The translations under genes were made by a program, and so were the position numbers. The notes under the pieces were generated by a model that did no database searches, was not told the DNA's origin, and was given only the letters and a program-made list of their open reading frames with translations. Of a stretch of DNA of 24,500 bases, positions 1 through 24,500 are shown in pieces. Positions within the stretch are counted from its first letter, which is position 1. Each line of letters begins with the position of its first letter. Source of the stretch: Alteromonas naphthalenivorans (GTDB lineage Bacteria > Babelota > Babeliae > Babelales > CAIQNR01); NCBI GenBank assembly GCA_047631715.1, contig JBLICC010000005.1, forward strand, positions 1-24,500, given 5' to 3'.

Positions 1-7
1 GAAACGA

Positions 8-223
8 ATGTCAAAAAGAAAATCAAATATCGAAATTCAAGTTACTAGTAATGTAGAACGATCACTACGCCAGCTTAAAAAGAAAATTGAGCGTGAAGGT
101 GTAGTAAGAGATATGAAACGTGGTGTATACTTTGAACCACCTACTCAAAAGCGTCGTAAACGTCTTATGCGTGCTATTAAACAAAATTATATGCGCATGA
201 TCTCTCAACGCTTGATCAAGTAA
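8..223 (+). CDS. rpsU: 30S ribosomal protein bS21
   Basis: 71 aa basic protein; VERSLRQLKKKIEREG...YFEPPTQKRRK matches the S21 pattern. Confidence 0.92.
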   Translation: MSKRKSNIEIQVTSNVERSLRQLKKKIEREGVVRDMKRGVYFEPPTQKRRKRLMRAIKQNYMRMISQRLIK

Positions 224-227
224 CTAT

Positions 228-593
228 ATGACTAAACTATCTGATGTTAAGCGAGCTCAAAAGGCTTCATTGCTTTTTAGAACTATTTGCAATCTCTTTT
301 TAGAAGCAACATTAGATAATAAAGAGTTAGCTCGTCTTGTTATTACACAGGTCAAATTATCACCTGATAAAAGCAAAGTGTATGCATATTTTTATGCCCC
401 AGAAGGTAAAGAAGTATTTGACGAGTTGTTTCCTCTTTTAAAGATGTATAAACCATCTTTACGAGCTGCAATTGCTAAGTCTATTGCAGGCCGTTATACT
501 CCAGACATTATGTTTAAATTTGATGGATCAAAAGAAAAATCTAATCGCTTAGAAGCTCTTTTATGTAACCTCAAGGATGAAGGCGAACTGTGA
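228..593 (+). CDS. rbfA: Ribosome-binding factor A
   Basis: 121 aa; ITQVKLSPDKSKVYAY and RYTPDIMFKFD match RbfA motifs (ITxVxxSxDL; RxxPxLxFxxD). Confidence 0.88.
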   Translation: MTKLSDVKRAQKASLLFRTICNLFLEATLDNKELARLVITQVKLSPDKSKVYAYFYAPEGKEVFDELFPLLKMYKPSLRAAIAKSIAGRYTPDIMFKFDGSKEKSNRLEALLCNLKDEGEL

Positions 594-1234
594 CTTTCAC
601 ATTAGCTGGAGCATGTATAGGGGCACTGATTCAAGTAGTTCTTATTACTGCTCATACTCTTATTCAAGAACATCTTTCTGGCACTTCTAAAAATTATCTC
701 ATTGATATTATATTATCTGCTTTTTTAGGCTATGCATTTGTTGGAGCATTTTATTCTAGCTTTGCTCTTGGCTATCTTATTTTTTTTACATTGCTTGGTG
801 TTACGCTTTTTACCGATGCTTGGGTTATGCTTATTTCTCGCCATGTTACACTCAGAGCTGTTTGGATAGCATGGATGCTAACCATGATGAAACTTCTACC
901 TCTCTCTTTTGGAGATAGTTTATTTGGAGCTTTCTTTGGTTATATGCTGTTATTAATTGTAGCTAAAATTGCTAAAAAGTATTTTCAGCAAGAAGCACTT
1001 GGACAAGGTGATAAGGATTTATTGTGTATGATTGGAGCCTTTACCGGTTGGCAAGGATGCTGGTTTGCGCTACTCATTGGATCTATTTTAGGTTCTTGTT
1101 TTGGCCTTATTCTAAAAATAAAAAACAATAATTCTTTATATCATCAACAGTTACCATTTGGTACTTTCTTGGCAATGGGAGCAATACTCTATGTTCTCTA
1201 CTCAAAAACTATCTACTCATTACTGCTCATATAA
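590..1234 (+). CDS. A24 family prepilin-peptidase-like protein, lacking the N-terminal Cys/Zn domain
   Basis: Polytopic membrane protein; FTDAWVMLI and LGQGDKDL carry the two catalytic Asp; C-terminal LPFGTFLA; GTG start overlaps the rbfA stop (GTGA). Confidence 0.82.
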   Translation: MTFTLAGACIGALIQVVLITAHTLIQEHLSGTSKNYLIDIILSAFLGYAFVGAFYSSFALGYLIFFTLLGVTLFTDAWVMLISRHVTLRAVWIAWMLTMMKLLPLSFGDSLFGAFFGYMLLLIVAKIAKKYFQQEALGQGDKDLLCMIGAFTGWQGCWFALLIGSILGSCFGLILKIKNNNSLYHQQLPFGTFLAMGAILYVLYSKTIYSLLLI

Positions 1235-1273
1235 AAAAAAGCGTTTTGACACGTGAATGCCAAAACGCTTTTT
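1233..1273. terminator. Bidirectional rho-independent terminator
   Basis: AAAAAGCGTTTTG...CAAAACGCTTTTT inverted repeat with A/T tails between convergent genes. Confidence 0.85.
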
Positions 1274-1295
1274 ACGTTTGTATATTTTTATATAT

Positions 1296-2234
1296 TTATT
1301 TTTTAGGATTTTTTTTTATTAGCTCATGCAAACGGCATACAGCTTGTGAATTCTCTATACGCAATGATGCTTTTGGATGTGTTGACCCAGTACTATCTTG
1401 AAAATTATCATACATTGCTTGCATCGTACAAACAATAGCTTTTCCATTTTCTAGCGAAGTAGCGGCACCTAAAATATCCGTATATTCTTCGTTAATACAA
1501 GTAAATTCAGCCAGATCTTCCTTCGGAATAAATATCTTATTACCTTTATTGTCAGCAATATCTATAGAATCTAACAGACAAATCATATGCTCAAAACTTA
1601 CTTCCATATTTGCCATATCTCTTCCATGAATAGATTCATGCACAATTGCCCCTATGCGAGCCTGAGAACTAAAATTATAACGATTTAAATCATCATGATT
1701 AATATAAATGATTATATTTAATTTTTTAAAATATAATTGCCTATATGCTATACATTTTATAATCGCTTGATCAGTTTCAATAAAAGTGATCGTACAATCT
1801 TCTTCAATAATTTCTTTTATTTTTTTTTCATACAAAGCTTTATCTTTAAACAAAGTTGATCGAGTACAACAAAAAGAAAAGCTTAACGATGCTTGCCATC
1901 TTTTCCCTAGCTTTTTTAACTGTTGAACAATAAAGATACGAGACCAACCAGTAATAGAATTTATAGAGGTAAATAATTTCTCTCTCAATGGATAGATTGC
2001 TTCATCTCTTTTTTTTAAAAAGAAATCTCTTAGCGACTCTCCTGATTGCAACTCCCTATACCATTGTTGAGCTTTTACTTCACAATTATCATATTCAAGC
2101 TGAATAGAAGAAAACTCTTGAGTTGTTTTTTGCTTATTGTTCCAACATAAACAGGTTGGGAGCCTAATAGATGACTCTAAAGAAGCAACTACTGCTAATA
2201 AAACAATAAAAAAACGAAATTTTTTAATAACCAT
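1296..2234 (-). CDS. Exported M48-like zinc metallopeptidase (alternative start 2270)
   Basis: Signal-like MVIKKFRFFIVLLAVVASLES; HExxH (VHESIH); downstream EEYTD; C-terminal STHPKASLRI matching the M48 THPxxxxRI motif. Confidence 0.62.
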   Translation of the reverse strand: MVIKKFRFFIVLLAVVASLESSIRLPTCLCWNNKQKTTQEFSSIQLEYDNCEVKAQQWYRELQSGESLRDFFLKKRDEAIYPLREKLFTSINSITGWSRIFIVQQLKKLGKRWQASLSFSFCCTRSTLFKDKALYEKKIKEIIEEDCTITFIETDQAIIKCIAYRQLYFKKLNIIIYINHDDLNRYNFSSQARIGAIVHESIHGRDMANMEVSFEHMICLLDSIDIADNKGNKIFIPKEDLAEFTCINEEYTDILGAATSLENGKAIVCTMQAMYDNFQDSTGSTHPKASLRIENSQAVCRLHELIKKNPKK

Positions 2235-2290
2235 ACAACAACAACCCCATTTAAGGACACATACATCCATTTATTATGTATGATAATATC

Positions 2291-2318
2291 AAAGTACCCT
2301 ATAACCCCAATAAGTCAA
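2291..2318 (-). promoter_or_regulatory. Putative sigma70-type promoter TTGACT-N16-TACTTT
   Basis: Read on the minus strand upstream of the M48-like gene. Confidence 0.5.
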
Positions 2319-2336
2319 TCAGAAGGCTCTATCCAA

Positions 2337-2960
2337 TCACTTTTTAAGCATGAACGGATTTAATTCTTCTTTTGAATACGCACCCTCACGAACAATCACA
2401 AATGGCTCTTTCGTAGTATCAAGAATTGTTGATGGCAATGATTGATGATTACTTGCCCCTACAATAAGAGTAGATGCCTGCTGCTTAATGATTGGGTTTA
2501 ATTCACTCAAAGTAGTCGGAATAGGCTCACCAGTTAGATTTGCACTCGTAGAAAATAATGGCCCTGTTTGAGCTAAAATCTGCTGCACTCTATCATGTTT
2601 AGGCATTCTAACCGCAATCGTACTGTCACTTGAAGTCATATAAGCTGGAACCGTAGACTTAGCCTTAAAAATAAGAGTCAGCGGTCCGGGCCAAAAATGT
2701 GCCATAATGTTTTCTACCTGTAACAAATATCTCGACTCAACGTACTGATTCAGTTCAAATGATACAGGAATCAACAAAAGATATGGCTTTTTCGATCTTT
2801 TTTTAATTTTATTTAAGCTTAAAAATCCTTGGTCTGTTGGCTGTGAATATAATCCCAAGACCGTATCAGAGGGCCCTACCACTACAGAACCTTCCTGTAA
2901 TAAGCTTATTACTTTTCTTATAGAAAGATTATTATCCCAATTTACCGTTTTATTTGTCAT
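2337..2960 (-). CDS. tsaC: Threonylcarbamoyl-AMP synthase (TsaC/YrdC/Sua5 family)
   Basis: PSDTVLGL, KKR, FWPGPLT, AVRMP, STSAN, PSTILD and REGA motifs. Confidence 0.92.
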   Translation of the reverse strand: MTNKTVNWDNNLSIRKVISLLQEGSVVVGPSDTVLGLYSQPTDQGFLSLNKIKKRSKKPYLLLIPVSFELNQYVESRYLLQVENIMAHFWPGPLTLIFKAKSTVPAYMTSSDSTIAVRMPKHDRVQQILAQTGPLFSTSANLTGEPIPTTLSELNPIIKQQASTLIVGASNHQSLPSTILDTTKEPFVIVREGAYSKEELNPFMLKK

Positions 2961-3014
2961 TTTTTGAACTTTTGTAAATATTTATCATTTTTCTCTTACT
3001 TAATTATTACCAGA

Positions 3015-3042
3015 TTGACATTTCTTTAATATAACGTAAACT
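3015..3042 (+). promoter_or_regulatory. Putative sigma70-type promoter TTGACA-N16-TAAACT of the folC-like/atp operon
   Basis: Perfect -35 at 3015-3020 and TAAACT at 3037-3042; GAGGA SD precedes the ATG at 3147. Confidence 0.55.
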
Positions 3043-3146
3043 TATTTAACAGTCACGTATGGCTTTAAATAAATCTTTTTAAGGTGACTATAAGCTAAAT
3101 AGTAATGAAATATAAAATGGATGTTAATTAAAAACGAGGAATAATA

Positions 3147-4568
3147 ATGAGCACAGTAAAACAAACTACTACCTCACCTAAAAGTGCGGTTACTCTAGGA
3201 AAACAACGTAACTATGCAGAAGTCGTAGATTTTTTAAATAAAAACTGGACTACTGGATGCGATGGAAAAAATGTAGAAAGAGCACGTAAGCTTGATAAAG
3301 CATTTAACTCCCCTTCTCAAAAAATTGAAACTGTTTTGGTTGGTGGAACAAATGGAAAAAGCTTAACCGTTCATTTTGCAACTAAGTTATTACGCACCGA
3401 AGGCTTTACTGTTGGTTCATTTTATGCCCCTCACTTGCTTACCTATAATGAACGTTTCTCTCTTGATGAAGAAACAATCACAAATAAATTATTTACCGAG
3501 CTTGCTAACGAAGTTATTAATACTGCTGAAAGCATCGGTCTAAAAGCAAATACTCAAGAACTTCTTACACAAATTGCTTTTAATTACTTTACTCAAAATA
3601 ACGTTGATGTTGCAGTACTTGAAGTAGAACACGGCGGGGCTTCTCATTCAACGGTTATTAGCTCTCCAAAAATTGTTGCTATTACTCGTCTAACCAGCAC
3701 TGATGTAAATGCTGAAGGACAAGCTTCTCAAGAAGTTATAAAAGAATATTTAGGAGCAGTCGCTAAAGACGCACATCTACTTTCTTCTGATCAAAATAAA
3801 GCAAACTTAAAAAGTATGAGTGAACATGCTGCTCAAGTTGGTGCTGAATGGGCAATGCCTATCAGAAAACTTGTTGCGCTTACGTATCCATTTGAACAAC
3901 TTCATGGACGTTGTGCTGCATTAGCAGAAAGAATTGCTTCTGTATTTGTTAATTCATTTGCTTTCAATCACCCATCACTTGTAAAAGATAGTTTACTTGC
4001 AAGAGTAAAAGGGCAAAGAGGCAGACCTACTTTAGAAGCAAAACGCGAATCACAAATTAATCCAAAAAGAACTATCGAACATTTTTGGAAAGAAACAACA
4101 AGCACACTTTCTGGTCGTTTCCAACTTTTAGAAAAAGAAAAACCAACAGTATTACTTGATAATGCAAATAACATTGATGCATTTAGTAACTTCTTACTAG
4201 GTATCAGATTATTACATTACAATCGCTCTCTTAAAGGACTTACTCTTATTATCGGTTGCCCTCAAGAAACACTTGATTATCAAGAGTTCTTGCGTGCTAT
4301 TAGATATTTCTTTAAGAAAACTTCTGGAAATATATTTATTTGTCCTGTACCAGAACGAGCAGATCAACAAACTACTTCTTGGGATGCCGAAAAAGTTGCT
4401 CAAGATATGAAAGCTCTTAAAATTAAAGCACGTGCTGTACGAAGCTTTAAAGATGCTTTTGATGCTGCAAAGAAAACAGTTAATGATCGTCATGGCCTTA
4501 TTGCTATTGCAGGATCAGAAAACTTTGTTGCAGAATACTGGAACTACAAGGGTATTAAAAAAATATAA
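3147..4568 (+). CDS. Divergent FolC/FPGS-family (Mur-ligase fold) protein, catalytic motifs eroded
   Basis: GGTNGKS P-loop, GSFYAPHLLTYNERF, DVAVLEV, GRFQ and LLDNANN are collinear with FolC, but several catalytic motifs are substituted. Confidence 0.78.
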   Translation: MSTVKQTTTSPKSAVTLGKQRNYAEVVDFLNKNWTTGCDGKNVERARKLDKAFNSPSQKIETVLVGGTNGKSLTVHFATKLLRTEGFTVGSFYAPHLLTYNERFSLDEETITNKLFTELANEVINTAESIGLKANTQELLTQIAFNYFTQNNVDVAVLEVEHGGASHSTVISSPKIVAITRLTSTDVNAEGQASQEVIKEYLGAVAKDAHLLSSDQNKANLKSMSEHAAQVGAEWAMPIRKLVALTYPFEQLHGRCAALAERIASVFVNSFAFNHPSLVKDSLLARVKGQRGRPTLEAKRESQINPKRTIEHFWKETTSTLSGRFQLLEKEKPTVLLDNANNIDAFSNFLLGIRLLHYNRSLKGLTLIIGCPQETLDYQEFLRAIRYFFKKTSGNIFICPVPERADQQTTSWDAEKVAQDMKALKIKARAVRSFKDAFDAAKKTVNDRHGLIAIAGSENFVAEYWNYKGIKKI

Positions 4569-4571
4569 TCC

Positions 4572-4859
4572 ATGACACTTTTACTTATTCTTAAGTCTTT
4601 TGCATTAGGCAGCATTACGGGATGTATATATGGTTTTTTATTAACCAGAAAAATGTCTGCTTTTGCTCATGGACCTACAGATTCTGTTAAAAGTAATTTT
4701 GTATCATTCTTTTTTATAGCGCTTGCACGAATTTTCTTTATTGCATTTCTATGGAATTATATATTGCGTAGAACCTCTCTGAACATTATACTAGTATTGG
4801 TATCTTTTTTAGCGAGTTTTTGGGCAGTCGTCATAAAAAAGAAAGTTCTTAATGAATGA
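4572..4859 (+). CDS. ATP synthase accessory membrane protein (AtpI/AtpR-like)
   Basis: 95 aa with about 3 TM segments and an Arg in the second (ALARIFF); directly upstream of and overlapping atpB. Confidence 0.6.
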   Translation: MTLLLILKSFALGSITGCIYGFLLTRKMSAFAHGPTDSVKSNFVSFFFIALARIFFIAFLWNYILRRTSLNIILVLVSFLASFWAVVIKKKVLNE

Positions 4860-5592
4860 TTTTAATCTCTTAGGTGCGAAAGAGTTTTGGAATCCATTTA
4901 AACGATATGGTTTCACACACTCTTTTTATAACATTACCACCGATACGATAATCGCTACGTGGGTTGTTCTTATTGTAATTCTTTTATTGATCGTCATTGG
5001 GCGATTAGTTTTTAAAAATAAAAAAAGCAGAGTTCGTTACGCACTCATAACAGCAACCGAAGGTTTTATGGATCTCTGTACGCAAACACTGGGAACCTTT
5101 AACTTTCATCATTTTAGCTTTGTCTTCGCTTTATTTATTTTTATTCTTATATGTAACACTATAAGCCTTTTACCTTATCTAGAAGAACCAACTGCAGATT
5201 TAAGTACAACATTGGCTCTTGGAACCCTCTCTTTCTTATATGCAAATTATTATGCAATTAAAGCACAAGGCATCAAAGAATACATAAAAGAATTCTTTCA
5301 ACCGTTCTTTATTATGTTTCCTCTTAATGTAGTAGGAAAACTAGCTTCTATTATTTCTATATCATTCCGTTTGTTTGGAAACATGCTCGGAGGTTCTGTT
5401 ATTGCTAATATTTATACAAGCAGCGTCAGTAGCCATTGGGTAGGTATTCTTGCAAATTTTTGTGGATTCAATTTATTAATGGCATTCTTTTTTACTATTT
5501 TTGCCGGCAGCATTCAAGCATTTGTATTTGCTATGCTCTCGTTAACCTATCTTTCACTCGGTATTCAGGGTGAACACTCAGAAGGCTCCTAA
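4852..5592 (+). CDS. atpB: Fo ATP synthase subunit a
   Basis: PTADLSTTLAL, SISFRLFGN (essential Arg) and IQAFVFAMLSLTY motifs. Confidence 0.95.
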   Translation: MNDFNLLGAKEFWNPFKRYGFTHSFYNITTDTIIATWVVLIVILLLIVIGRLVFKNKKSRVRYALITATEGFMDLCTQTLGTFNFHHFSFVFALFIFILICNTISLLPYLEEPTADLSTTLALGTLSFLYANYYAIKAQGIKEYIKEFFQPFFIMFPLNVVGKLASIISISFRLFGNMLGGSVIANIYTSSVSSHWVGILANFCGFNLLMAFFFTIFAGSIQAFVFAMLSLTYLSLGIQGEHSEGS

Positions 5593-5594
5593 TT

Positions 5595-6554
5595 ATGTTT
5601 GATACATCATTTCTTCATTATGCAACCGTTGGATTAGTTGTTGGATGTAATTCTGTTGCAGTAGGAATAGGAGAAGGTCTAACTAGTTTAGCGGCCCTTA
5701 AAGCATTTATTATTCAACCAAGTGCACGCGAAGAAATAACACGAACACTTATGTTGAGTATGGCACTTATAGAAACATCTGCGGTCATTGGTCTTACTAT
5801 TGGCTTTATGTTTCTTACTCCTCCCGCAGATAATCCACATGTATTTCTTATGCATTACAGTGTTACCGGAATTGGATTAGCAATTTGTTTAACAGGTTTT
5901 GTTCTTGGGATTGCTGCATCTTTTCCTGCACAGGCTGCCTGCCTTGCGGTTGCTCGACAACCTTTTTTTAATCAAAAAATTCAAATGCTTATGCTTTTAA
6001 CACAATCGCTTATGCAAACACCTTTATTATTCGCTTTTATTATTTCTTTTTTTATTAAAGAACAAATTCCACACGTCACCTCTTTGGCAGGAAGCATGCG
6101 CTTAATTGCCGCAGGTCTCTGTATTGGGCTCGGCAGCATTGGACCAACTATTGGTCTTGCACATTTTGCACGCCAAGCATGTAAAAGCTTAGGTGTTAAT
6201 CGTTATGCCTATAAAGAAATACTTTCTTTTACACTTATTAGCGAAGCACTTATAGAATCTCCTATTATTTTTTCTCTTGTTATGTCCTTTGCCCTTTTGG
6301 GAACCAATCCATCTGCCATGTCTCTTGCAACAGGAGGTATTCCTTTTATTGCAGCAGCCATTGTTATGGGGCTCGGAACTCTGGGTGTTGGTATTGGTTC
6401 TGGATACACAGCAACCAAATCATGTAAATATCTTGCAATTAATCCTGAAAGTTATTCTCAACTTTCTCGAACAAGTCTCACAGCACAAGTACTTATCGAA
6501 ACCTGTTCAATTTACGCATTTTTAATTGCATTGTTTGTATTGCTACTCCAATAA
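5595..6554 (+). CDS. atpE: Fo ATP synthase subunit c, fourfold tandem fusion (4 hairpins, 8 TM)
   Basis: Four ~81-aa repeats, each with a Gly-rich inner helix, a loop (IQP/RQP/VNR/INP) and a carboxylate-site residue 19 aa later (E60, Q141, E221, E302); follows atpB. Confidence 0.9.
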   Translation: MFDTSFLHYATVGLVVGCNSVAVGIGEGLTSLAALKAFIIQPSAREEITRTLMLSMALIETSAVIGLTIGFMFLTPPADNPHVFLMHYSVTGIGLAICLTGFVLGIAASFPAQAACLAVARQPFFNQKIQMLMLLTQSLMQTPLLFAFIISFFIKEQIPHVTSLAGSMRLIAAGLCIGLGSIGPTIGLAHFARQACKSLGVNRYAYKEILSFTLISEALIESPIIFSLVMSFALLGTNPSAMSLATGGIPFIAAAIVMGLGTLGVGIGSGYTATKSCKYLAINPESYSQLSRTSLTAQVLIETCSIYAFLIALFVLLLQ

Positions 6555-6567
6555 ATAAAGGATAGTC

Positions 6568-7686
6568 ATGGGGAAAAAAAAGGAGATCCATGTTATTTAC
6601 ATCGTCACAAAATTAGAATTAGGAGGTGCACAAAAAGTATGCCTTTCTTTATTCAATGAACTACAAAAACAACATCAATCATGGCTTATCTCCGGAACAG
6701 AAGGTCAATTAGTACAAGAAACACAATCCAAAACAAATGTTATTCTTCTTGATGCTCTTAAAAGAGAAATCGGATTTTCTGAATTAAAAGCTTTTTTAGA
6801 TCTCATAAGAACCATTAAAAAATATAAAACAAAATATAAAAATTTAATTGTTCATACCCATAGTACCAAAGCTGGCTACTTAGGGCGCTGGGCTGCTTGG
6901 TTTGCAGGAGTAAAATATAGAGTACATACCGTTCATGGATTTGGTTTTCATGAACATCAATCATGGCTTAGTTATAGCATGAGCTATGTGCTCGAAGTTA
7001 TTACCAGTTTTATAACCACTCATTATGTATGCGTTTCTACCAAAGATGTTGAAGTTGGCATTGATCTATTGCCCTCATTTGGTTATAAACATTCCATTAT
7101 TAGAGCAGCTGTTAATAATCATCTTTTTGTTCCTGCTACACAAAAAACAACCTCTACAAAATCTTTTGTATTTGGAACAGTGTCATGCTTTAAAGAACAA
7201 AAAAATATCTTCGATCTTTTACATGCGTTCGCATACACCCATATGCATCACCCCCACTCTAAGCTAGAAATTATTGGCGATGGATTCTTGCGTCCTCAAA
7301 TAGAAAAATGGATTGAACAACATAATTTACAGCACGCTATTACTCTACATGGATGGCAAAAAATAGTAGCCCCTCTTATGCGTTCTTGGCATGTATTTCT
7401 TTTATCTTCTTTGTGGGAAGGTCTACCTTGTGCCATTGTAGAAGCACGCTTTTTAAAACTTCCAGTTATTGCCTATAACGTAGGTGGCATTAGTGATATT
7501 ATTAATCATGGCCAAAACGGGTTACTTTATAAACCAAAAGATAAAGAAGCTCTTGGAAAAGGTATGCTCTCTCTTGCTAAAGATAAACAGTTATACCAAA
7601 AGCTTAGTTCTCACCAAGAAGATCTCTCTGAGTTTACTACCGCTGCTATGGTAGAAGAACATATTTCTTTGTATCGATCGCTCTAA
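6568..7686 (+). CDS. Glycosyltransferase family 4 (GT-B)
   Basis: LELGGAQK, HTHSTKAG, HTVHG and SLWEGLPCAIVEA (Ex7E) motifs. Confidence 0.92.
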   Translation: MGKKKEIHVIYIVTKLELGGAQKVCLSLFNELQKQHQSWLISGTEGQLVQETQSKTNVILLDALKREIGFSELKAFLDLIRTIKKYKTKYKNLIVHTHSTKAGYLGRWAAWFAGVKYRVHTVHGFGFHEHQSWLSYSMSYVLEVITSFITTHYVCVSTKDVEVGIDLLPSFGYKHSIIRAAVNNHLFVPATQKTTSTKSFVFGTVSCFKEQKNIFDLLHAFAYTHMHHPHSKLEIIGDGFLRPQIEKWIEQHNLQHAITLHGWQKIVAPLMRSWHVFLLSSLWEGLPCAIVEARFLKLPVIAYNVGGISDIINHGQNGLLYKPKDKEALGKGMLSLAKDKQLYQKLSSHQEDLSEFTTAAMVEEHISLYRSL

Positions 7687-7738
7687 TCGTTTATGCTAGG
7701 CACAAACAGTTTAGAACTTAGATAAAAAAGAGATTTTT

Positions 7739-8719
7739 ATGCACCACAAAACAATCATCGAAGCAATTGGCAACACACCCCTCGTAAAACTTCCTCTCAA
7801 TACACCCGCAACTATTTTAGCAAAACTTGAATATTTAAATCCGGGAGGTAGCGTTAAAGATCGCTCCGCTCTTTATATGATAGAAAAAGCAGAACAAAAA
7901 AAACTGCTTCAACCAGGTGGTACTATCATCGATGCCTCATCAGGAAACCAAGGCATTGCTTTAGCTATGATAGGAGTCTTAAAAGGTTACAAAGTAATTA
8001 TAACGGTTTCAGAAAAAATCAGCCGCGAAAAATACCAAACCCTCAAAGCTTATGGAGCACAAGTAGTTGTTTGCCCGGCAACCACTTTTATTAATGATCC
8101 CAAAAGTTACCATATGCAAGCAAAAGCACTTCACGAACAAATTCCAGGATCGTTTATGCCGGATCAGTACTATAATATCGAAAATAGATGGGCACACTAT
8201 AATCTTTTGGGACCAGAAATCTGGGAACAAACCAACGGCACCATTACCCACTATTTTGCTGGATTAGGTACCGGAGGAACTGCTAGCGGAGCCGGACAGT
8301 ATTTAAAAGAAAAAAATCCTGATATCAAAGTTATTGGTATGGATTCAGAAAATTCTCTTAGGGCAACCAATGGCAACCCCAAACCATACGCCATCGAAGG
8401 CATTGGTATAGATTTTACGTCAAAGGTGATTAACTACGACGTTATAGACGAAATTATTAATATTGGTGATGCCGAAGCACTTACTATGCTCAAAACTCTT
8501 GCTCATACCTATGGACTATTGGGTGGACCAAGCACCGGAGCTGTAGCCGTAGGAGTTCATAAAAAATTAGCATCTTTAACAAAAGATGATGTTGTTGTCA
8601 TGATTTGTGGAGATTCTGGACGGGCCTATTTAAGTAAAAATTTCTATCAAAATGAAGATGAACCATCTATTCCAATACTCTCTACAGAAATGACTTTTAA
8701 AGAAAATATGCTTATTTAA
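7739..8719 (+). CDS. PLP-dependent cysteine synthase / cystathionine beta-synthase family protein
   Basis: IGNTPL, EYLNPGGSVKDR (PLP Lys), SSGNQG, GTGGT and DSGRAYLSK motifs. Confidence 0.92.
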   Translation: MHHKTIIEAIGNTPLVKLPLNTPATILAKLEYLNPGGSVKDRSALYMIEKAEQKKLLQPGGTIIDASSGNQGIALAMIGVLKGYKVIITVSEKISREKYQTLKAYGAQVVVCPATTFINDPKSYHMQAKALHEQIPGSFMPDQYYNIENRWAHYNLLGPEIWEQTNGTITHYFAGLGTGGTASGAGQYLKEKNPDIKVIGMDSENSLRATNGNPKPYAIEGIGIDFTSKVINYDVIDEIINIGDAEALTMLKTLAHTYGLLGGPSTGAVAVGVHKKLASLTKDDVVVMICGDSGRAYLSKNFYQNEDEPSIPILSTEMTFKENMLI

Positions 8720-8723
8720 TGAA

Positions 8724-8834
8724 TTTTCCCCCACCCGGCAGAACGTCGGATAGGGGAAATGGAGGTTATCGTGATTAAGTATTTCATGAATCGGTCGACT
8801 CATACAACAAGTTAAAATGTATCGTAATCGATCC
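8724..8834. other. GC-rich structured intergenic element (terminator and/or small RNA candidate)
   Basis: Hairpin 8725-8759 (TTTCCCCC...AGGGGAAA) plus a second stem 8761-8834 enclosing hairpin 8786-8803; lies between convergent genes. Confidence 0.4.
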
Positions 8835-8874
8835 AAAAAATCAAATTATTTCTACAATTAATTTGTTATTTTTA

Positions 8875-9987
8875 TTAAGACAATCTATCAAAAGTAACTT
8901 TTTGATAGACCTTCTCATATTCTTGAATCATCGTTTCTATCTTAAAGTCAGACAGAACCCTCTTTTTAGCATTTACAGCTATACGACGACACAGTGCTCG
9001 GCTCTGAATTAACCCATCAAGACTTTTAGCCAAAGCCTCTGGGTCTCCTGCAGAAACCAAAAAACCATCTTTTTTATGCTCAATAACATCATGTTTTTGA
9101 TCTACACTCGTTACCACTGGCACCACACCTGCTCGCATAGCCTCGAGCAAAGCAAGAGAAATTCCCTCTTTATGCGAAGTCAAAACAAAACAATCAAATA
9201 GCTCATAATAGTGTTGAGCATCTTTGCCAACCACAAAAATAACTCTATCTTCTATACCCAAATCATAGGCTCTTGTTCTTAAAAACTGCTCTTGAGACCC
9301 TTGGCCAACCAGCACTAAACGAGCCTTTCTATGATCGTCATACAAAAGAGCAAAAGCTGTCAGTAGTAAACCATAATTTTTAACCCACTCAAATCTACCT
9401 ACCGATCCAATCACAAAATGTCCTGGAGTAAGGCCAAGGCTTTCTCGAGTGATTTTTTCACCCTCTTGCTGATTACTATCAATACCATTTTTTATCACTT
9501 GCGCAGACCGAACAATTAACCATGGTGCATAATGCTTAAGCGAATCATGTACTCCATCAGAAACAACAACAAGCTCGCCCCTCTGATTTGCTGTTAAACG
9601 ATCAAACGCCATACGCACTACACCGTTCTGATCAATATTGTTATGAAGTACTTCTACATGTGGAATCTGTAAATAAGAGGCTATTAATCTTCCTAGCAGA
9701 TTTGCTGCCCACAGTAACGTGTGTAAACAATCAGGATTAAGTTTTTTAATCAAAGAAAACAGTCGAAACATAAAAACTGGATCGTATGCACAAAGCAACC
9801 CAGTAACTTGATAGGTCTTAATACCAAGCTTTTTTATTTTTTCTACATAAGGACCATCATGAAAGTAGAGAACCGTATGTTTAAATTTAGAATTATCGAT
9901 ATGATGTAAAAGCTGATACAAAACACCTTCTGCACCACCCACACCAAGATTAGAAATAACATGAACAACATGAAGCTTTTTTTGCAT
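8875..9987 (-). CDS. Glycosyltransferase family 4 (GT-B)
   Basis: LGVGGAE, VGRFEWVKNY and TSHKEGISLALLEAM motifs. Confidence 0.92.
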   Translation of the reverse strand: MQKKLHVVHVISNLGVGGAEGVLYQLLHHIDNSKFKHTVLYFHDGPYVEKIKKLGIKTYQVTGLLCAYDPVFMFRLFSLIKKLNPDCLHTLLWAANLLGRLIASYLQIPHVEVLHNNIDQNGVVRMAFDRLTANQRGELVVVSDGVHDSLKHYAPWLIVRSAQVIKNGIDSNQQEGEKITRESLGLTPGHFVIGSVGRFEWVKNYGLLLTAFALLYDDHRKARLVLVGQGSQEQFLRTRAYDLGIEDRVIFVVGKDAQHYYELFDCFVLTSHKEGISLALLEAMRAGVVPVVTSVDQKHDVIEHKKDGFLVSAGDPEALAKSLDGLIQSRALCRRIAVNAKKRVLSDFKIETMIQEYEKVYQKVTFDRLS

Positions 9988-10066
9988 AACACTGACCCTC
10001 TCTTATCAAAGCAACTGTTATTTTAGCCTAAATGTTTTTTTTCAAAAAGATAGGTCTAGAAATATT

Positions 10067-10615
10067 TTATGCTAATACCTTTACTCTAGGCAACGCCTCT
10101 CTAATTTCTTGTATGTTTTTTTGAGTTAATTGAGAATTATACCCAATATTAAGTTCTTCTAATGCAGTAAGATCTTTAAAAATACTTGGATCAATTTTTG
10201 TTAATTCATTATTCCAAAGATCAAGTTTTTTTAATTTTACTAAACCTGTTAAAGCACCTGCTTTAACTTGAGTTAAGTGATTGGTCATAAGATCAAGTTC
10301 TTCTAATCCAGAAAAATATCTAAAAGAATCTTCATCAATATTTTCTAAATGATTCCAACTAAGGTTTAATTTAATAAGCCTTGATGGAGCTATTACAAAG
10401 TGACTGCAGACCTCTATCATAAGAGAGTAATTTATGGTTTTAGAGTTGGTAAAACACGATAAGCCGTTTTTTCGAAAAGAAAGATTTTTTTCAGTTTGAT
10501 ACTCAGCTTGTAAATCTTCGATACTTTTTTCTGTTTCTTTCGTTTCTAATAATTTCTCTGATGCTGTATAAATTTGATTCGTTACTATAAGAACAGTAAA
10601 CAATAAATGCTTCAT
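10067..10615 (-). CDS. Exported leucine-rich-repeat protein
   Basis: Signal-like N-terminus; four 24-aa LRRs (LxxLxLxxNxLxxI...F). Confidence 0.85.
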   Translation of the reverse strand: MKHLLFTVLIVTNQIYTASEKLLETKETEKSIEDLQAEYQTEKNLSFRKNGLSCFTNSKTINYSLMIEVCSHFVIAPSRLIKLNLSWNHLENIDEDSFRYFSGLEELDLMTNHLTQVKAGALTGLVKLKKLDLWNNELTKIDPSIFKDLTALEELNIGYNSQLTQKNIQEIREALPRVKVLA

Positions 10616-10697
10616 AACAATTCCCTGTGTTTTATTTTTCTATTAAAGCTATACTAGTAACTAATAACCTTATCAGTTCACAATAGTATGGTATATA

Positions 10698-11321
10698 ATG
10701 AAAAAAATACAAGATGGTTTCTTAGTATCAATCGAAGGAATCGATGGATCAGGAAAATCTTCACTCGCAAGAAATATACATAAAAAGCTTCTAGATTATA
10801 GTTGTGTTTTAACAAAAGAACCGGGCGGCACTCCACTGGGTGAAAAAATTCGTTCTATTCTTTTGCAAACAGATGCTGTAATGTGTGCCAAAGCTGAATT
10901 TTTACTTTTTGCATCAAGCCGAGCGGAGCACTTTGAAAAATTAGTAATTCCTGCACTCAAAAATGGCTCTCTTGTTATTTCTGATCGCATGGCAGATTCT
11001 TCGTTAGTTTATCAAGGATATGCTCGTGGACTCGATATACCGACAATAGATGCGGTAAGCACTTGGGCCATGAATAACGTTAAACCCAATGTAACGTTCT
11101 ATTTAAAATTATCGGTAGAAAAAGCACTTGAACGTATTAAAAAACGTAATATTGCACTTACTACTTTTGAACAAGAAGAAGCTTTTATTCATAAAACACT
11201 TGATGGATTTGAAGAACTTTTTAAAAATAGAACAGATGTGGTTATACTTGATGCAATAGATTCACAAGAACTATTGGCAGATAAAGCAGTAGAAGAACTT
11301 TCTAAACGTATCGGTAAATAA
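10698..11321 (+). CDS. tmk: Thymidylate kinase
   Basis: IEGIDGSGKSS, TKEPGGT and SDRMADSSLVYQG motifs. Confidence 0.96.
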   Translation: MKKIQDGFLVSIEGIDGSGKSSLARNIHKKLLDYSCVLTKEPGGTPLGEKIRSILLQTDAVMCAKAEFLLFASSRAEHFEKLVIPALKNGSLVISDRMADSSLVYQGYARGLDIPTIDAVSTWAMNNVKPNVTFYLKLSVEKALERIKKRNIALTTFEQEEAFIHKTLDGFEELFKNRTDVVILDAIDSQELLADKAVEELSKRIGK

Positions 11322-11323
11322 GT

Positions 11324-12049
11324 ATGGTACAACCAGCTCCAGCACAACTCTTTATTGTTCCTCGAACACAGACTCAAACTATTGTTTATAACTATCTACA
11401 AACAATTTTTTGTGAACATAATACGTGCGGAACTTGTACCACCTGCCAACTCATTAAAAACAAACAACATCATAGTATATTATGGATAGAACCAGAAAAA
11501 CGCTACACACTTGATTTACTTGATGGTATTTCTAAAAAAACAGATTTTTCTTTAGAATCTAATCAAAAATATTTTTTCATTTTAACCAAAGCAGATTTTT
11601 TAACTCCTGCATGTGCTAATAGTTTATTAAAAATTGTTGAAGAGCCTCCACCTGGTTATCATTTTATTTTTGTTGCTCAACGCAAACAGATGGTACTAGG
11701 AACTATTCGATCTCGATGTGTTATACAATCTTTTGGTACCGAACATGCAACACAAGAAGCATTTGCTTTTGGTACACACTTTATGTCTTTTAACATTGAT
11801 CCAAATGCATTTTTAAAAGAGCTTAGTTCAACACAAATTACAGAAGTAGAAAGCATAGAACTACTAGATCTCTTTTTAGATTACTGGTGCACACATCATA
11901 AAAAAGCTGTTGCTTCTCAAAACCAAAATGCTACAGTACGTACACAATCTATGATTAACTTATTTGAAAAAGGGCTTCAAAAACCACCTATGCCTGGAAG
12001 CTCCAAAATATTTTGGCGTAATTTATTCTTACAAAAGTCATTGGTATAG
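11324..12049 (+). CDS. holB: DNA polymerase III delta-prime subunit (short form)
   Basis: C-x4-CGxCxxC Zn knuckle, ANSLLKIVEEPP and TIRSRC; conserved position after tmk. Confidence 0.85.
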   Translation: MVQPAPAQLFIVPRTQTQTIVYNYLQTIFCEHNTCGTCTTCQLIKNKQHHSILWIEPEKRYTLDLLDGISKKTDFSLESNQKYFFILTKADFLTPACANSLLKIVEEPPPGYHFIFVAQRKQMVLGTIRSRCVIQSFGTEHATQEAFAFGTHFMSFNIDPNAFLKELSSTQITEVESIELLDLFLDYWCTHHKKAVASQNQNATVRTQSMINLFEKGLQKPPMPGSSKIFWRNLFLQKSLV

Positions 12050-12052
12050 CCT

Positions 12053-12496
12053 ATGTTTAAATCACTCAAACATGTTCTTAATGGTTCTTTTAGCATGAAC
12101 ACCAATTCATGGAAAACAAAATTACTTTCTGAATGGCCTACTATTGTTGGCTCTCTACATGATAAAATAACTCTTGAAAAAATCTATGAAGACACCATTG
12201 TAATAGGAGTATACGAAGCAGCCTGGCTCCAAGAACTGTATATGCTTTCCTCGGTTTTAATTAAAACCATTAACGGTCACCTCGATAAACCCTATATAAA
12301 AAAGATACGGTTTAAACATGCAACTCGTATTGAACAAAAGAAAAATTTTAAAAAAACAATTAAAACTCAATCTACCCCGCGAGAAAAAGTAACTTTAAAT
12401 TCACTAGAAGCACGAGCACTCTTAAAGATCAAAGACGTAGAGATGCGCAATTCGCTTCACTTATTTTTATCTCGTTGCAAAACAAAAGAATCATGA
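12053..12496 (+). CDS. DUF721/DciA-family protein (helicase-loader-like)
   Basis: WPTIVG...AAWLQELYML...IKTIN...IKKIRF pattern followed by a Lys-rich tail. Confidence 0.75.
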   Translation: MFKSLKHVLNGSFSMNTNSWKTKLLSEWPTIVGSLHDKITLEKIYEDTIVIGVYEAAWLQELYMLSSVLIKTINGHLDKPYIKKIRFKHATRIEQKKNFKKTIKTQSTPREKVTLNSLEARALLKIKDVEMRNSLHLFLSRCKTKES

Positions 12497-13527
12497 AAAA
12501 AACAATCATCTGTGGCGTTGCTGCACGCTCTGGCGGACATATTATTCCCTGCCTCACTCGTATTGAACAAGAACGATCCAAAGATACAGACGTATTCTTT
12601 TTTACAACTCATACAGAACTTGATGCTACTATTAGCAAACAGTTTCCTTGGATTGCCAAACATATTACTTTAAATTTTGATAACGTTCCTTACAAAAAAC
12701 CTTGGTTACTACCTTTGTTTATGTGGCAATTTACAAGAAGTTTTTTTAAAAGCTTAGTTGTTTTTATACAAAACCGACCTCAAAAAATTGTGAGTACCGG
12801 AGGTTATATATCAATCCCCGTATGCCTTGCTGCGCGCTGCTTATTGATTCCTGTAGAGCTTTTAGAACTTAATGTTAAACCAGGGAAAGCATCTCGATTC
12901 ATTGCTCCTTGCGCAAAAAATCTTTTTATTACTTTTAAAGATACTCAAAAATATTTTAGACGTTCATGTTCTTTGCTACCGTATCCTGTACGATTTGCCA
13001 TAAAAGACAAACAAACACATCATAAAACAAAAGCTTTAGCATCTCTTGATTATGATCCAGAAAAAATAACACTTTTTATTTTAGGTGGCTCTCAAGGATC
13101 AACTTTTTTGAATAATCTTATCTGTAGAACTATACAATTTTTGGATCGATCAAAATTACAGATTATTCACCAATCAGGTACAAACGAGACAGAACATTTA
13201 ACAACTTTTTATGAGCAAATGCATATTCCTGCACATGTTTTTTCTTATGAGCAACAGATTACAAAATATTATCAGGCAGCAGACATTGTTATTTGCAGAT
13301 CGGGCGCCGGAACTCTTTTTGAAACAGCTTTCTTTGAAAAACAATGTATTACAATTCCCTTAGAAATTGCTGGAAACACACATCAAGTTGATAATGCATA
13401 TGCTATGCATACTATGCATCCTCAACTATTTACAGTACTTGAACAAAAAACAATTGCTCAAGATCCAATGCTTCTCGCTACACAATTATTATATCTTTTG
13501 AATCTGCCCATGTCACAGGAACAGTAA
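12493..13527 (+). CDS. murG: Lipid II GlcNAc transferase MurG (start revised to ATG 12493)
   Basis: SGGHIIP, STGGYIS, ELNVKPG, GGSQG, RSGAGT and HQVDNA motifs; ATGA overlap with the upstream stop. Confidence 0.88.
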   Translation: MKKTIICGVAARSGGHIIPCLTRIEQERSKDTDVFFFTTHTELDATISKQFPWIAKHITLNFDNVPYKKPWLLPLFMWQFTRSFFKSLVVFIQNRPQKIVSTGGYISIPVCLAARCLLIPVELLELNVKPGKASRFIAPCAKNLFITFKDTQKYFRRSCSLLPYPVRFAIKDKQTHHKTKALASLDYDPEKITLFILGGSQGSTFLNNLICRTIQFLDRSKLQIIHQSGTNETEHLTTFYEQMHIPAHVFSYEQQITKYYQAADIVICRSGAGTLFETAFFEKQCITIPLEIAGNTHQVDNAYAMHTMHPQLFTVLEQKTIAQDPMLLATQLLYLLNLPMSQEQ

Positions 13528-15211
13528 TAGCTGTTCTTTGAGACATAGGATACCAAACAGACATACGACTCACACTTGTTGGACCATATAAAACTGTATT
13601 AAGCATCGCATAACCACTCGGGCTTAAATACTCTTTATCGCCACTTTTTAGAATCATACTTTTGGTTCCATTTTTTATTAAAAATGTTTCTAGTGCTCGT
13701 TTAACACCCTCTGGATTTCCAGGATATGCTTTTACCCATCGTTGAATATATTGATTAAGTTCTTTTTGAGCACCTTGTGTAAGATTAGTAATAAATTGCA
13801 TAAACACAGCTTGTACTGAAGAAATAGCATACTGAGGTGCCGTTACAGTATAAAAGAAAGGCCCTATTGAAGCTTGGCCGTATGAAGCAAAAATATCCAT
13901 TCCCGTAATAACACCCTTAAGCCCTTTTCCATTATCTAAGTACCCAACATTATCAGGTAATTTTTCAGTCAAAATTGTTTTTTGAGCCTGTGCAATAAAC
14001 TTCTTGGAAGGAATCGGTATATTATATTTAGGTATTTTTGTATGAGCAAGTTGAGTTAAAAAGTTTTTCGCTACCGCTTCATCTGTTGTATTAATTCGTA
14101 CCATATACAATTTTGCAAGTTGTTGAGAAACAGGAGGTCGCAACATCATCAAAGCAACACATTTCCCTTCAGGAACAAGACCTATCGGAATATCAACGAG
14201 TGATCCATTATTCGCAATCGCTTGGCCCGTATACATAAACCATAAAGGTTGATTTGGCATTTCTACAGGCATAAGACTCCAACTAGTACCTTCTGTAGCA
14301 GTTGCAACTTGATTCCAAATTTGACACTCAAAAGGAGTAATATCTCGTAAGTTAGGAATATTTTTTTGTATTCCAGGCTGTCTAAAATTGCCAGGAAATA
14401 GTCCCGTTTCTATTCCGCCCGCAGATGTTATTTGATAATTATAGCGTGATGGGCTAGTACTCTTTGTTGAATCTTTTCCCGATCCACTACTACTCGTAAC
14501 ACCCAATCCCTCTTTTGCTAAAGCAACAGATCCACCATTTAATAAGAGAGTAGAAGGCCTTAATGGATTGCTTTTTGTAGATCTTAATGCATTAAATGTA
14601 CCTGCCTCAACTGGCACAGTAACTTTCTTTCCTGCCCAATCAAACGCAATAGAAGCAGTTCCTCCCGCACCATTATAAATTAATCCACTAAATTCTTTAC
14701 TCGTACCAGTTACTGCCCCAATACGCTCAGCCGAAGGTTGCCCCGAATCAGGATCATTATACGTGTGATATACATATACCGTTTTATCGTTTTTTGCAGC
14801 TAAAGTATAATGCGTTTCATCATAAGAATCACCATTATAGCCACGACATTGAGGAATCTCTAAAGAAAAATAAAGTTTTGTTTTATGAAATTTTGTACCA
14901 GTATTGGTCCCAAGAGGCATTGTCATACTAGTACCAATTCCTCCCTCAAATCTTCCTCCCATAACTTTTTTATACTCTCTTGTTTGCACCTTTATACCTG
15001 TTTGCACACCATTATATACAATAAAATTAAATATATAATCAGAAGAAACATACCCTACCATTTGGCCAAGTGCAGAACCAACACTTTTCCCAACCTTTGC
15101 AATAGAATCTCCAAAGCTCTTAAATGAGTTTCCAATACTGCCCCAACTTTCTTCTGCATTCAGTTGCACAGTCAAAAAACAAAGTACTATCAGCATAATT
15201 TTTTTTGTCAT
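13478..15211 (-). CDS. Exported hypothetical protein, 577 aa
   Basis: Long ORF; signal peptide MTKKIMLIVLCFLTVQLNA; AAGGA SD; no family recognised. Confidence 0.75.
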   Translation of the reverse strand: MTKKIMLIVLCFLTVQLNAEESWGSIGNSFKSFGDSIAKVGKSVGSALGQMVGYVSSDYIFNFIVYNGVQTGIKVQTREYKKVMGGRFEGGIGTSMTMPLGTNTGTKFHKTKLYFSLEIPQCRGYNGDSYDETHYTLAAKNDKTVYVYHTYNDPDSGQPSAERIGAVTGTSKEFSGLIYNGAGGTASIAFDWAGKKVTVPVEAGTFNALRSTKSNPLRPSTLLLNGGSVALAKEGLGVTSSSGSGKDSTKSTSPSRYNYQITSAGGIETGLFPGNFRQPGIQKNIPNLRDITPFECQIWNQVATATEGTSWSLMPVEMPNQPLWFMYTGQAIANNGSLVDIPIGLVPEGKCVALMMLRPPVSQQLAKLYMVRINTTDEAVAKNFLTQLAHTKIPKYNIPIPSKKFIAQAQKTILTEKLPDNVGYLDNGKGLKGVITGMDIFASYGQASIGPFFYTVTAPQYAISSVQAVFMQFITNLTQGAQKELNQYIQRWVKAYPGNPEGVKRALETFLIKNGTKSMILKSGDKEYLSPSGYAMLNTVLYGPTSVSRMSVWYPMSQRTAITVPVTWADSKDIIIV

Positions 15212-15286
15212 CTCAATCCTTTTTTCTAAAGCAGAGTTGCTTTTAGATGTACCTCAATTTAAAAGGAAGAGTCAACAGGTATAAAC

Positions 15287-17194
15287 TTATACGAGCAATG
15301 AATGAATTTCGCGCGAAGCTTGATGAGCAACAATTTTTCCTGTTTTCCAGTCTGCGAAAATAGGCTTTAATGATGAATCAAACGCAAATTGTTTTGTTTT
15401 TGTCTTAACCTGCTTGTGTAAAGCAAGCCAAATAGGATACGCCGTATGTACAGGATAAACATATTGCCCCATAGGACGATTATCATCAGAACCAATATAA
15501 AGAGCAGTAGTAAGCTCTGGTGTTGAGCCCGCAAACCAACAGGTTCGAGAATCGTTAGTTGTGCCAGTTTTACTCATTGCCTCTGAATCGATCCAATGTT
15601 TTGTAGTTTTTCTTTTTCGTTCCATACCTGCAGTTAATGTTTTACCTATTTGATCAGCAACTCGAGAAGCAATAACCGGTTCTTTATTATAGGTTTTTCT
15701 ATAAATTTTCTTGCCCCACTCGTCTTTTACCCATCGCACACTATGTGGCTCAACATATACACCACCATTAGCAAACACATTAAACATACCTGCAACCTCG
15801 AATAAAGTACTATCAACACATCCCAATGCAAGAGATGGATACGGATTGAGTTGTCCCTTAATATGCATTTTGCGTGCTGCTACTATCACTTTTTCTACAC
15901 CAACTTCGAGTAACGTTTTAATAGAAATAATATTGTTAGAATACGAAAGAGCACGAGCAAGCGTCATTTCTCCTTCAAACGTACGCGTATGATTACGTGG
16001 CTCCCAAAGCGCTCCTCCACTTTGAATCTTAAGAGGTTCATCAATAGCAGTATCCAATAAACTCATGCCCTGCTCTAAAGCAGTTGCATATAAAACTGGT
16101 TTAAATACTGAACCCTGTTGCCTGTGAGCCTGCAAAGCTCTATTAAACTGAGAACCAGAAAAATTTACTCCTCCTATGAGCGCTTTTATTTCTCCAGAAG
16201 AACGATCCATAGTAATAAGAGCACCTTCTATGTCTCCTCCATACTTTTGCCGTATATGTTTAAAATGCTCTTTAAAAGCACGCTCAGCTTTGCGTTGCAA
16301 ATCATTATTCAATGTTGTTTGAATTTTTAATCCGCCACTATATAAACGCTGTTTACCAAATTCTTCTTCGAGCCACGTACGTAATGTTTCTTTTAAATGA
16401 GGAGCACTATACAAAGCATCAGGAGACTGCAATAACATTTTTGTATGTATCGCCTCACTATATTGTTCTGCAGATAAAAATTTTAAATGCTTCATTTTCC
16501 CCAAAACAATATTACGTCTATGCTCCGCAGAAAGTGGATACAATAAAGGACAATAATTACCAGGAGAACAAACAATTGCCGCTAATGTTGCTGCTTGATC
16601 AGCAGAAATATCTAATGCTTTTTTATTCCAAAATCTTTGTGAGGCGGCTTCTACTCCATAAATACCACACCCAAAATAAACATGATTTAAATATGTTTCT
16701 AGAATCTGATCTTTAGTAAACTGCTGCTCTACCATAAGCGTAAAAAACTGTTCTTTAAATTTCCTTCTAAAACTTTTTGTAGGATCAAAATACAATAACT
16801 TAATTAATTGCTGAGTAATTGTACTTGCACCTTGCACAATACGTCCATGATATACATTAACAAATGTAGAACGTATAATACCCCGCCATGATAAACCAGA
16901 ATGCTTAAAAAAATTCCAATCTTCAGCTGCAATAAATGCATGTAAAAGATGCGGTGGCATTTGTTTAATACTTACAGGATTACGTTTATCAATCTGAAAC
17001 CGCCCCCATTCTTTACCTTTTTCATCTAATAAAATTGAAGGTTTACCCGGATCGTATCGCTCGAGTACAGAAAAATCAACAACAGGATGTCTAAATAAAA
17101 AAAAGAAAAAACCTAAAATAAAAGCCGCTGTATTAAAAAAAATAACAAGACTACTTTTAACAAATAATCCCTTCAGCGTCTTTTTCATTTTCAT
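15287..17194 (-). CDS. Class A penicillin-binding protein (PBP1A family)
   Basis: N-terminal TM; GT51 motifs AEDxxFxxHxG, GASTITQQL, RKxxE and KxxILxxYLN; transpeptidase motifs SVFK, SNN and KTG. Confidence 0.95.
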   Translation of the reverse strand: MKMKKTLKGLFVKSSLVIFFNTAAFILGFFFFLFRHPVVDFSVLERYDPGKPSILLDEKGKEWGRFQIDKRNPVSIKQMPPHLLHAFIAAEDWNFFKHSGLSWRGIIRSTFVNVYHGRIVQGASTITQQLIKLLYFDPTKSFRRKFKEQFFTLMVEQQFTKDQILETYLNHVYFGCGIYGVEAASQRFWNKKALDISADQAATLAAIVCSPGNYCPLLYPLSAEHRRNIVLGKMKHLKFLSAEQYSEAIHTKMLLQSPDALYSAPHLKETLRTWLEEEFGKQRLYSGGLKIQTTLNNDLQRKAERAFKEHFKHIRQKYGGDIEGALITMDRSSGEIKALIGGVNFSGSQFNRALQAHRQQGSVFKPVLYATALEQGMSLLDTAIDEPLKIQSGGALWEPRNHTRTFEGEMTLARALSYSNNIISIKTLLEVGVEKVIVAARKMHIKGQLNPYPSLALGCVDSTLFEVAGMFNVFANGGVYVEPHSVRWVKDEWGKKIYRKTYNKEPVIASRVADQIGKTLTAGMERKRKTTKHWIDSEAMSKTGTTNDSRTCWFAGSTPELTTALYIGSDDNRPMGQYVYPVHTAYPIWLALHKQVKTKTKQFAFDSSLKPIFADWKTGKIVAHQASREIHSLLV

Positions 17195-17205
17195 TCCTTA
17201 CAACT

Positions 17206-17231
17206 AAAAAAGGCCGCTTAAGCAGCCTTTT
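17206..17231 (-). terminator. Rho-independent terminator
   Basis: Minus strand GGCTGC-TTAA-GCGGCC followed by TTTTTT, downstream of the 105-aa gene. Confidence 0.7.
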
Positions 17232-17265
17232 GTTTTTACCTTATAACTCCATTTCAAACAAGATT

Positions 17266-17583
17266 CTAAAAAAGATCCTCTTGCTTGTCTCGTTTTTTAT
17301 CTTTATCGCACATATCTGTACCATAATGTATCGCTGCAAAAACTGCGGCTGTTAAAAGAACACCACTTACAAATGGACGTTTATCTTTTAAATCCATTAT
17401 TTGCTGATAAGGCCACTTAATAAGACCAGATAAAGAAAAACTTGTTCCTGGTACTACAACGTCACCCGTATCAACAAATTCTGCTGCTGGCTCAAAAATT
17501 TCCGCTTCAACATCTGCTGCACATACAGGAATAGCAACAATCATAGAAATCGCAAACAGCGCTCCCATTAATTTATTCTTCAT
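17266..17583 (-). CDS. Small exported/membrane hypothetical protein
   Basis: Signal peptide, C-terminal hydrophobic helix and charged tail; AGGAG SD; own promoter and terminator. Confidence 0.75.
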   Translation of the reverse strand: MKNKLMGALFAISMIVAIPVCAADVEAEIFEPAAEFVDTGDVVVPGTSFSLSGLIKWPYQQIMDLKDKRPFVSGVLLTAAVFAAIHYGTDMCDKDKKRDKQEDLF

Positions 17584-17628
17584 ACTCTAAAACTCCTAAA
17601 AAAATATTAAAATTTCAACAACGCGTAT

Positions 17629-17656
17629 AATCTACTTGATCATCATTAATTGTCAA
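17629..17656 (-). promoter_or_regulatory. Putative sigma70-type promoter TTGACA-N16-TAGATT
   Basis: Minus strand, about 45 nt upstream of the ATG at 17583. Confidence 0.55.
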
Positions 17657-17704
17657 CATAGAATAACAAGGATAACTAGATTAGAATCTTTAATCGAAAA
17701 GAGT

Positions 17705-18166
17705 ATGATGCATCAAGAACTCTATTGTATTTCTCTTACCATTTTCTTCTTTTTTCTAGATCTCTTTTTTATTCAAATTTTTTCACACCAATGCCTTTAT
17801 TTTTTATATATATTTTCTCTTATAACCCTTTTTAAAAAACAAACTTGGCCTTTTACTTTATTTATTTTTTTTCTTTTAGCTGCCGAATCAACACTTATAT
17901 ATACTACTCTTGGAATAGATTTTTTTGCTGCACTTTTAAGCTATACGTTTGCATGGTTTATGCTTGATAAAGCAGCCTCTAAAATATGGCTTCTTCTTAT
18001 AACCCTTATTTCTTTTTTACTTATCACATTTCATACCACGATCTTAAGCTCGCAAAGGCAACTTATACCTTGCCTCTGTACAAGCTTAAGATTTATTGGT
18101 AATTTTGTTTTATTGTATATTTCTTTGAAATGGTTATCTGCAGTTAAACGAGGCAATCGCTTTTAA
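17705..18166 (+). CDS. Polytopic membrane protein (possibly MreD-like); start revised to ATG 17705
   Basis: About 5 hydrophobic segments. The longer TTG start at 17636 overlaps the divergent promoter. MreD resemblance rests on size and hydropathy only. Confidence 0.55.
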   Translation: MMHQELYCISLTIFFFFLDLFFIQIFSHQCLYFLYIFSLITLFKKQTWPFTLFIFFLLAAESTLIYTTLGIDFFAALLSYTFAWFMLDKAASKIWLLLITLISFLLITFHTTILSSQRQLIPCLCTSLRFIGNFVLLYISLKWLSAVKRGNRF

Positions 18167-18510
18167 GAGTAATCTTAAGAGAGGAAAGTCCGGACTCCTA
18201 ACAAACAAAGTACCTTGGAAGAAAACGTAAGTTTTCAATCAAGGGGAGCGTGAGCTCACGGAAAGTGCCACAGAAACTAAACCGCCTTCTACGTTGGTAG
18301 TTGGTAAGGGTGAAAATGTGCGGTAAGAGCGTACGGACATAAGTAGTAATGCTTGTGTGGGGTAAACCCTACTTGGAGCAAGACAAAATAGGCATGTGTC
18401 GGTAGTTTGTTCCGGTTAAACATGCGGGTATGTCGCTTAGATACATGGTTGCCATTTATTAAAGCAATTTAATAGAAACAGAATCCGGCTTATTGGTTGA
18501 CTGCAGATAA
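18134..18510 (+). ncRNA. rnpB: RNase P RNA, bacterial type A-like, lacking P18
   Basis: GAGGAAAGTCC 18181-18191, AGTGCCACAGAAA, GGTAAGGGTGAAA, GGTAAACCC, GAGCAAG and ACAGAATCCGGCTTA; P1 TTATCTGCAGTTAA (18134-18147) pairs with TTGACTGCAGATAA (18497-18510). Confidence 0.97.
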
Positions 18511-18524
18511 TCGAAGTTTTATTT

Positions 18525-19241
18525 ATGACACGTTCATTTTTTTCTAAATACTTAAAAGATTCTTATTGGATAACACCTTTTATATGTTTTATATTGGGCT
18601 ATCAATTCTTTGCTTTCTTTTTTTACCAATCAGTTATACAAACACCTATCATAGTTGGTAAAACATTACCCGAAGCAGCTGTTCTTTTATCAAAGAATAA
18701 TTTAAACATGCGCATGATTAGCCAACAAGAAGATCCTGATATTGCTGCAGGAACTATTATTAGTCAAACACCACAAGCTCATAGTGCCATTAAACCACAA
18801 CAAACAATTTTTTTTGTATTATCTAAAAAACCTGTTCAACCATGCATACCTAATATACGTGGAACTCTTTTTAATGATTATTCAAAAAAATTAAAAGATT
18901 TAAAAATAAGATATCGCACCTTTGAAGTTCAAAGTGATCAACCAGAAGGTACCTGTTTGGCACAAATACCTGCTCCCAATGAAGAGATAAATTCAAGTGG
19001 AGCCATTATTTATAGTGCATCTCAAAAAGCAGAAGCGCTTTTATTTCCTTCTTGTAAAGGAAAAACTGTAACGGAAGTAAAACAATTTTTAGAAAGATAT
19101 AATATACCAATTACCGTGTATCATACTTATGAAACTTCTCAAAACCACTCTTGTAAACGATGCATTGTCTTTGACCAAAAACCTTTGGCTGGTTCTTTTG
19201 TATCATTAAAAGAACCTTTTTCTGTTCAACTCAAAGTATAG
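18525..19241 (+). CDS. Membrane-anchored PASTA-domain protein without kinase domain
   Basis: N-terminal TM, then about 3 PASTA-like units (TPIIVGKTLPEA...GTIISQTP; IPNIRG...GTCLAQIP; FPSCKGKT...VFDQKP). Confidence 0.8.
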   Translation: MTRSFFSKYLKDSYWITPFICFILGYQFFAFFFYQSVIQTPIIVGKTLPEAAVLLSKNNLNMRMISQQEDPDIAAGTIISQTPQAHSAIKPQQTIFFVLSKKPVQPCIPNIRGTLFNDYSKKLKDLKIRYRTFEVQSDQPEGTCLAQIPAPNEEINSSGAIIYSASQKAEALLFPSCKGKTVTEVKQFLERYNIPITVYHTYETSQNHSCKRCIVFDQKPLAGSFVSLKEPFSVQLKV

Positions 19242-19310
19242 ATTGACAAACATCTCTTCTTTTTTATACATCTAGTTCTTATATATAATTTTTTTATTTA
19301 AGGAAGATAT

Positions 19311-19649
19311 ATGAAAAAAAATCTATTAGCTTTGCTTTTGTTAACCGCGATGAATATTTATTCAGAAGAAGCTCAACCAGTAGAAGAAACTACAGTATCA
19401 GAAGAAATTAATCCTCAAAATTATATGGATCAATTAAAAAATTCTTATGCTGAACTCAATAGCCTCAAAGCAACTATGACTGTTTTACTTGCTGCTATGC
19501 TTGCTGAAATTCAAACAATACCAACAAGAAACATAGATTTTGGAGCTTGGAACAATCTTCAAACATTTGAAAAAGAAAAATATCAAGAAAGTTACGAAGA
19601 AACCGATGAATATCTAGAAGAAGATTCAGAAGAAGCAGAACAAGAATAA
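19311..19649 (+). CDS. Small acidic exported hypothetical protein
   Basis: Signal peptide MKKNLLALLLLTA, Glu-rich, AAGGA SD, TTGACA at 19243. Confidence 0.72.
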   Translation: MKKNLLALLLLTAMNIYSEEAQPVEETTVSEEINPQNYMDQLKNSYAELNSLKATMTVLLAAMLAEIQTIPTRNIDFGAWNNLQTFEKEKYQESYEETDEYLEEDSEEAEQE

Positions 19650-20609
19650 CTAATGAGCAAGTTGTTGTAATATATAAGATGGCTCTTTATCTTTAGCAAC
19701 AACTGAATAGATCGACTTCAACAACACCAAATGGAGGTTTTTTTCTTCTATCAACTGATTCACCGACACAATAGTATTTAAACTCTCGGGAACAACACGC
19801 TGATTCGGCTGCTCTGTTTTATCAATAAACGCCTTACCTGCAATCAGATTTCTACTATGCAAACCAAACGCTGTTAAAATAAGGTCACCCACGCCAGCAT
19901 ACCCTTCAACTGTTGAGGCCTGTCCTCCACATGCAATAACCAACTGCCGCATCTCTTTTAGACTTTGTACAAAAAAGAATGCCTTTGTGTTATCTGTACA
20001 CATCAATCCATTAAGCATTCCTATACCAAACGTAATAACGTTTTTAAGCGCAGCGCACAATTGCACCCCTATAACATCTTCGGTTGGAGATAACTTAAAA
20101 TAATCAGTTGTCATCAGTTCTTTTAAGTTATTTAATAATATTGAATGTTTCGATGCTATAGAAACCGCAGTAAGCTGCTGAGCAACAACATCTTTAGCAA
20201 AACTAGGACCTGCTAACACCACACTCTGCACAGACGAAGAAAAAACATCATCTAAAATTTGAGATGGTAATAACTTTGTATTTTGCTCTATGCCTTTACT
20301 CAATACTACCCATTGCTGTTCTTGAGTATAATAAGGCACAAATTGCTCAAGTACGGATCTCATATATTTAACAGGAATAGCTTCAAAAACCCAATCAGCT
20401 TGATGTAAAGCTTGTTCTTTGTTAGTTGTTGCACTAATCGCATGATGTAATAGAACATCGGGTAGATAATGAGTATTTACATGTTGTTCGTTAATGGTTT
20501 GTACAACATCTTGTTCATGCGTCCAAAGAGTAACTTCGTGATGATTATGAGCAAGAACCGTTGCAATAGCAGTACCCCAAGCACCACTACCCAAAATTGT
20601 TACCTTCAT
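19650..20609 (-). CDS. gpsA: NAD(P)H-dependent glycerol-3-phosphate dehydrogenase
   Basis: GSGAWGTA, SKGIE, GPSFA, ALKNV, GVGDLILT and SRN motifs. Confidence 0.95.
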   Translation of the reverse strand: MKVTILGSGAWGTAIATVLAHNHHEVTLWTHEQDVVQTINEQHVNTHYLPDVLLHHAISATTNKEQALHQADWVFEAIPVKYMRSVLEQFVPYYTQEQQWVVLSKGIEQNTKLLPSQILDDVFSSSVQSVVLAGPSFAKDVVAQQLTAVSIASKHSILLNNLKELMTTDYFKLSPTEDVIGVQLCAALKNVITFGIGMLNGLMCTDNTKAFFFVQSLKEMRQLVIACGGQASTVEGYAGVGDLILTAFGLHSRNLIAGKAFIDKTEQPNQRVVPESLNTIVSVNQLIEEKNLHLVLLKSIYSVVAKDKEPSYILQQLAH

Positions 20610-21298
20610 GTACCAAAATTCTTTTGCATCCCCAAATAATCACTAACGGCACCTTCAATATCTTCTCGTGTAATATCGGGCCATAAACAATCTAAAAAAC
20701 AAAATTCACTATATGCAGCTTGATACAATAAAAAATTACTTAATCTTTGCGTGCCACTTGTACGAATAATAAGTTCGGGTTGAGGAATGCCAGAAGTCCA
20801 TAAACATTCTTCTAATGTTTGTTCAGAAATTTGATCTTCTGATAATAACCCCTTCTTGACCTTACTAACTAAACGCTTAATGCTACATACAAGTTCTTGC
20901 CGTGCTCCATAACAAAATAAAAAATTTACTTGTAAAGCATTATTGCTTTTTGTGCCTTCTTCTAACAATTTAACTGTTGGCAACACTATTTCAGGGAACC
21001 TATCTCTGTCCCCTATAAATTTAACACGTACATTTTCTTTATTAAAAAATGCTAAATTTTTTTTTCCACCATCAACAATACAATTAAAGAGAAGATCAAG
21101 TTCATGTTGTGGTCGATTAAAATTTTCGAGAGAAAAAGTATAAAGAGACAAATACTTAATACCAGCATCCAAACAATATTTTGCTGCAATTTTAGCTGCA
21201 CCAAAACCACCTTCAGTATACCCCGATGCATAACTTAATTTATTTTTCTTTGCCCACCGTCTATTACCATCCATTATCATTGCTAAATGCTTAATCAC
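20606..21298 (-). CDS. uppS: Undecaprenyl diphosphate synthase
   Basis: HLAMIMDGNRRWA, FSLENFNR, YGARQE and IRTSGTQRLSNFLLYQ motifs. Confidence 0.96.
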   Translation of the reverse strand: MIKHLAMIMDGNRRWAKKNKLSYASGYTEGGFGAAKIAAKYCLDAGIKYLSLYTFSLENFNRPQHELDLLFNCIVDGGKKNLAFFNKENVRVKFIGDRDRFPEIVLPTVKLLEEGTKSNNALQVNFLFCYGARQELVCSIKRLVSKVKKGLLSEDQISEQTLEECLWTSGIPQPELIIRTSGTQRLSNFLLYQAAYSEFCFLDCLWPDITREDIEGAVSDYLGMQKNFGT

Positions 21299-21313
21299 TA
21301 CTTCCTCTCTCTA

Positions 21314-21952
21314 TTAAGAATATGACAATACTCTCGATACAGCTATACGCTTACAAGCGCGACCAGTTATATATACCAGTGTCATTGCAGACGCAAAGAA
21401 CAAACGTTCAACCGCAACAACAGGTATTAATCCTAGCCACATTTGAGATGACATATCAAAACTATATAACCAAATAACAGAACCAACCGCATGCGCTACA
21501 AATGTACTTGAAAGCGATTGTAAAAAAATTGATTTATTATTAAGAAAATAAAGAGCTATTGGAATCAACCAATATAAACAATAAGGAGCAGCCATAAACC
21601 CTACTGGATGAACAACAAATAATATCATACAAACAATAGGTAACAACAAGCGAAACAATGGGCCCTTTTTTGCCCAAGAACCTGCAGCACAAAAACCTGG
21701 TAAATAGTACAAGATCGTTGTTAATGAAGCACGAAGAAATAATACTTTATAACTTAACCGAGCCAACACTGCACATACACCAAAACCAAGCCCTAATGTT
21801 CCCGTAAGTGGCATAACAACATCTGATAATGAAAAGAATCCCCAACTTGATCCTATAATTGGACTCAATTTAGCAAATCTCAAAACAAAAAACGTTACTA
21901 CTGCAGCACTTGGAGCAACCAATGCGATAAGACCTTTGTATTTATTATGCAT
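21314..21952 (-). CDS. Polytopic membrane protein, possible ECF S-component-like transporter (start revised to ATG 21952)
   Basis: About 6-7 TM segments, 212 aa; AGAAGGA SD 9 nt upstream; HAVGSVIW and VAVERL motifs. Confidence 0.6.
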   Translation of the reverse strand: MHNKYKGLIALVAPSAAVVTFFVLRFAKLSPIIGSSWGFFSLSDVVMPLTGTLGLGFGVCAVLARLSYKVLFLRASLTTILYYLPGFCAAGSWAKKGPLFRLLLPIVCMILFVVHPVGFMAAPYCLYWLIPIALYFLNNKSIFLQSLSSTFVAHAVGSVIWLYSFDMSSQMWLGLIPVVAVERLFFASAMTLVYITGRACKRIAVSRVLSYS

Positions 21953-21998
21953 AATAAGGTATCCTTCTGAACTTAAAGGGGATAAACAATTGAATACC

Positions 21999-22026
21999 AA
22001 GGTACTACTATTGAGTATATTTTCAA
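21999..22026 (-). promoter_or_regulatory. Putative sigma70-type promoter TTGAAA-N16-TACCTT
   Basis: Minus strand, about 47 nt upstream of the ATG at 21952. Confidence 0.45.
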
Positions 22027-22048
22027 CTCCAAGATAAAAGGGGACATC

Positions 22049-22735
22049 ATGAAATACAAAGCAATTATTTTCGACATGGATGGAACAATAACAGATTCCG
22101 AACACATTTGGAAAAGTGCAACCAAAGAATTATTAACGAGCAGAGGTGTAGAAGTCACTCAAGAACTGCACGATGAACTCGAAAAACAGCTCAAAGGTTC
22201 AGCTATTCACAATACATGTGCACTTCTCAAAGAAAGATTTAATCTTGAGCATGCACTCGAAGAACTCATGGAAGAAAAAAAACGAAGAGCTTCGGTACTT
22301 TTACAAGAAGGTCTCAAATTTATTGATGGCTTTGAGAAATTTCACAGAACTGTTTTAGAAAACGAAGTTATGGTTGGCATAGCAACAAATGCTGATGATA
22401 ATACTTTGCAACTATCAGACAAAGCACTCGATTTAAAAAAATACTTTGGCAAGCATATTTATAACATTACCTACGTTAACAACAAAGCAAAACCAGATCC
22501 CGACCTCTACCTTCATGTTGCTCAACAACTAGGCGTAGAACCCGAATATTGCATTGCATTCGAAGATTCTGCCCATGGTGTACGTGCAGCAAAACGAGCT
22601 GGAATGTTCTGTGTCGGAATAAATACCGCCGGAGACCGAGATGCACTTCATGAATCAGACTTAGTAATCGACCACTACGATGAAATTCAATTTGAGCGAT
22701 TATTGCGCCGAAAAGGTATTAAAAAAATAAGCTAA
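22049..22735 (+). CDS. HAD-IA family phosphatase (beta-PGM/CbbY-like)
   Basis: IFDMDGTITDSE, ATN, KPDPDLY and FEDSAHGVRAA motifs. Confidence 0.92.
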   Translation: MKYKAIIFDMDGTITDSEHIWKSATKELLTSRGVEVTQELHDELEKQLKGSAIHNTCALLKERFNLEHALEELMEEKKRRASVLLQEGLKFIDGFEKFHRTVLENEVMVGIATNADDNTLQLSDKALDLKKYFGKHIYNITYVNNKAKPDPDLYLHVAQQLGVEPEYCIAFEDSAHGVRAAKRAGMFCVGINTAGDRDALHESDLVIDHYDEIQFERLLRRKGIKKIS

Positions 22736-22824
22736 TAAGCCTACAGAGGCTTTTTACAACCCGCATTTGGTATGTTATTATGAGTATCGAATGTGGGTTA
22801 TTTTTCTAAATATTGGGGTATATC

Positions 22825-23616
22825 ATGAAGAAAGTTTTGCTTTCTTTTTTCTTTTTTTACGCTATTTCTACGTATGCTGTAACGCCAGTCTACCGTCAGG
22901 GCTTTAAAGTTTCTCAAGCTCAAGGTAAACAGGTTTGTTTTGCATGGGACCTTAACAGCGTTATCTTCGAAAAACATGTTAAAATAGGCAAAATGACAGC
23001 CTATGCCCTCAAAGAAAAAGGCTTCTTTAAAACTATCAAAGCTCTTTGGACCTTTCTTAAGCTCTGGCGACACAAAAAGAACCTTAAAAAAGCAGGCGAC
23101 CCTCGCGGATTTGTTTGGGATGCAATGTTTGCAGAACTAGAAAAAACAGACCCAGAAACAGCACAACTTTTAAGAATATTTGCTCAACAAGCAAATATTC
23201 TTGACCTTACAATGGTCACTTTCATGCAAAATCTTTCAAATAACGGGCATACTCATGCCGTACTCTCTAATATGGGTCAAGGATTACTTGATGCTCAAGT
23301 TGAGCTTTTAAAAGAAAAACAAGCTGAAAATCAGTCTCTTTACAACTTTATTCTAAAATTCTTAGAAGACCAAAGGTATAAAGTAATAGCTTCGGAAGAT
23401 AATGGCTGGATGCATAAGCCCGATAAACTAATATACCAAGTATTTTTACATAAAAATCAACATCGTAGCCAAATAACTATTTTTATCGATGATAAGCTTG
23501 AAAACGTTCAAGCAGCGATAGAAAATGGTTTTGATATTGGCATTTATTATCCCAAAGGTTCTACAAGCCAACAACTTGAAGATATCTTGGCACATGAGCT
23601 TAAAATAGCTTTTTAA
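22825..23616 (+). CDS. Exported HAD-like hydrolase with atypical motif I
   Basis: Signal peptide MKKVLLSFFFFYAISTYA; WDLNSV, LSN, KPD and FIDD motifs. Confidence 0.78.
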   Translation: MKKVLLSFFFFYAISTYAVTPVYRQGFKVSQAQGKQVCFAWDLNSVIFEKHVKIGKMTAYALKEKGFFKTIKALWTFLKLWRHKKNLKKAGDPRGFVWDAMFAELEKTDPETAQLLRIFAQQANILDLTMVTFMQNLSNNGHTHAVLSNMGQGLLDAQVELLKEKQAENQSLYNFILKFLEDQRYKVIASEDNGWMHKPDKLIYQVFLHKNQHRSQITIFIDDKLENVQAAIENGFDIGIYYPKGSTSQQLEDILAHELKIAF

Positions 23617-23640
23617 ACATGAACCTCCTTTTTATAAATT

Positions 23641-23669
23641 TCCCCGCCTATTTTTGGTGGGGATTTTTT
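23641..23669 (+). terminator. Rho-independent terminator
   Basis: TCCCCGCC-loop-GGTGGGGA followed by TTTTTT. Confidence 0.85.
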
Positions 23670-23710
23670 ATTAAGCTTGATTTTAAGTCACTAAACCCAC
23701 ACACACCCAA

Positions 23711-23738
23711 TTGACAAATAGAAATTTATAACTATAAT
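23711..23738 (+). promoter_or_regulatory. Consensus sigma70 promoter TTGACA-N16-TATAAT
   Basis: Perfect -35 (23711-23716) and -10 (23733-23738) hexamers. Confidence 0.75.
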
Positions 23739-23795
23739 AAGTTTATAGAGTAAAATTTATCTTAAAAAAAGGTGGAGTAAAAACGAAGGATAATT

Positions 23796-24500
23796 ATGAA
23801 AAAACGATATATTTTTGGACTTATGTTATTAGCTTTTATAGCTGCACCCTATTTTCTAGATAAAGCAATTCAACCAGAACAAACATTATATTTGAGTCCT
23901 TCTTTTGCAAACACACAGGAAGCGCATACAACATTTGAAAAACAAAAACCTGTTATTCTATGGGATATTCATGATTGTTTATTCGAAAAACCTTATCATG
24001 CATTTTTACGCAAAGGCCTATTAAGCGTAGAAGACAAACCAAAATTTTTATATGAGCTTTTTAAAGCAACAATGAACAAACAAGTACGCACAGCTTATTA
24101 CTATCATAGAAATCGCCCTGCTTACTCTCCACAACCATACTTTGAAGCGGCAAAAGGTTATAAATATTTATATAGAGAACTCAATAAACAAGCAAACGCT
24201 ATTTATGTACCCAATAAAAAAACATTTAAAATAGTTAAAGAATTACATCAAGAAAACTGTCACCAATACCTTTTTTCTAATATTGGCCCAGTAACTCTAG
24301 AATATCTGCAACATGACTACCCACACTACTTTACTTACTTTAATCGATTACAAAATACGATTAATCCTATTACACCAGCGTATGATCAATGGATACAAAA
24401 GCCAGATACTAAAGCATTCAATAAAGCATTAATGTCTGTGGACATGCATAAAAACCCACAAAACGTTATTTTTATTGATGATCGAGAAGATAATATCAAG
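23796..24500 (+). CDS. Exported/membrane-anchored HAD-like hydrolase, paralog of the upstream gene (3' end beyond window)
   Basis: Absent from the ORF track; manual translation gives MKKRYIFGLMLLAFIAAP...ILWDIHDCLFEK...FSNIG...WIQKPD...FIDDREDNIK, open to the window end; GAAGGA SD. Confidence 0.82.
   Translation, partial: MKKRYIFGLMLLAFIAAPYFLDKAIQPEQTLYLSPSFANTQEAHTTFEKQKPVILWDIHDCLFEKPYHAFLRKGLLSVEDKPKFLYELFKATMNKQVRTAYYYHRNRPAYSPQPYFEAAKGYKYLYRELNKQANAIYVPNKKTFKIVKELHQENCHQYLFSNIGPVTLEYLQHDYPHYFTYFNRLQNTINPITPAYDQWIQKPDTKAFNKALMSVDMHKNPQNVIFIDDREDNIK

Follow-up and report, generated by a model that had tools for sequence, protein, structure and literature searches.

The stretch of DNA analysed here (24,500 nucleotides, hereafter the window) carries a subunit c gene for four fused hairpins, which we call c4, directly behind the gene for the Fo subunit a. 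The features of this locus are as follows.

4572..4859, + strand: small membrane protein of 95 aa, a tentative candidate for an AtpI/AtpR-like protein by position
4852..5592, + strand: atpB, Fo subunit a (Pfam ATP-synt_A, 1.3e-38)
5595..6554, + strand: c4, 319-aa subunit c of four fused hairpins (open ORF, Pfam)
5628..5810, + strand: c4 hairpin 1 (Pfam match), carboxylate E60, codon 5772-5774
5868..6056, + strand: c4 hairpin 2 (Pfam match), Q141 in place of the carboxylate, codon 6015-6017, CAA
5955-5963, + strand: loop R121-Q122-P123, part of hairpin 2
6105..6293, + strand: c4 hairpin 3 (Pfam match), carboxylate E221, codon 6255-6257
6348..6536, + strand: c4 hairpin 4 (Pfam match), carboxylate E302, codon 6498-6500

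The 95-aa protein has no match in Pfam or NCBIfam; in the Atlas, ATP-synt_I or AtpR is found on the feature clusters nearest to it, with no score above 0.84 (bar 0.9), and 26 of 40 loci have a homologue ahead of atpB (E ≤ 1e-3). Subunit a is the sole PF00119 match in the 845-kb genome (35% GC, 58 contigs, 90% complete) and aligns to Bacillus PS3 subunit a across the RLFGN motif, which we take to hold the stator Arg. The stop codon of atpB lies 2 nt ahead of the start codon of c4, and the gene downstream of c4 encodes a GT4 glycosyltransferase, not atpF.

The Pfam search returned four ATP-synt_C (PF00137) stretches in c4 with an E-value of 1.9e-32 (111.7 bits against a cut-off of 24), as expected by an earlier, sequence-only reading of this DNA that had described four c hairpins in one 319-aa ORF. 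An AlphaFold2 model built on a 63-row alignment agrees with this description, as it places the helices in four hairpins, each a pair of helices linked by a short polar loop (pLDDT 96.4, pTM 0.92), which we read as eight predicted transmembrane helices. When the four repeats are aligned together with the single-hairpin c of the same genome, E60, Q141, E221 and E302 fall into one column, bearing out the further claim of three carboxylates and a silenced repeat 2: a Glu or Asp is present mid-way along the second helix of hairpins 1, 3 and 4, and hairpin 2 carries Q141. The ion sites are spaced by 81, 80 and 81 aa and each lies 19 aa past a loop residue (Q41, Q122, N202 and N283), Q141 being encoded by CAA and E60, E221 and E302 by GAA. 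The gene contains exact DNA echoes, GCACTTATAGAA at 5763 and 6246 and GTACTTATCGAA at 6489; like the spacing and the loop ruler, these had been noted before and were exact on recheck. Given that the repeats are just 19-28% identical to one another, we regard c4 as an old fusion and not as an assembly artefact. Stops between the repeats, which the sequence-only reading had named as evidence to look for against it, are not seen in the ORF, which is open throughout, and contigs from three public DNA runs cover the c4 stretch without an indel. One such contig, from a run that is possibly the source sample, spans 5496-6554 with a sole difference, A>C at 5720, which by our reading is the third base of Pro42 and should be silent. 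The public runs listed for the stretch included no RNA run.

F-type c models top the NCBIfam ranking for c4. Two other assignments were tried and rejected: a V/A-type proteolipid (K/c), for which the best V-type K model reached 38.1 bits against a cut-off of 211 and the partner subunits are F-type, and an N-ATPase, for which TIGR03322 gave 80.2 against 130.85 and TIGR03306 104.5 against 302.1, with a single F1 set in the genome. Profile comparison of the individual hairpins by hhalign places hairpin 4 nearest to the single-hairpin c (score 122) and hairpin 2 as the most divergent; a pattern in which the first repeat pairs with the third and the second with the fourth was not seen in this comparison.

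The remaining subunits lie on other contigs of the genome. On contig C50, a c-b'-b-delta-alpha cluster begins with a single-hairpin c (87-aa ORF, Pfam 4.4e-17); the two b-like genes of this cluster, which lack a Pfam match, are placed by position. The gamma gene is found on contig C21, and contig C29 carries beta and an 80-aa epsilon consisting of the N-terminal domain alone. A search for the epsilon C-terminal domain (PF00401) gave no match in 41 genomes, and, as the same profile matched just 4 of 14 controls, the short epsilon is judged from the length of the 80-aa ORF instead. With one alpha, beta, gamma, delta and epsilon and one atpB, yet two kinds of c gene, the genome encodes one complete F1Fo with two kinds of subunit c. 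We conclude that c4 is a real rotor subunit c of this complete enzyme, with four covalently linked hairpins.

Going by the source names of close homologues, the genome belongs to Candidatus Babeliales in the phylum Dependentiae (TM6), and both kinds of c gene are widespread in this phylum. Matches to c were present in 201 of 201 sampled genomes, covering 20 families and 120 genera, and a second c match in 198 of the 201; among the genomes listed in detail, the two are c4 and a single-hairpin c. On recheck, two of the three exceptions turned out to be 86% complete, and the third (95%, 7 contigs) has a sub-threshold second match only. Among 40 relatives, c4 is full-length and uninterrupted in 38, cut by a contig end in one and not found in one genome that is 59% complete. 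In 40/40 loci, the gene immediately ahead of c4, and on its strand, is atpB. For its part, the single-hairpin c keeps its Glu in 21/21 loci, where it always heads a c-b'-delta cluster (b was detected in 15 of the 21). The constancy of this Glu, together with that of the Glu in hairpin 1 of c4 (39/39), makes both proteins look like working ion carriers.

The ion-site column varies from hairpin to hairpin. Its composition in 39 c4 sequences is given here, hairpin by hairpin (the AlphaFold2 model and the loop conservation refer to the 63-sequence alignment).

Hairpin 1: E 39, of 39 sequences
Hairpin 2: Q 27, E 8, M 2, G 1, L 1, of 39 sequences
Hairpin 3: E 34, G 4, Q 1, of 39 sequences
Hairpin 4: E 24, D 14, Q 1, of 39 sequences

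Four carboxylates are thus found in 7 of these proteins, three in 27 and two in 5, so at least one hairpin is silent in 32/39 and none in 7/39. The survey of homologs for Q141 that had been suggested by the sequence-only reading did not show it to be constant in the family: 8/39 have Glu in hairpin 2, and Q141 is a lineage trait. Because 7 of the 39 genomes keep all four carboxylates, site loss cannot explain why the fusion arose. On a tree of atpB, one marked clade of 8 keeps the hairpin-2 acid in all but one row, and another, of 30, is made up of the forms in which hairpin 2 is silent. At the minimum, changes between acid and non-acid on this tree number 2 for hairpin 2, 3 for hairpin 3, 1 for hairpin 4 and 0 for hairpin 1, on a tree of 38 rows (one sequence, whose atpB is cut by a contig end, was dropped) that is unrooted and does not distinguish gain from loss. 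Outside this column, the loop of hairpin 2 stands out, with Q122 and P123 invariant and R121 at least 90% conserved across 63 sequences.

Multi-hairpin c genes also occur outside the Dependentiae. A search of representative sequences with c4 gave 452 matches; among the best 150 of them, 125 measure 300-335 aa, 20 are shorter and 5 longer, and two longer relatives, of 406 and 411 aa, have five hairpins whose ion sites read E,Q,Q,Q,Q. A word search with a five-hairpin protein gave 2051 proteins, of which the best 120 are 304-490 aa long and have among their sources Desulfobacterales, Thermodesulfobacteriota, an Olavius-associated deltaproteobacterium and the cultured Desulfatibacillum aliphaticivorans. 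The ion-site patterns were tabulated over 122 proteins, that is, 121 apart from P0001, which reads EQEE.

EQQQ: 71 of 121
EQQQQ: 30 of 121
EQQQQQ: 14 of 121
EQQQQE: 3 of 121
EQQE: 2 of 121
QQEQQQ: 1 of 121

The first carboxylate alone is kept in 115 of the tabulated proteins. On metagenome contigs with a GC content of 40-62%, a single-hairpin c with Glu lies directly 3' of c4 in 6/6 cases, the gene order being atpZ-atpI-atpB-c4-c-b on one contig and atpB-c2-c-b-delta-alpha-gamma on another. One c4 from these contigs (G,Q,Q,Q) is without any carboxylate and so could carry no ion by itself. Judging from gene order, these operons look like the Acetobacterium woodii layout with a longer block, and a break between c4 and c in such an operon would give a layout like that of the Dependentiae. 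When the Dependentiae and Thermodesulfobacteriota-type c4 were compared by profile, the positional signal was weak, with the first hairpin of one nearest to the first of the other and the second nearest to the second. In a separate contig scan with a lone c4 protein as the query, the only match was a Chloroflexota single-hairpin c.

The Thermodesulfobacteriota-type proteins resemble c4 in having at least four F-type hairpins, a Tyr five residues past the ion site (+5) in the last hairpin and a Q-T-P motif in the inner hairpins, and in being encoded in addition to a single c. Unlike the Dependentiae c4, they mostly keep the first carboxylate only and have the single c directly downstream. Sulfate reducers are free-living organisms, not parasites.

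Among solved proteins, the best match to c4 is A. woodii c1 (4bem_J), a subunit of an F/V-hybrid Na+ rotor, both by sequence (1.2e-14, residues 157-316) and by fold (TM 0.79 on target). Like c4, c1 is a multi-hairpin subunit of an F-type enzyme that occurs beside single-hairpin c and has Q at one carboxylate position. However, c1 has two hairpins and one carboxylate, whereas the Dependentiae c4 has four hairpins and 2 to 4 carboxylates, and c1 shares an operon with the genes for single-hairpin c, whereas the cluster in our genome is split, with a-c4 and c-b'-b-delta-alpha on separate contigs. The A. woodii ring consists of nine single-hairpin c and one c1 (PMC9171764); co-assembly is shown in that case, whereas we infer it for c4.

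The V/A-type proteolipids, such as Enterococcus hirae NtpK and the eukaryotic c/c'', share with c4 the duplication of hairpins, the loss of ion sites and a lower ion/ATP ratio, and the fold of 2bl2_A matches c4 over two hairpins (TM 0.82 on target); archaeal c subunits are reported with 2, 3 or 13 hairpins (PMC9171764). They differ from c4, which scores best with F-type c models and has F-type partner subunits. A further point of comparison is the engineered single-chain c10 of Bacillus PS3, in which covalently linked hairpins proved compatible with rotation and ion pumping (PMC8809890). Unlike c4, c10 is artificial, with designed Gly-Ser-Ala-Gly linkers. In c10, a single E56Q exchange abolished ATP synthesis and E56D lowered activity (PMC8809890), which implies that a hairpin with Q or D is not automatically harmless; Q141 of c4, by contrast, is natural and conserved in a large clade.

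Considering all of this, we think it rather probable that c4 sits in one mixed ring with the single-hairpin c, in an enzyme that hydrolyses host ATP to expel ions. In this ring c4 would stand beside the separately encoded single c as c1 stands beside c2/c3 in A. woodii. Such a mixed ring is favoured by the presence of one stator and one F1 but two conserved c genes, by the finding that A. woodii c1 is the closest solved protein by sequence and fold, and by the adjacency of c4 and c in operons of other lineages; the fact that c4 and the single c do not lie in one operon here counts against it. Structure prediction for a complex of c4 with two copies of c scored 0.55 (0.55, 0.73 and 0.55 in the individual runs), compared with 0.00 for the best of three controls. 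The mark was attained by 116 of the 157 solved complexes and by 2 of the 215 mismatched pairs, but with a score of 0.60 or less by just 18 of these complexes and by both mismatches that passed. The runs agreed in at least 95% of contacts, with a partner pLDDT of at least 73. The prediction lends weak support to the pairing of c4 with c, and may well reflect likeness to the solved 4BEM.

The sequence-only reading had instead envisaged a homo-ring of 8, 12 or 16 hairpins, and had named beforehand a separate single-hairpin atpE as the gene whose presence would speak against it. As that gene is present on C50, and a canonical single-hairpin c at 21/21 relatives' loci, a homo-ring is not the best reading. 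It could still be that 2, 3 or 4 chains of c4 form a homomeric ring with 6, 9 or 12 sites and that the single c makes up a second ring that serves the same stator in its stead, perhaps in a different phase of the life cycle, but we hold this to be unlikely. The pairing of c4 with the sole atpB in 40/40 loci, where the two genes are probably translationally coupled, would agree with such a ring, as would the very confident model of the c4 monomer (pLDDT 96.4) and the functionality of engineered fused c multimers (PMC8809890). Against it stand the single stator and single F1 of the genome and the single c itself, which keeps its Glu in 21/21 loci and heads the stalk and F1 cluster. The operons from other phyla argue in the same direction, with c adjoining c4 in 6/6 and one such c4 devoid of carboxylates, and the one natural example with a solved structure has a mixed ring (PMC9171764).

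The loop of hairpin 2 bears on another possibility, namely that c4 is a structural block and not a stoichiometric ion carrier: an assembly nucleus that fixes ring size, a dock for gamma/epsilon, or both, with carboxylates that are partly dispensable. In E. coli, the RQP loop contacts gamma/epsilon. Apart from E60, no feature of c4 is conserved as strongly as this loop in hairpin 2, and the single c differs at the position of its Q, having Y, K, N, A or F. Moreover, on the atpB tree the carboxylate would have been lost no fewer than 2 times in hairpin 2, 3 times in hairpin 3 and once in hairpin 4, but never in hairpin 1, and the relatives from other phyla retain a single carboxylate or lack them all. 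On the other hand, 34 of the 39 Dependentiae c4 keep three or four carboxylates, which argues for ion carriage, and this proposal is for the most part a refinement of the mixed-ring model, not a substitute for it; taken as an explanation of its own, we give it a small chance.

The residues around the ion sites were compared with a known Na+ site. In Ilyobacter tartaricus, Na+ is bound by Gln32 and Glu65 of one hairpin and by Ser66 and the Val63 carbonyl of its neighbour, with a supporting Tyr70 on the neighbour hairpin and a polar residue at 67 (PMC2359735); relative to the carboxylate, we took from this source a ligand set of Gln/Glu at -33, Ser/Thr at +1, a polar residue at +2 and Tyr at +5. 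The single c of our genome has Q, E, T, S and Y at these offsets, and the full set occurs in 13/21 relatives, but in no c4 hairpin by itself. Hairpin 1 has T or S at +1 in 39/39 and, 33 residues before E60, Q in 25/39 or E in 6/39 (31/39 together). At +5, hairpins 2 and 3 have Phe (39/39 in hairpin 3) and hairpin 4 has Tyr in 39/39, the only hairpin of c4 to do so. The arrangement in Enterococcus hirae suggests that the neighbour providing ligands is the preceding hairpin (PMC2359735), in which case the site of hairpin 1 (E27, E60) would be completed by whatever precedes it in the ring. Specifically, the T/S and Y could come from hairpin 4 of another c4 or from a single c. The invariant Tyr of hairpin 4 could thus serve the Glu of a following hairpin 1, as in a homomeric ring, as well as that of a single c (role of the Tyr: PMC2359735), and the ligand pattern does not tell a mixed from a homomeric ring. 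Judged from these residues, coupling of the enzyme to Na+ is possible.

What would the silent hairpin mean for the enzyme? According to the mechanism that we propose, ATP taken up from the host through ATP/ADP translocases would be hydrolysed to drive ions out and so maintain an energised membrane; per turn, 3 ATP would be spent and one ion moved for each hairpin that bears a carboxylate, so that the silent hairpin 2 would lower the ion/ATP ratio slightly. The effect of the lost site is small in a mixed ring, where it concerns one of 4+n hairpins. The four domains, their ion-site pattern, the conservation across the phylum, the pairing of atpB with c4 and the full complement of F1 and stalk genes are observed; that c4 and the single c assemble together, which way the enzyme runs and which ion it couples to are inferred.

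The genome has four tandem ATP/ADP translocase (TLC) genes and a membrane pyrophosphatase, whereas searches for COX1, NADHdh, cytochrome bd and Rnf/Nqr gave no match in it at 90% completeness. The epsilon C-terminal domain inhibits ATP hydrolysis, and an epsilon of 80 aa fits a hydrolysing enzyme. In seven TM6 genomes, Yeoh et al. found no electron transport chain and suggested that ATP hydrolysis maintains the gradient (PMC4776705); Deeg et al. favour hydrolysis as well, and the available text of either paper makes no mention of the c subunit. The sequence-only reading had held that fewer ion sites suit an ATP-driven pump in an energy parasite. This is borne out: fewer sites per turn do suit such a pump, and the genome has the four translocases and lacks matches to respiratory genes. 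In a mixed ring, however, the loss of one site shifts the ion/ATP ratio only a little. In addition, enzymes with V-type c subunits can synthesise ATP, silent hairpins being no bar to it (Litty and Müller, PMC9171764). Fewer sites are therefore no proof of a pump, and, since silent hairpins do not prevent synthesis, the pump reading rests on the metabolism of the organism and not on c4.

The same observations bear on the reverse direction, in which a normal ATP synthase would run on a gradient from other pumps, such as the membrane pyrophosphatase, or from a host compartment, with c4 tuning the ratio for synthesis. The pyrophosphatase is indeed encoded, A. woodii and an enzyme with V-type c both synthesise ATP at low driving force despite their silent hairpins (PMC9171764), and a study of groundwater raises the speculative idea that hosts supply such organisms with protons (PMC9938205). 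However, the 90%-complete genome yielded no respiratory or Rnf/Nqr genes, it has four ATP/ADP translocase genes and an epsilon without the C-terminal domain, and hydrolysis is favoured by Yeoh et al. (PMC4776705) and by Deeg et al.; we deem a synthase quite improbable.

An F-type rotor that has a multi-hairpin c beside single-hairpin c is known already, from A. woodii. What appears to be new, going by the genomes compared here, is a four-hairpin form of c fixed in a whole phylum; also new are F-type c genes of four to six hairpins, mostly with one carboxylate, in Thermodesulfobacteriota-type operons. We found no published description of the Dependentiae c4 fusion in a mostly open-access literature on the Dependentiae/Chromulinavorax ATP synthase and on fused c hairpins (supplements aside), nor of the Thermodesulfobacteriota-type multi-hairpin c in a mostly open-access literature that included the Desulfatibacillum ATP synthase.

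The number of ion-carrying hairpins per ring sets the ions moved per ATP in F-type enzymes. To our knowledge, this ratio is thought to vary in bacteria almost only through the count of identical single hairpins, A. woodii being the lone exception. It is tempting to speculate, and we do so tentatively, that bacterial F-type ATPases make general use of fused c blocks, partly or wholly silenced, as a device not described before, each block being paired with a single c: one block per ring would set its size and remove a defined number of ion sites, thus acting as a gear for the ion/ATP ratio, and its invariant RQP loop would offer the central stalk a fixed seat on a rotor that is symmetric otherwise. 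These ideas are testable, as some Dependentiae grow in protist hosts and at least one bacterium with a c4 relative has been cultured; a Dependentiae isolate growing in its protist host is described (PMC6561590), and E. coli deleted for atp has served as the expression host for the operon of A. woodii (PMC9171764). If true, bacteria would tune the gear of their ATPases by fusing and silencing hairpins, as V-ATPases do, and the phylum-wide four-hairpin c of energy parasites and its single-site relatives in sulfate reducers would both show such tuning.

The ATP synthase genes of this genome are spread over at least four loci (contigs C5, C50, C21 and C29), which hold the following subunits:

Locus 1: AtpI-like, a and the four-hairpin c
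Locus 2: c, b', b, delta and alpha
Locus 3: gamma
Locus 4: beta and epsilon

At the first locus, the AtpI-like, a and four-hairpin c genes are framed by two others:

3147-4568 of the window: FolC/Mur-ligase-like gene, upstream
6568-7686 of the window: GT4 glycosyltransferase gene, downstream

These flanks recur in many relatives, where by our own count the folC-like gene was found at 28 of 40 loci and the GT4 gene at 27 of 40. Contigs of two public DNA runs carry C in place of A at window position 5720, which is codon position 3 of Pro42 in the four-hairpin subunit, and, as read from the codon, this change would be silent.

The genes at two of the other loci are as follows:

Contig C50, locus L001:1486-1746, minus strand: single-hairpin c
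Contig C29, locus L007:878-1120, minus strand: epsilon, 80 aa, beta-sandwich domain alone

All of the Na+ ligand signature is present in the single-hairpin c, which has Q, E, T, S and Y at the I. tartaricus offsets; its loop reads K-Y-P-E at the place where R-Q-P is kept in hairpin 2 of the four-hairpin protein. Upstream of single-hairpin c, 18 of 21 loci (17 of 20 in relatives, plus this genome) have a gene for a deoxynucleoside kinase. The epsilon ORF lacks the C-terminal helical domain; a profile search with PF00401 gave no match in 41 Dependentiae genomes, the same profile matching just 4 of 14 control genomes. We also observed four tandem gene matches to the TLC ATP/ADP translocase family on contig C2 (about 16.6-22.4 kb, minus strand).

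Outside Dependentiae, F-type c subunits with four, five or six hairpins occur in Thermodesulfobacteriota-type operons (metagenome contigs L072-L078; proteins P0186, P0214 and P0269-P0387), for which our literature search found no published description. Among the 122 multi-hairpin c proteins tabulated, mostly from the best 120 of 2051 search matches, a single carboxylate is the majority state (ion-site patterns EQQQ in 71, EQQQQ in 30 and EQQQQQ in 14), and the source names include the cultured Desulfatibacillum aliphaticivorans. The four-hairpin c of contig L078 has no carboxylate at all, and a single-hairpin c gene lies directly 3' of the multi-hairpin gene in six of six metagenome contigs.

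Far longer polypeptides appeared among the best 150 of 452 matches: P0221 (1139 aa, 15 c hairpins), P0235 (968 aa, 13 hairpins, with an unusually high Trp content) and P0267 (524 aa, 7 hairpins), all of which keep Glu in every hairpin. These three proteins are fusions of ring size or half-ring size.
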